From NCBI GenBank assembly GCA_963845185.1, contig CAWJRG010000005.1:544001-608000 (forward strand): 64,000 bases of DNA. The letters are read 5' to 3'. Made by a program: the position numbers and the translations under genes. Of the stretch, positions 1-64,000 are shown in pieces. A model generated the notes under the pieces. It worked only from the letters and a program-made list of their open reading frames with translations, searched no databases and was not told the origin of the DNA. Source of the DNA: an uncultured bacterium (lineage in GTDB: Bacteria; Oederibacteriota; PGYV01; CAWJRG01). The first letter of the stretch is position 1; each line of letters starts with the position of its first letter.

Positions 1-832
1 TACCTGCACTGCATATTTGATTTATTATTATATGGCTACAAAAAATCCTGATTTGCTGCGGGATTTAAAAAACATTGCCGATGTTGCAGTCAGGCACATG
101 GTAGACCCCAATACCGGATTTGTCGGTGAAACATTCAGCAAGGACTGGGTTTCTCGCGAGACACGGCTTTGGGCCGGGCACAATCTAAAAACCGGCTGGG
201 TCATGATGCGCATGTATTACCTGACAGGCGATAAAAAGTACCTTGAGGCAGCTAAAAAAATCGCCGCTGCACAGGTAAAATATACATGGGATGCTGAATA
301 TGGCGGATGGTTTTTTCAATTTTCAAGCAAAGATCCCGCATCGGTTAATGACGTGAAAGACTGGTGGACGCAGGAAGAAGGAAATAATCTTATGCTTAAT
401 CTTTTTCATTACAGTAAAGATAAAAGTTATCTCAATAAATTCCAAAAAAGCGCGTCTTTCTGGGACAATAATTTTATAGACAAGAAATACGGGGAATGCT
501 TCAGCACGTTATCCAGGGATGGCTCTCCCACAAACCGGACAAAGGGAAACCTTTTTAAATCTGCGTATCACACCATGGAGCATGCTCTGTTTAATTACCT
601 TTATCTAAGCCTTTATGTGAATAAATCCGAGGCAACGCTTTATTATTGCCTGAACACAGATACCGCAGGCGAGAAGCATTACGTGAATTTATTGGAAGAC
701 CCTGCTGTATTTATCAAAAACGTTGAAATAGACGGGAAAGAATGGAAAGACTTTGACGCAAACCTGGGATATATTACATTACCGCAGGGAAAAAACATGA
801 AAGTAAAAGTTGTATTTGGAATAAAACTTTAA
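1..832 (+). CDS. AGE-family (N-acylglucosamine/cellobiose 2-epimerase-like) protein, 5'-partial
   Basis: Frame open to the window edge; motifs GHNLKTGW, KDWWTQEEG and KSAYHTME are typical of AGE (alpha/alpha)6 epimerases. Confidence 0.75.
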   Translation, partial: TCTAYLIYYYMATKNPDLLRDLKNIADVAVRHMVDPNTGFVGETFSKDWVSRETRLWAGHNLKTGWVMMRMYYLTGDKKYLEAAKKIAAAQVKYTWDAEYGGWFFQFSSKDPASVNDVKDWWTQEEGNNLMLNLFHYSKDKSYLNKFQKSASFWDNNFIDKKYGECFSTLSRDGSPTNRTKGNLFKSAYHTMEHALFNYLYLSLYVNKSEATLYYCLNTDTAGEKHYVNLLEDPAVFIKNVEIDGKEWKDFDANLGYITLPQGKNMKVKVVFGIKL

Positions 833-882
833 AAGTGAAAGGCTTTTATTCGTCGTTTAGTAACTATTTTGGTTTTTGCCTC

Positions 883-1879
883 CTATTGCGACCACCAGAC
901 ATTGTTCAAACGGCTGCCGCTAAACCCGCCTATCACCCATAAAGCATTGTTATAAATTAAACTTGTATGATAGGCCCTTTCGCCAAACCCGGCTGCCGCG
1001 GTTAATTGTGTCCATTTCACGCCGTCGCTTGACCGCCATACGTCGCCAAAATAATTTGTACCGTTCAAACCTGCTATCACCCACATTTCGTTGTTATATA
1101 TAAAGCTTGTGTGGTAAGCCCTGGCGCTGAATCCGGCTACTGCTGTTGCCTGCGCCCATGACATCCCGTCGCTTGAGTTCCAGAATATCATTATAATATG
1201 TAACTCCGTTAAAACCTGCTATTACCCATATCATATTATTAAAAGCCACGCTTGCATGCCCGTACCGCTGGCTGAATCCGGCTGTTCCTGTAACCTCAGT
1301 CCATGAAACACCATTACTCGATTCCCATGCATCGTTATAACAGGAATTGCCGTCATACCCGCCTATTACCCACATTGCGTTGTTGTACACTGTGCTCGTA
1401 TGCAGATACCTCCCGCCAAAACCTGCAGTTCCGGTCACCTGCATCCACGAAGCTCCGTCGCTTGAATTCCATACATCGCTCATAGGGCCGCTGCTGCCGC
1501 TGTATCCGCCTATCACCCACATACTGTTGTTAAATACTGCGCTTGAAAGGTTATACCTTGCGCTGAATCCAGCTGTCGCGCAAACCTGCAACCATGCAGC
1601 CCCGTCGCTTGAGCTCCATACATCATTCAATAACCCTCCGGTATAATCACCGGCTATGATCCACATCTTGTTGTTATATGCTACGCTTGTGTGCCCGTAC
1701 CTGGCTGAGAATCCGGCTGACATAGTAGCGTCTGTCCAAAAAGCACCGGCGTTTGATGCCATAGGCGTACTTGTTGCTGCCGGTGATGGTGGTACCGTTG
1801 GATTCACTGTTTTTTTGCATGCCTGGAATGTTAATGCCATAAAAATAATAAAAAGAATAATCCCTGTCGTTTTCTTCAT
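883..1879 (-). pseudogene. Kelch-like repeat lipoprotein split by a 1-bp frameshift near 1185 (pseudogene or sequencing error)
   Basis: Lipobox TFQAC; repeats of F(S/G)xRxxH...MWVIGG...DVWxSSDG continue across ORFs 1094-1879 and 883-1191; the minus strand reads GAT ATT C TGG where D-I-W is expected. Confidence 0.75.
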
Positions 1880-1939
1880 ATTGAAATACCTCTGTTTTTT
1901 AAATATTTCATTCCGTATTCCGAATCCAGAATCTTGAAT

Positions 1940-2830
1940 TCATTCAAAATACGGCTCCACATGCACGAGCACATTACAGTCGCCGTACATCGCCTGAAAT
2001 TTTTTCTCTATCTCCTTGGTTAATGCGTGAGCCCTTTTCACAGTAAGATTCTTGTCGACTTTTATGTGCATATCTATAAATATCGTGGATCCGCTCTGCC
2101 TTGTCCTTATTTTATGGTAATCCTTTATTTCCTTGAACTTATCGAGTTCCTTTTTTATTCTGCGCATTTCATTCTCGTCAAGTCCCTTGTCCACTAGCTG
2201 GCCCATAAGCTTTATGGATAGCATGGTAAAAATTATAAGAACCCACACGCCTAAAAGAATGGCAGCAATAGGGTCTATCCACCATATCCCTGTTAATTTG
2301 AGGGCGATAAGGGCGCCTGCTACGCCTAATGATGTTATTACATCCGCCAGATGGTTTTGCCCGTCCACCTCTATACCCAGGGAGCGGAGTTCTTTGCCTT
2401 TTTTGATAAGGTACACTGATAAAAGCCAGTTCAGTACTCCAGCAAAAGCCATTATTGCTATGCCTGCTGTAATGAGTTTGGGATGAGTCCTGTCAATAAA
2501 TTTTTTAACCCCTTCATAAATAATGGCAACGCCGACTACAAATATAAGGATGCTTTCAATCGTGCCTGTTATTATCTCGACTTTTCCATGGCCGTATTGG
2601 TGATCCTTGTCAGGCGGCTGCAAGGCTGTCCTCACCCCAAAATACGCAATTATCGAAGCAAGAAGGTCATCTATTGAATGAAGCGCTTCCGCGATGATGC
2701 TCACCAGCCCTGTTATTATCCCTACTGCCAGTTTCAATATAACAAGGCTTAAGTTTGAAATCACGGAAAACATCATGGCCGTGCTTCTTTCTTTTTGCCT
2801 TTTCTCTTCTTTTGCTTCTATTTCAGACAT
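1940..2830 (-). CDS. Cation diffusion facilitator (FieF-like) transporter
   Basis: AEALHSIDD, PPDKDHQYGHGKVE, HLADV, C-terminal IDMHI...VHVEP. Confidence 0.9.
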   Translation of the reverse strand: MSEIEAKEEKRQKERSTAMMFSVISNLSLVILKLAVGIITGLVSIIAEALHSIDDLLASIIAYFGVRTALQPPDKDHQYGHGKVEIITGTIESILIFVVGVAIIYEGVKKFIDRTHPKLITAGIAIMAFAGVLNWLLSVYLIKKGKELRSLGIEVDGQNHLADVITSLGVAGALIALKLTGIWWIDPIAAILLGVWVLIIFTMLSIKLMGQLVDKGLDENEMRRIKKELDKFKEIKDYHKIRTRQSGSTIFIDMHIKVDKNLTVKRAHALTKEIEKKFQAMYGDCNVLVHVEPYFE

Positions 2831-4213
2831 TTATCTTTTTCCCACCTTTATGGTAAGTGTGTTGTTTTTCCCCTTTACGACCGTGACAGGCTTGGCGTTA
2901 TCTTTTACAATCGTTGCCTCGATTGTGATGATGTAAGCGCCCAGGGAAAGTTTATCAAATACAAAATGCCCGTTACCGTCAGCAATTGTGCTTGTTATAG
3001 TATTTGTTTTGCTGTTTATGGCTTTGACCAAGGCATTTTTATAAGGGTCATTGCCGAGAAAGACATCTCCTTCGAGCCTGGATGTTTCGAGGACTTTTAC
3101 AGGTTTGGCTTTATGCTTGCTGGATTTTTTCTTTGGCGTTGCCGTAGCTGTGACAGTCGGTGTCGCTGCGATTATTGTGGTCGCTGCGGCTGTAGTTGTA
3201 ATAACAGGCGTGGATGTGTGCTCTTCTTCTGGCGCCAGTACAAGCGTAGGTGTTATAACAACCTGCCTTTGTTTCTTTCCGATTTCGAGATTAAAAGGCC
3301 AACCCGCAACATCAATATCGTAAATTACCTTATTCATGCTCGGGTCAATTACAGACACTTTTCCTTTTTCTTCATCCGCTATATATCCGCAAATAAAAAT
3401 CTTGTCGCCTGCCGGTACCTTACCATAAACGCAGTCATACATCACGTAATTATTGTCTATATTTGCCGTTTTTGAAAGCGATTCCACGTCATAAACTTCC
3501 ACCGCATCCATTACCGTAACATAAATACTGTCGTTGTAAAACGCTATCCCCCTGGGTGTCTTTGAAGTTTTAATAGTGCTTTTTAAAAGGCCTGTTTTGA
3601 CATTTATCACAGATATTGTATCATCTCCCGAATTCGTAACGTAAAGGGAATCACCATTTATTGCCATTCCCCACGGCCTGTCGCCCACCGGTATGGTGTC
3701 CAGTACTTTTTTATTCACAAGCGACACTATGGCAACTGATGCCTTGTCCCAGAGTGCAACAAATGCTTTTCCGTTTTCTTCAGAGAGTACTATTGCCCTC
3801 GGGCTTCCGCCAACATCGAGCGGCTCGCCGTCAATTTTAAAATCAGGCAAACTTATGAACGATATATTATTGGATTTGCTGTTGCTGACTATTATGCCGC
3901 TGTTGTCGTTTTTAATGGCAAGCTGTACTGGCGAATAACCGACATTGACAAAATCTTTTGCTACTGAGAAATCCGATGTTTTCATTCTGTAAATCGAGTT
4001 GTTGTCGGAACTGGCAAAATAAAGGTATTTTCCATCCGGCGATAATTTCATGCCCTTGATATTTGCGTTGCCTGTTACCTCGGTTACTATGGTGTTGTTT
4101 GCCGTATCCATGATTGAAATTTTGTTAAACTGGTTGTGTGAAATAAAAAGGTATGGCGACGAAAACAAAAACGCAGGCAATGATAAAAACAGCAGAATAA
4201 TAAGCTTTTTCAT
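2831..4213 (-). CDS. Secreted YVTN/YncE beta-propeller with Thr-rich linker and carboxypeptidase-regulatory-like C-terminal domain
   Basis: Signal peptide MKKLIILL; LYVTNSGDDTISVI repeats; start moved to ATG 4213 behind AGGAGG. Confidence 0.8.
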   Translation of the reverse strand: MKKLIILLFLSLPAFLFSSPYLFISHNQFNKISIMDTANNTIVTEVTGNANIKGMKLSPDGKYLYFASSDNNSIYRMKTSDFSVAKDFVNVGYSPVQLAIKNDNSGIIVSNSKSNNISFISLPDFKIDGEPLDVGGSPRAIVLSEENGKAFVALWDKASVAIVSLVNKKVLDTIPVGDRPWGMAINGDSLYVTNSGDDTISVINVKTGLLKSTIKTSKTPRGIAFYNDSIYVTVMDAVEVYDVESLSKTANIDNNYVMYDCVYGKVPAGDKIFICGYIADEEKGKVSVIDPSMNKVIYDIDVAGWPFNLEIGKKQRQVVITPTLVLAPEEEHTSTPVITTTAAATTIIAATPTVTATATPKKKSSKHKAKPVKVLETSRLEGDVFLGNDPYKNALVKAINSKTNTITSTIADGNGHFVFDKLSLGAYIITIEATIVKDNAKPVTVVKGKNNTLTIKVGKR

Positions 4214-4219
4214 TTGTTT

Positions 4220-4259
4220 CCTCCTTAGATTTCGTTTGCTTTGCCAAGCTGTCAACAGG
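4220..4259 (-). repeat. Truncated copy (3' half only) of the repeated 5'-leader element
   Basis: Sense CCTGTTGACAGCTTGGCAAAGCAAACGAAATCTAAGGAGG matches the 3' arm of the gpmA copy CCTGTTGACGCTCGGCAAAATCAACGGACTCTAAGGAGG. Confidence 0.7.
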
Positions 4260-4311
4260 TAATATCAATTTACAACATTGCTTTGTATTTTGCAATTTAA
4301 ATCACTTCTGA

Positions 4312-4788
4312 TTAAAAGTCTTTTATTAGTTCTTCAAAATTTTCTTCTGTATAAATTTTTATGCCTTCTCTCAGCAGCATTGCTGCCAAAACGCCGTTGC
4401 CGTCTTTTAACTTTCTTGAAAAAGTCCCGTCGTAAATTTTCCCGTAGCCGCATGAACCGCCTTTGGTTTTTAGGATGACAGCTGTGGCGTTCATTCTCTT
4501 GACAGTTTTTACGATAATCTTGGCCCCGAATATGAATTTTTCAGTCACATCATTTCCGTCCTCGTCTTTTACAATGGCCTTGCCGTCAAGCACATCCTCA
4601 CCTGTGCCTCCTACAATTTCCGCGGGTTTTCTCGGCACCCCCAGACCGCCCAGCGTTTCAGGGCAAAGCGGTATTGCCTTTTTCTGCCCAACAAGTTTTT
4701 GTATAGCATTTATCAGTTTATTCTTTCCGTCATACCTTGTATTTACTCCTGCCAGACATGCGCTTACTATAATTATTGTTTTTTTCAT
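4312..4788 (-). CDS. DUF523 / 2-thiouracil desulfurase-family protein
   Basis: VSACLAG..RYDG, CPETLGGLGVPRKPAE, SCG, GNGVLA motifs. Confidence 0.9.
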   Translation of the reverse strand: MKKTIIIVSACLAGVNTRYDGKNKLINAIQKLVGQKKAIPLCPETLGGLGVPRKPAEIVGGTGEDVLDGKAIVKDEDGNDVTEKFIFGAKIIVKTVKRMNATAVILKTKGGSCGYGKIYDGTFSRKLKDGNGVLAAMLLREGIKIYTEENFEELIKDF

Positions 4789-4840
4789 TTATTTTGCCTT
4801 TCACGCCTCCCGCTTCCCGTTCCACATCTCACGTTATTAT

Positions 4841-6511
4841 TCATTCTTTATATTTATTCGTTATAGGTATTCGCCTGTCCCTACCGAATGCTTTCGGCGT
4901 TATTTTTATCCCGGGTGCCGCCTGCCTTCTCTTGTATTCGTTTATATCTATCATTCTTATGACCTTCTTCAGGGTTTCCCCGTCATATTTATTTTTAAGT
5001 TCGCTGTAGGTCTTGTCTTTTTCTATATAATCCTCTATTATCCTGTCGAGAAGCGAGTATTCGGGCAGGGTATCCTGGTCTTTCTGGTTTTCCTTTAGTT
5101 CAGCCGTAGGCGCTTTTCTTAATATATTTTCCGGGATTAAATCATATCCCGCCTTTTTATTCCTCCATTGCGCAAGTTTATATACAAGGGTCTTAGGAAC
5201 ATCCTTTATGACGGCAAACCCGCCTGCCATGTCGCCGTAAAGCGTGGCATAACCTGTGCTCATTTCGCTTTTATTTCCAGTGGTCAAAACAAGCCACTGG
5301 AACTTGTTTGAAAAAGCCATTACTATATTTCCCCTGATGCGTGCCTGCAGGTTTTCTTCCGTGCTGTCAAAAGGCAGATTATTAAAAAACGGCTCGAAAA
5401 GTTTCAGGTAAATTTCAAATATTCCCTGGATGCCTATTACTTTTAACCCGATTTTCAAATTTGCGCTGAGTTTTTCCGCGTCGCTGTATGATTCCTGTGA
5501 TGAAAATTTCGACGGCATGAATATCACGTTTACGTTTTCCTTGCCGAGCGCGTCCGCGGCTATGCACGATACAAGCGCCGAGTCCACGCCGCCGCTCAGC
5601 GCAACAACGACTTTTTTAAACCCGTTTTTCTCCACATAATCCTTCACGCCAAGTATCAGCGCGTTGTAAATTTCCTCAGGCTCTTCCATGGGTGAAAATT
5701 TGCCCGTCGCTGTTTTTTTGTTTTTTCCCTTTATTTTATATGGTATTTTCTTTATATTTCCCGCTTGGTTTCGCCTGTTTTTTACCTGCCTGTCGAATAA
5801 CACGCGGTCTTCGGAAAACTGTTTTCCCTGGACTATTAATTTGCCTTTCTTGTCCATTGCAATGCTGTGCCCGTCAAATACAAGCTCGTCCTGTCCACCT
5901 ATCAGATTTACATATATTATCTCGGCTTTGTATTCCCTTGCCCTTATTTTTAAATTATCGTACCGTTCTTTCCACCTGCCTGCATGATAGGGTGATGCAT
6001 TCAGGTTCAGGAGAAAATCGATCCTGCCGGACATTTTCATCAAGATTTCGTCGCGCACCCAAATCTCTTCGCATATTGATACCCCAAAATTTACGCCGTC
6101 CACGCTGAAAATTTTACAATCATTCCCTTTTGTAAAATATCTTTTTTCGTCAAAAACGCCGTAATTCGGCAGGTTTATTTTATCGTATACTCCGGTTATT
6201 TTTCCCTTGCATATCACCGCTGCCGAATTATATATTTTATTTTTTTCTTTCCTTACAAAACCTGTTACCGTGATTATGTCGCCTGTATTTGCAGTAATTC
6301 GGTCAAGAGCATCCATATTGCTGTCTACAAACTTTTTCTTCAGCAGCAAATCCTCTGGTGGGTATCCGGTCGTCGCAAGCTCGGGGAATATGACTATATC
6401 CGCGCCTTTTTTTTCCGCTGCTTTTATTTCCATGATGACCTTTTCAGTATTGCCCTTGATATCCCCTACTGTGGTATTTATCTGTGCTAGGCAGAAACGG
6501 ATTGTTTTCAT
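4841..6511 (-). CDS. nadE: Glutamine-dependent NAD+ synthetase
   Basis: Nitrilase domain (FPEL..TGYPPEDLL, LPNYGVFDEKRYF) plus SGGVDS and TGNKSE...GYATLYGD. Confidence 0.97.
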   Translation of the reverse strand: MKTIRFCLAQINTTVGDIKGNTEKVIMEIKAAEKKGADIVIFPELATTGYPPEDLLLKKKFVDSNMDALDRITANTGDIITVTGFVRKEKNKIYNSAAVICKGKITGVYDKINLPNYGVFDEKRYFTKGNDCKIFSVDGVNFGVSICEEIWVRDEILMKMSGRIDFLLNLNASPYHAGRWKERYDNLKIRAREYKAEIIYVNLIGGQDELVFDGHSIAMDKKGKLIVQGKQFSEDRVLFDRQVKNRRNQAGNIKKIPYKIKGKNKKTATGKFSPMEEPEEIYNALILGVKDYVEKNGFKKVVVALSGGVDSALVSCIAADALGKENVNVIFMPSKFSSQESYSDAEKLSANLKIGLKVIGIQGIFEIYLKLFEPFFNNLPFDSTEENLQARIRGNIVMAFSNKFQWLVLTTGNKSEMSTGYATLYGDMAGGFAVIKDVPKTLVYKLAQWRNKKAGYDLIPENILRKAPTAELKENQKDQDTLPEYSLLDRIIEDYIEKDKTYSELKNKYDGETLKKVIRMIDINEYKRRQAAPGIKITPKAFGRDRRIPITNKYKE

Positions 6512-6512
6512 T

Positions 6513-8039
6513 TTATTTTTTCTCGTTTATCAGTCTTCTTATCTCTCTTTTTATTACCTTGCCCGTGCCTGTTTTCGGCAATTCCGGCCAGAACTCAAAC
6601 CTGTGCGGCACCTTGAAATTCGCCAGGTGCGGCCTGCAAAACATTTTTAACTCTATCTCCGTGGCAATCATGCCGTCCCTTAGCTTGACGACACACACCG
6701 GCACTTCCCCGTGTACTTCGTCTTTTTTCCCTACCACAGCCGCGTCCTCAATTGCCGGGTGTCTGTACAAAATATCCTCGACTTCCCTGGGATACAGGTT
6801 CATGCCGTTGACAAGGATTAAATCCTTTTTTCTGTCGAGTATATAAAGATAGCCTTGTTCGTCAATCTTTCCTATATCGCCGGTCAGGAGCCACCCGTCA
6901 TTCATCACTTCTTTTGTTTCTTCAGGCCTGTCGTAATAACCTTTCATGACATTTGGCCCGCTTACTGCTATCTCACCTGCCTCATTTGTTTTCAAATCTT
7001 TGCCATCCTCATCAACTATTTTTATTTTTACACCTGGAATTGGCGGGCCCACCGAACCTATTTTTCTTACGCCTTCAAGGGGGTTTACAGAAACCACGGG
7101 AGACGCTTCGGAAAGACCGTAACCTTCCAGAAGTGGTATTCTGAATTTCTCCTCAAAATTTTTCAAAACTTCAGCTGAGAGTGGTGCGGCGCCTGATACG
7201 CATACCCTTATAGGGTTAAACCAGAGCAGTAGTTTTGGTATTCTTTTACCTGATAACACGTTGTATACCGGAGGTATAGCTATAAACACAGTAATCCTTT
7301 TAAACATAATTGCCTTTATTATCTTCCCGAAAGGTTTTACCGACTTGAGGATTACCACCGTGCAGAACATATATAGGGGTATGAGAATACACACTGTAAA
7401 AGCAAACGAGTGGAACATCGGCAGAAACAGGATAAACCTGTCCTTTTCAACGACTTCTATTCTTGTTATTGATGAATCAGCATTGGATATCAGATTTTTG
7501 TGTGTTAGCATGGCGCCTTTAGGATGCCCTGTCGTGCCTGAAGTGTAAATGATTACTGCGGTTTCGTTTTCATCCATATCAGCAGCCGGTTCAATTGTAC
7601 CCAGCTTCATTATATCTTTATATTGAATATATTGCTGTCCGTCCATCCTGTCGGTTGCTATTATATTTTCAAGGCTTGGCGTCGAGTTTTTCTTAAAATC
7701 CTTCATTACTTCCGAGCAATCCGACGAGGTTATTAATATCTTGGCTTTTGCGTCGTTCAAAATATAGACTATTTCTTCAAGGCTTAAAAAATTATTCAGA
7801 GGAATTACTATTGCGCCTGCCCTTATGGCCGCAAAATAGCAAATCACAAATTCTATGCTGTTGCATAAAAAAAGTGCTATTTTGTCTCCCTTTTTTATGC
7901 CAAGCTTCGTAAATCCCGAGCTTAAGCGCTCCATATCTTCCTTAAACTTTTTAAATGTCACTTTTTCTTTTTCAAAAATTAAAAATGCCTTGTTCGGTCG
8001 TTTTTCGCTTGCCCTGTTTACAGCGTCAATTAAAGTCAT
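6513..8039 (-). CDS. Long-chain fatty acid-CoA ligase
   Basis: YTSGTTGHPKG, EGYGLSE, TGDIG, DRKKDLI, PKTGTGK. Confidence 0.93.
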   Translation of the reverse strand: MTLIDAVNRASEKRPNKAFLIFEKEKVTFKKFKEDMERLSSGFTKLGIKKGDKIALFLCNSIEFVICYFAAIRAGAIVIPLNNFLSLEEIVYILNDAKAKILITSSDCSEVMKDFKKNSTPSLENIIATDRMDGQQYIQYKDIMKLGTIEPAADMDENETAVIIYTSGTTGHPKGAMLTHKNLISNADSSITRIEVVEKDRFILFLPMFHSFAFTVCILIPLYMFCTVVILKSVKPFGKIIKAIMFKRITVFIAIPPVYNVLSGKRIPKLLLWFNPIRVCVSGAAPLSAEVLKNFEEKFRIPLLEGYGLSEASPVVSVNPLEGVRKIGSVGPPIPGVKIKIVDEDGKDLKTNEAGEIAVSGPNVMKGYYDRPEETKEVMNDGWLLTGDIGKIDEQGYLYILDRKKDLILVNGMNLYPREVEDILYRHPAIEDAAVVGKKDEVHGEVPVCVVKLRDGMIATEIELKMFCRPHLANFKVPHRFEFWPELPKTGTGKVIKREIRRLINEKK

Positions 8040-8045
8040 GAACTT

Positions 8046-8215
8046 CCTCCAATGATATCGTTTGTTTTGTCAAGCTGGATAGCGCAGACAAAACATTACG
8101 ATATCTTGCACCCATTCCAGTCCGGGGCTTTAGCCAGTTAAATAATCCGGTGGATTATTTGACGGGTAGTTTCTCTAAAGTCATTTAATATAAAAACTGC
8201 CCAGACAAGTGGTGC
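8046..8215 (-). ncRNA. Repeated structured 5'-leader element, copy upstream of the acyl-CoA ligase/nadE operon, with a ~70-bp module (8135-8204) in the hairpin-1 loop
   Basis: GCACC/GGTGC, GATATCGT/ACGATATC and TGTTTTGTC/GACAAAACA stems, followed by TTGGAGG. Confidence 0.7.
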
Positions 8216-8243
8216 CATGAAATTGTATTAATAAATGCTATTT

Positions 8244-8272
8244 ATTATCAGATAAAATAATCACGTTGTCAA
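8244..8272 (-). promoter_or_regulatory. Putative sigma70 promoter TTGACA-N17-GATAAT
   Basis: Consensus match just upstream of the leader element. Confidence 0.55.
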
Positions 8273-8409
8273 GGCAGGTATTTTAAAACCCCTTAAAATC
8301 ATTATAAAACTTTATTATCACCAGGAAACCCATAGCTTCGGTTGAGGTAAAAGCAGCCAAGTCTGCTGTAGGACTGGCAGGAATTTTTTGACTATTACAA
8401 AAAAAGAAT

Positions 8410-9603
8410 TCATTTGTTTTTCATCATGGACTTTATAGCCATACCCATCCTTTTTATCCCCTTTTCTATCATGTCAGGCTCTGCATTGGAATAGTTAAGG
8501 CGCAGAGTGCTGACGCCTTTAATCCCGGTATAAAAAGGCTCTCCCGGGACAAAAGCCACTTTCTTTTTCAGCGCCGGCTTAAGCAGGTCCATAGCCTTTA
8601 TCTTTTGAGGTAAAGTAACCCATATGAACATGCTTCCCTGAGGCTTTGTGTATCCTGTACCTTCCGGAAAGTATTTCTCTATGCTTTTTTGCATTGCTCC
8701 GGCATGAATGCCGTAAACCCGCTTTAGTTTTTCTATGTGGTCATCAATATTGTTCTTCTTAAGATATTGGTATACTATGCGCTGTGCAAAATAATTAGTG
8801 TGCAGGTCAGCTGCTTGTTTCACTGTTATGAGCCTTTCCATGATAGTTTTGGGCGCAAATACCCAGCCCAGCCTGAGCCCGGGCGCCACTATTTTCGAAA
8901 ACGACCCAAACATGACTCCGTTATCCCCTGCGAATTTTTTAACAGCAGGCAGGTCTTTGCCTTTAAATCTCAGTTCCGCGTACGGGTCGTCTTCGACAAA
9001 CAGGACATTATATTTTTTGCACAGTCCCGCGGCAGCGCGCCTGGTTTCCGTATCGTATGAAATACCAGATGGGTTCTGGAAATTGGGCACAGCATAAAAA
9101 AGTTTGGGCCTGTATTTTTTAAATACCCTTTCCAACTCTGTTATATCGATACCGCCTGAGCTGAACGGTACGGCATGGAACACAGGCTCGAAAACAGACA
9201 TGGCCTGTATAGCCCCGAGATATCCCGGCTTTTCTATGGCAACATGGTCACCTTTGTCTATATATATTTTGGACAGCAGGTCCATGGCCTGCTGCGAACC
9301 GCTGGTGATAAGTATATCATCCGGCCCTGCCTTTATTTGCTTTTTCGATACATATCTGTCCGCTATCCACTTGCGAAGGTGGTAGTATCCTTCTGTTGTA
9401 CTATATTGCATGGAGCGAGTGCCGTCCTGCTCCAATACCTCGTTGCACGCAGCCTCCAATTCCCTTACCGGTATCATTTTAATATTGGGCAAACCTCCGG
9501 CAAAAGATATAATACTGCTGTCAGTCGTCACTTTAAGTATCTCCCTTATAAACGACCTGGGCACCTTCTTCATTCTTGAAGCGAATTTATATTTCATCTG
9601 CAC
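8410..9603 (-). CDS. PLP-dependent class I/II aminotransferase (LysN/ARO8-like)
   Basis: ISFAGGLP, PNFQNPSG, EDDPY, SFSKIVAPGLRLGW. Confidence 0.92.
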   Translation of the reverse strand: MQMKYKFASRMKKVPRSFIREILKVTTDSSIISFAGGLPNIKMIPVRELEAACNEVLEQDGTRSMQYSTTEGYYHLRKWIADRYVSKKQIKAGPDDILITSGSQQAMDLLSKIYIDKGDHVAIEKPGYLGAIQAMSVFEPVFHAVPFSSGGIDITELERVFKKYRPKLFYAVPNFQNPSGISYDTETRRAAAGLCKKYNVLFVEDDPYAELRFKGKDLPAVKKFAGDNGVMFGSFSKIVAPGLRLGWVFAPKTIMERLITVKQAADLHTNYFAQRIVYQYLKKNNIDDHIEKLKRVYGIHAGAMQKSIEKYFPEGTGYTKPQGSMFIWVTLPQKIKAMDLLKPALKKKVAFVPGEPFYTGIKGVSTLRLNYSNAEPDMIEKGIKRMGMAIKSMMKNK

Positions 9604-9673
9604 ACACCTTCCTCAATTTTGTAAACATCCCACAATTATACGGCATACGTCGTGCACGTCAATAGTACATGGT

Positions 9674-10468
9674 TTATATCCCCAAATACTGCATATCTTC
9701 TGTAGTTGCCTTTCTTGATTTTATTATTTTCTGAACTTCATCCGGTAAAAGATTTATGAAATGCAGGCCCGTAAGGCCTTCTATCTCTTCAATGGTCGTT
9801 GTATAATCGCCGAGCTGCCTGTATTGTGCCTTGTTTTCGAATAAAAACGCAATTGCTTTCATTTGCATGTCAGCGCTTTGATAAATTATTATCTTGTAAA
9901 AATGCGTAGGCACATACACGTTGTTCGAGCCTATTTTTATCATCTTATAAGGCTTGCCTTTTTTGTCTTTTTCCTTGAATATCGGGCCTGCTATTATCCA
10001 TGCAGTCCCGTTTTTCTTTACGAAATTCCTTACAATATCCTCAAGCTGTTTCCATTTTCCCCTTTTTAACTCAGGTCTCATCGGGCATACATTTGACAAA
10101 TAACAGCTTTCTTTCAGTGTTTTCTTGTTCCTGAGCATATCCTGTACCGGCGCCATATTTGCCCTGTCATACGCCGTGCCTTCATAATCATGCGGTTCTG
10201 CTTTTTCCCCGGATTTTAGGTCAGGGTCTGATTTGTAATCCCTTTTCATCGATACTGATTTTTTCAGGTCTTCGTCTGTCAGGCAGTAAGAAACCCATAC
10301 TGGGACTTTCTTTGTATTGTTGTGCAGTACGGCATATCCCGAGCGTATGAACAGGGTTCCAATTTTGCCGGGATACCCAAAATGCACATGCGGATTTTTA
10401 TTAAGCTGGTCAGCGCAAATACTGCAGCCAATCAGTATCAACGCTGTAATAATTAAATTTTTCTTCAT
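9674..10468 (-). CDS. Exported DNA/RNA non-specific endonuclease (NucA/EndoG family)
   Basis: KVPVWVSY, LSNVCP, VPTHFYK; the usual DRGH appears as DRAN, so it may be inactive. Confidence 0.8.
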   Translation of the reverse strand: MKKNLIITALILIGCSICADQLNKNPHVHFGYPGKIGTLFIRSGYAVLHNNTKKVPVWVSYCLTDEDLKKSVSMKRDYKSDPDLKSGEKAEPHDYEGTAYDRANMAPVQDMLRNKKTLKESCYLSNVCPMRPELKRGKWKQLEDIVRNFVKKNGTAWIIAGPIFKEKDKKGKPYKMIKIGSNNVYVPTHFYKIIIYQSADMQMKAIAFLFENKAQYRQLGDYTTTIEEIEGLTGLHFINLLPDEVQKIIKSRKATTEDMQYLGI

Positions 10469-10522
10469 TCACCCTCCATTATTTTTTCACGCCGCACATA
10501 TCATGTCCCACCCGGCACGTTC

Positions 10523-11161
10523 TTATCTTACGTAGTTTACTGTATTTTCTCTTCTGGGCTGCGGCTGCGGGTTCTCATCTTTATATCCGAGAGCAAAAGT
10601 ATATATCGGCTTATATCCGTCCGGTATTCCCAGTTCCTTAATCAATTCCTTGCCCTGGTCTCCATCAAAAAGCGGCATGTTCATCTGCTCCCAGCCTGCT
10701 CCAAGCCCAAGCGACTCTGCTGCAATTAACATGTTTTCAACTGCCGCTGCGCAGTCTACAGGTGCGTACTGCATGTTTTCCTCTGCAGAAACCACTATTC
10801 CTGTCGGCGCGCCGTAAAATATCCTGAATTTCGGGTTTTTTGACGCAGGCCCTTTGCCGCTTTTCTTTGCAAGCGAAATGAACATATCCGTCATTTTATC
10901 CAGAATTTTTTTGTCCTGTATGACCGTTATATGCCATGTCTGCTTGTTCATTCCGCTTGGCGCGTATAGCCCTGCCTCGATTACGGCCTGTAAATCCGCC
11001 TCCTTAACCTGGTCGGTTTTAAAAGCCCTTATGCTCCTGCGTGTTTTTATTACTTTCAAAGTTTCGTTCGTGGAAATTGCCTTGCTGTTTTCAGTCTCTG
11101 CCAAAACTACTGCTGATAAAACAAAAATAAGACAAAAAATTAAAGTAATAAATTTTTTCAT
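10523..11161 (-). CDS. Nitroreductase family protein with N-terminal signal-like peptide
   Basis: RRSIRAF, APSGMNKQTW, ENMLIAAESLGLG. Confidence 0.9.
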   Translation of the reverse strand: MKKFITLIFCLIFVLSAVVLAETENSKAISTNETLKVIKTRRSIRAFKTDQVKEADLQAVIEAGLYAPSGMNKQTWHITVIQDKKILDKMTDMFISLAKKSGKGPASKNPKFRIFYGAPTGIVVSAEENMQYAPVDCAAAVENMLIAAESLGLGAGWEQMNMPLFDGDQGKELIKELGIPDGYKPIYTFALGYKDENPQPQPRRENTVNYVR

Positions 11162-11223
11162 CTTTTCCTTACCTCCATTAATAGTTTTTAATTGAAAATT
11201 GATAACTCTTAATTGACAATTTT

Positions 11224-12057
11224 TTACATCTTTTCCTTTATTTCCATATACATCACTTCAATAAGGGACGGAAAAGGCGGCCTGCCAGGCGGTGTCGGCA
11301 TTGCCTGAACATTGAATTCTGTCTTTACTTCTTCCACACTTTTCCTCGCTTTTATCATATCCTTTATTTTCTTTTGCCTTGATTCTATCGAAGCTGCGAG
11401 ATTTTTAATGTCATTCTTCGTTACGAATTCGCAGTGCCCGAAAATAAAAGTGTCTGCTCCGAGTTTTAATATTTCCTTCATGTTCTTAACAAGCCCAAAA
11501 GACGAGCCGTTCTTCTGCCTGTGCACCAGCGGGTCACGGCCTATGAAAACAAGGTCTCCGCCGAACATTATTTTTTCAGCAGGAAAGTAAACCACTACAT
11601 CGCCGCTTGTATGACCCGGCCCGAAATGCAAAAGCCTGATTTTTTCGCCGTCAACATTAAGCTCAAGCTTTTTATCGAATGTTTTTGTCGGAATGTATTC
11701 CTTAAGTACTCCCATCTCCGGGGCGCTGAAAGCTTTTTCCATGTCTAATTTCGTGTTCGGATGCGAAATTATTTCCATGCCTTTGGGGAAAGCGCTCAAA
11801 CCGTTCACATGGTCAAGGTCACCGTGTGTAATTATCATGCGTGTTATTGGCAGCGTTGTCAGTTTTTCTATCTCCTCTACCACTTTTGCCCCGAATTCAG
11901 GCGTCATCTTTGCGTCGATTACTATTACTGATTTTTTGCCAATGTAAAAACCAACATTCGCTCCGAGTCCGCCTTTGATGAGATAAATGTTCTCTTTTAC
12001 GTTTTTTACTTCCACAGGCTGCGGTTGCGGCATCTGCCATTTCTGTTGTTCTGCCAT
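11224..12057 (-). CDS. MBL-fold metallo-hydrolase
   Basis: THGDLDH, GHTSGD, GDL, GH motifs. Confidence 0.88.
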   Translation of the reverse strand: MAEQQKWQMPQPQPVEVKNVKENIYLIKGGLGANVGFYIGKKSVIVIDAKMTPEFGAKVVEEIEKLTTLPITRMIITHGDLDHVNGLSAFPKGMEIISHPNTKLDMEKAFSAPEMGVLKEYIPTKTFDKKLELNVDGEKIRLLHFGPGHTSGDVVVYFPAEKIMFGGDLVFIGRDPLVHRQKNGSSFGLVKNMKEILKLGADTFIFGHCEFVTKNDIKNLAASIESRQKKIKDMIKARKSVEEVKTEFNVQAMPTPPGRPPFPSLIEVMYMEIKEKM

Positions 12058-12162
12058 GTTAAACACCTCTATTTTGAATATTCGATGTTAAATATTATCC
12101 AGCAGGGCGCTAAAAAAATCAAGACCCTGTTTTTTTCGCAACAGTTCCATTTAAATAAAAAA

Positions 12163-12192
12163 AAAGACGCCATGATTAAGCGTCCTTTTTTA
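12163..12192. terminator. Probable intrinsic terminator
   Basis: GACGC/GCGTC stem flanked by A-tract and T-tract. Confidence 0.55.
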
Positions 12193-12215
12193 TTTTTTAA
12201 CCATCTTTAAACTCT

Positions 12216-12566
12216 TTATTTTTGCTCAGGCTTTCCTGCTTTTTCCTCGGAAGGCGCTCCTGATTTTTCTTTTTCATTGCCCGGCATCATCCATTGCTTT
12301 TGTCCGCCCGGCCCGCAGCCCGGCATCATTGACTGTTTATCCCAACCCTGGTGCCAGCCTCCCATCATCATGTGACCGCGGTTCCCGTGCCTTGCTATAC
12401 CGCCGATAAGGACCAATCCTGCCATGACAAACAGTATTATTGCCAGTACTTTGCCGAAAGATGAAATTCCTCCCGGAGTGTTTGACTGTGATGCGCTCCA
12501 TAGCGCTAAGTATCCAAAAAAAACAATAATTACTGCACCTGCTATTGGAAATATCATCATAAACAT
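12216..12566 (-). CDS. Small membrane protein with two TM helices and a Met/Gly-rich tail
   Basis: Strong SD (AGGAGGTG) and two hydrophobic segments. Confidence 0.7.
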   Translation of the reverse strand: MFMMIFPIAGAVIIVFFGYLALWSASQSNTPGGISSFGKVLAIILFVMAGLVLIGGIARHGNRGHMMMGGWHQGWDKQSMMPGCGPGGQKQWMMPGNEKEKSGAPSEEKAGKPEQK

Positions 12567-12600
12567 ACTTTCTCACCTCCTTTTTTGTTTTACATGAATA

Positions 12601-12629
12601 TTAGACGCTTATCATGGAGGCAGAGTTCC
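12601..12629 (-). promoter_or_regulatory. Putative ECF sigma promoter GGAACT-N16-CGTCTAA
   Basis: Matches the ECF consensus GGAAC...GTC upstream of 12216-12566. Confidence 0.5.
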
Positions 12630-12689
12630 GTCCTGCTTGCATTGTTTTACCTTTTATAAGGATTTCGCATCAAGCCTAAAATCCATATT

Positions 12690-13568
12690 TCATAACGTTT
12701 TTGCAGGCCATTTTACCTTTTTTACCCAGTGTTCAAAATTCATAGGCCTTATGCCGTACTTTTTAGCCAGGCCGGGTATATCCACATTGTAACCGGTCTT
12801 ATCAATCCACTCTATCATTTTAGCAAAGTCAGGCATTGCCTTGCGCATTTCCTCAAAAGGCACGGGTATGGCATTTATCTGCTTCCCCAGCGTTTTTGAA
12901 AGTACCTGTGCCATTTCTGTTACTGTCAACTCGTCTCCGGCAATGTCGATTTCTTCTTTGTTCAGCCCGCCAGGTTGTTCAAAAGCTATGACCCCGAACC
13001 TGCCTATGTCTTCAACAGCTATTATCTGCTGTTTAGCGTCTGGCCTCAGCCCCATAATTAGACTGCCTTTCACAATAGCCGGCCATGTTCTAGGGTTCAG
13101 TATATTTTCCATGAATGACACAGGACGGATTATTGTGTAAAAAGGAAATCCCATATTCCTTACCTTCTCCTCAGTGTGCCATTTGCTTTCAAAATGGGGT
13201 ATCCCTGTATTTTTATTCGCCGAGGCTACCGAACTGTACACAAAATGCTCAACACCGGCTTTTTTTGCAGCTTCTGCGAACTTGATTCCCTGCTCTTCTT
13301 CCCATTGCACGCTTGTTCCAGCCATTGTGAACACAGCAAACACCCCCCATATGCCCTCAAGTGCCTTGCTGATTGCGTCAGTGTCGCCAATATCCGCCTG
13401 CACGATTTGCGCTCCGAGTTTTGAGAGATTTTTTGCTGCTTCCGAATCAGGCTTGCGTGTCACTGCCTTTACGTTGAATCCTTTCTTGAGCAACTGCCTG
13501 GCGACTGCCCCGCCCTGGTTTCCCGTCGAACCCAATACAAGTACTGTTTTTTCATTTTGCTTTGCCAT
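12690..13568 (-). CDS. NmrA/HSCARG family NAD(P)-binding protein
   Basis: GSTGNQGGAV, GIPHFESK, RPVSFMEN. Confidence 0.92.
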   Translation of the reverse strand: MAKQNEKTVLVLGSTGNQGGAVARQLLKKGFNVKAVTRKPDSEAAKNLSKLGAQIVQADIGDTDAISKALEGIWGVFAVFTMAGTSVQWEEEQGIKFAEAAKKAGVEHFVYSSVASANKNTGIPHFESKWHTEEKVRNMGFPFYTIIRPVSFMENILNPRTWPAIVKGSLIMGLRPDAKQQIIAVEDIGRFGVIAFEQPGGLNKEEIDIAGDELTVTEMAQVLSKTLGKQINAIPVPFEEMRKAMPDFAKMIEWIDKTGYNVDIPGLAKKYGIRPMNFEHWVKKVKWPAKTL

Positions 13569-13723
13569 GATTTACCTCCTTGCAATAAATTTTTACATTA
13601 TCCGGTCTCTTTTCTAAAGAATAGATTATTTCCATTAATCTTAACATGGCATCTTTCTTAATTTTTTTGACTTATATCCGACTCTGTTTTATGCTATATT
13701 ATTGAAATAAGAAAGGACATACT

Positions 13724-14465
13724 ATGATTGAAATAAAAAATTTGCATGTAGAGGTTTACGGCAGGGAAATCCTGAATGGCATAAATATTACCATACCCGA
13801 CGGCGAAACCCACATACTTTTCGGGCCAAACGGCTCGGGCAAGACCTCCCTGCTCATGACCATAATGGGCTACCCTCAGTACAAAATCATAAAAGGCTCA
13901 ATCAAATTTAACTCAATCGAACTGAACGCTTTACCCGTAGACGCGAGGTTCCAAGTCAGGCATAGGCCTGTTTTTCCAGCGGCCGCCTGCAATAAAGGGC
14001 ATAAAGCTTTCCCAGATGATTGAAATCATAAAAACAGCCAGCGGAATCAAGATAGATTCCGCGGTCGCGGCAAAGGCCCTGAACCTGGGCCCGCTCATGG
14101 ACCGTGACATTAACTCCGGCTTCTCAGGCGGCGAGATAAAGCGCTCCGAGATGTTCCAGCTTTTCGCGCAGAAACCCATGTTCTTAATGCTCGACGAGCC
14201 GGAATCAGGCGTGGATGTGGAAAATATGAAGCTTTTAGGTGGCAAAATAAAACAGCTGCTCGAGCGCGACCTTGATAAAAAACAACGATCAAAAAGCGCC
14301 CTCATAATCACGCATACAGGTTTTATAATGGATTATGTCGACGCAGATGCCGGCTATACCATGCTCGAAGGCAGCATCAAGTGCAGGCATGACGCGAGGA
14401 AATTATTCGAGGATATACAGAAATACGGCTTCAGGGAGTGCGGCGTATGCAAAGACACAGCATAG
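13724..14465 (+). CDS. sufC: Fe-S assembly ABC ATPase SufC, frameshifted at ~13950
   Basis: GPNGSGKT in the first ORF; FSGGE and LDEPESG in the second; removing one T at 13949-13950 restores R-S-K-S-G-I-G-L-F-F-Q-R-P-P. Confidence 0.85.
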
Positions 14466-15556
14466 AAGTTGATGAAAAAGACACGGCAAAGATAGAAAGG
14501 GCTGGTATAAATCTTGACGAGCAGGGCCGGGCAGGCTCATTTGTCATGTCAAATAGCAGGGTCACGCACGTTTCCATGAAACAGGAAGGCGTGGAAATGA
14601 TGCCCATCCAGGATGCCATGAAAAAATACCCTGAGTATGCCGATAAATTATGGACCATAGTCAATAAAGACAAGGATGAATTTACAAAAGACGCATATGC
14701 CGACACCCAGTCAGGCTATTTTATCCGTGTAAAAGCAGGCGTGAAAGCTTTCATGCCCTTTCAGGCATGCTTTTTTGTCAAGCAGGATAAGTTCAAGCAG
14801 AAAGTCCACAACTTCATAATACTCGAGGAAGCTTCTTCCCTCCATATAATAAACGGCTGCGCTGCCGCGTCATATCTCGCCGAAGGCTCGCACATTGGCG
14901 TGACTGAAATGTTTGTCGGCAAAAACGCGCGCCTGATGTACACCATGATACACGACTGGGCAAAAAACGTGGAAGTAAGGCCCAGGTCAGCGATAAAAGT
15001 GGAAGAAGGCGGCACTTACATATCAAACTACATAGCCTTAAGGGACACTAAAATCACACAGATGTTTCCCACTGCCGAGCTTGCAGGCCGCGGCGCAGTG
15101 GCAAAGTTTAATACACTTGTTTTAGCGCCGGAAGGCTCGGTTTACGACCTTGGGTCAAGGGTCCTGCTCAATGCCGAGGACACCAGGGCCGAAGTAATCA
15201 GCCGCTCCATTTCAGCCGGCGGGGACGTTTATGCGCGCGGCAAGCTCGAGGGCAACTCGCCAAAAATATTCGCGCACCTGGAATGCGACGGGCTCATGTT
15301 AAAAGATAAAGGAATTATTTCAGCCATACCCGAGCTTTCGACAAAATATGCGGATGTTAATATGTCCCACGAAGCGGCAATCGGCAAAATAGACGAGGAG
15401 CAGATTTTATATTTGATGTCCCGTGGCATATCAAAGTCAGAGGCCATATCAGCCATAGTGAGCGGCTTTATGGATGTGAAAATCTTCGGTCTGCCAACCG
15501 CCCTGGAAGAAGAAATAAAAAAAACAATTAAAAACCTCGAGGCCGGCTCGCTGTAG
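14438..15556 (+). CDS. sufB: SufB/SufD family Fe-S assembly protein
   Basis: AHLECDGL, AIPEL, SHEAAIGKI...YLMSRG; follows sufC. Confidence 0.85.
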   Translation: MRRMQRHSIEVDEKDTAKIERAGINLDEQGRAGSFVMSNSRVTHVSMKQEGVEMMPIQDAMKKYPEYADKLWTIVNKDKDEFTKDAYADTQSGYFIRVKAGVKAFMPFQACFFVKQDKFKQKVHNFIILEEASSLHIINGCAAASYLAEGSHIGVTEMFVGKNARLMYTMIHDWAKNVEVRPRSAIKVEEGGTYISNYIALRDTKITQMFPTAELAGRGAVAKFNTLVLAPEGSVYDLGSRVLLNAEDTRAEVISRSISAGGDVYARGKLEGNSPKIFAHLECDGLMLKDKGIISAIPELSTKYADVNMSHEAAIGKIDEEQILYLMSRGISKSEAISAIVSGFMDVKIFGLPTALEEEIKKTIKNLEAGSL

Positions 15557-15569
15557 CCGGTAAAATTTC

Positions 15570-18554
15570 CTATTTGCCTTGAATCTTTTCGATCATATCA
15601 TAAGCCTGTTTAACTCCCAGTTTTCCGGCTTTGTTTAAGTCTTCAAGTGCCCCCTGCCTGTCGCCCGTGAAGTATTTGACATACCCCCGGTTATAATAGG
15701 CATTCGCCTGCTTTGGATTAATCTCAAGAGCTTTGTTATAATCCTCAATCGCGCCATTGTAATCGCCTGATTTGGTTTTGGCATTTCCGCGGTTGCTGAA
15801 AGCTTCCGCATACTTCGGGTTAAGCTCTATCGCCTTGCTGTAATCCTCAATCGCGCCTTTGTAATCGCCTGATTTGGTTTTGGCAATCCCGCGGTTGTAA
15901 TAAGCCGCCTCATACTTTGGGTCAAATTCCAGTACTTTACTGTAATCCTCTATTGCCCCGGTATTATCGCCCGAACTTAATTTGGCTATACCGCGGTTGC
16001 TGTAGGCTTCCGTATACTTCGGTTTAATTTCTATTGCCTTGCTGTAATCCTTGATGGATTTTTTATAATCACCCATGCCATCTTCGGCATTCCCGCGGTT
16101 GTAATAAGCCGTAGAAAGATCAGGCGCAAATTCAACTGCCTTATTGCAATCCTCAAGCGCGGCTTTGTAGTCGCCCAATTTATATTCAGCAGCCCCGCGG
16201 TTGCAATAGGCTTCCGCATATTTCGGGTCTGATTCTATTGCCTTTGTATAATCCTCAATCGCGCCTTTATCGTCTCCCCGGCCGAATTTGGCATCCCCCG
16301 ACTCCAGATAATTCCGCATTTCACTATTGCCGGAATTAATCTGCTCAATGGCCTTTTTATCCGGGCTGCCGTATTTATCTGCATTTTCGAGCATTTCCTT
16401 CGCCATGGTTATATTCCCATCCTTTTGATAAACCTCTCCAAGCGCCTGATAAGCCTGCCAATAATCCTTTTTTAACTCAATAGCTCTTTTTAAATATTTT
16501 ATCTGGCTGTCTTCGTCGTTAAAGCCTTTGTAAATATTTGCCAGTTTATAATACAGAACCGGTTCATTTCCTTTCATTTCATCCTTAAAAGGGAAAAGCA
16601 TGGCTTTTTTATAAAGCTTCAGCGCCTCTGCCGGATTCCCGCCATTAAAAAGTTCATTGGCTTTAAGCATCATGCAAAACGAATAGGTTATGACAAGATC
16701 TGATGTTACCCTGCTGTAGTCAATATATTTATCATATAATCCGCGGTTATATGAATAAAGCTGAAAAATTTCCGGAGGAATTTGCTTCTTGTTTGTTAAA
16801 TATTCCTGCAGCAGTCCTTTTTGCACAAAATCATGCACCTTTAACTTATCCATAACCGGTGAATATGTGCTTTTGTATATTTCTATGCCGTTGACGGAAT
16901 AATAATCAATAATATTATTCAAATTGTAAGCCGGGGCCTTTTCCTTTACGGGAACATTTCCGAATTTTTTAACAAAATCATCTATTCCTGCCTGCAAGTA
17001 CAGGTCCCACATGCGCAAAAGTTTTATATCCTGCCTTTGTTTTTCAATAATTTGAACATAAAAAAACGGCATGAAATTATAATCGCCTTCGCAAAGAAAT
17101 AAGCTGTTCTTGTCCATGGTTTGCAAAGTATTGTGCCCAAAGTCATATGCCTGATAATTGTACCTGTTGTTGTTTTTTTCAAAATTTTTATATCCCAAAA
17201 ACAATATAAGCAAAAGTACTGTTGTTAAAAAACCGTATCTAAAGGCCTTTGTAGTGGAGCTCCCCGCTTTCATAAGCGGGACACCTTTAAAAAATTTTAT
17301 AATATGCTCCCTCCCCGGAGCGCTATCAATTCCCGCCTGACTTCGGCTGAGCTCAGTCGAAGGCCCTACAAGCGGGGTTTTTCGCGCAGCGGGGTCAAGA
17401 AATCCCGAAATCAAACACATGCCCGAGATAATAAAAAGCATTAAAATATATTGGGCAGGCATAAGAAAAATATCGGAAATCCATATCATGCTTTCCTCGC
17501 TGCGGTTGTAAAAAACTACAGCAATGCTGATTATTAAAAATGCGCCCAAATAAAAATAAAAAATTTCTTTGCTTTTTTTATATATAATATATGCGCCTGC
17601 AGGAATTAAAATCCACAGGATCGAATAATTGCTGAATAAAAGCACAAAAAATTCTTTTATCTGGTATGCATACAGGTGTAAACTCGGAGGCGGGACAATG
17701 CCGGTATATCCCGTTCTGAATATTGTCCACCAGAAATTTTCCCAAGTGTTTGGCCATGCCATAAAAACAAAAATGCTGCTGTTTCCCGACCTTATTGGCA
17801 GGTAAAGGTACGGGCTGAAACCCGCAAGCAGCAGCAATGCCGATGTCATGATATTTTCCAGTTTTATTCTTCCCCGGTATTTAAAAAACAAATATCCGAA
17901 TACCGGCAGCAGTATTATCATGCTCGGCCAGTGGTTTGTAAGCGAAAGCCCGAAAACATATGATATGAGATAAAGATATTTAATAGTGGAGCTTCCCGTC
18001 TTAACAGGCGATTCTCTAATATGCTCCCTCCCCGGAGCGTTATCAAATCCCGCCTCTACTGGTGGGGTTTTTCGCGTAGTGGGATTAAATCCTTTAAACA
18101 GCTCCATGCTCAAGTATATCAGTGCTCCGAAAAGCAAAAGATTTAATATGTAAATCCCGCCTTTTGCCTCTATCGCCTGGTTCCAGAAAATAAAAGACAA
18201 TGCCAGGATGAAAAATCCGGCGAAATTTATTATTTTATCTTCTCGGGCGAAAATCCGGAAAATAATTTGTTTTATAATAAAATAAGACAATAAAAGGACT
18301 ATTATGGCGAGGAATATGACAAAAGAATTTATCCTGAAAGCCGGCGAGCCAACCGGCAGCAGGGAAAACACTTTTGCCGCCATTGTAAAAAGCGGGTATG
18401 CGGGCGGATGGCATATGCCGAGGGTATACGCAGCTGTTATTATTTCTGGCGAGTCATTGTTTTTAAATGCGGGAAACATTGTATAAAGATATAATTGCGA
18501 TACCCCAATTAAACAGACTAATAATATTATAATTTCCTTATATTTCTTAATCAT
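15570..18554 (-). CDS. DUF2723/TMEM260-like membrane glycosyltransferase with C-terminal TPR array, containing two in-frame repeat insertions
   Basis: DSPE...LGICHPPAYPL, multiple TMs, YLYLPIRS, about 7 TPRs (AY.NRG.AK...GDY.GAIEDY). Confidence 0.85.
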   Translation of the reverse strand: MIKKYKEIIILLVCLIGVSQLYLYTMFPAFKNNDSPEIITAAYTLGICHPPAYPLFTMAAKVFSLLPVGSPAFRINSFVIFLAIIVLLLSYFIIKQIIFRIFAREDKIINFAGFFILALSFIFWNQAIEAKGGIYILNLLLFGALIYLSMELFKGFNPTTRKTPPVEAGFDNAPGREHIRESPVKTGSSTIKYLYLISYVFGLSLTNHWPSMIILLPVFGYLFFKYRGRIKLENIMTSALLLLAGFSPYLYLPIRSGNSSIFVFMAWPNTWENFWWTIFRTGYTGIVPPPSLHLYAYQIKEFFVLLFSNYSILWILIPAGAYIIYKKSKEIFYFYLGAFLIISIAVVFYNRSEESMIWISDIFLMPAQYILMLFIISGMCLISGFLDPAARKTPLVGPSTELSRSQAGIDSAPGREHIIKFFKGVPLMKAGSSTTKAFRYGFLTTVLLLILFLGYKNFEKNNNRYNYQAYDFGHNTLQTMDKNSLFLCEGDYNFMPFFYVQIIEKQRQDIKLLRMWDLYLQAGIDDFVKKFGNVPVKEKAPAYNLNNIIDYYSVNGIEIYKSTYSPVMDKLKVHDFVQKGLLQEYLTNKKQIPPEIFQLYSYNRGLYDKYIDYSRVTSDLVITYSFCMMLKANELFNGGNPAEALKLYKKAMLFPFKDEMKGNEPVLYYKLANIYKGFNDEDSQIKYLKRAIELKKDYWQAYQALGEVYQKDGNITMAKEMLENADKYGSPDKKAIEQINSGNSEMRNYLESGDAKFGRGDDKGAIEDYTKAIESDPKYAEAYCNRGAAEYKLGDYKAALEDCNKAVEFAPDLSTAYYNRGNAEDGMGDYKKSIKDYSKAIEIKPKYTEAYSNRGIAKLSSGDNTGAIEDYSKVLEFDPKYEAAYYNRGIAKTKSGDYKGAIEDYSKAIELNPKYAEAFSNRGNAKTKSGDYNGAIEDYNKALEINPKQANAYYNRGYVKYFTGDRQGALEDLNKAGKLGVKQAYDMIEKIQGK
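17251..17397. repeat. In-frame palindromic repeat insertion, copy 1, with nested palindrome at 17341-17362
   Basis: Shares TAGTGGAGCT, TAATATGCTCCCTCCCCGGAGCG and GGGGTTTTTCGCG with 17983-18087. Confidence 0.8.
17983..18087. repeat. In-frame palindromic repeat insertion, copy 2
   Basis: Encodes PTTRKTPPVEAGFDNAPGREHIRESPVKTGSST, similar to the copy-1 peptide. Confidence 0.8.
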
Positions 18555-18562
18555 TTTTCACC

Positions 18563-19795
18563 CTAAGGTTCCAGTTTGTCTGTATTAACAAGCGCCGGAA
18601 AAAACCATACCCACAGCGTTACTACAGCAAGTGTGCCTATTCCGCCTATTACTACTGACGGCACCACTCCGAACCACGCTGCAGTTAATCCTGATTCAAA
18701 TTCCCCGAGCTGGTTTGACGTGCCTATAAACATGGAATTTACCGCGCTTACCCTGCCCCTCATTTTGTCCGGCGTTTTAAGCTGCACCAGCGAATGCCTT
18801 ACAACCATGCTTATCACGTCTGCCGCGCCCAGCAGAACAAGGCTGCAGAGCGAAAATAAAAATGACTTCGATATCCCGAATAATATTGTGCCTATTCCGA
18901 ATATTGCCACGGCCGTGAACATTGTCCTTCCAACCCGGCGGCGCAAAGGCCTGTATGAAAGAAAAAGCGACATCAGCAATGCGCCTGCAGCAGGCGCGGA
19001 GCGCAGCAGCCCAAGCCCAATCGGCCCTGTTTTTAATATATCGCGTGCGTAAGCAGGCAGTAGCGCTGTTGCTCCTCCGAGCAATACTGCAAAAAGGTCG
19101 AGCGATATTGCCCCGAGTATCTGCGGCTTGTGCCGTATAAACGATATCCCTGCAAATACTGATTTTAAGTCCGCGGCCTCGTGTTTTTGCGGCTTATGCA
19201 CATTTTTAATAAAAAAACCCAATACGCACGCTATAAAAATAAGCGCGCCTGAAACAGTATAGACAACTCCCGCGCCTGCTGCATAAAGCAGCCCGCCAAA
19301 CGCAGGCCCGATTATAAAAGCTGTCTGCGTTGAGGAAGTCGATAGCGCGGTAGCGCGCGTAAATATTCCCTGCGGCACGAGCCCGGGCAGGAGCGCCTGC
19401 ATTGTCGGCCCCTCAAAAGAGCGCGCCGCACCGAAAATAAAAACTATAGCCAGTATGCTTTCTTTGTTCAGCCAGCCCATGAAACTGCCGGCTGCCAGTA
19501 CTGCTATACCTGCTGCCTGCACAGCCTGGCTCATACATACAATAATCCTGCGGTTATAGCGGTCAGCCGCGTGCCCGACCGCAAGAGTGAGCAAGAACAT
19601 TGGCAAAAACTGTGCGAGTCCTACAAGGCCCAGATAAAACACGCTTCCAGTTATTGCGTATATCTGCCAGCCTACTGCCACTGCAATCATCTGCGACGCA
19701 ATGGCGCTTGACATACGGGCAAACCAGTAAAGAATGAATTTGCCGCTGAATAAAGCAGCGCGGCTTCTGTTTATATTATTTAAAACAACAGGCAT
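18563..19795 (-). CDS. MFS transporter (EntS/MFS_3-like)
   Basis: GHAADRYNRR, ISLDLFAVLLGG, MRGRVSAVN; start moved to ATG 19795 behind SD. Confidence 0.9.
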   Translation of the reverse strand: MPVVLNNINRSRAALFSGKFILYWFARMSSAIASQMIAVAVGWQIYAITGSVFYLGLVGLAQFLPMFLLTLAVGHAADRYNRRIIVCMSQAVQAAGIAVLAAGSFMGWLNKESILAIVFIFGAARSFEGPTMQALLPGLVPQGIFTRATALSTSSTQTAFIIGPAFGGLLYAAGAGVVYTVSGALIFIACVLGFFIKNVHKPQKHEAADLKSVFAGISFIRHKPQILGAISLDLFAVLLGGATALLPAYARDILKTGPIGLGLLRSAPAAGALLMSLFLSYRPLRRRVGRTMFTAVAIFGIGTILFGISKSFLFSLCSLVLLGAADVISMVVRHSLVQLKTPDKMRGRVSAVNSMFIGTSNQLGEFESGLTAAWFGVVPSVVIGGIGTLAVVTLWVWFFPALVNTDKLEP

Positions 19796-19823
19796 GTTTA
19801 ATTGTCTCCTGAACGGCAGCGTT

Positions 19824-20372
19824 TTATGGCGATGAAGAAGCTTCCAGTTCCTGTAATTTTGGCCCAACGACATTTCCCAGCTTGCCGCCGGCAGTAAATA
19901 AAACATAGCCAAAAACAATAAGCATTAAAGCAAGAAATATAAAAGACCACAAATGCCGCGACTCAAACCTCTTTATGGTCCTGGCAAAAGACATAAGGCT
20001 TATCACTGCTGCCACTATGATTACAGCGTCCACGCTCGCCCGCTGCCAGTAGCTGCCGCCCAGATGAATCCACATCCCAAACTCATCAAATGTAAGAGCC
20101 AGGGCAATACCGTATAACAGCGCTGTTATTTCAGCCGCGCGTTCAATGGGGCGGTGGAATACGCTGTAACCCCCGACTATGGATAGCAGGAAAATGCCGT
20201 AATTCAAATGATGCACATGCGTCCCCTGTAAAAAGAAATACATATTCGGGATTTGATGTGACATTATCAAAAAAACAACCACCCTTGCCGCAATAAAGGT
20301 GAGTATGAAGCCAAAAAGCGCCCTTCTTGCCAGCCTGTGTACTGTTTCACGGTGTAAGTGCTGCTCAATCAT
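19824..20372 (-). CDS. Conserved membrane protein of unknown function
   Basis: HVHHLNYGI and LTFDEF motifs with several TMs. Confidence 0.75.
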   Translation of the reverse strand: MIEQHLHRETVHRLARRALFGFILTFIAARVVVFLIMSHQIPNMYFFLQGTHVHHLNYGIFLLSIVGGYSVFHRPIERAAEITALLYGIALALTFDEFGMWIHLGGSYWQRASVDAVIIVAAVISLMSFARTIKRFESRHLWSFIFLALMLIVFGYVLFTAGGKLGNVVGPKLQELEASSSP

Positions 20373-20390
20373 AGCGTGTTCCCCACAATA

Positions 20391-21281
20391 TTATTTCGCG
20401 GTTTTTGTAGCTGCATTTGCTTCTGACTCAAGTTTTGTCTTTAGGTCAATAAGCGCTGTCGAGGAAGCGGCTATCTCGTCTCCGTCTTTTACCCCCGAGA
20501 CTATCTCGGTGTAATCGTCTGTCTCGTAGCCTGTTTCTACATCAGCAGGCCCGTATTTCCCCGGCGCCTTTTTTAAAAATACAATCTGTTTTTCCCCTGT
20601 GTCAAATATGCTTTCTGCCGGCACACACAGCCTCTGGCCGAGGTCCATGTATATTATTGCCTCGACTTCCATGCCGGGTTTTAAAAGTCCTGACTTATTT
20701 GGCGCCTCAATGCTTATCTTCAGGATTTTGCTGGCCGGGTCAGTGCGCTTTCCCACTTCGCTTACGCTGCCCGTGAATTTTTTCCCTGGATGCGCGGCTG
20801 ATGTAATTTCCGCTTTTTGCCCAATTTTAACAAGATTTTCCTCGCCTTCGTAAATCTGCGCTTTAATAACGGCAATGCCCGAATCATTTCCGGTTTCGTT
20901 AACCTGCGCCGGCGAACCTGCGCTTTTTAAGCTTAAAAACATTTGTCTTTTCCTGACAAAGGTTGTCTTTATTCCTGCAGCCTGTTCCTGCTGCGGCGAT
21001 ATATCCACCGGCCCTTCGTTTATATCCTTTTCCACTCCCTGTTCCTCGTCGTTCATAACGGTTTCAACATTGTCCTCGTCATTATCCTCGTCCCCTGTCG
21101 CACCGCCTGCCTGCTCCGCTTCGGGCACTGCTTCTTTTTCCTGCTGTTGAGCTACTGCTGCTTCTTTTTCCTGCGCAGGTTTTATGGCTTGTTTTTTTGG
21201 CCTGAATATAAAATACCCTGCCGCTATAATAGCTGCTGCTATAATTACAACAATAAGTATTTTTAAAAAGTTCTGTTTCAC
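20391..21281 (-). CDS. CusB-like RND periplasmic adaptor, shortened
   Basis: LKPGM, VPAESIFDTGEKQIVF, GVKDGDEI; GTG start at 21281. Confidence 0.75.
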   Translation of the reverse strand: MKQNFLKILIVVIIAAAIIAAGYFIFRPKKQAIKPAQEKEAAVAQQQEKEAVPEAEQAGGATGDEDNDEDNVETVMNDEEQGVEKDINEGPVDISPQQEQAAGIKTTFVRKRQMFLSLKSAGSPAQVNETGNDSGIAVIKAQIYEGEENLVKIGQKAEITSAAHPGKKFTGSVSEVGKRTDPASKILKISIEAPNKSGLLKPGMEVEAIIYMDLGQRLCVPAESIFDTGEKQIVFLKKAPGKYGPADVETGYETDDYTEIVSGVKDGDEIAASSTALIDLKTKLESEANAATKTAK

Positions 21282-21339
21282 TTTCTCACCTCTGCTTCGG
21301 CAAGTACTATGCAAAATAAATTATCGGCGGCTTTAAGAA

Positions 21340-21480
21340 CACCCCTTCCCCCTCGACGGGGGAAGGCCGGGATGAGGGTGATGTAGCGGCTGAAAGTATT
21401 TAACTTTCCACTCATAACGTTAATGCCACTTTGCCGCTGCTTCACCCTCTCCTTTTTCCTCTCCCTTCAAGGGAGAGGAG
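21340..21480. repeat. REP-like inverted pair (CCCTCTCCC/GGGAGAGGG type)
   Basis: CCTTCCCCCTCGACGGGGGAAGGCCGGGATGAGGGTGA with an inverted partner; near-identical to 47541-47676. Confidence 0.75.
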
Positions 21481-21565
21481 CCCATTGATTAAATTCAATT
21501 TATTATGTTCAAGTATACGATATTCTATCACACGCCTCCAGGTTATTCATTACAAAAATCCTCTG

Positions 21566-22390
21566 TCATTTTAACGGCAATACTTCATTCATGCTTCCGC
21601 TGCGGAAGCCTTCAATATCCAGTGTTATATACTTGAAGCCAAGCTTTTTAAGCCCGTTTACTATCCTCATCCTGTTTTTCTGTGACAGGAGGATTTTGAA
21701 TTTGTCCGCATCAATTTCTATCCTTGCGGTATCTCCGTAATGCCTTACCCTCACCTGTTTTAATCCCATATTTTTAAGAAGTTTTTCCGCTTTTTCAACG
21801 GTTACCAGCTTTTTAATGGTTATCTCATTATAATAAGGGATGCGTGAGGCAAGGCAGGCAGCCGCAGGCTTGTCCCATGTTTTTAAGCCAATTTTTTTGG
21901 ACAATAAACGTACATCTGCCTTTGTAAAGACTGCTTCAGCCAGCGGGTGCCTCACTCCTGCCTCGCTTGCGGCTCTAAGCCCGGGCCTGAAATCCCTGAA
22001 ATCATCCGCGTTTGCGCCGTCAGCCAGCCATTTGATATTTTTTTCCCTGGCTATGCCGAGCATTTTCGAAAACAGCTCTGCCTTGCAGAAGTAACACCGC
22101 TCAGGCGGGTTGTTCTTGAAATCTTTGTTTTTGAGTTCCTCTGTTTGCATGATTATGTGTCCCTGCTTGTTTCCTCTTGCATATTTTTTCGCTTCAGAAA
22201 GTTCCTGTTTTGTGTAAGTTTCCGAAACCGCGGTTACAGGCAATACTTCGCATCCTTTTGTTTCCTGCGCAGCTTTCAGCAGGAACGTGCTGTCCACTCC
22301 GCCCGAATAAGCCAGTATAAATCGCCCCATTTTTTTCAGTATTGCCCGGAGATGTTTGTATTTTAACGAAATTACATTTTTATTACTCAT
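21566..22390 (-). CDS. larE: ATP-dependent sacrificial sulfur transferase LarE family
   Basis: AYSGGVDS, RCYFCK, DFRPG, CLASRIPY, FRSGSMN. Confidence 0.9.
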   Translation of the reverse strand: MSNKNVISLKYKHLRAILKKMGRFILAYSGGVDSTFLLKAAQETKGCEVLPVTAVSETYTKQELSEAKKYARGNKQGHIIMQTEELKNKDFKNNPPERCYFCKAELFSKMLGIAREKNIKWLADGANADDFRDFRPGLRAASEAGVRHPLAEAVFTKADVRLLSKKIGLKTWDKPAAACLASRIPYYNEITIKKLVTVEKAEKLLKNMGLKQVRVRHYGDTARIEIDADKFKILLSQKNRMRIVNGLKKLGFKYITLDIEGFRSGSMNEVLPLK

Positions 22391-22462
22391 ATATTCTCCT
22401 ATTTTTAATCTTTTGGATTTTACTTATTTTATCACCCCTTCTAATCCAAAACAAGACAGTAT

Positions 22463-22491
22463 TTGATTTTAGTAACAAATGTTGTTAAAAT
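22463..22491 (+). promoter_or_regulatory. Putative sigma70 promoter TTGATT-N17-TAAAAT
   Basis: Consensus match; places the leader element in the glpK 5' UTR. Confidence 0.55.
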
Positions 22492-22508
22492 TAATCAGTA
22501 TTATAACC

Positions 22509-22612
22509 GCACCACTTGTCCCTCGCAAGCTCGGGACTTGAGCGGGTACAAGATTCCGTAAGATTTTATCTTCGCTGTTGACGCTTGATAAAATCAACGG
22601 AATCTATGGAGG
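22509..22612 (+). ncRNA. Repeated structured 5'-leader element upstream of glpK
   Basis: GTCCC/GGGAC, GATTCCGT/ACGGAATC and GATTTTATC/GATAAAATC stems, CTGTTGACG loop, then GGAGG. Confidence 0.75.
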
Positions 22613-22618
22613 TAAGCT

Positions 22619-24127
22619 ATGTCCGAAAAAAAATACGTTGGAGCAGTTGACCAGGGCACAACAAGCACAAGGTTCATGCTTTTTAATAGAAGCGGCGATA
22701 TTGCGGCCGTGCACCAGGTTGAGCATAAGCAGATTTATCCCCAGTCCGGCTGGGTAGAACACGACGCTATGCAGATATGGAACAATACCAAGGAATGCAT
22801 AAATCAGGCGCTATCAAAATCAGGCATCAAGCCTGAAGAAATCGCGTCAATAGGTGTCACAAACCAGCGTGAAACCACCGTTGTCTGGGATAAAACAACC
22901 GGCAAGCCTCTGCATAACGCCATAGTCTGGCAGGACCTGCGCACAGCAGATATCTGCGCGGAACTATCAAAAAAAGGAGGGCAATACAGGTTTCAGAAAA
23001 CAACAGGCCTGCCACTCGCCACATATTTTTCCGGCCCGAAATTGAAATGGCTGTTTGACAACAAGCCAAAAATAAAAAAAGCAGCCGAATCAGGCACTGC
23101 CCTTTTCGGCACAATGGACACGTGGATAATATGGAACCTGACAGGTGGCGCTCACGTTACTGACCCCACAAACGCAAGCCGCACCATGCTCATGGGCTTA
23201 GGCACATTGAAATGGGACAAAAAAATGCTGGGAATATTCGGCATACCTGAAAGCATTTTGCCGGAAATCAGACCGTCGTCAGACCCTAAAGCATACGGCA
23301 TTACACAGAAAACAGGCCCGTTTGGCGCTGAAATACCCGTAATGGGCGACCTCGGAGACCAGCAGGCAGCCTTGTTCGGACAGACATGCTTTGAAAAAGG
23401 CACGGCAAAAAACACTTACGGCACAGGATGCTTTTTGCTTTTAAATACAGGAAACAAACCTGTTTTTTCCAAAAACGGCCTGATTACAACAGTCGGGTAT
23501 AAAATCGGAGACTCGCCGGTTGTATATGCCCTTGAAGGTTCCATAGCAATAGCAGGCGCGCTTGTCCAGTGGGTGCGCGATAAGTTAAAACTAATTACCT
23601 CTGCCCCTGAAATCAATGACCTCGCAATGCAGGCATCTGATAACGGCGGTGTTTATTTTGTACCTGCGTTTTCCGGGCTGTTTGCTCCCTACTGGCGCAG
23701 CGACGCGCGCGGCATTATTGCCGGCCTCACCCATTACACAGGCAAAGAGCATATTGCACGCGCAGCGCTTGAGGCCACGGCATATCAGGCGCGCGAAATT
23801 TTTGAGGCAATGGAAAAAGACTCTGGCATAAAACTCGCCTCATTAAAAGTAGACGGAGGTATGACAGCAAGCGAACTTCTGATGCAGTTTCAGTCAGATA
23901 TATTAAATGTACCTGTCTCCCGGCCAAAGGTCGCCGAGACAACCGCGCTTGGAGCCGCTTACGCCGCAGGCCTGGCAGCGGGCTTCTGGAAATCGCAGGA
24001 AGAGCTAAAGGCAAACTGGATTTTGTCAAAGCAGTGGCAGCCTAAAATGGCCGCTGACAAGCGGGAAAAGTATTTCAAAGAATGGAAAAAAGCAGTGCAG
24101 AAGTCTTTGGGGTGGATGGAAAAATAA
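22619..24127 (+). CDS. glpK: Glycerol kinase
   Basis: [43 protein letters not shown]. Confidence 0.98.
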
Positions 24128-24154
24128 ACTCGCATTAAAAAAAGGTGAACCCGG

Positions 24155-25615
24155 TTGAAAAATACTTACGATATTATAATCATAGGTTCAGGCATAGTAG
24201 GCTCTTTGATAGCCCGCTATTTGTCCCGCTACGACATATCAGTGCTCGTCGTTGAAAAAGAAATCGACGTTGGCATGTGCCCCTCCTCTGCCAACTCAGC
24301 TATCATCCACTCCGGTTTTGACCCAAAGCCCAGCACAGTAAAAGCAAAAATGAATGCCACTGGCAACAAGCTGTGGTATTCCCTTGCGCCAGAGCTTGGC
24401 ATTGTTTTCAAGCAGACCGGCAGTTATGTCGTATCTATCGGCGAAGCAGAATTCAAGCGCCTGCCCGAGCTTTTAGAGCGCGGCAAGCTAAACAATGTGC
24501 CTGGCGTGGAAATAATAAACCGTGACGAACTGCTGCGGCGCGAGTCATTGATAAATCCCGAAACATCAGGCGCACTCTGGGCACCGAGCGCGGCAGTTAT
24601 TGACCCTTTTGGTGCCACGCTTGCCGCTGCTGAAAATGCGGTTATAAACGGCGTTAAATACATGTTCGAGACCGAATTCAAAGAATTTATTTTTGAAGGC
24701 ACCAAAGTCATAGGCATAAAAACAAATAACGGTGATTTTTATTCGCGCTGGGTCATAAACTCAGCCGGATTATACTCTGACAAGGTTGCGCATAAAGCAG
24801 GCGCACGAAAGGAATTCGAAATAATACCAAAAAAAGGCTGCTATCTTATTTTTGACGCTGCGAAATTCATAATAAACAGCGTGCTGTTCCAGCTTCCCAC
24901 CGAACAATCCAAGGGCATACTTGTCTCCACCACCACGCACGGCAATGTAATGATAGGCCCTGACAACGCACCTTGTGAGGGTAAGGACGACACCGCGACA
25001 ACAGCCGAGGGCCTTGAAAGAATCATACAGGGTGGAAAACGGCTTATCCCCTCCCTTGACCCGAGAAACACCATAGCCATGTACGCCGGTATAAGGGCAA
25101 CCGGCAACGGAAGCAGGGATTTTATAATTGAAATGCCCAAAGAAATCCCGGGTCTGCTGAATCTATGCGGCATTGAATCCCCGGGCTTTGCGTCCGCACC
25201 TGCAATAGCGCTCGAAGTAATAGAAATGCTCAAGAACGCCGGCGTGAAATTAAATGAAAAGAAAACCTGGAACCCTGTCCGCAAGCCATTCCCGCACTTC
25301 CACATGATGAAGCACGAAGAAAAGGAAAAACTTGTAAAATCAAACCCTGCGTACGGCAGGATAATGTGCAGGTGCGAGGAAATAACCGAAGGAGAAGTGC
25401 TTGACGCCATACATTCGCCTGTGCCTGCGCGCACCTATGACGGCATAAAAAGGCGGACATGGCTTGGAACTGGCCGCTGCCAGGGCGCTTTTGACTACCC
25501 GCGGGTGATAAGCATACTCGCCCGCGAGCTCGGCATACCCGAGACAGAGGTTACAAAAAAAGGTAAAGGCAGCGAACTGGTGTTTAGAAAAACCAAGGAC
25601 GTAACTTATGAATAA
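24155..25615 (+). CDS. FAD-dependent oxidoreductase with C-terminal BFD-like [2Fe-2S] domain (probable glycerol-3-phosphate dehydrogenase subunit)
   Basis: GSGIVG, SSANSAIIHSG, CRCEEITEGE, GRCQG; follows glpK. Confidence 0.85.
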   Translation: MKNTYDIIIIGSGIVGSLIARYLSRYDISVLVVEKEIDVGMCPSSANSAIIHSGFDPKPSTVKAKMNATGNKLWYSLAPELGIVFKQTGSYVVSIGEAEFKRLPELLERGKLNNVPGVEIINRDELLRRESLINPETSGALWAPSAAVIDPFGATLAAAENAVINGVKYMFETEFKEFIFEGTKVIGIKTNNGDFYSRWVINSAGLYSDKVAHKAGARKEFEIIPKKGCYLIFDAAKFIINSVLFQLPTEQSKGILVSTTTHGNVMIGPDNAPCEGKDDTATTAEGLERIIQGGKRLIPSLDPRNTIAMYAGIRATGNGSRDFIIEMPKEIPGLLNLCGIESPGFASAPAIALEVIEMLKNAGVKLNEKKTWNPVRKPFPHFHMMKHEEKEKLVKSNPAYGRIMCRCEEITEGEVLDAIHSPVPARTYDGIKRRTWLGTGRCQGAFDYPRVISILARELGIPETEVTKKGKGSELVFRKTKDVTYE

Positions 25616-26924
25616 AGAATATGATGTAATAGTCATCGGCGCAGGGCCTGCAGGGCTTGCAGCCGCCATAGAAGCGAAAAAAACAGGCGCAAGCGCACTT
25701 ATAATAGAAAGGAACGACGAGCCCGGCGGCATACTTCCCCAGTGCATTCACAATGGTTTCGGCTCAGTACTTTTTAAAAAAGATTTGCCCGGGCCAAACT
25801 ACGCATGGAATTTCGTAGAGGAAGCTGAAAAATTCGGTGTTGAAATGCTGCTCGATACTTTTGTCCTTGATATTACCGACAATAAAACAGTGTATGCCAC
25901 AAACAGCCGCGAAGGTTTCCTTGAACTCAATGCAAAGGCAATTGTGCTTGCAATGGGCTGCAGGGAGCGAACAAGGGCGCAGATAAGGATACCTGGTGAC
26001 AGGCCGGCAGGCGTTTTTACCGCAGGCATGGTGCAGAGGCTGGTAAATATCGAGGGTTTTATGCCCGGCAAAAATTTCATAATACTTGGCTCAGGCGACA
26101 TAGGCATGATAATGGCTCGGCGGCTCACGATTGAAGGCGCAAAAGTAATTAAAGTAATCGAACTCATGCCTTACTTGACAGGGCTTCGCAGGAATTATGT
26201 GCAGTGTCTGCAGGATTTTGACATTCCCCTTTCCCTGTCCACCACAATAAAGAGAATAATCGGCAAAAAACGTGTCGGGGCAGTTGAGACAATAAAAGTT
26301 GACGACGGTTTGAGTCCAATCACCGGCACCGAAGAAACAGTCCCATGCGACAGCGTGCTTTTGTCTGTCGGCTTAATTCCGGAAAACGAGCTTTCAAAAA
26401 AAGTTGGCGTGTTGCTTGACCCTTTGACCGGAGGCCCTGTCGTGGATGAAAACATGGCAACGAGCGTGCCAGGAATATATGCAGCGGGTAATGTCGTCAC
26501 AATTTACGACCTTGTTGATTATGTCTCAAAAGCAGGCTTTATCGCAGGCAGAAACGCGGCTCTTTACGCTGCAGGCAAAACCCAGCCCGCGCAGTATGTT
26601 GAAATAAAGCCCGGCGACGGCATACGCTCGATCATGCCGCAGCGGCTAAGTAGAGACGGGGCTCTGTCCCTGTCTCAGCAGGAACCAAGACAGGCGCAAG
26701 GGCCTGTCTCTACGCAGGAAATACTCCTCGAACTGCGCGTTTCAAAGGAATTCCCCGAAAAAATATCAATAGACCTTATAGACCGGGACAAAACAGTGCA
26801 GTCTTTCAGGCAAAAATATGCCCGACCAGCTGAAATGATTACACTTAAAATAAACCCTCAGGAATTTGCGGCAAAGCTCTCGTCGGCCACGTCGGAAATC
26901 ACTGTACGAATAAAAGAGGTTTAA
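25608..26924 (+). CDS. NAD(P)/FAD-dependent oxidoreductase of the glycerol cluster
   Basis: GAGPAG, GGILPQCIHNGFG, GCRER, GSGDIG. Confidence 0.88.
   Translation: MNKEYDVIVIGAGPAGLAAAIEAKKTGASALIIERNDEPGGILPQCIHNGFGSVLFKKDLPGPNYAWNFVEEAEKFGVEMLLDTFVLDITDNKTVYATNSREGFLELNAKAIVLAMGCRERTRAQIRIPGDRPAGVFTAGMVQRLVNIEGFMPGKNFIILGSGDIGMIMARRLTIEGAKVIKVIELMPYLTGLRRNYVQCLQDFDIPLSLSTTIKRIIGKKRVGAVETIKVDDGLSPITGTEETVPCDSVLLSVGLIPENELSKKVGVLLDPLTGGPVVDENMATSVPGIYAAGNVVTIYDLVDYVSKAGFIAGRNAALYAAGKTQPAQYVEIKPGDGIRSIMPQRLSRDGALSLSQQEPRQAQGPVSTQEILLELRVSKEFPEKISIDLIDRDKTVQSFRQKYARPAEMITLKINPQEFAAKLSSATSEITVRIKEV
26650..26713. repeat. GTAG-type REP doublet inside a CDS
   Basis: GTAGAGAC...GTCTCTAC termini with two internal hairpins. 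Confidence 0.7.
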
Positions 26925-26927
26925 AAT

Positions 26928-27302
26928 ATGGAACGAAAATTCATCTGTATCCGCTGCCCCGAAGGCTGCGAAATTACCACAACCATTGACGGTTACGGCA
27001 ACGTAACTGACATAAAAGGCAACTCCTGCAAGCTCGGCATTGAGTATGTAAAAACCGAGGCAACAGACCCGCGCCGTACCCTGACAACCACGGTAAAAGT
27101 GGAGGGTGGAGCCTATCCCCTTTGCCCTGTCTGGAGCGAAAAACCCGTGCCAAAGGATAAAATAATGGATCTGGCAGTCGAACTCCGCAAAATCACTCTA
27201 AAAGCGCCTGTAAAGATCAACCAAATCGTGCTGGAGAACGCTTTAGGAATTGGCGTGAATATTATCGCTTCTTGTGATATAATTAGTATTGAAAAGAAAT
27301 AA
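26928..27302 (+). CDS. DUF1667 family CxxCPxGC protein
   Basis: CIRCPEGC, GNSC, PRRTLTTTV. Confidence 0.88.
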   Translation: MERKFICIRCPEGCEITTTIDGYGNVTDIKGNSCKLGIEYVKTEATDPRRTLTTTVKVEGGAYPLCPVWSEKPVPKDKIMDLAVELRKITLKAPVKINQIVLENALGIGVNIIASCDIISIEKK

Positions 27303-27310
27303 ATATTAAA

Positions 27311-27418
27311 GTACCACTTGTCCAAACCTACAGTCTGGACTTGAGCGGGTACAAGATAGCGTAATGTTTTGTCAGAGCCTGTTGACGTCTCGACAAAACA
27401 AACGCTATCATTAGGAGG
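27311..27418 (+). ncRNA. Repeated structured 5'-leader element upstream of the response regulator
   Basis: GTACC/GGTAC, GTCCA/TGGAC, GATAGCGT/ACGCTATC, TGTTTTGTC/GACAAAACA, then GGAGG. Confidence 0.75.
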
Positions 27419-27426
27419 GTAATAAC

Positions 27427-27828
27427 ATGGATAAAAAAACCATACTTGCAGTGGATGACGAACCAAATGTGCTTTCTGCAATCAAAGACACTTTAAATGA
27501 AAGATATAACGTAATCACGGCCAAAAACGGCAAAGAAGCCCTGAAGATGATAGACACCCACGCTCCTGACCTTATCATAATGGACGTGGTAATGCCTGAA
27601 ATGGACGGGCTTGAGGCAGTCAGGCGGCTGCACATGAAAAGCCCGTTTGGCCCTCCGGTCATTTTTTTAAGCGCAAAAACAGGAATCTCCGACGTGGAGC
27701 AGGGTTTGAAAGTCGGCGCGTTTGTTTACATGACAAAACCATTTTCGCCGTCACAGCTTGAAAAAAAAGTGGATGAAACTTTCGCAAGGATTGAAACAAG
27801 AAAGAAAATGCCGAAAAAGAACCCGTAA
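27427..27828 (+). CDS. Single-domain response regulator (CheY-like)
   Basis: VDDE, DLIIMDVVMPEMDG, FLSA, KPF. Confidence 0.92.
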   Translation: MDKKTILAVDDEPNVLSAIKDTLNERYNVITAKNGKEALKMIDTHAPDLIIMDVVMPEMDGLEAVRRLHMKSPFGPPVIFLSAKTGISDVEQGLKVGAFVYMTKPFSPSQLEKKVDETFARIETRKKMPKKNP

Positions 27829-27866
27829 ACTTCGCTTTTATTATTAACCCGCAAAAACTCCCAGTA

Positions 27867-28676
27867 TCATGCCTTTGCTTGCGGATGCGTCCTGTTGTAG
27901 CATGCCTGCACCAGCATTGGCAGCACTACCGCGTTTAAGGTTTGCATGGATAAAGAAGCGAATACTTTCGGCTTGTCGTTTTTTACCTTGTAAGTATACA
28001 CCCTGCCCTCGTAATACTGCGGTATATATATCTTGTCCGTCCACAGCACTTCTTCCCTGCCGCCGAATAGTTTCTTTTTTGAATAGCCGTTTTTTGACAA
28101 TTCAACGCTGCCTATTTTTACGGTTTTGCCGTATTCAAAAATTTCCTTCATGATTTTCGCCACAATAAACGGTTCAACATAAATTTTTGCAAATTCTATC
28201 ATTTTAAGATAAGCGTCCTGCAGTTTTTGATTGCCGATATAAAAAAATGATGCGAAATTTATGGAAATCTTTCCGTCTTCGCCTTTTATGCAGTATTTAA
28301 AGGTCTGCGATGTCGGGATAAGGTTGATTGTAATCTTCACGGTGTTATAAAAAATCCCGTTAATCCTGTTGTAATTGAGGATTGTCCCCCTGTATTCAAC
28401 GCTGTCCCTTTTAAATGTTAAAGGAGGCTTGCTCAGTACCAGCGGAACAAGAACAAACGGGTAAAAGCCTGCGTTTTGGTCAGGGCCCGTGCTTGTTTGC
28501 GGCGGCTGCCCTGAGTTATCAGTCTTTTTCCCCCGCAGAGAAATAAAAGTCATAATCGCGGCAAATGCCGCAAGCACAGCAGCTATGGCGATTGTTATTG
28601 CCTCGGTTTTTTTAAAAGCAAGAAAAGCTACAGCTAAAACTCCTATCCACAAAACGACAAGCTGGAATATGCTCAT
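27867..28676 (-). CDS. Hypothetical membrane-anchored protein
   Basis: 269-aa ORF, two N-terminal TMs, SD-like AGGA. Confidence 0.7.
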   Translation of the reverse strand: MSIFQLVVLWIGVLAVAFLAFKKTEAITIAIAAVLAAFAAIMTFISLRGKKTDNSGQPPQTSTGPDQNAGFYPFVLVPLVLSKPPLTFKRDSVEYRGTILNYNRINGIFYNTVKITINLIPTSQTFKYCIKGEDGKISINFASFFYIGNQKLQDAYLKMIEFAKIYVEPFIVAKIMKEIFEYGKTVKIGSVELSKNGYSKKKLFGGREEVLWTDKIYIPQYYEGRVYTYKVKNDKPKVFASLSMQTLNAVVLPMLVQACYNRTHPQAKA

Positions 28677-28754
28677 TTTATTTTTCCTTTCCTGTTTTAT
28701 TATCAGCCTCTTTAATCATCCTGCAACCAAAAGTTACGGCATGCCTTTTTAAAA

Positions 28755-28940
28755 TTATTGTTCCCCTTCCTGCAAAATTTCAACCTGCACGTCCTTATCA
28801 ACCATATTCCTGAAATTTCTCGCTGCATTTTTGCCAAGCTCATAGTGCATCGGGATTGCCACGTTCGGTTTCATTTCGTTTATCATTGCCGCGGCCTGCT
28901 TGGGGATATCGCCGCTGCTTTTGAAATTAATAAGTGCCAT
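28755..28940 (-). pseudogene. Remnant resembling the C-terminus of an MBL-fold (UPF0173-like) hydrolase
   Basis: AAAMINEMKPNVAIPMHY motif with no N-terminal HxHxDH domain. Confidence 0.55.
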
Positions 28941-28997
28941 TGTATTTTCTTCTCGTTTTGCTTTTTTCTTTTCAATCTAAAATTTGCAGTCTAAAAT

Positions 28998-29765
28998 CTA
29001 AAATTGTACTTCTATGCCTACAGGGCAATGGTCCGAGCCCATAACTTTGGCGAGTATAAAAGCATCTTTAAGGTTTTTTTTCATGTTATCGCTTATGTAA
29101 AAGTAGTCTATCCTCCAGCCCACGTTCCTTGCCCTTGCCCCGCTTTTAATGTCCCACCAGCTGTAATTGTTTGGTTCATTGTTGAACTCCCTGAACGTAT
29201 CGATAAAACCCATAGATAGGAATTTGTCTATCCAGGCGCGTTCTTCCGGTAAAAAACCGGAAACCTTGGAGTTTTCTTTCGGCCTTGCCAGGTCTATTTC
29301 CCTGTGCGCGGTGTTCACATCCCCGCATACTATGATTTTTTTGCCTTTGTTTTTCAGTTTGACGGCATAGTCAAGGAAAGCGCCGTAAAACTGCATTTTG
29401 TATTTTAGCCTGTCCGGCCCTGACTTGCCGTTTGGGAAATAAATGTTGAATAGCGTGAAATCCCTGTATTCGGCTATCTGTATCCTGCCCTCGATGTCGA
29501 ATTTTTTCACCCCAAACCCGGTTTTTATTTCAGCAGGTTTTTCTTTTAAAAACAGCGCCACCCCGCTGTAGCCTTTTTTGCCTTTGGATGATTCAAAATA
29601 GGAATTATAACCTTTGATATTTTTTATTTCATCCGGTACCTGGGATTCGTCGGCTTTTGTTTCCTGCACGCACAAAATATCCGGGCTGTCTTTAATGAGC
29701 CATTCCGTAAAGCCCTTTTTCGCTGCTGCCCTGATGCCGTTTACATTCCAGGATAGTATTCTCAT
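28998..29765 (-). CDS. xth: Exodeoxyribonuclease III / AP endonuclease
   Basis: SWNVNG, QETK, GDVNTAH, GWRIDY, GSDHCP. Confidence 0.96.
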   Translation of the reverse strand: MRILSWNVNGIRAAAKKGFTEWLIKDSPDILCVQETKADESQVPDEIKNIKGYNSYFESSKGKKGYSGVALFLKEKPAEIKTGFGVKKFDIEGRIQIAEYRDFTLFNIYFPNGKSGPDRLKYKMQFYGAFLDYAVKLKNKGKKIIVCGDVNTAHREIDLARPKENSKVSGFLPEERAWIDKFLSMGFIDTFREFNNEPNNYSWWDIKSGARARNVGWRIDYFYISDNMKKNLKDAFILAKVMGSDHCPVGIEVQF

Positions 29766-29845
29766 ATTTCACCCTAAACTAGATTCAAAAGTCAAATCAA
29801 AATATATTTTTCTAATCTAAAATCCAAAATCTAAATTCTAAAATA

Positions 29846-30595
29846 TTACTTCTTGGCCTTTCCCTGGTTTGCCACTGCTTCCATTGCCTTTTTGACTTCT
29901 TCAGGGTCACCGAGATAATAATTTTTTATTGGCTTTAAATTATTGTCAAGCTCGTAGACAAGCGGCATTCCAGTGGGTATGTTCAGGTGGACTATGTCCT
30001 GGTCAGAAATGTTGTCGAGGTATTTCACAAGAGCCCTTAATGAATTGCCATGGGCAGCAATCAGCACCCTTTTCCCCTTTTTAATTGTCGGCGCTATTTC
30101 TTTTTTCCAGAAAGGAAGAACCCTTGCCACAGTGTCTTTTAAACATTCCGTCAGAGGAACTTCGCTGGACTCTAATTCCTTGTACCTCGGGTCTTTTGCC
30201 GGGTTCCTCGGGTCGTCAGGCTCCAGCTTTGGCGGCGGCGTATCATAGCTTCTCCGCCATATCAAAACCTGCTCGTCTCCGTATTTCGCGGCTGTCTCTG
30301 CCTTGTTTAATCCCTGCAAAGCGCCGTAATGCCTTTCATTCAGCCTCCAGTTCCTTATCACGGGTATCCACATCAGGTCCATGCCGTCGAGCGTGAACCA
30401 CAGGGTCCTTATAGCCCTTTTTAAAACCGATGTGTAAGCAATGTCAAAAATAAAACCCGCGTCCTTTAAATAGTTCGGCGCCTTCTTTGCCTCTTCAATG
30501 CCTTTTTCCGACAGGTCGACATCTGTCCATCCTGTAAACCTATTTTCCTTGTTCCATGTGCTTTCTCCGTGCCTTAACAGTACGAGTTTATACAT
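29846..30595 (-). CDS. gpmA: 2,3-bisphosphoglycerate-dependent phosphoglycerate mutase
   Basis: [21 protein letters not shown]. Confidence 0.98.
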
Positions 30596-30602
30596 TTTTT
30601 AA

Positions 30603-30770
30603 CCTCCTTAGAGTCCGTTGATTTTGCCGAGCGTCAACAGGCAGTCAAATAGTCCTGTGGATTATTTGACGGGTAGTTTCCATAAGTTATCTAATATAAA
30701 AACTACCCAGCAAAATCTTACGGAGTCTTATACCCGCTCAAGTCCCGAACTTGTGAGGGACAAGCGGTAC
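30603..30770 (-). ncRNA. Repeated structured 5'-leader element upstream of gpmA, with a ~70-bp module (30642-30710) in the hairpin-2 loop
   Basis: Sense GTACCGCTTGTCCC...GGGACTTGAGCGGGTAT, GATTTTGCTG/CGGCAAAATC, then TAAGGAGG. Confidence 0.75.
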
Positions 30771-30782
30771 TAGTACTAAAAG

Positions 30783-30826
30783 AAAAGCCGCGCAATGAAA
30801 AATTAAATTTTCACAACGCGGCTTCC
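30783..30826 (-). terminator. Probable terminator after eno
   Basis: AAGCCGCG/CGCGGCTT stem followed by a T-rich tract on the minus strand. Confidence 0.6.
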
Positions 30827-30831
30827 TTTAT

Positions 30832-32271
<1,440 letters not shown>

Positions 32272-32277
32272 TTATTT

Positions 32278-32886
32278 CTATTTCTTGCCTTTTCCTGCCT
32301 TTTTTACAACATATCTTATAATAGTAATATATTTGTTGGGGTTGCCTTTAAAAATCATTCCCGGGCCTTTTATGTATTCTTCCTCATGGGCTCCTGCTAT
32401 TTCATAGCCGCTGTCAATTATGAATTTATATAGCTTTTCAATCGTAGGTTTTTCATCGGAATAAGACCCGATATGCACGATTTCAGCGACTGTGCCGTAT
32501 GTCCAAGTATCCAGTTTTACTGTGGGAAGCCCTGGATGCTGGCCCGGAAGTTCGGTTATCGAATTCGGCACAGGCAAAGCCCACAACCCGATGAATTCCT
32601 GTTTTGACGTATCAAATCCTTTCGGCCATCTTGCCCTTGGCGCAAGAGACATGTCCATGCCTTTATTTTTGCCGTAAAGCGTGAAATACATCCTGTAAAT
32701 GGCAGTAATGCCGCTTTTGCCTGTTGTGTTTGGATCCCCTTTTACTTCTGCAACAATGACTTTCTGGTCAGGCATCTCCTTGATAGCCGGCTCTTTCATG
32801 CTGTAATACTTGCTTAAGTCCCGGCCGCACCCTGCCAGACCCAATAAACAAATTAAAACTAAAAAAATAAACAAAACTTTTTTCAT
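32278..32886 (-). CDS. GyrI-like domain lipoprotein
   Basis: Lipobox LAGC; HIGSY, HEEEYIKGP. Confidence 0.8.
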   Translation of the reverse strand: MKKVLFIFLVLICLLGLAGCGRDLSKYYSMKEPAIKEMPDQKVIVAEVKGDPNTTGKSGITAIYRMYFTLYGKNKGMDMSLAPRARWPKGFDTSKQEFIGLWALPVPNSITELPGQHPGLPTVKLDTWTYGTVAEIVHIGSYSDEKPTIEKLYKFIIDSGYEIAGAHEEEYIKGPGMIFKGNPNKYITIIRYVVKKAGKGKK

Positions 32887-32934
32887 TTCAAACCTCCTTG
32901 GATTTGATTCCTGTACTTTATTTAACTGCCATAA

Positions 32935-33010
32935 AACCCCCTATTATCCCCCTTTATTAAAGGGGGATATAAATCCCTCCCCCTTAACAAGGGGGAGCGT
33001 GAGGGGGTTT
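32935..33010. repeat. REP-like CCCCCTT-N-AAGGGGG doublet
   Basis: TCCCCCTTTATTAAAGGGGGA and TCCCCCTTAACAAGGGGGA hairpins enclosed by AAACCCC/GGGGTTT. Confidence 0.7.
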
Positions 33011-33025
33011 GTTTTAGCTTGCAAA

Positions 33026-35650
33026 TTAGTCTATCCCAAACCTGCGTACAAAATACCTCTGTACAAAAAATACCATGCAGAGGTAAATCGCGACCGTTGC
33101 CTCAAGTATTAAAAAATACTTTGCCGGCAACATTACAAGTCCCAGCGATTTGGCAAAAGGCGTGAAAGGAAGTATCATAGCGAGTGCCACGATAAAAAGC
33201 GAGGTAAACGCCATGAATCTGCTTGGAAGGCTCTGCACTACCGGGATTTTTACGGTCCTTATGACGTAAATGACCAGGGTTTGCGTTACAAGCGACTCCA
33301 CGAACCAGCCAGTGTGAAAAAGGCTCTGCGTGGCAATTGTGCATTTGAATATGAAAAGCATTACTGCAAAAGTCGTATAATCAAAAATCGAACTTACCGG
33401 CCCTATGAAAAACATATATCTCTGTATTGACTCTATGTTCCAGGGCCTCGGTTTCAGCATGTATTCGGGGTCCACCTCGTCCGTCGGAATGGCCGTCTGG
33501 GACAAATCGTAAAGAAAATTGTTAAGGAGCACCTGTATCGGCGTCATTGGCAAAAACGGCAATATTATACTTGCGCCTGTCATGGAAAACATATTGCCGA
33601 AATTCGAGCTTGCTGCCATTTTAATGTACTTGGTAATATTTCCGAAAGTCTTTCGCCCCTCTATTACTCCGTCTTCCAGTACTAGCAGGCTTTTTTCAAG
33701 AAGTATTATATCAGCGGATTCTTTCGCTATGTCAACCGCGTTGTTGACCGAAATCCCTACGTCGGCGGCTTTTAAAGCCAGGGCGTCGTTTATGCCGTCG
33801 CCCAGGAACCCGACAATGTTTCCCTTTTTATGCAGGGCGTGTATTATCTTTTCTTTCTGTACAGGCGACAGCCTGGCAAAAACAGTAGTGTTCTGGACCA
33901 GCTCGCCAAATTTTTCGTCATCCATGCCTTCAATCATGTCGCCGGTTACCAGGCCCTGCACGTCCAGCCCCACCTCGCTGCAGATCTTTTTCGTGACAAG
34001 GTCATTGTCGCCTGTCAATACCTTTATGCTTACGCCGTAGTCCTGCAAAATCTTTACTGAGCGCCTTGTGCTGGCTTTGGGAGGGTCAAGGAACGCCACA
34101 TAGCCCATAAGCACAAGTTCTGATTCATCATCTTTTGTAAAACCGCCCTTATTGACGTCTATGTCCTTGTAAGCAAGCGCGAGCACCCTGAACCCGTCCG
34201 CGCTCAAACGGTCGTATTCCTCTTTTAAATCCGCGATTATCAGGTATTCTATTTCCATTATATCGCCGTCAAGCTCGTATTTCGTGCAGCGCTTGTAAAT
34301 TTCCTCAGGCGCGCCTTTTGATATCAGCCGTGACTTGCCTTCCATTTCCACTACAACGGACATTATTTTCCTGGAAAAATCAAAAGGTATCTCGTCTATT
34401 TTCCTGTAAGACGTTATGCTCGCGTTTTCCGGCTTGCTTATGTACTTTAAAATCGCCTTATCCAGCACGTTTTTCAGCCCTGTCTGGTAATAGCTGTTCA
34501 CCAGGGCGTATTTCAGCACATCCTGGCTTTCCTGCCTCATCACATCGCAGTACTGCTCAAGCACGACCCTGTCCATGGTTAGAGTGCCTGTCTTGTCCGT
34601 GCACAGTATGTTCATCGCGCCAAAATTCTGGATGGAATTAAGGCGCTTTACTATTACTTTTTTCTTCGCCATATTGCTCGCGCCCCTTGCAAGGTTTATT
34701 GTAATTATTAACGGGAGCATTTCTGGCGTCAGGCCCACTGCAACAGCCAGGGAAAACAAAAGCGCGTCCATGAAATTCTTTTTTATGCCCCAGTTTATTA
34801 AAAATATTACAATAACCATGGCGATCATCACTCGTATCATGACCCAGGTGAACCTGTTGACTCCCTTGTCAAAACTTGTTTCGACCTGCATGGTTGCGAG
34901 CCTCTTTGATATCTCGCCGAACTGGGTATAAACGCCTGTCTTTATTACCACGCCAAGGCCCGTGCCGCTTACCACCGACGAGCCCATAAAAGCTATATTA
35001 TTCATGTCCGCAATGCCTGTGGCTTTTTTTTCGGCAGGCTTTGCTGTTTTTTCCACGGGTATTGACTCGCCTGTTAAGGTTGCCTGGTTTATGAATAAAT
35101 CCTTGCACGATACCAAGCGGATATCGGCAGGTATCATGTCCCCTGCAAAAAGGTCCACAATATCGCCCGGTACCAGTTCCCTTATGTTTACCTCTTTTGA
35201 TTTTCCGTTGCGGACTATCGTAGTTGTAGTTTTAACCATTTCCATGAGCTTTTCAACTTCCCTGCTGGCCCTGTATTCCTGGAAAAAGCTCAAAAATACG
35301 CTCAATAATATCATGCCAAGCACTATCCCTGCGCTTACATAATCATTGCCAAGGAAAATTGAGGAAGCTCCTATTATAACGAGCACTATGACAAGTGGAT
35401 TTAAAAACTTTGTTAATATTTGGAGTGGCACGCTGAGTTGTTTGCTCTTTGCAGGTTCGTTATAGCCGTAATCTTTAATCCGGTTTTTTGCCTCTTTATC
35501 GGTGAGGCCTTTGTCCGATGTCTGAAATTTCTGGTACAGGATTTCAGGCGTGCATTCGGCACAGTCAAAATCAAGCACTTGCGGCTTGACGGCATTTATT
35601 TTAAAATTGTCCAAATTGCCTGAAAATTTTTTCCCGGCTCCATTTGCCAT
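33026..35650 (-). CDS. mgtA: Magnesium-translocating P-type ATPase
   Basis: TGES, AVGLTPEMLP, DKTGTLT, GDGINDA, KMAASSNFGN, GWFVES. Confidence 0.95.
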   Translation of the reverse strand: MANGAGKKFSGNLDNFKINAVKPQVLDFDCAECTPEILYQKFQTSDKGLTDKEAKNRIKDYGYNEPAKSKQLSVPLQILTKFLNPLVIVLVIIGASSIFLGNDYVSAGIVLGMILLSVFLSFFQEYRASREVEKLMEMVKTTTTIVRNGKSKEVNIRELVPGDIVDLFAGDMIPADIRLVSCKDLFINQATLTGESIPVEKTAKPAEKKATGIADMNNIAFMGSSVVSGTGLGVVIKTGVYTQFGEISKRLATMQVETSFDKGVNRFTWVMIRVMIAMVIVIFLINWGIKKNFMDALLFSLAVAVGLTPEMLPLIITINLARGASNMAKKKVIVKRLNSIQNFGAMNILCTDKTGTLTMDRVVLEQYCDVMRQESQDVLKYALVNSYYQTGLKNVLDKAILKYISKPENASITSYRKIDEIPFDFSRKIMSVVVEMEGKSRLISKGAPEEIYKRCTKYELDGDIMEIEYLIIADLKEEYDRLSADGFRVLALAYKDIDVNKGGFTKDDESELVLMGYVAFLDPPKASTRRSVKILQDYGVSIKVLTGDNDLVTKKICSEVGLDVQGLVTGDMIEGMDDEKFGELVQNTTVFARLSPVQKEKIIHALHKKGNIVGFLGDGINDALALKAADVGISVNNAVDIAKESADIILLEKSLLVLEDGVIEGRKTFGNITKYIKMAASSNFGNMFSMTGASIILPFLPMTPIQVLLNNFLYDLSQTAIPTDEVDPEYMLKPRPWNIESIQRYMFFIGPVSSIFDYTTFAVMLFIFKCTIATQSLFHTGWFVESLVTQTLVIYVIRTVKIPVVQSLPSRFMAFTSLFIVALAMILPFTPFAKSLGLVMLPAKYFLILEATVAIYLCMVFFVQRYFVRRFGID

Positions 35651-35684
35651 TGTTTTGGTCCTTGTTTAATAAAAATATTTTGTT

Positions 35685-35766
35685 GGGAGGTGCGATTAGG
35701 TTTTCTCGAAGGGGCTTCCGGCTCTGGTCCTTTCCGCGAAGGACAGGAACAAAGCCTCGCCTCTAT
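35685..35766 (-). promoter_or_regulatory. Candidate structured 5' leader of mgtA
   Basis: GC-rich nested stems GAGG-CGA/TCG-CACCTC, GGCTT/AAGCC and TCCTT/AAGGA in an AT-rich background. Confidence 0.45.
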
Positions 35767-35808
35767 TATATATATTAGGCGCTTAACTGCATCTCTCATT
35801 CTGTTTTT

Positions 35809-35846
35809 GTCATTGCGAGCGACCAACAGGAGCGTGGCAATCTCGT
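35809..35846. repeat. REP-like GTCATTGCGAG...GCAATCTC unit
   Basis: Nearly identical to 52637-52675. Confidence 0.7.
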
Positions 35847-36028
35847 TTTTGACACTGTAATTTTTAACTTATTATAAAGATTTTAACATGCCAAAAAGGT
35901 ATTTGTAAACAGAAAGTTTATTTCATTTTTAGTAGTTGATGTGTAATTTTGCAGTGATTGACCATCCAACGCCCCTGGAGCAAATTTAGTTTACAATTAT
36001 AAATTTGCACCAATAAAACCCGTCGTTC

Positions 36029-38392
36029 CTAAGGGACGAACTTTTCAATTACATTATACCCTATCATTCTGTATGTTTTCAGTCTTTTTGTATACATCTT
36101 TTTAAGTACTGGTACATTAATATCCAAATAATCATAGATTCTAACTTCGTCCTTGCCTTCATATTCCCTTTGTATTCTGCCAGCGTACTGTACAAGCCTA
36201 CCCTTAAATGACAATGGAGTAGTTAAAAAAATTGTATCAAGCCCGGGTAAATTAAAACCTTCTCCTACGTATGAACCTGTTGCTATTATAACCTTGCTAT
36301 CTCCCGGCTGGCTTGCGCCAATTAAATCCATCGCTGCCTTTATTTTCTTTTTGCCCATACCGCCAAAAAGCGGCACAATTGTCTTTACTTTGCCTGTAAG
36401 TTGTTTTTCCAGAAATAATAGGTGCTCTTTTCTTTCGGTTAGAACCATAGGGAACCTGCCCTGCTTAACCGCACTTTCAATATCGTTTACCAATATAAGA
36501 TTTCGCGATTCGCTTGCGACAAGCGCCGACATTATTTCTTGAATCGCTGCTTTTTCGGAATTTTCATAAGCAAAATTCGTATGACACATAATAACCTTAT
36601 ACTCATTTATCGAACTTGCCATGTCCTTTTGCTTTATTTCATGCACTATTGGACCGCATTGCATATGAATAATCGGCTGATGTCCGTCTTTTCTATATGG
36701 AGTTGCGGTGAGGCCAAGCACAAAGGCAGCCCTGGCGGAAGACAATATCTTCTCAAAAGTAAATGCACTTACATGATGACACTCGTCGGCGATTATAAAC
36801 CCATAGCCCGCCACAATATCATCCACCTTTCCCCCGTCTTCAAGGCTTTGAACCATAGCAACATCAATATTACCTGTTGGTTTTCTCTTACCGTCTCCGA
36901 TTTTACCTATTTCTTTCTTATCCTTACCGACAAATATCCCCAACTGAGTTAACCACTGTTCCAGCAAAGGTTTTCTGTGCACAAGTATTAGTACATTCTT
37001 TTTCCTTTGTGCAATAATATACGACGCCAGCACTGTCTTCCCAAATCCCGGCGGCGCACTCAACACCCCCGTTTCATGTTTTAATATATCTTTAGCCGCC
37101 TCTTTTTGCGCCTCATTTAGCTTGCCATAAAATTTTACGTTAATTTCCTTCCCAATTACTCTCTCATCTTTTACCAACATGGCTATATTGTACTCTGCAA
37201 GTAATTGCTTTAATTCCTCAATACAACCACGGGGTAGAATTAGATATCCCCTGTCAATTTCCGAACAATCAACAATCCTCGGAGTTGCATATGTCGAAAA
37301 TCTCATTTTTTGTTTTCTATAAAATTCGGGATTTTGAAATGCCGCAAGGTTCCTTATCCTGTTTAACAATGCAGACGGCATGTCTTTAACGCTCAAATAG
37401 ACTTTATTTGCAAGGACGACTTCTATTTCCCGCGGCAAATTTTCAAATTTGGGTTTATACGTACTCTTCCCTGACGGCATTATCATCCATGGCTTATCAT
37501 TTTCATCTACAGGATTATCTTTTGCCAATAACACAGGCACTGTGGAAACTCCTGCTTTTGATAATATCGAACTAATATTCTGTATGTTTAGTTTATTAAT
37601 ATTTTTTAGTACACTCCACTGGTCTATATATGGTTCTAACCCTTCGTCTAAAAAAAGTGTATTCCCCGACAACGTAGCTTCTTTTTGCATAGGTAAAGCA
37701 ATGAGATTTCCAAAACCGCCTTGCGGCATGATGTCCTGATTGGGAAAAAGCCTGTCATAGCTTTTCATATCGAGTTGATACCTGCCGGACATGGTAAGAG
37801 TTATAAGATAAGTGCCAAGCTTCCTTGCAAGATATGCCGGAACTTCCTCGCTGAAAAATACCCACACATGCGCTCCATTCCCCGATCGTGAGCGTTCTAT
37901 ATATCCCGTGACTCCGGCTTCTGAGCATGCTTGCCGGAAAGCCGCAACGTCTTCCTTCCATGATTCTTTATCAAAATCAACAGCCAGAATGCGGCACTTT
38001 TCATTTGTAAGTAGCGGATATATTCCAACAACCAGCCTGCCGTTTAAATGGTTCGAAATGACTTCATCGGTAAAAGGCAGGTATTCCTTTGCGGTGCAAT
38101 CAGAACATTTTCCTGCAGGCTTTATACAGATATTTTTTGCCCATTCATTTTTACAGACGGGGCTATAGCCCTTTTTACCTGTTTTTTTGCTTATCCAGAG
38201 CTTTCCATAGACATCCTGCCTGCCGATAAAAAGGCTTTTGAATATTTGCACTTTCTCGGCATCATTTAAGGTTGGAATATTTTCTATTACTTTTAAGTCA
38301 TTTTCAAGTTTGGTTTTAAGCTGATTTAACAGCGCCATTTGCCGAGCAACATTGTCTATCTTTTTTTGGATTTCTCTTTTTTCCTCTTCCAT
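36029..38392 (-). CDS. AEP primase (TOTE-conflict-like) domain fused to an SF2 DEAD/DEAH helicase
   Basis: Cys cluster, AVDFD, ERSRSGNGAHVW, GNLIALP; Walker A PPGFGKT, DECHH, TAT, QYAGRIQR. Confidence 0.88.
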   Translation of the reverse strand: MEEEKREIQKKIDNVARQMALLNQLKTKLENDLKVIENIPTLNDAEKVQIFKSLFIGRQDVYGKLWISKKTGKKGYSPVCKNEWAKNICIKPAGKCSDCTAKEYLPFTDEVISNHLNGRLVVGIYPLLTNEKCRILAVDFDKESWKEDVAAFRQACSEAGVTGYIERSRSGNGAHVWVFFSEEVPAYLARKLGTYLITLTMSGRYQLDMKSYDRLFPNQDIMPQGGFGNLIALPMQKEATLSGNTLFLDEGLEPYIDQWSVLKNINKLNIQNISSILSKAGVSTVPVLLAKDNPVDENDKPWMIMPSGKSTYKPKFENLPREIEVVLANKVYLSVKDMPSALLNRIRNLAAFQNPEFYRKQKMRFSTYATPRIVDCSEIDRGYLILPRGCIEELKQLLAEYNIAMLVKDERVIGKEINVKFYGKLNEAQKEAAKDILKHETGVLSAPPGFGKTVLASYIIAQRKKNVLILVHRKPLLEQWLTQLGIFVGKDKKEIGKIGDGKRKPTGNIDVAMVQSLEDGGKVDDIVAGYGFIIADECHHVSAFTFEKILSSARAAFVLGLTATPYRKDGHQPIIHMQCGPIVHEIKQKDMASSINEYKVIMCHTNFAYENSEKAAIQEIMSALVASESRNLILVNDIESAVKQGRFPMVLTERKEHLLFLEKQLTGKVKTIVPLFGGMGKKKIKAAMDLIGASQPGDSKVIIATGSYVGEGFNLPGLDTIFLTTPLSFKGRLVQYAGRIQREYEGKDEVRIYDYLDINVPVLKKMYTKRLKTYRMIGYNVIEKFVP

Positions 38393-38653
38393 GGTGCCTC
38401 AATTCCTTTATACGCCTTATAAAACGTTTATGGCTACAGCTATCTTCAGCATAAAGCGTCCCACACCGTCTACCAGACGCCGCATGCTGTATATATCATT
38501 ACTGTCGTATCACATGCCACGAGTAGTTGGCGTACCATAAACCTGGGTATAAGCGAATTATCACTATAAACTCGAGTCTTAACGAGTGGTTTATGGTAAT
38601 TTAGAAACCGAATTTTAGAAATAAATATATACGTGGACCACCCTTTTTTTAAT

Positions 38654-39619
38654 CTAAATTTTTACAACTTTTAAATAGCTTGTTAAAAACTTTCTTGTGT
38701 CCATAAATTCATACGAATCTAAATCAAGCAAAATCACTTTGTTATTTTCAACTTTAATTACCACTGTAACTCCTAGGGTATTTTTTGTAGAAATATATAT
38801 ATAATCTCCAGGTTTCAATATTAAATCAGTTTTACCTATCGGTTTGTCAAATTCCATTTTCTGTATTCTATTTGCAAGTATATTAACGTCGTTACTCAAT
38901 GCATTCATCACCTCAATATTTACAGGTAGTTTAACAGCAATCTCATTAAAAATATTAATATCTGGTTTTAATTTATTTTCATTTAATTTTTTGAATAGTC
39001 TCGCAATTACTAATTCGCTATATATTGAACTATAGTATTCGCCGTCCAAATCTTCTTCGTGCCATTTTTTATTCTTAAATACTGAAAAAGCATATAATGC
39101 AGCAGCACCTAAGAATTGAAAAGCCTCTTTAAGTTCCTTATTGCCGTAACCCTCCCATATATCACTCGAACATTTTCCTATTAAACCGCCTTTAATTCCA
39201 CCTGCTAGAACACTTGATACTTTTAATACAAATTCACAATAAGGATACTCATCAAGCAATAAAACACTTGTATAATTTATCGTTCTAATCCTTCTACCTG
39301 CTAAAGCAGAAACGACCTTAACTAAACCGCAACATCGAAGTAAATGATATCTATTTAATGTTACATTCTGATCCAGAGTAACAGATATTTTTTCAGCAAT
39401 ACTCTCTAATTTTCTATTCAATTTTTCTTTTGCTCTTTCTACCGCCTCAAATGTTGGCAAGGAATTGGCATAAACATCGTCAAATTGATTTTTACCTTGC
39501 TCCTCTGATTTTATATGTGCTTCCGAATCTTCCGCATCAATCAATGCTGTACTTTTGACAAAAGTTTCATGTTTGGAAAATAACGAAAAAAAATTCTTTG
39601 ATTTCGTAAATAATGCCAC
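38654..39619 (-). CDS. AT-rich hypothetical protein, possibly the separated C-terminus of the PLD-like gene
   Basis: 321-aa ORF, weak GTG start, immediately left of the IS. Confidence 0.6.
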   Translation of the reverse strand: MALFTKSKNFFSLFSKHETFVKSTALIDAEDSEAHIKSEEQGKNQFDDVYANSLPTFEAVERAKEKLNRKLESIAEKISVTLDQNVTLNRYHLLRCCGLVKVVSALAGRRIRTINYTSVLLLDEYPYCEFVLKVSSVLAGGIKGGLIGKCSSDIWEGYGNKELKEAFQFLGAAALYAFSVFKNKKWHEEDLDGEYYSSIYSELVIARLFKKLNENKLKPDINIFNEIAVKLPVNIEVMNALSNDVNILANRIQKMEFDKPIGKTDLILKPGDYIYISTKNTLGVTVVIKVENNKVILLDLDSYEFMDTRKFLTSYLKVVKI

Positions 39620-39755
39620 TCCGCCGCGTTTTTCAGCGATAGTGTCCTCAAACTCAAAAAGAATTGACTACTTGTATCAGTTAATTAATTGTACCAAACG
39701 TAAGGGTTTGCATAAAGCAAATTTTTATGTATACTTTCATCGAGGAGAGTGACAA

Positions 39756-40088
39756 ATGACTGACAACCAACAGAATAACGGATTGAAGAAACCAAAGTTA
39801 ACCCCAGAACAACTTTTTGATATTTATCAGGAATGTTCCTTACCCAACGCGCCAGTAAAAGCCATCCTGGAACGGTGCGGGCTTAAACCGTGGCATCTTA
39901 TTGCCTTGCGTAAGAGAATCAAGCAAGCTGCCCTGTCAGAACTATCGAATCCGGCAAAATCCGGCAGAAAGAAGTCCATGGTTCCCGTAGAAAGCCTTGC
40001 TCAAGTGGATAAGGAACTTTCTCAAACAAAGGACGCGCTGGCTGCTGTCGGGCATGAGCTTGCGTTGTTAAAAAAAAAGATGAGTTGA
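39756..40088 (+). CDS. IS3-family transposase OrfA
   Basis: 110 aa, HTH-like region plus leucine-zipper-like C-terminus ending at the A9G run (40070-40079). Confidence 0.8.
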   Translation: MTDNQQNNGLKKPKLTPEQLFDIYQECSLPNAPVKAILERCGLKPWHLIALRKRIKQAALSELSNPAKSGRKKSMVPVESLAQVDKELSQTKDALAAVGHELALLKKKMS

Positions 40089-41086
40089 GTCTCAAGGGTC
40101 CTTTGAAGGGGCACTATCCGGCCCAAGTTAGGCAGATAGTTGTTATCACTATAAACGAAGCCGTACTATCCGGTTTCACGCAGAAAAGAGCTTGTTTGAT
40201 CTTTGACATAGACGCCAGAAAATTCAGACGCTGGGCTAAACTAAAAAAGAGAACGCCAAGAACGGCATGTAACAAACTGTTGCCGTTTGAAAAGACATCG
40301 ATTATTGACTCTGCCTTTAGACCTGAAAATATAGGCAAGCCATTGAGCCATATTTACGTATATGGCCATAATTCAGGCGCTTTTCATGCTTCTCTATCGA
40401 CTGTATACAGGTATCTAAAAGCCGAAGATCTCGTAAAACCATTCGAACCCAAAAAACGGAAATCTAATCATGTTTCGGCTCACGATCTTTTGGATGCTGG
40501 ATTTTCCCTTTTGACCTATGACGGTTCATGCTTCAAAACCGAGTCCGGCGTAACTGTTTGGTCCATACCGGTTCTGCTTCTGCCTTACAGGTATCTGCTG
40601 CATATCGGACACAGTTTACGCGGCGTCAGTTCAGCGGATTTACGGGATGCCGTTGCTCAAGCCATACTTGAACTGCCGGATGACTTTCCTGACAACATAG
40701 TGGCTTTTTCAGACCGCGGATCTGCTATGAAAGCCAAAAAGACTGTTGCCTTCCTGGAAGATGTGCTAAAAATTCCTGTACGCTACGGACGCCCAAACAC
40801 GCCGGATGACGAACCATGGATTGAGGCCCTGAATAAAAACTCGAAGTATCACAGGGATGTGCCGGCTGTCTTTCCAACGGTTTCAGATGTACTGGACTGG
40901 TTAGAAAAATTTAAACCACTGCATAACAACGATCCTCATAGCTCGCTACATTATGTTACACCGGCTGAGGCGTTCGCGGGAAAAATGGAGGTGATTTTAA
41001 GCCAGAGAAAGAACAACCTGATCACTGCAAACATTATAAGGTTGGAGGCTTTCAGGGCTTCCAAGCTTCAAGTAGTGATTGGGTGA
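40085..41086 (+). CDS. IS3-family transposase OrfB (DDE integrase core), -1 frame
   Basis: TYDGS, SDRGS, IEALNK triad; PHSSLHYVTP. Confidence 0.88.
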   Translation: MSLKGPLKGHYPAQVRQIVVITINEAVLSGFTQKRACLIFDIDARKFRRWAKLKKRTPRTACNKLLPFEKTSIIDSAFRPENIGKPLSHIYVYGHNSGAFHASLSTVYRYLKAEDLVKPFEPKKRKSNHVSAHDLLDAGFSLLTYDGSCFKTESGVTVWSIPVLLLPYRYLLHIGHSLRGVSSADLRDAVAQAILELPDDFPDNIVAFSDRGSAMKAKKTVAFLEDVLKIPVRYGRPNTPDDEPWIEALNKNSKYHRDVPAVFPTVSDVLDWLEKFKPLHNNDPHSSLHYVTPAEAFAGKMEVILSQRKNNLITANIIRLEAFRASKLQVVIG

Positions 41087-41100
41087 CGGTTTGAGGTCAA

Positions 41101-42714
41101 TTAAGCTGAAAAACTCAGTAATAAATCTAAATCCGAACTATGACCATGGTAATCTGTTACATCTTTTATATCTAAATCCACTTCGTTTGCCTTAGTTTGT
41201 TCTATATTTTCATTATCATCTTGTTTCCGCGAACTTGAAGTTCGTAATTTTTTATTCAACCTTAAGTTTTCTCCTAATATATCACTTATTTCCATTACAA
41301 TTTCAAGAACGCTGTTTGTTACATCATCGTTAAGTAGTTTTTGAAAAGCCATTTGGTACTTCACAGTTTCCGTAGATTCACTACTAGACATCAAAAACGA
41401 GGTATAAGAAACAACCATAAAACCAGATTCGTAATTTTCCGATTTAATTTTCACTAATCTTGTGTTCAAATTATTTATGAACGACGCAGTAAAATAATTA
41501 TTTTTTGTCTCAAAATATAACACTTGAGTATCAATTTTTTCTCGGTAGTAATTAAAAAATTCTATCTGCATTGTCTCTTTAGGCGGATTAAGTATTTTTA
41601 CTTTACAGATGTCATTCTCAATTTCAACAGAAATAAGACAGATATTCATTTTTTCATTTTTTCTAATATCCTCTGTTATCTTTACTTTTGCATATAAATT
41701 TTTTGTAATGGGTTTATTATCTAAACTTTCTTTCAGGCCAAGCTGCTTTAATGTCGAGCCTTTTTTGGCAATTATGGCAACAACACTTTCATAATTCCCT
41801 CTCGGCGGATTCATAAACATCGCTGCCTTGCTCATATTTGCCGACCCAAAAAATACTAAATCATTTTCATTTGTCTCATATAATATCAATTTTGCATGTA
41901 AAAAAGATTTGGCAAATATGTCTATATTTTTTATACTATCCGGTGGCTTAAATTCATACCATTGTATATTTTTCCCCAATTTTTCAATCTTTTTCCCATC
42001 AGCATTAAGTTCCTTTTTTTGTATAATTACATCTATCGGTGTGTCCGAAAAATCTATGCTTAGCTTTTTTAAAATCTCAAATTCATCATCCCAAAACGGA
42101 CTAATTACAATAATTCTTTTAGGCTTATAATCAGATATCATAGTTGTAATTTGTGAAAAAAGATTTTTTTCAACATTAATAAAAAGTGCTTTTTCTTTAT
42201 TTTCATAAATTTTATTGCCTAGCCATGGCGTATTTTGTTTAGCAAAATTTAATTGTCTTTTTATACTCTCTGGCATTTGATTTTCAAAGGAATCTACTAA
42301 TTGTAAGGTTTTTATAAAAGAAATTTCGGTTTCATTGTCTTGAATTTCTATATCCCCAAATAATTCCCAGTTTGATAAAAAACCGCCGGAAGTGGCATTT
42401 CCACTGCCTATTACAATTTTTCCTTTTTCTTTCCCCAGCAATAAAAGTATTTTCGGATGAAATGACAAACAATTATAAATCGGCGTTACGCTATACAATC
42501 TTCCCATTGCTAATGGTATATCGTTTTCATTTTCAATCATTTTTTTATAAGATTGATTATCCATAAATACCATTTGATTGGAAATTCCATTCCTCAATAA
42601 TTTCCTACTTATTACTTTGCTATAAAAGTGTAAATCTAGTGAATATGTTAATAATATGCACGAATGTATTTTGCCTTTGAATTCCGATATTTCGTTTAAT
42701 ATATTATATGGCAT
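41101..42714 (-). CDS. Phospholipase D-like nuclease with two HxK motifs, ending at the IS
   Basis: TYSLD, FHPK...GSGNAT, LHAK...GSANMS; ATG 42714 overlaps the upstream stop. Confidence 0.8.
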   Translation of the reverse strand: MPYNILNEISEFKGKIHSCILLTYSLDLHFYSKVISRKLLRNGISNQMVFMDNQSYKKMIENENDIPLAMGRLYSVTPIYNCLSFHPKILLLLGKEKGKIVIGSGNATSGGFLSNWELFGDIEIQDNETEISFIKTLQLVDSFENQMPESIKRQLNFAKQNTPWLGNKIYENKEKALFINVEKNLFSQITTMISDYKPKRIIVISPFWDDEFEILKKLSIDFSDTPIDVIIQKKELNADGKKIEKLGKNIQWYEFKPPDSIKNIDIFAKSFLHAKLILYETNENDLVFFGSANMSKAAMFMNPPRGNYESVVAIIAKKGSTLKQLGLKESLDNKPITKNLYAKVKITEDIRKNEKMNICLISVEIENDICKVKILNPPKETMQIEFFNYYREKIDTQVLYFETKNNYFTASFINNLNTRLVKIKSENYESGFMVVSYTSFLMSSSESTETVKYQMAFQKLLNDDVTNSVLEIVMEISDILGENLRLNKKLRTSSSRKQDDNENIEQTKANEVDLDIKDVTDYHGHSSDLDLLLSFSA

Positions 42715-44395
42715 ATTTGTTTTCCAATATTTGTTTTCCGGTTTGAGTTGTTCTGATACCCTTTTCATCAAATTCAATCAAATGCAGATCCATCATTATT
42801 CTGATTGCCTGTCTTAGCCTTGGATTTGTAAGCGTTGGTACTATATTATCTTTCACAACGCATGATATTTTTTCATCATCTAAGACAAATTTAAAGGTTG
42901 ATTGACCCTGTTCCCCAAGTTTTATAGCAGCTACATTGATGTGCCTTTTTATTACAAAATTTTTTATAATATAATTTATAAATTCTTCTACTGGTTTATT
43001 TGCATACTGTTCACTATATTTTTTTAAAGTTAATAGATTTACAGGATGCTCAGTAAAAAAATATTCATCAAATTTGAAAAGTTTATACTCATCTGCATTT
43101 ATTCTTCCTATTTGTCTAAAAATTAAATATGAACTTAAAACAAGCGCCTTCTCATAGGTATCCGAATTTTGAAGTAATTCAAAAAGTTTTCTATCACTTT
43201 CATCCTTAAATGGCGAGGATTCATCTTCTTGAATAGTTCGTTTTGTAATTTTTAAATATTCAGAAAGTTTAACCTCTTTAATTGGTTTAATACCATATTT
43301 TAGTCCTTCTTCCATTCTAGCTTTAGTTATTTTAGACATATGAGTTACTATATTGTCGGTTTTTTGATTATAAAAAATTGGTTCTTTTATGATTTCTAAA
43401 ATCGACCACATAAAATGTTCCAACGAGTAATTAACAAGTTCCTGCAATTGATAAATACGCCATTTTTCCCTTGTTTCTTCCAATTCTTTATCTATTATCC
43501 ATTTTTTACCATCAGGTAAACATTTAAACATACAACACCAACGAAATTCATCTACAGCTGAATCCATATCCTTGATTCGGTTGAAATTTTCAAAAAATGA
43601 TAATATAAGCTTCAAAGAATTTATTCTATTGGATAATTCAAATGATAATTGAGATTTTTTTGATATTTCCGAAAACCCAAAGAAATAATCTATTAGAAAG
43701 AGGCATTCTTTGCTATCTTTTTTTATCTTCCATGGCGGAACTGTATTTATCATCTTTTTCAAGTCTTCAAAATTAACTTCATTGTCTTCCGCAATTTCGT
43801 GCAGTAAATTAAAATCACCACTTTCTTCAACAGCTTTAACAAGTGGAATTCCTATTTGATGTGTTATGTTTTTATCTGGAATCCCCTGACGCTCGCTTGT
43901 TATCCTCAAAGTGTCCAATTGAGTTTTATAATATTGGTCAAGGCCTCCTTCTTTATTTAAAAAGTAACTATCAGAATCTCTGCTTCCCCTAGGATTTAAT
44001 ACAACATAATTTGTTATTGATATATTTTTCTTGTTTTTTTCAATAGCTTCTCTAATTACTGCTCTTGCCTTATCTGAACCTACTACAGCACCACCGACAA
44101 AATCCTGCTTGGCCTCTCCGGATTCTATTGCGTAGTTTGACGCTAAAGCAAATATAAAATCGTGTTTTCTAAGAAAAATAAACCAATCTTTATGGATTTT
44201 TGGATCAAATTTGTATATAACCCATGGATAAAAGCTAAAATAACGTGCTCTGTCGGTAACGTTTGTTATACCAGGCAATAGCTCAGAATATATATTTACA
44301 GATATTGTTTGAATACCGAGGTGATCTCTTCCTTCGCTGCGATAATGTTCCCTATCCAGCCAGTCAATATCTGTCATCTTGCTTTTGCTCAGCAA
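42704..44395 (-). CDS. Hypothetical protein with GRDHLG...LLPGITNVTDRARY N-terminus, partner of the PLD-like protein
   Basis: 563-aa AT-rich ORF overlapping the PLD gene; N-terminal motif recalls DUF6361-like proteins (from memory, unverified). Confidence 0.75.
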   Translation of the reverse strand: MLSKSKMTDIDWLDREHYRSEGRDHLGIQTISVNIYSELLPGITNVTDRARYFSFYPWVIYKFDPKIHKDWFIFLRKHDFIFALASNYAIESGEAKQDFVGGAVVGSDKARAVIREAIEKNKKNISITNYVVLNPRGSRDSDSYFLNKEGGLDQYYKTQLDTLRITSERQGIPDKNITHQIGIPLVKAVEESGDFNLLHEIAEDNEVNFEDLKKMINTVPPWKIKKDSKECLFLIDYFFGFSEISKKSQLSFELSNRINSLKLILSFFENFNRIKDMDSAVDEFRWCCMFKCLPDGKKWIIDKELEETREKWRIYQLQELVNYSLEHFMWSILEIIKEPIFYNQKTDNIVTHMSKITKARMEEGLKYGIKPIKEVKLSEYLKITKRTIQEDESSPFKDESDRKLFELLQNSDTYEKALVLSSYLIFRQIGRINADEYKLFKFDEYFFTEHPVNLLTLKKYSEQYANKPVEEFINYIIKNFVIKRHINVAAIKLGEQGQSTFKFVLDDEKISCVVKDNIVPTLTNPRLRQAIRIMMDLHLIEFDEKGIRTTQTGKQILENKYAI

Positions 44396-44496
44396 AATAT
44401 TTATTCATTCTAATTTTTCTCCTGAATCTTTCATCGTCCCCACATTGAGCTTACTTTCAACAATTGCAGGTTTTTTCTGCGCATATTATTTTTATC

Positions 44497-46329
44497 TTAT
44501 ATCCTTCCTGTTTCCTTGTTCATATCCAGTATTTCCCTATTTATTTCCATTTTCTGCATTTCTTCCAGGGATAATGGCATCACTATTGACCAATTTTTCT
44601 CTCCCATAGTCCCGGGCGTGTTCACGCGTAAGTCGTGCTTATCCCATTTTTCAAAATAATCACCGAGCGACAGTAAATCCTGTATTAGCTGTATGCTGAA
44701 AATCGAGGCAGTGCTGCCTGACTTGCTTATGGCCGCCCTGATAAATTTTTTTGTGGTTTCATGGACAGGGCTCCCTTCCATGCCTACATATTTCATAAAT
44801 TTTTCTTTTTCATCATAGCTTTCCCTGTGCATGTCATAAAACATCCAGGCCTGGTCCCTTGTTTTGCCGATAACCCTGAGAACTTCATCCGGCGAACTGA
44901 TTTCCTGTTTCCATCTCAGCCTTACAGCCTGCGGTTTTGATTTGGCAAAAAGTTTGCTTTTTATTTCCTCAAGGTTGAATCCTTTTTCTTCGCATACCTT
45001 GGCGACCAGCATGGCGTCCACTGTGCCTGCCTCGTTTTCCCACCATGTCGCAAGCGGTGTCATGTCATGGCTTGAAATTATCGCTATTGAATTTTCCCTG
45101 TATTTTTCAGCCGGCTTAAAATCATAGGTATTGCCCCAGTCGCGCGTCCACCTCTGCACGTCCATACCCGGTATTGCGAATTCCTTCAAAGTCTCGAACG
45201 AACACGCAGGCACCACGCCAAGGTCCTCTGCGCACGGCAGCATTTTTGAGTTATCAGTCATAGCTTTTAAAATCTTTTGGCCATGCTCTTTCCATACTTC
45301 ATGCTTTTCCGGATCAAACCTTCCGTTTAACCCGTACGTGTCAACAGGCTCGTCAAGCTTTATTGTCCATAGTCTGAAAAGCCCGACAAAATGGTCTATC
45401 CTGAACATGTCGTAGAAATTCTCCTCGAATTTTACCTTTTCAACCAGGTAATCAAACTTGTTCTTTTCTATATTTTCCCAGTTATACGGCGGCATGCCCC
45501 ATCTCTGGCCCTTTGCGAAATACATGTCGGTTGGCGCGCCCGAAGAAAGGTTCAGCTTGAAATAATCCTGCTTTGCCCACACATCCGCACTGTCTCGTGC
45601 GACTAAAAAAGGGAGGTCTCCCTGCAAAAACACGCTGTTATCGTTTGCGTATTGCTTTACATCCTTAAACTGCAGGTACAGTTGCCACTGCATCCACATG
45701 TGGAAGTTAACTCTTTCAAAATTTTCTTTACGGAAATCTTCTACGCTGTCTCCGTCGTTAAACTTGTATTTGTCTTTCCAGGATTCCCAGCCTTTTTCCA
45801 TGTTTTTCTCTTTTAATACCTTGAAAACCGCGTAATCATTTAGCCAAAAACTGTTTTTATTTGCGAAATCCTCGTATTCTTCCGGACATTCTTTTAGCGA
45901 ATCGAACATATTCCATAAAATTTCAAGTTTTGCCTGCTTTATATTATAATTAACCCTTTTCTTGCCGCACGGGAATTTTTGTTTTAATCCCTCAATGCCT
46001 TTTTCAAACTGCTTCATGTCAACGCCTTTTATGTTCCGCAAAGATAAGTACATTGGTTCGAGCGCAAAAGTGCTCTGGCACGAATAAGGAGCGAAATCAA
46101 AGCCAACATCGTTCATCGGCAAAAGCTGTATAATGCTGGAGCCTGTTTTTTTGCACCACTCGACTAGCAGTTTTATATCCGGTATCTCGCCTATGCCAAT
46201 GGAATCACCTGAGTAAATTGAAAAAAGCGGCGCAAGAATGCCTGCCCGCCTATTTGCTCCGAATTTTTTCCACTGTTTTGCGGTCTTTGAATTTAAGAAG
46301 TAATCATATATTCCACTGTAATTGTTCAT
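44497..46329 (-). CDS. malQ: 4-alpha-glucanotransferase (GH77)
   Basis: IQLLP, GDLP, GQRWGMP, RIDH, AEDLG, SHD, NTPGT. Confidence 0.93.
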   Translation of the reverse strand: MNNYSGIYDYFLNSKTAKQWKKFGANRRAGILAPLFSIYSGDSIGIGEIPDIKLLVEWCKKTGSSIIQLLPMNDVGFDFAPYSCQSTFALEPMYLSLRNIKGVDMKQFEKGIEGLKQKFPCGKKRVNYNIKQAKLEILWNMFDSLKECPEEYEDFANKNSFWLNDYAVFKVLKEKNMEKGWESWKDKYKFNDGDSVEDFRKENFERVNFHMWMQWQLYLQFKDVKQYANDNSVFLQGDLPFLVARDSADVWAKQDYFKLNLSSGAPTDMYFAKGQRWGMPPYNWENIEKNKFDYLVEKVKFEENFYDMFRIDHFVGLFRLWTIKLDEPVDTYGLNGRFDPEKHEVWKEHGQKILKAMTDNSKMLPCAEDLGVVPACSFETLKEFAIPGMDVQRWTRDWGNTYDFKPAEKYRENSIAIISSHDMTPLATWWENEAGTVDAMLVAKVCEEKGFNLEEIKSKLFAKSKPQAVRLRWKQEISSPDEVLRVIGKTRDQAWMFYDMHRESYDEKEKFMKYVGMEGSPVHETTKKFIRAAISKSGSTASIFSIQLIQDLLSLGDYFEKWDKHDLRVNTPGTMGEKNWSIVMPLSLEEMQKMEINREILDMNKETGRI

Positions 46330-46772
46330 TTTGTCCTTTTCATTTCCACAGACCATGTCGATATTTTTTTATTTCCCTTGAAAAGATGGCCCGCTGCTTT
46401 ATATGTGTCTTTGCTGACCATTTTCATTATTTCAACCCCGGCGTATTCAAGGTTTTCCGAGTAATACATGAATATTATTGAATTGCCCGCCAGAATTAAT
46501 TTTCCCACTATCCTTCCAAGCGGCTTGTTGTCTGATATCCATATTGTGTAATCAGTGCCCTTTTCAAAAGGCATGATATTATAATTATTTTTTATTTCCA
46601 CCGCTTCTCCAACCGGAGGAAGGTAACGCAGGGATGTCTCATTAAGCCACGCGCCTTCCTCGCTGTGCGTTACTTTCGCGTAGCCCTGTGCAGGCAGCTT
46701 CCTTCCCTGCTCGTCTATATACTTTCCCCTTGTTTCCCAGTATCCAGGCTCGATTAAAAAAGTGTGTTTCAT
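46326..46772 (-). CDS. Hypothetical protein
   Basis: AGGAG SD, ATGA overlap with malQ. Confidence 0.75.
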   Translation of the reverse strand: MKHTFLIEPGYWETRGKYIDEQGRKLPAQGYAKVTHSEEGAWLNETSLRYLPPVGEAVEIKNNYNIMPFEKGTDYTIWISDNKPLGRIVGKLILAGNSIIFMYYSENLEYAGVEIMKMVSKDTYKAAGHLFKGNKKISTWSVEMKRTK

Positions 46773-46864
46773 GTTTTTGCTCCTATTCAAGTAATATTCA
46801 ATTTCCAGTTTTCAATTATCAAGGAGAAACCTTAATTGAAAATTGACAATTCTTAATTGATAAT

Positions 46865-47512
46865 TTACTTAAACACCTCCCCTGTTTCCTTTGCCCAAAG
46901 TATAAGGTCGAGTGATGCCATGGGAACTTTTATTTTTTTTGCGAATTTTTTCATCTTTTGTTCTATCTCAAGGTATCTTTCCCTGTTCAGGCTTTCAGGC
47001 ACTTTGCTTATCACCCCGAGCCATTTCAGGTTTCTGAGTATGTGCCTGTCGAGTATTGCTATGTCGTCGCCGAACCCAACGTTCCTTAAAAAATGGCTTG
47101 CCTCCTTGTAACCGTAACCTTTTATATTTTTCACGAACCACTCCCTCATTATGTATACATTGTCAAATCCGCCCATAAACTTTTTTATTTCAGCTTTCCC
47201 GTCTTTGACGAACTTATTCCTTGCCTCGACCAGGTACTTTGCCTTTTTATATTTAAACCTGGCAAAGGTAAGCTCGTTTAATATTTGTTTCTCGCTGCCA
47301 AAAAGCAGAAGGTCTTTTTTCAGGATATTTTCTACGCATGCCCAGCAGCCTTTTGCCTTTGACTGCGGCGTCAAAATGCAGAAAGCAAGCTCAGAAAGTA
47401 CTTCAATGTCGCTCCCATTTTCCCATTTTGCCCTGAATTCCGCAAGCCGGGCTTTAATCTGTTTTTTCTTTTCTTTATAGACCTTTTTTACTTCATTTAA
47501 TGTTGTGTTCAA
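46865..47512 (-). CDS. ogg: N-glycosylase/DNA lyase (8-oxoguanine glycosylase, Ogg2 type)
   Basis: ELAFCILT, KGYGYKEASHFLRNVG, AILDRH, C-terminal GEVFK. Confidence 0.9.
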   Translation of the reverse strand: MNTTLNEVKKVYKEKKKQIKARLAEFRAKWENGSDIEVLSELAFCILTPQSKAKGCWACVENILKKDLLLFGSEKQILNELTFARFKYKKAKYLVEARNKFVKDGKAEIKKFMGGFDNVYIMREWFVKNIKGYGYKEASHFLRNVGFGDDIAILDRHILRNLKWLGVISKVPESLNRERYLEIEQKMKKFAKKIKVPMASLDLILWAKETGEVFK

Positions 47513-47540
47513 GTTTTTCCTTTATTCTGTAAAAAATTTT

Positions 47541-47676
47541 CCTTCCCCCTCGAAGGGGGAAGGCCAGGATGAGGGTGATGCAGCAGCAATACGCATATCA
47601 CATTCTTAACTTTTTTGCTACAGTTTCTGCCGCTACTACACCCTCACCCTACCCTCTCCCGTCGGTGGAGAGGGTA
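47541..47676. repeat. REP-like inverted pair, same family as 21340-21480
   Basis: CCTTCCCCCTCGAAGGGGGAAGGCCAGGATGAGGGTGA ... CCCTCACCCTACCCTCTCCC..GGAGAGGG. Confidence 0.75.
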
Positions 47677-47679
47677 TCA

Positions 47680-48612
47680 CTATTTTTTAACGTGTTCCTG
47701 AAAGAAATTCCATATCTCCTCTTCCATTACAACATCTTTGCTTGTTTTTCCTATTATTCTTTCCGGCAGGTACTGCGGCCCGCCCGGCCAGGTATGCCCG
47801 CCGTTGTTTATTTTATATAAAATGACATCTGCATCATCCTTGTCTTTGCTTTTATAGGTTATTTTCTCAGTATCCACTCCGTCGTTTATATCTTTGTCTA
47901 TTTTTTCAATTAAAGTCGCGCTTGCGTCGCAGTTGTTTATTAGTATCCAGAGCTTTACTGTTTCGTCTGTTGATTTTACCTTGCCGCGGGTTTTCCTGCC
48001 CACAGTCACATACCCGCCCGTATAAGGCATGAGAGGGTCTTGCGTGCCATTCATAATTATAATCGGGACTTTCTGCTTTGGCTTACACGTGTCATATATT
48101 TCCACTGGCACATTGGCAATTACAGCCGCAGCTGCGGCTATCTTGTCCGATAATTCGCAGGCAAGCCTTAAAGTCATTGTGCCGCCGTTGGAAACTCCTG
48201 TAATATATACCTTGCGTGGGTCGAGGTCAAATGCCATTTCCAGTTTATATATTAAAGCCGATATAAAACCCACATCGTTTACATTAAGCCTTGATGCCCT
48301 GCTCTGTTTGAACTCCCTGCCGTCATTCCAGTTGCCTTCAAACGCGTCAGGATAGCAGGCAATAAATCCTTTTTCATCAGCCAGCGTGTCGTATTTCATT
48401 ACTCTTTCCATGCGTACGGCGCTTCCCGAGCCTCCGTGGAGAATAATGACCAGGCCCGGCGGCACCTGTTTCGTGTAGTTCGCCGGGAAATGCACAATAT
48501 ATTCCCTTTTCTTTCCTTCGAATATAATACAATCCCTTTGCCCTTCCGCAAAAACCTCAACAGCGCAAAACAGGGCTGCCAATACTGTAAAAAATATTTT
48601 TAATCCTTTCAT
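47680..48612 (-). CDS. Secreted PHB-depolymerase/LpqC-family esterase
   Basis: LHGG, DDVGF-like NDVGF, GVSNGG, GTQDP, GGHTWPG. Confidence 0.88.
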   Translation of the reverse strand: MKGLKIFFTVLAALFCAVEVFAEGQRDCIIFEGKKREYIVHFPANYTKQVPPGLVIILHGGSGSAVRMERVMKYDTLADEKGFIACYPDAFEGNWNDGREFKQSRASRLNVNDVGFISALIYKLEMAFDLDPRKVYITGVSNGGTMTLRLACELSDKIAAAAAVIANVPVEIYDTCKPKQKVPIIIMNGTQDPLMPYTGGYVTVGRKTRGKVKSTDETVKLWILINNCDASATLIEKIDKDINDGVDTEKITYKSKDKDDADVILYKINNGGHTWPGGPQYLPERIIGKTSKDVVMEEEIWNFFQEHVKK

Positions 48613-48728
48613 CCTATGGTCTCCATATGTCATATTTTTAATACATTAGACTATAACATATAGTAAAAAAAAGTAAAAAGTTTTTTATGCTGCAGGATTG
48701 AATTTATGCAAAAAAGGGGGCGTATTAT

Positions 48729-49781
48729 CTAGTTATGAATGACATAATATATGTCAGCGCCAAAAACCGGGTTGGAATTATTGTCAGTCAAAACATGCAC
48801 AAAATACATGGTTTTTCCGTCGCTTGTCAGTGATGGAGATCCCACCTGGCCCTGCATAACAAGCAAAGGCGTCTGCCATACTCCTCCGCTGTATATTGAA
48901 CTGTAGATTGCCATGCCAATGCCGTTCCTGTCGGACACAAAATACATTGTATTCGGGTCGTTTGCAGCGAACGCCACCTGCTCGTCGTTGCTGGCGGAAT
49001 TTATAGGCGCACCTATATTCACAGCAGCTGTCCAGGATACACCTGTCCATGTGGAGTAATATATGTCATTCCCGCCAAGCCCTCCGGGCCTGTTGGACGC
49101 GAAATAAATCGTGTTCCCGTCAGGACTCAGCCCAGGTTCACCGTCGGAATAAATGGAATTGACCGCGGTCCCGAGGTTTGTGGCAGGGCTTGCTGTATTG
49201 CCGCTCAATGTCGCGACATAAACGTCAAGCGTGTCGGAAACAGGTGTGGGCTGCTGATACCCTGTGTTTTCTGACCGTGTGGAATGAAAATATACCTTGT
49301 CTTTTGCCTGTGTGAGCCTCGGATGTCCGTCGCATGCTCCGTTTGTGCCCTTGCGCAAATCAAGGAAATAAGGCGTGCCGAATTCGCCCGGGCCCCCTGT
49401 ATTCTGTGCGTAATATACGCCTGTTGTGCCGTAAAGCAAATCAGCCGATGAAGGGTTGATCCCCGGCGACCAGTAAAAATACAGCGTCTGGCCGTCAGCG
49501 GTAATGAAAGCGTCGTCGTCCGGGCAGTTATCGTTCACGGGTGGGCTTACTTTCTGCGGCGCACCCCAGTCGGTCGTGTCAACAGTCTGAGGCGCCACAA
49601 GGTCTGTGCGGGTTATTATGCATGTGCATGTGGGCCGCGGGTCTCCATTATAAATGGCAAAAATCGGCACAGTCGTGGGTGTATTTGCCGGATGAGACGG
49701 GCTTTTTTTCGAGCAATTAAGGCTTGATAAAAAAATTAAAAGCGCTGTAAAAATAATCAGGATGGCTTTATTAGCACTCAT
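48729..49781 (-). CDS. PD40/TolB-like beta-propeller lipoprotein
   Basis: Lipobox SLNC; SPDGNTIYFASNRPGGLGGNDIY repeats. Confidence 0.8.
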   Translation of the reverse strand: MSANKAILIIFTALLIFLSSLNCSKKSPSHPANTPTTVPIFAIYNGDPRPTCTCIITRTDLVAPQTVDTTDWGAPQKVSPPVNDNCPDDDAFITADGQTLYFYWSPGINPSSADLLYGTTGVYYAQNTGGPGEFGTPYFLDLRKGTNGACDGHPRLTQAKDKVYFHSTRSENTGYQQPTPVSDTLDVYVATLSGNTASPATNLGTAVNSIYSDGEPGLSPDGNTIYFASNRPGGLGGNDIYYSTWTGVSWTAAVNIGAPINSASNDEQVAFAANDPNTMYFVSDRNGIGMAIYSSIYSGGVWQTPLLVMQGQVGSPSLTSDGKTMYFVHVLTDNNSNPVFGADIYYVIHN

Positions 49782-49891
49782 TTTTTCTCCTGTCAACCCT
49801 TGGTGGCTTACAACATTAAGTATACTCACTGTTATTATATCTGTCAACTTCTTGGCCGGAATATTTTTCAATTCATCCCCGAACCATAGTA

Positions 49892-52605
49892 TTAAAACAC
49901 CAGCGTGTTTACCCTTAACAACAAATCAACGCCAAGTTTTTCTTCTTTATTCATCACAAGCCTTGCGCCCATGTCTACAGGCACGACAAAAGCAACATGG
50001 GTTTCCAGATGCAGCTCAACTCCGCAGGAAGCCTGCGTCTCGGCGTCCGTGGAGTCAAAATCGCCGAAAACCAGACCGCAAAGGTCCTCGATATAAAAAT
50101 TCACGGGGTTCCATAATCCGCTCCTTATCTTTAAAAGCGGCCTTGAATACTGCAGTGTAATCTCGCTTCCCTTTTTCCTGCCGGCGGATTTTTATAGCCC
50201 GGTATTTGGGGTAGTATGCTGTCCTGGGTTCCGGGCCCCACAGGCACGCCCTTATAACCCGGAATTTCCTGAAGGCTGCTGTACGGGAGGTCCGGGTTGT
50301 ACGCCGCAGCCGCGTAACCGGCAATGGCGCTGTCCCCTGCATACTGGTTAAGCCACGAGCTGAAATAAACCGCGTTCCTCTGCACGTAAGAGCCTGTGTA
50401 TTTGTTTTCAAAAGGGCTGCCTATCATAAAATCAAGCATAGTAAAAGGGTAATTAAAACCGAACTGCAGGTACGGCTGGGCTTCCTTCCTGCCGAAATTT
50501 TCAATCATATTGTAGTTAAGGCCGGCATATATATACGATATTCCCGGCAGGAGCCTGAGCAGCAGCGGGTATTCCGCCCCTGCGCTTAAAAACCTGTTCG
50601 TTATGTCGTTGAAATTGAGCTGGGTCACGAGAGGCGCGAAGAAAAAATTCTGGAACAGCACGTTGAACAGGGGTTTCAGGTGGTCAAAATCGTAAAGGCA
50701 CTGCGCGTCATAATTGAAATCCCCTATGGCGTCCCCCGACAAAAAATCCATGCCCGCAATTATGTTTCTTACAAGCATCCCGGTGACCGTCCCGGAATAT
50801 ATCATGGGCGCCCTGACCTGAGGAAAAAGCGTGGTAAGGTTGTCCAGGTATCCGCCCTTTGAAATTTCATGCTCGTCAAGTTCAAAAACAGGCATTATGG
50901 TCGCAGGCAGTTTTTCCATATTATAAGGCTTGAGCTCTATATTTTCGGTGTAAATATCATTGCCGCCGGAACCTATCCCGGCATAATACAGCGCGTTGTT
51001 TTCCCCGTCAAAAGCGGGGTTGACTGCGTAACCGTGCTCGGTCACCCTGTAAATTTTTTTGTTTGTAAAATTATAGCAGTAAACCGACCATTTGCTGCCG
51101 TAATTTGCCGAGAAAAACATTTTATCCCCGCAAAGCAGCGGGTCTTTCGCAATAAAAGGATTCTTGACAAGTTTGGTCATTGTTCCGCTGTCCAGATCCA
51201 GCAGATACAAGCCCGGGTTTTCCCAGTCGGTTTTTGCCGACAGGACAATCCTTCTGCCGTCGCAGTCCATGTTATCTACGGTATAATCCCTGGAAAAAAG
51301 GAGCGTCTTTTTCTTTTTATCCGTGTTATAAACAAAAATTTCCGAGCTTGCCTTGTCCTTCACGTCCCTTGTATAAAGTATATTGCCGTTTTCAAGCACG
51401 CAAAAAGACCTGATGCTGTCCCCGAATATCTCCCTCTCCTCCATGGTTTCCATGTCTATCTCGCACAGCACGGTATACACCGCGTATGTCAGGTACGAGG
51501 TGTTTGCGTACCCGCTGCCTTTCAGCTCAAGCTGCGTGAAATACAGTTTCCCGTTTTTTATTTTCATCCCGCTGTTTAAGTCAGATGTTGTCGAATATAT
51601 TGTCCTTTCTTTGCCTGTCGCGGCGTCGCGCTCGATTATTTCATTAAACGCGTAAGACGCAAAAGCTCCTGTCTTCACCGGGTAATAGCGCTCGTAATAC
51701 AGTTTCCCGTTGCTGAAAATAAGCCCGAAAATGTTCCATCCGTACCGGGTGAGCCGCGTGCCTTCGCAGAAGAAATCCTTGTACCTGTCCGCCTCGAAAT
51801 CCTGCCAGTCTTTCCACAGGTCAAGGGTCGGCTTGCCGTAAATCTCGTAAAAAGTCCTGTCCATTCCCAGGAACGGGCATACTACAGACAAATACGACAT
51901 GAGAGACGACCCGTAAGATTTAAAAAACTGCGCGAATTTATCCTCGCCGTACTGGATGGAAAGGTATTTAAGGAACCCGCTGCCGTAAAGGTACCACCCG
52001 TCGCCTCCCGGGAATTCAAGCGGGCCGTAAGTTGCTTTTAATATGGAACCCTGGTTCTTGTCCTGCGCTTCTGCGGCCAGGTACGCGTCAAAAACACCGT
52101 CGTTTAACCTGCCCTGGTATTTTGAGATATATGATTCGTCATAAACCGCTATGCCTTCAGTCATCCAGCCCGGTGCGAAAATGTTCGGGCCAAGCTCCCT
52201 TCCGAACAGCGTTGTCAATACGCCTGGCGCGCCGCTTGTCTCGGTCAGATGCAGCATATGCGTATATTCGTGGATGCCGGCAAGCTGCCACCAGTTTTCT
52301 ATGTCAGGCTCGGCATAATTTAACAGGTGTATGTTGTAGTAAACCGGGTCTGTTGCGCCGTTTGAAACCTGGCCTACGTCCTCCAGAACAAACGGCACAT
52401 CATAAATTTTGTTGCCTGTTACTTTTTCAGGTATGTCCTTGAACTGCTCCATTATATTCAATATCTGGTATGCGGAATTCTCATAGCCCTCTTTGTAAAA
52501 TATGATAAAGTCCTTGGTTTTTATGCTTTCCCAGTCAGGCCACGCGAAAAGGAGTGATGAAAGCATTATTGCGGCTAAAATGATAAATATGCGTTTCATT
52601 TGCAT
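49892..52605 (-). CDS. Secreted/outer-membrane protein (HEYTH metallopeptidase-like + propeller + beta-rich C-terminus), frameshifted near 50172
   Basis: Signal MKRIFIIL, HEYTH...W.TEG; the C-terminus continues in the 49892-50104 frame (EITLQYSRPLL...LVF). Confidence 0.7.
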
Positions 52606-52609
52606 ATAA

Positions 52610-52750
52610 CAGGTTGCTGAAAAACCAGTGATTTTTTCATTGCGAGCGACCATCGGGAGCGTGGCAATCTCGTTTTTTACTTTAAAAGCTGGATTGCTTC
52701 GTCGCTTCGCTCCTCGCAATGACACCATAAAATTGTTTTCCGACACGCTG
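52610..52750. repeat. Composite REP element (GTCATTGCGAG doublet inside CAGGTTGCTGAAAA/TTTTCCGACACGCTG ends)
   Basis: Two inverted TCATTGCGAG...GCAATC units wrapped by imperfect IRs. Confidence 0.75.
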
Positions 52751-52769
52751 TTAGTCTCCTTATAATTTT

Positions 52770-54300
52770 TTAAAACGGAAAAGCTTTCCCGCCTGCAGCC
52801 GCGGGTTTAAGTTTTTTTATTTCAGGTTTGTCAGCTTTCATGTGCACTGCGTTGCCTTCGACGTAAATGGCTTTAAACGGCTGGGCCGGGCAGACATTTT
52901 CGCATGCTCCGCAGCCCACGCAGATTTTTTCATCTATTTCCGGTATCTTCAGCCTGTTCTTATACGGCACAAGCATGACTGCTTTTGTCGGGCAGTACTC
53001 GTTGCACACTGCGCATTCCAGTCCCTTGCTGGCCACAATGCAGTTTGACTCGATAAAATGGGAAATTCCGATCTGTATTAATTTTTTTTCTCCGGTTTTG
53101 ACCGGCTTTATGGCGCCTGTCGGGCATACCTGCGAGCAGGTGTTGCATTCATACAGGCAGTATGACTTTGAATAATCCAGCCTTGGCTGCAGGATGCCGG
53201 TTACGCCGTATTCAAGCCATGTGGGCATTATTACCTTTGTCGGGCAGTTTGCCGCGCATAAATGGCAGGCTTCGCAGTACTTGTTGAAATGCTTGAGTGA
53301 TACTGAACCCGGCGGTGTGACAAGCGGGTTTTTCTTTTTTATCTCGAGAAAATCCGCGAAAAGCTTTTTCGGCATGGCTGCCGCTATTACAACCGCAGAC
53401 CCGATGGCTGTTTTTATAAAATCCCTCCTGCCCCTGCTGTCGATTGTCTCTTTTTCAGCTGAGTAAACAATACTTGCCTGGCTGCAGGAACCCAGGCAGT
53501 CAAAGCATGCTATGCACCTGTCAAAATCTATTTTTCTATTTTTGCTGTCAATACAGTTTGCCTTGCATGCCGCCTCGCACAGCCCGCATTTGGTGCATTC
53601 ATCCTTAAGCCTGATTTTGAAAAAAGAAACCCGCGCGATTATACTTAAAATTGCTCCCGACGGGCACAAAGTGTTGCAGAAAAACCTTGAAAAGAAAAAA
53701 GATAATAAAAAAATCACAACTAGCAGCAATACGCTAATGTAAAATACCGCAGGGTTCATCGGGTGCATTTCCAGTTTTGCTAGGAAGAATATCCCGTTTT
53801 TTTCAAGCAGCTGCCCTGCTGAATTGTGGAAAAAAGCATAGCCAGGCTTGAATACGTCAGCGGCTATCCTGCCGAAATTCCCAAAAGGCTCGAACAGACT
53901 GAAAATCACCAGCCCCCCTGTAATTATAAATGAAACGATAAGCGCCGCGACAGGCAAAGGATACCTGAGCCAGTTCAATGGCCTGTAATATTTAAACCTG
54001 CGCTTTTTTTGTGTTTTTCCCCGCAAAAAAATAAAAATGTCCTGCAGAGTCCCGAACGGGCATAATGACGAGCAGTAAACCCTGCCGAAAACAAGTGTCA
54101 GGGCAAAAATTATAATCACAGCCGCAAGAGAAACAGCCGCGCCTGTCGCAAAGACATTAACAATGACGGGAAGTATCTGTGTGTACCTGAGCAGGCATGC
54201 CAGCCTTAAGCTGTCTTTTTCCCCGAAAAAAAACGCAGTTAAAAATACGGCAAAAACCAAAAGCGATATTATTATCCTTGCAGAGCCTGAGCCGTGCCAT
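52770..54300 (-). CDS. Membrane polyferredoxin (NapH/YccM-like TM region + internal Tat motif + NapG/MauM-like domain); 1-bp frameshift near 54283
   Basis: GRVYCSSLCP, RFFCNTLCP, many CxxCxxCxxxCP, GRRDFIK; ATG 54300 is one base out of frame. Confidence 0.82.
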
Positions 54301-54303
54301 TAT

Positions 54304-55230
54304 TTATAGCACTATCCTTTTTATTGCCACTTTGTTCAGGTCAATCTGTCCAAGGCCTTTCTTTGCTGCAATTTTTATGTGGTCCACTTCAGACGGTTCA
54401 ATTCCGAATAATTTTGCAGCTGCGGCGTCTGCCGCCACTATGTCGTTTGAAATTATCTGCGATTTCATAAGTACAGTGTCTTCAGTGTTGACTCCCCTGG
54501 GTCCGTTTGTCTTCATTACCTTATACGCGTCAACTATGTTTAAGTCAGGTTTCCTGTATGCGGCAAAGTCTGCTATGCACTGGTGCAGCCCGTTTGCGTG
54601 CCAGAATCCCCTGTCCCAGACAATGCCCATGAGGTTTTTCATTGATATGGTAAGGTCTGCAGAGCCGTGGTTTTTTAAAACCGGCACATTGATAAATACG
54701 TCAGATTTAAGTATAAGCTCGTGGACCTCGGCTGTTTTCAGTATATCCCCGTAGGGCACGCTCACGTTCTGGTAATACGAGCGGCTGTTTGCCTGCGCTA
54801 CGCTGGCGCCAGCTTTTTTAGCCGCGGACTCAATGCCGCTTATTGAATAGCATTTTTCCCAGCTGTCGCAGGTATGGTCAAAAATATAGACTTTTTTTGC
54901 GCCCGCGTCCAGGCAGTGTTTTATTATCGAATAAACAAGCTTCGGGTTTGTGTCAGCAGCGATTTCCGGAGGCTTGTTCCATCCGATATTCGGCTTAACA
55001 ACAACGGTCTGGCCCTTTTTGACGAATTTATTCATGCCGCCGAGCGCCTTGATTCCGGCGTCAAACATCTTGTCCGGCTCCCCGCCTTTTATTGCAGCAA
55101 GCTCGGGCATAGCCGTATCAGCAAGCAAATCCTCGACATCCATAATCTTTTTATACGGCGACAATAAAAACGCCGTACCTGCCGCGATCCCGTACTTCAC
55201 TGTTTCCTTCAAAAATTTTCTCCTGTTCAT
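54304..55230 (-). CDS. DUF362 protein with Tat signal
   Basis: MNRRKFLK, VVVKPNIGW, NVPVLKNH, MKNLMG; start ATG 55230 behind GGAGG. Confidence 0.9.
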   Translation of the reverse strand: MNRRKFLKETVKYGIAAGTAFLLSPYKKIMDVEDLLADTAMPELAAIKGGEPDKMFDAGIKALGGMNKFVKKGQTVVVKPNIGWNKPPEIAADTNPKLVYSIIKHCLDAGAKKVYIFDHTCDSWEKCYSISGIESAAKKAGASVAQANSRSYYQNVSVPYGDILKTAEVHELILKSDVFINVPVLKNHGSADLTISMKNLMGIVWDRGFWHANGLHQCIADFAAYRKPDLNIVDAYKVMKTNGPRGVNTEDTVLMKSQIISNDIVAADAAAAKLFGIEPSEVDHIKIAAKKGLGQIDLNKVAIKRIVL

Positions 55231-55235
55231 GGCGA

Positions 55236-55335
55236 CCTCCAAATCGATGGTTTTGAGACAAACCCACAGGGTGCAGTCGAAAATCACATCGACTTGCACC
55301 CGACCAAGTCCGAGTTTTATCCGGACAAGCGGTAT
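55236..55335 (-). ncRNA. Repeated structured 5'-leader element (divergent copy) upstream of the DUF362 gene
   Basis: Sense ATACCGCTTGTCCG...CGGACTTGGTCGGGTGCAA, GTCGATG/CATCGAT, then TTGGAGG. Confidence 0.7.
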
Positions 55336-55349
55336 TGTTTAATTGATAA

Positions 55350-56054
55350 TTACTTAATCACCCTTCCTATTATAATCGACACTTCGAACAGCAAATACAG
55401 CGATATGCTCATTAAAATCATTGATACAATATCAGGCGGCGTGAATATGCCGGCCAGAATTACTATTAAAACTATTACATATTTTCTTAATTTAACCAGG
55501 GTTTTTATTTTCACAATACCTATTTTTATCAGGAACAGTAGGAACAAAGGCACCTGAAAAATGGCCCCGCTTATAAAAAACATGCTCAATATCAGGTTAA
55601 AGTATTCGCCTATGCCCCACAGCGGCCGCACGTTGTCTCCCGCTGCAAAATTGATAAAAAACCTGAATGCCGCGGGTATCAGGGCAAAGTACGCGAAAAC
55701 AACCCCTATGGCGAACATCAGGGGAATTAAAAAAATAAAAAGGAAAAAATATTTTTTTTCGTTTTTTTTGAGTGCCGGGTAGACAAAATGCCCCAGTTGG
55801 AAAAGAGCAAAAGGCACCGTGATAAAAAGTGCTGCAAAAAAGGCTATCTTCATGTAAGTTACGAACTTTTCATAAGGCGTAAAATAATTCAGCTGGACTT
55901 TGACGTTGCTTAACGGGATCTCAAGGAAATTGATTATCGGCGTTATAAAAACAAAACATATTATTGTCAGGACAACCACGCTTATTATTATGCTGACAAT
56001 CTTGCCCCTGAGCTCTTCAATGTGGGATATATACCCTGCCCTGAACAAAGCCAT
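55350..56054 (-). CDS. tatC: Twin-arginine translocase TatC
   Basis: HIEELR, PALKKNEK, FQVP, TPPD, LFEVS. Confidence 0.93.
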   Translation of the reverse strand: MALFRAGYISHIEELRGKIVSIIISVVVLTIICFVFITPIINFLEIPLSNVKVQLNYFTPYEKFVTYMKIAFFAALFITVPFALFQLGHFVYPALKKNEKKYFFLFIFLIPLMFAIGVVFAYFALIPAAFRFFINFAAGDNVRPLWGIGEYFNLILSMFFISGAIFQVPLFLLFLIKIGIVKIKTLVKLRKYVIVLIVILAGIFTPPDIVSMILMSISLYLLFEVSIIIGRVIK

Positions 56055-56066
56055 CTTGACACCGGC

Positions 56067-56270
56067 TTACTTTTTTCTTTTTTTGCCCCTGCTTTTTTTA
56101 TTTTTCTTTGCCGACTCATCCTCGGGTTCTTCCGTGCCTTCCTTAATACCTTTTTTAAATTCTTTCATTGCCTGGCCCAGGGAGCGCCCGATCTGGGGCA
56201 GTTTTTCCGCCCCGAATAAAAGCAGAATAATGACGACAATTATGAGTATATGTCCAAAGCTTAAGCCCAT
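56067..56270 (-). CDS. tatA: Twin-arginine translocase TatA
   Basis: LLFGAEKLPQIGRSLGQAMKEFKK. Confidence 0.93.
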   Translation of the reverse strand: MGLSFGHILIIVVIILLLFGAEKLPQIGRSLGQAMKEFKKGIKEGTEEPEDESAKKNKKSRGKKRKK

Positions 56271-56516
56271 TGTTTTCTCCTTTCATGTATTGGTAGAATC
56301 CCGCCGGTTTTTAGCCGGCAGTTACTTTATTAATGATACTATATACATGCCTGAATATTCAAGTTTAATATTTCATTTGATGCTATGGAACTTAAAGATT
56401 ATACCCCTCCACCCGGTTAATGGAATTGACACAAGACATAATTAATGATAAAAATATTGCACTGTGAAAAAATCAAAAAAGACAATATACAGGCCGGGGC
56501 GCGTCCCCAAAAACAC

Positions 56517-58310
56517 ATGTTACAGATAAACAACCTTTCGCTTTCATACGGGCCGCAGGACCTGTTTTCCGGAATCAGCTTTAATATACACGCAGGCGAG
56601 CGTATAGGCCTTGTCGGCCGCAACGGCTCAGGCAAAACCACGCTTTTCAGGCTATTGACCGGCGAACAGCACCCTGACAGCGGCCGCATAATCATACCCA
56701 AGAATTACACCATAGGCCATTTAAGGCAGCAACTTGTCTTTACCGAGCCAGACATCCTGCGCGAGGCGTGCCTGGGCTTAAAGGAAGACGAACGCACCCA
56801 GACCTGGAAAGCCGAAAAAATGCTTTTCGGCCTCGGGTTTACCAATGAAGACATGGCAAAGCCCCCTGCTGAATTTTCCGGAGGTTTCCAGGTGCGCCTG
56901 AACCTTGCCAAAGTGCTTTTGTCCGAGCCGCACCTGCTCCTGCTTGACGAGCCGACAAACTACCTGGATATTGTCTCTATCCGCTGGCTCACGCGCTTTT
57001 TGCAGAAACGTGAAAACGAGCTCATGATAATAACGCATGACCGTGAATTTATGGATTCTGTTACCACGCACACAATGGCAATACACAGGCAGAAAATAAA
57101 AAAGATTGAGGGGCCTACAACAAAGCTTTTCGCGCAGATAGAGCTCGAAGAAGAAGTATATGAAAAAATCCGCGTAAAAGATGAGAAAAAAAGGAAAGAA
57201 GCAATAGAATTCATAAATAGGTTCCGCGCACAGGCAAACCGCGCCAGCCTTGTGCAGTCTCGTATCAAAGCGCTGGACAGGATGGAAAAACGGGAAGAGC
57301 TTTCAAAGATAGCCGAGCTTGGTTTCAAGTTTAATTACAAGCCTTTTGAGGCAAAAACAAACATGCGCGTGCGCAATTTGTCTTTCGGCTATACGCCCGA
57401 GCGCACCCTGATAAAAGGCCTTTCATTCGACATAAATAAGAATGACCGTATCTGCGTTGTCGGAAAAAACGGCAAAGGCAAGTCAACCCTGCTGAGGCTG
57501 CTCGCTGGCGAACTTACTCCAAACACAGGCACGGTTTCAAATCATCCTGAATGTAGACTGGGATTTTTCGGCCAGACCAATATAGAACGCCTTAACTCAA
57601 GCCTTACAATAGAAAAAGAACTTCAGCAGCTCAGGCCAGATTTGCCGTACGGCGATATACGCAAGACCTGCGGCGCAATGATGTTCCCCGGCGACATGGC
57701 GCTAAAAGAAATCTCTATCCTATCAGGCGGCGAAAAAAGCAGGGTGTCGCTTGGAAAAATACTCCTGAACCCTGCCAACCTGCTCCTGCTTGACGAGCCG
57801 ACCAACCACCTGGACATGGAATCCTGCGATTCAATGATAGTGGCTCTGGATAATTTCCCCGGGGCAGTGGTCATAGTCACGCACAGCGAAATGTTCCTGC
57901 GCCACCTTGCGAACCGGCTAATTGTGTTCAGCGATGATAATGTTTTTGTTTTCGAAGGCACTTACCAGGATTTCCTTGACAGGGTCGGGTGGGACGAGGA
58001 AACAAAAAAACAGAAAAAGGAAAAGCGCGCGCCTGCCGAAACCAGGACAGATGAAAAGCAGTCTGCTGAAAGCTTAACCAAGCTGCACAAAAAAATCCAA
58101 ACCAAAATAGCTGCTATAGAAAAAACGATTGATGAAAATGAAACATCACTCGAGGCAGTTGACGCTGAACTGGCAAACGCATACGGCAAAGCCTCTGGCC
58201 AGCAGATTCAAATCCTGCAGATAAAAAGCCATAAGTTTAGGCAGGAAATTGAAAAGGGCTATAACGAAATCGAGGAACTAATTAAGGAGATGGATAAGAC
58301 AAATAGTTAA
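56517..58310 (+). CDS. ABC-F family ATPase
   Basis: Two NBDs (GRNGSGKT/FSGG/LDEPTN twice), no TMs, coiled-coil tail. Confidence 0.92.
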   Translation: MLQINNLSLSYGPQDLFSGISFNIHAGERIGLVGRNGSGKTTLFRLLTGEQHPDSGRIIIPKNYTIGHLRQQLVFTEPDILREACLGLKEDERTQTWKAEKMLFGLGFTNEDMAKPPAEFSGGFQVRLNLAKVLLSEPHLLLLDEPTNYLDIVSIRWLTRFLQKRENELMIITHDREFMDSVTTHTMAIHRQKIKKIEGPTTKLFAQIELEEEVYEKIRVKDEKKRKEAIEFINRFRAQANRASLVQSRIKALDRMEKREELSKIAELGFKFNYKPFEAKTNMRVRNLSFGYTPERTLIKGLSFDINKNDRICVVGKNGKGKSTLLRLLAGELTPNTGTVSNHPECRLGFFGQTNIERLNSSLTIEKELQQLRPDLPYGDIRKTCGAMMFPGDMALKEISILSGGEKSRVSLGKILLNPANLLLLDEPTNHLDMESCDSMIVALDNFPGAVVIVTHSEMFLRHLANRLIVFSDDNVFVFEGTYQDFLDRVGWDEETKKQKKEKRAPAETRTDEKQSAESLTKLHKKIQTKIAAIEKTIDENETSLEAVDAELANAYGKASGQQIQILQIKSHKFRQEIEKGYNEIEELIKEMDKTNS

Positions 58311-58318
58311 AAATATTA

Positions 58319-59572
58319 TTATTGCGTAAATTTTACTATCCTTTTATTTCCGTGATCCGCTACATACACCCAACCAGTACTATCTACTGCTATACCACTT
58401 GGCCACCAAAACTGCATATATCCGCTTCCGGTATTCGGTGCAGAATCGCCCCATTGTGCAATATAATTGCCAGATGAATCAAATTCCTGTATTCTATTAT
58501 TATTTGAATCCGCAACAAATACATTACTTGTGCTGTTTACCGTAATCCCATAAGGACTGCCGAACTGCCCGTTTCCGCTTCCCGGACTTCCCCATTGCAA
58601 TATATAATTACCTGATAAGTCAAATTTTTGTATTCTGCCATTTCCAGAATCCGCAACATATAATACTATATTTATATTATCCACTGTTATCGCAAATGGT
58701 TCATTAAACTGACCACTTCCATTTCCACTGCTTCCCCATTGGGCTAAATAATTACCGTTCGAATCAAATTTTTGCACTCTACTATTTAAGGTATCTGTAA
58801 CATATACATTTCCTGCATTGTCTGTTGCTATGCCGACTGGTATGTTGAATTGCCCGTTTCCAGTTCCTTTGATTCCCCATTGAGTTATATAATTACCATT
58901 TGAATCAAATTTTTGTATCCTGTTATTATTCGTATCTGAAACATATATGTTTGCACCGGTATTACCAACTGTTATTCCATAATCGCCGCCAAATTGCCCA
59001 TTTCCAGTCCCTATACTTCCCCATTGGGTTATTGCATTCCCATTTAAATCATATTCTTGCACTATAAAAGTTTGTGTAACATATACCCCATTATTATTGT
59101 TATCTATTGCAATCGCGACTGGTGTGTTATAAGGAGTAGTACAATTCCATACAAAATAATTCGGTGTAGGACTTATTGTTACTGTCGAAGTTTGTGTAGC
59201 AGTGAGGCAATCGCACGTATTAGTTATTGTGACTGTAGGTGTATTCTGTTGCGTAGCCGAGCCCGTACAACAACTCACTACTACTATTGGCGTATTTGAT
59301 GAAGTAGCAGTTATTGTATATGACGGTGTATTTGCAGGCGTATTTTGGGTTGTGGGCATTTCTGTTGTCGTTCCTGTTGCCGAAGGCACAGGTGACTTCG
59401 TGACAATCTGAGTGCATGTCTGTGTTGATGTATTTGTGTTTGTTGCATTCCCTACCGTGTTTGTTACAGCCGGTAGTGCCATAATTGTAACCGGATTGTG
59501 CTTTTTACTGCATCCATTGATAATTATTATCCCGATTAAAATAGCAACTATTGAAAACCATATTCTTTTCAT
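58319..59572 (-). CDS. NHL-repeat lipoprotein with Thr-rich linker
   Basis: Lipobox INGC; GQF..P.GI....VYV.D..N.RIQKF repeats; AT-rich. Confidence 0.88.
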   Translation of the reverse strand: MKRIWFSIVAILIGIIIINGCSKKHNPVTIMALPAVTNTVGNATNTNTSTQTCTQIVTKSPVPSATGTTTEMPTTQNTPANTPSYTITATSSNTPIVVVSCCTGSATQQNTPTVTITNTCDCLTATQTSTVTISPTPNYFVWNCTTPYNTPVAIAIDNNNNGVYVTQTFIVQEYDLNGNAITQWGSIGTGNGQFGGDYGITVGNTGANIYVSDTNNNRIQKFDSNGNYITQWGIKGTGNGQFNIPVGIATDNAGNVYVTDTLNSRVQKFDSNGNYLAQWGSSGNGSGQFNEPFAITVDNINIVLYVADSGNGRIQKFDLSGNYILQWGSPGSGNGQFGSPYGITVNSTSNVFVADSNNNRIQEFDSSGNYIAQWGDSAPNTGSGYMQFWWPSGIAVDSTGWVYVADHGNKRIVKFTQ

Positions 59573-59709
59573 TTTAGAACCTCCTTTTGTTGCCTTCCTA
59601 TTTAGACAATTTTTACCAAAAAATGTTCCAATTATTTAATGAAGGAGGTCAGGGGTTGATAATGGGGATGATAGAACTAATATTTGATTAAACTATCAAT
59701 TACAACTTC

Positions 59710-62700
59710 CTATTTTATATTCTTTGTTTTGAGGATTCCTATTTCCTTTTGTTTCCATATTAAAAATATCGCCGGATACACCAGCAGCTCCATGATAAAA
59801 GAAGTAAGTATGCCTCCCACCATGGGTGCCGCAATGCGCTTCATCACGTCTGCGCCTGCCTCGCTGCTTGATGCCCACATAATCGGCAAAAGCCCTGCGA
59901 ACATGGTCATGACAGTCATCATTTTCGGCCTCAGCCTTTTTACCGCGCCATGTTGTATTGCCTCTTTTAAATCAGCAATGGTTTTCATCATTCCTTTTTG
60001 TTTTGCTTCGTTATAAGCCAGGTCAAGGTATAAGAGCATGAATATGCCTGTCTCTGCGTCCACGCCGAGTAGGGCTATGATTCCGCACCATACGCCTATT
60101 GACATGTTGTATCCCAGTATGTGCAAAGCCCAGACAGCGCCGACAAGCGAAAAAGGCACTGCCAGTAATATTATTAATGTCTTTATGTAGGACCTGGTGT
60201 TCATGTAAATCAGTATAAACACGATAAAAAGCGTGAGCGGCAGCACAAGCCACATCCTCTGCTTCACCCTTTCCATGAATTCATACTGCCCGGAAAAAAC
60301 AAGCGAATATCCCGGAGGCATTTTTAAATATTTTTTTAACTTGGCTTTTGCCTCATCCACATACCCGCCTATATCACGACCGGACACGTCCACGTATACA
60401 TATCCGCAAAGGCTCCCGTCCTCGTCTCTTATCATGCCCGGCCCTGTTGCCAGGCTTATTTCCGCAACCTGCGAAATCGGTATCTGCTTGCCAGACATCG
60501 TTGTAATGTATGTCCTCTTTAGCTTTTCGATGTCATCGCGTAAATCCCTTGGATACCTCACGTTTACCGGGAACCTCTCCCTGCCCTCAATGGTCTGGGT
60601 GATGTTTTCCCCTCCTATTGCCGCCATTATTGTTGTCTGCACGTCATCTATTGAAAGCCCGTACCTGGCAATCTCCTGCCTTATTATATTGAAATTGACA
60701 AAGTACCCGCCCACTGTCCGCTCGCTGAACACGCTTCTTGTGCCATTGATGCCCGTCAAAATCATTTCAATATCCTTGCCTATTTTTTGAATCCCGGACA
60801 AATCGCTGCCGTATATCTTTATGCCTACGGGCGTACGTATGCCCGTTGCCAGCATGTCTATCCTGGCTTTAATGGGCATTGTCCATGAGTTTACCTGTCC
60901 GGGTAGTTTCAGCGCTGCGTCCATTTCCGTAATAAGTTCGTCCCATGTTCTGCGTTCCGGCCAGAAAAGCTCAAAAGGCGCTTTTAAAAATCCCGGGATT
61001 ATATTCGAATACCACCTTTGTTTTTTCCTCCACTCATCCTGCGGCTTCAAAAGCACGGTTGTTTCCATCATGGAATAAGGCGCAGGGTCAGTGGATGTAT
61101 TTGCCCTGCCTGCCTTGCCGAATACGCTCACAACCTCGGGAAATGATTTTAAAATCTTGTCCTGCACCTGGAGAAGTTTCGATGCCTCGGTAACCGATAT
61201 TCCGGGCAGGGTTGTGGGCATGTAAAGTATGGAGCCTTCGTTCAAAGGCGGCATGAATTCCTTGCCGAGCGTAAAAAAGAAAGGCAATGACAAAAGCAGG
61301 ACAGCAACAGCGGCAATGATTATTTGTTTCGGCCTTTTAAGCACAAAATCAATCATAGACCCGTAATATTTAAAAAGGAATTTTGATACCGGGTGCTTTT
61401 CCTCAGAACGTATTTCACCGATAAGTACTGAATTGACAAAACCGCCGGTGCCCGTCTTTTTAATTCCGGATTTTTTTGCCTTTATGAAAACCGTAATCAA
61501 AGCAGGCGCGAGGGTTATCGCGAGTATTGCCGCGAAAAACATGGCGAAATTCTTCGTATACGCCAGCGGCTTGAAGAGCCTGCCCTCGACTGATTCGAGG
61601 GTAAATATCGGGATAAAAGAAACCGCAATAACGAGCAAAGAAAAAAATGATGGCCCTGCCACTTCCTTTATTGCCGCGAGCATAACCGGCCTGTAATCGC
61701 CCTTTGAGCCCTGCTCCTGCCATGCCGCGAGTTTTTTATGCGTGTTTTCCACCACCACTATTGCAGCGTCCACCATGGCGCCTATTGCTATTGCTATGCC
61801 GCCGAGAGACATTATGTTCGCGGTCAGGCCTATGTAGCGCATGGGTATAAAGGATATGAGCACGGCTATGGGTAAAAGCAAAATTGGTATAAAAGCAGAC
61901 GGCAGATGCGTGAGGAATATTATTATTACAAGCGAAACTATTATCATTTCCTCAATGAGCTTGGCTTTCAGGGTGTCGATAGAGCGCTTTATAAGGTCAG
62001 ACCTGTCGTACGTGGTGACAATTTTTACTCCCTCAGGCAGCTGTACCTCCTGCAGTTTCTTTTTCACTGCCTGTATTACTTTAAACGCGTTTTCGTTGTA
62101 CCTCATGACCACGATTCCGCCAACTGCCTCGCCTACGCCGTTAAACTCAGCCACTCCCCGCCTGATATCGGGTCCGAACTGCACTTTTGCCACGTCTTTT
62201 ATTTTTACCGGTATTCCCTGGTCGTTTACTTTTAAAACTATTTCCTCAATGTCTGATTTGCTGTTTATGTACCCGTTTGCTGTTACCATGTATTCGGTGC
62301 CGGAAAACTCAAGGAGCCTGGCGCCTATGGACTGGTTTGAGTTTTTTACAGCTTCCACAACCCTTGATATCGGTATGTTATAGGCCAGCAGCGCGTTCGG
62401 GTTCACGACTACCTGGTACTGTTTGGTAAAACCGCCCACTGACGCGGCCTCGGCCACGCCTTTCACAGACTGCAAGGCGTATTTCAAGTGCCAGTCCTGA
62501 AATGTCTTAAGCTGCTCGAGCGAATTCTTCCTGGAATAATCCACAAGAGCGTATTCATAAACCCATCCCACGCCTGTCGCGTCGGGCCCGAGCTCGGTTT
62601 TTACGCCTGAAGGAAGCTGGTTTTGTATTTTTGAAAGGTATTCCAGCACGCGCGAGCGCGCCCAGTAAACGTCAGTGCCGTCCTCAAAAATGACGTAGAC

Positions 62701-62973
62701 ATAAGAGAACCCGTAATCTGAAAATGCCCTCACGTCCTTTACTTTTGGCGCGCCTAAAAGCGCTGATACTATCGGGTAGGTCACCTGGTCCTCGACTATC
62801 TGCGGCGGCCTGTCCCACTGCGAGTAAACTATGACCTGCGTATCAGACAAATCAGGTATGGCGTCAAGCGGCATGGTTGCAATAGACCATATGCTCCAGG
62901 CAACTGCAAACGCCGCTGCGATAAATATGAAGACCCTGTTTTTTGCCGACCATTCGATGATTTGATTAATCAC
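59710..62973 (-). CDS. cusA: CusA/CzcA heavy-metal efflux RND permease
   Basis: DAIPDLSDTQV, GPDATGVGW, AIGAMVDAA, RLRPKMMT. Confidence 0.93.
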   Translation of the reverse strand: MINQIIEWSAKNRVFIFIAAAFAVAWSIWSIATMPLDAIPDLSDTQVIVYSQWDRPPQIVEDQVTYPIVSALLGAPKVKDVRAFSDYGFSYVYVIFEDGTDVYWARSRVLEYLSKIQNQLPSGVKTELGPDATGVGWVYEYALVDYSRKNSLEQLKTFQDWHLKYALQSVKGVAEAASVGGFTKQYQVVVNPNALLAYNIPISRVVEAVKNSNQSIGARLLEFSGTEYMVTANGYINSKSDIEEIVLKVNDQGIPVKIKDVAKVQFGPDIRRGVAEFNGVGEAVGGIVVMRYNENAFKVIQAVKKKLQEVQLPEGVKIVTTYDRSDLIKRSIDTLKAKLIEEMIIVSLVIIIFLTHLPSAFIPILLLPIAVLISFIPMRYIGLTANIMSLGGIAIAIGAMVDAAIVVVENTHKKLAAWQEQGSKGDYRPVMLAAIKEVAGPSFFSLLVIAVSFIPIFTLESVEGRLFKPLAYTKNFAMFFAAILAITLAPALITVFIKAKKSGIKKTGTGGFVNSVLIGEIRSEEKHPVSKFLFKYYGSMIDFVLKRPKQIIIAAVAVLLLSLPFFFTLGKEFMPPLNEGSILYMPTTLPGISVTEASKLLQVQDKILKSFPEVVSVFGKAGRANTSTDPAPYSMMETTVLLKPQDEWRKKQRWYSNIIPGFLKAPFELFWPERRTWDELITEMDAALKLPGQVNSWTMPIKARIDMLATGIRTPVGIKIYGSDLSGIQKIGKDIEMILTGINGTRSVFSERTVGGYFVNFNIIRQEIARYGLSIDDVQTTIMAAIGGENITQTIEGRERFPVNVRYPRDLRDDIEKLKRTYITTMSGKQIPISQVAEISLATGPGMIRDEDGSLCGYVYVDVSGRDIGGYVDEAKAKLKKYLKMPPGYSLVFSGQYEFMERVKQRMWLVLPLTLFIVFILIYMNTRSYIKTLIILLAVPFSLVGAVWALHILGYNMSIGVWCGIIALLGVDAETGIFMLLYLDLAYNEAKQKGMMKTIADLKEAIQHGAVKRLRPKMMTVMTMFAGLLPIMWASSSEAGADVMKRIAAPMVGGILTSFIMELLVYPAIFLIWKQKEIGILKTKNIK

Positions 62974-63050
62974 TTCTTCTGCTCCTGATTCTTATCTGTC
63001 TTTCAGCTTCCAATCCTCCAACCTTCCATGCCTCAAACCCTCAGCTTTTT

Positions 63051-64000
63051 TCACTTCCCCATCTGCCCGAGCGCGGCCTTTAACTCACTCTCTGAATCTA
63101 TAAGAAAATTCGCGTTTATTGCCACCTTTTCTCCTTCTGCAAGGCCCATGCTTACGACGTAATAGCCGCCTATCTTCGGCCCGAGCACAACATACCTCGG
63201 CTCAAAATACCCGTCTCCCTTGTCCACAAAAGCAATCTGCTTTGAGCCTGTGTCCATTATCGCATCTTCCGGCACTGACAGGAAAATCCCTACCGGCGAT
63301 TTTATTTTTACATTTACATACATCTCCGGTTTCAGTACACCGCCGGAATTTTTTACAAGTATCCTAACCCTTACGCTTCTTGTCTCCGGGTTTAATGCCG
63401 GATCAATGGCAACCACTTTGCCTGTTAAAGTTTCGCTGCCGGCAAAATCCAGAGTTACTTCTGCTTCAGCGCCCCTCTTCACGTATTTTAAATCGTCCTG
63501 GTAGACCTGCGCGTAAATCCACGCGGAACTCCCGCCCTCGGAGATAAGCAGGGATTTATCCGGTTCTGCCTTTCCCTCAAGCCCTTCTATCTGCTCCTGG
63601 CTTAGGCCCATGACCTTTAAGCGTGTTGCTGCAGATTCAAGCGCGTCTTTTGCCGATACCATAGCCTGTATGTCTCCTTCGGCTTTTACCTTCCTGAAAC
63701 TTGAAGCCGCGGATATATACTGCTGCTGCGCGTAATAAAGTTCCGGATCATACGCTACTACTCCTGGCGCCTGCACAGTGTTACCCAGGCTGCGCTTTGC
63801 AACCGTATCCGTGCGCACGTTTATGAGCTGTTGCTTATCAGGGTTTATTTTTACGACAACCCTGTCAGGCATTTCCGCGTTTTCTTTTTCCTGCCCGCCG
63901 GAATTTTTTATAGACTCAACAGGCACCAGCTTCATTCCGCATATCGGGCAGTCCCCGGGTTTGTCGGTTATGTAGTAAGGGTGCATGGGGCATGTCCACA
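63051..64000 (-). CDS. cusB: CusB-like RND periplasmic adaptor, 5'-partial
   Basis: WTCPMHP...CPICGM metal-binding motif, LKPEMY, NFLIDSES; upstream of cusA. Confidence 0.88.
   Translation of the reverse strand, partial: WTCPMHPYYITDKPGDCPICGMKLVPVESIKNSGGQEKENAEMPDRVVVKINPDKQQLINVRTDTVAKRSLGNTVQAPGVVAYDPELYYAQQQYISAASSFRKVKAEGDIQAMVSAKDALESAATRLKVMGLSQEQIEGLEGKAEPDKSLLISEGGSSAWIYAQVYQDDLKYVKRGAEAEVTLDFAGSETLTGKVVAIDPALNPETRSVRVRILVKNSGGVLKPEMYVNVKIKSPVGIFLSVPEDAIMDTGSKQIAFVDKGDGYFEPRYVVLGPKIGGYYVVSMGLAEGEKVAINANFLIDSESELKAALGQMGK

Follow-up and report, generated by a model that had tools for sequence, protein, structure and literature searches.

We identified in the leader of glpK a dispersed repeat of about 105 nucleotides (nt), hereafter element M, that is specific to one bacterial lineage and was probably inserted between a promoter and the Shine-Dalgarno (SD) sequence rather than inherited. 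Element M is most likely an insertion that is gained and lost, targets the 5' edge of ribosome-binding sites (RBSs) and rides in the leader of the gene behind it. It is known only from one uncultured lineage of peat-bog bacteria. The window, that is, the whole stretch of 64,000 nt that was analysed, is C5:544001-608000 of an assembly (G000) of 3.50 Mb in 11 contigs, which is 99.4% complete.

The initial annotation had placed five full copies and one half copy in the window. All were confirmed, in the sequence itself and by a covariance model (R1) that was built from 43 copies and run unfiltered over the window, where it returned five full copies (57-113 bits) and one 3' half, with everything else at noise level; a MAFFT alignment of the five window copies defined the two-hairpin unit. 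The copy in the glpK (FGGY) leader occupies 22510-22607 on the forward strand (112.8 bits at 22503-22616; two-hairpin MFE fold, z -2.87), and consists of hairpin 1 (approximately 22510-22548) and hairpin 2 (approximately 22552-22604), then TAT; it is followed on the same strand, over 22608-22621, by the native SD GGAGG (22608-22612), a spacer and the ATG (22619-22621). A second forward-strand copy, in the leader of a response regulator (a receiver-domain protein), lies at 27312-27412 (104 bits at 27305-27422), between the stop codon of a DUF1667 gene (TAA, 27300-27302) and the SD (27413-27418). Three further full copies are on the reverse strand: before gpmA (His_Phos_1) at 30608-30769 (57.3 bits at 30664-30776), with GGAGG at 30607-30603 and ATG at 30595-30593; before an AMP-binding ligase gene at 8051-8214 (70.2 bits at 8042-8159), with GGAGG at 8050-8046 and ATG at 8039-8037; and, as a divergent subfamily, before the gene of a DUF362 protein at 55241-55334 (68.2 bits at 55231-55341), where the copy begins 15 nt after the tatC stop and precedes an SD at 55240-55236 and an ATG at 55230-55228. 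The hairpin-2 loop is interrupted in the gpmA copy, and the hairpin-1 loop in the ligase copy. The half copy is a 5'-truncated remnant, comprising the loop and 3' arm of hairpin 2, at 4225-4259 on the reverse strand (16.7 bits, E 0.024 at 4216-4304, model positions 54-109), and adjoins the GGAGG (4224-4220) and ATG (4213-4211) of a gene for a beta-propeller protein. Throughout the window, 2-5 nt lie between the end of element M and GGAGG with its start codon.

Sigma-70-like promoters had been proposed just upstream of two copies; one such match was found before the glpK copy at 22463-22491 on the forward strand, as a consensus match only (TTGATT-17-TAAAAT with TG), about 18 nt 5' of element M, and would put the glpK copy inside the 5' UTR. 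Promoter-like sequences also occur within copies. The response-regulator copy contains a TTGACG-18-TATCAT sequence (a consensus match only), which was rejected as the promoter of that gene because the start would fall at or after the SD. In the gpmA copy, the TTGACT at the 3' end of a nested repeat (element N, described below) and the CAAAAT of the hairpin-2 3' arm stand 16 nt apart at 30621-30648 (reverse strand), forming a promoter-like TTGACT-16-CAAAAT match just 5' of the gpmA SD. This copy starts about 10 nt past the enolase terminator, so that there is no room for another promoter.

We investigated the structure of element M in 43 distinct copies, three from the window and 40 chosen for diversity from 88 sharing less than 88% identity. 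RNAalifold resolved these into two hairpins with 25 pairs, 18 of which have changed on both sides; 94.9% of the 1075 cells are paired, compared to 80.8% in shuffles, and none of 500 shuffles reached the observed value. Sliding the partners left only 27-41% of the cells of the same structure paired, the covariation score was 0.401 versus 0.150, and three single copies folded with z = -2.9, -4.2 and -2.8, respectively. The covariation of the stems described in the initial annotation is thus borne out. Hairpin 1 stands on a foot of 4 bp (YACC/GGTR) that covaries (TA 72, CG 32), above which come an asymmetric internal loop and a GUCC/GGAC stem, with the tip left free; the internal loop is near-invariant, remaining almost unchanged among copies and across families. 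Hairpin 2 is formed of three stacked helices flanking a conserved GUAA/AAC loop; about five subfamilies can be told apart by the sequences of its arms, which compensate one another within each subfamily. Over the 123 full copies in the genome and 29 pairs, 3188 of the 3567 pair cells (89%) are Watson-Crick, 71 are G-U, 88 are A-C and 218 are others. G-U is not commoner than A-C, so that there is no G-U excess of the kind normally left by selection on one RNA strand, and no sign of selection on the sense RNA.

Element M corresponds to no known riboswitch, as had been supposed from the sequence: Rfam 15 gave no match in the whole window at gathering score, noise only at a permissive threshold over 22400-22700 (E 0.67-8.9), and nothing except a tRNA at 15 loci of relatives. 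K-turn, hammerhead and loop E motifs were compared by eye only, and none fits element M.

Two copies had been reported in the initial annotation as long versions of the element (8046-8215 and 30603-30770). Their positions were correct; they are really ordinary copies split by another repeat, element N, which is about 67 nt long and forms two small hairpins. This has 52 matches in the genome, most of them inside element M and a few outside any recognisable copy of it. In the window it lies in the hairpin-2 loop of the gpmA copy (30642-30708, reverse strand, E 1.3e-18) and in hairpin 1 of the ligase copy (8135-8202, reverse strand, E 3.1e-19). Inside element M it is always on the same strand, and occupies the hairpin-2 loop, the hairpin-1 loop or the gap between hairpin 2 and the SD. 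Pneumococcal repeats insert into one another, according to the portion of a 2024 review of prokaryotic MITEs available to us (PMC10969869), and element N nests in element M in the same manner. Contigs from three peat DNA runs, which are short and of low depth, contained one 68-nt skip at 30640-30709, most likely coming from other copies without the nested repeat. We additionally identified a tandem array of 6.5 units with a period of 100 nt at C9:916583-917180 (reverse strand). It has no SD between units, carries at its head a TGnGATAAT box ending 7 nt 5' of the first unit, and closes with a variant unit containing other inserted sequence.

Across the genome, nhmmer identified 152 matches at E < 1e-5, 123 of them full length, and R1 identified 148. 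The statement that every copy is in sense and abuts an SD holds in the window and does not extend to the genome, in which 86 of the 123 full copies end 2-5 nt 5' of GGAG(G) and a start codon, always in sense. This class was defined by a start codon within 14 nt and an ORF of 50 aa or more beginning there, and contains 84 copies if the minimum is raised to 80 aa. The remaining full copies comprise 10 upstream units of tandems, one whose SD is separated by a nested repeat, and 26 others, about nine of which, on inspection, either precede a long ORF by 21-76 nt or adjoin one that is very short. One copy, at C11:57212-57319 (reverse strand), abuts a hydrophobic ORF of 25 codons with a 574-aa ORF next, which we take to resemble the pair kdpF-kdpA; some copies scored as having no ORF may precede real micro-genes. 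Element M is present at 74 of approximately 1206 ORFs of at least 120 aa with GGAG-N4-9-ATG. Upstream of the 86 SD-abutting copies, the neighbour is a co-directional ORF within 40 nt in 19 cases, at 41-150 nt in 21 and further off in 28, and a divergent ORF in 18; the 19 closest copies are probably inside operons.

The orientation of element M tracks the gene and not the replichore. Copies in lagging orientation number about 12 of 152, a frequency like that of lagging-strand genes (about 10%), albeit with small numbers, and include the forward-strand copies at glpK and the response regulator. On the large contigs about 90% of SD-type ORFs are co-oriented with replication, GC skew is approximately +/-0.1, and switches lie near C9:750 kb and C10:780 kb.

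The ends of element M are unrelated to each other and form no terminal inverted repeats, and flank matches of 2-3 nt are not above permutation, in agreement with the initial annotation, which had reported neither terminal repeats nor target duplication. An excess of flank 4-mers (7 versus 2.0) is explained by copies with partial copies in front. The three bases before YACC are AAG, CAA, TAA, TAG or TGA in 72 of 114 copies, giving a weak [ACT]A[AG] preference at the 5' flank and no fixed target tetranucleotide. A stop codon as the rule for the 5' edge was rejected, being present in only 35 of 114 copies, as was a general TATC target upstream of SDs, which is absent from 1132 ordinary SD genes. 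The median nearest-neighbour identity of the copies is 0.88, and only 6 of 117 dispersed copies reach 0.95 or more; the copies are old.

We compared orthologous loci in relatives, found by scanning metagenome contigs with the GlpA-like protein encoded at 24155-25615, which is 88% identical in L071 and about 70% identical in L072, L073, L075 and L078. Empty sites were found, at three polymorphic loci. R1 detected no copy at the glpK or response-regulator leaders of these relatives, and the sites are empty in L071, L072, L073 and L078. At the response-regulator junction of L071, about 10 nt lead from the DUF1667 stop to AGGAGGGTA and then the start, and in the window the same AGGAGGGTA carries the 101-nt element M directly 5'. 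The glpK leaders of L072, L073 and L078 consist of a promoter-like box, about 15 nt and GGAGG, with no element M. Reciprocally, a copy in L071 (87.7 bits) adjoins the GGAGG of an ABC-3 permease gene on its 5' side, and the orthologue in G000 (74% identity, C5:693725-694546) is an empty site. At all three sites the junction falls immediately 5' of the GGAGG that belongs to the gene, SD and spacer are near-identical in the empty allele, and filled and empty sites differ by element M alone, with syntenic housekeeping genes on the flanks.

Since the SD is already there in the empty allele in three of three cases, element M targets RBSs and does not supply them. The initial annotation had offered a mobile element that either targets or supplies these sites: the former is supported by the three presence/absence sites cut at the 5' edge of GGAGG, and the latter is unsupported, with the SD present at all three empty sites and absent between tandem units. 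The relatives are 12-30% diverged in protein, so that the exact ends of the element cannot be fixed at these sites, nor precise deletion told apart from insertion. Element M may be called mobile on the strength of the three presence/absence sites and the copy number. With a classical MITE it shares many non-coding copies (148) and presence/absence (3 sites), and lacks terminal inverted repeats and target duplication. In an integron attC array, which stands next to intI, a gene cassette moves with the repeat, whereas sites of element M differ by the repeat alone.

Two further features were noted in the relatives. The empty glpK leaders of L072, L073 and L078 hold ACGACGG(T/A)T.. just before GGAGG, a motif that has no counterpart in ordinary SD genes of G000; it is similar to the hairpin-2 3' arm of the window copy and might be what is left of an old copy. 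In L071, a weak variant copy at 7687-7819 (reverse strand, 21.4 bits) still ends at GGAGG and ATG, with a different palindromic insert, about 70 nt long, splitting its hairpin 2.

We looked for a function common to the products of the genes behind element M, using the five in the window and a random sample of 60 out of the 83 SD-abutting genes elsewhere in the genome, 65 proteins in total, and found none. The products include ribosomal protein L3 (rplC), a Mur ligase, ArgG, PyrB, two glycolysis kinases, Nuo subunits, a GH5 cellulase, T9SS cargo proteins, ABC parts, PhoU, NifU and a hibernation factor, and 13 proteins are without a Pfam family. The predicted probability that the SD is unpaired was 0.49 with the element (74 genes) and 0.46 in 200 ordinary SD genes, which is not a significant difference, and dropped to 0.385 on shuffling element M (p = 0.0045). 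Predicted openness from -3 to +25 was slightly greater (0.587 vs 0.502, p = 2e-6), and the SD lies outside both hairpins in the consensus and MFE folds. Element M is thus predicted to fold closed on itself and to leave the SD free. It is not a riboswitch: we found no SD sequestration, no shared pathway and no conservation at orthologous genes. The suggestion in the initial annotation of a cis-regulatory RNA controlling a large regulon is similarly unsupported, as the genes are unrelated, the SD is predicted to be free and the sites turn over.

We investigated the distribution of element M beyond this genome. R1 matched 12 of 24 genomes of the order, with 1-18 matches each, and a pattern for the hairpin-1 motif gave 18 loci over 185,579 species genomes, nearly all in metagenome-assembled genomes (MAGs) of candidate division FCPU426 or in MAGs without a taxon title, and none in viral contigs. 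The family thus appears to be confined to candidate division FCPU426; the available part of the main text of the Goldbacteria/FCPU426 genome paper (PMC7031533) mentions no such repeat. Among these genomes of the order, SD-abutting copies were found only in G001, of another family, which has two.

A low-copy sister family, f10, was examined in 21 copies from G014, G023 and G019. In 18-19 of the 21 the copy is directly followed by a GC-rich hairpin with flanking A and T runs, and in 19 of 21 the nearest downstream ORF of at least 90 aa is on the opposite strand (within 62 nt in 12). In many f10 copies a TATAAT-like box stands 1-4 nt 5' of the first hairpin-1 pair, and about 40 nt of promoter-like upstream sequence are common to three of them. 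Tandems of two or three units closed by a terminator also occur in f10. From this arrangement, f10 copies look like stand-alone small-RNA units beside the terminators of convergent genes, and element M in the window's branch looks like a leader insertion. A purine run at the 3' flank is common to both branches, AAAAAGG... in f10 and (A)AGGAGG in the window's branch. One copy, in the spacer between the fabG stop and acpP and antisense to both, is found in five genomes of two families (loci L056, L058, L059, L062 and L069, in G019, G009, G017, G016 and G021). The fabG-acpP spacer of G000 has no copy, and this genome has a sense copy before a probable fabD, the name being inferred from size and position.

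Element M has landed, in sense, just 5' of the SD that about 90 unrelated genes already had, and we infer that it is co-transcribed as part of their leaders. As it is predicted to pair only with itself and to leave the SD free, insertions there would be tolerated, and might even provide a stable, insulating 5' structure. Its spread would be by an orientation- and site-specific process that recognises a purine tract, the SD in the window's branch and the A-run at the terminator foot in f10, and it probably descends from a small-RNA unit that stood alone, with promoter, hairpins and terminator.

Copies that are old and still paired would fit selection for a host function equally as well as mobility, and the near-invariant hairpin-1 loop is as expected for a binding site. 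Element M might therefore be the cis-leader of a post-transcriptional regulon, in which a lineage-specific RNA-binding protein or other trans factor binds the hairpin-1 loop and tunes translation or decay, with tandem arrays and stand-alone units as decoys and mobility serving only to recruit the regulon. Csr/Rsm-type systems pair leader sites with multi-site decoy RNAs, and the analogy, which is functional only, extends to a structured unit beside many SDs and to promoter-headed tandem arrays. Unlike these systems, element M is a unit of 105 nt rather than a GGA hairpin and has a target set that turns over. Orientation and SD distance are fixed in 86 of 123 copies, diverged copies remain paired, the hairpin-1 internal loop is shared by copies and families, a TGnGATAAT box heads the 6.5-unit array, arrays with a terminator recur in other genomes, and the fabG-acpP spacer copy has been kept in five genomes of two families, all of which would suit a regulon. 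We nevertheless hold this reading to be unlikely, since no theme unites the 65 genes (rplC, argG, pyrB, pfk, nuo, cellulase and T9SS cargo among them), the occupied sites differ between relatives, the SD is predicted not to be sequestered, G-U pairs do not exceed A-C (71 vs 88 of 3567 cells), a 67-nt parasite is tolerated in either hairpin, and no partner gene was identified. A further proposal is that element M is a portable RNA or ssDNA module with a dedicated FCPU426 partner, either SD-reading or RNA-guided insertion machinery or a regulator that couples about 100 leaders to decoy arrays. We would put this, too, among the less probable readings; if it were true, a global layer of translation control would have been recruited by transposition.

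Element M as a gained-and-lost insertion at RBSs was also weighed against two more familiar kinds of repeat, both of which fit poorly. A gene-less IS200/IS605 derivative, resembling PATEs or REPINs with their RAYT and moved as ssDNA by a Y1 HUH transposase with specificity for subterminal hairpins and for a short target, would share with element M the lack of terminal inverted repeats and target duplication, hairpins close to both ends and orientation-specific insertion at a short site, and Watson-Crick stems without G-U excess are as expected for DNA hairpins. This is very improbable, because the genome, at 99.4% completeness, has no match to PF01797 (Y1_Tnp) where control genomes were positive, the orientation of element M follows genes with no replication-strand bias beyond theirs, and its weak 5' preference includes no fixed tetranucleotide. 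About equally improbable is a portable expression cassette, bringing a promoter and RBS to the genes that follow, of the kind described for Neisseria REP2. In the available text of PMC3184786, REP2 and the IR-A/IR-B repeats of Borrelia plasmids are likewise of about 100-150 bp, lack terminal inverted repeats, contain two internal stem-loops and form 5' UTR sequence directly in front of unrelated ORFs; REP2 is there said to bring a promoter, RBS and ATG and to mark genes that are regulated together. The likeness is to these descriptions and not one of compared sequences. Bases before GGAG that vary by subfamily (e.g. CTAAGGAG vs CAAGGGAGG) and the promoter-like matches within the response-regulator and gpmA copies would also be compatible with a cassette. 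In contrast to REP2, as described in the same text, which brings its RBS and is present in 23-26 copies before co-regulated genes, element M has about 148 copies with no theme, and at three of three empty sites SD and spacer belong to the gene; moreover, tandem units have no SD between them, the internal TTGACG/TATCAT would initiate at or past the SD, and 19 of the 86 SD-abutting copies are in probable operons.

Small structured repeats are common in bacteria, and transcripts of Correia and ERIC repeats are processed by RNases. Pneumococcal BOX, RUP and SPRITE, enterobacterial ERIC and Neisseria Correia elements are, like element M, small, structured, non-coding intergenic repeats, and are co-transcribed with their neighbours, as element M would be; unlike element M, they are built with terminal repeats or modular boxes, and no preference of theirs for the SD edge has been reported. 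The terms 'Shine-Dalgarno', 'ribosome binding' and 'RBS' do not occur in the available portion of the 2024 review (PMC10969869). Landing of a small mobile element at the SD edge, here in a single orientation before about 90 unrelated genes, thus appears to be undescribed in the literature searched. If the choice of site were enzymatic, it would point to a targeting mechanism that reads the SD. If it arose from selection, a closed two-hairpin leader would be a near-neutral or useful 'insulator' before the SD, a design that synthetic biologists build deliberately. With the stand-alone, terminator-adjacent form in f10, the steps from a small-RNA gene to a mobile leader would be available as a natural series. 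Annotators of genomes from this phylum should mask element M, and covariance alone is no evidence of a riboswitch.

Finally, we investigated the mobile elements of G000, which include an IS5-like element (about 15 copies), IS110, IS4, IS3 and a group II intron, and found no link between element M and any transposase or other mobilising function in this genome. The group II intron, identified by Rfam RF02005 and RF00029 and by its TIGR04416 reverse transcriptase/maturase (L259, L260), is present in six full copies that are 99.4-100% identical (C9:699923-701880, C9:811158-813089, C9:845005-846928, C10:383310-385241, C10:831391-833306 and C11:61512-63458) and one fragment, and is intact only in G000 among the 24 genomes of the order. 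Its reverse transcriptase was rejected as the mobiliser of element M on grounds of timing, as the introns are 99.4-100% identical and the copies of element M have a median identity of 0.88, indicating that the two bursts were not contemporaneous. Each of the six full introns lies directly after the GGAGG-N5-6-ATG(A) of a gene, and translation-start regions are a recurrent homing target in this genome. The window itself contains an insertion sequence of about 1.5 kb at 39621-41116 (C5:583621-585116), with six copies in the genome, whose 333-aa ORF (40085-41086) shows a weak match to the rve_3 integrase core.
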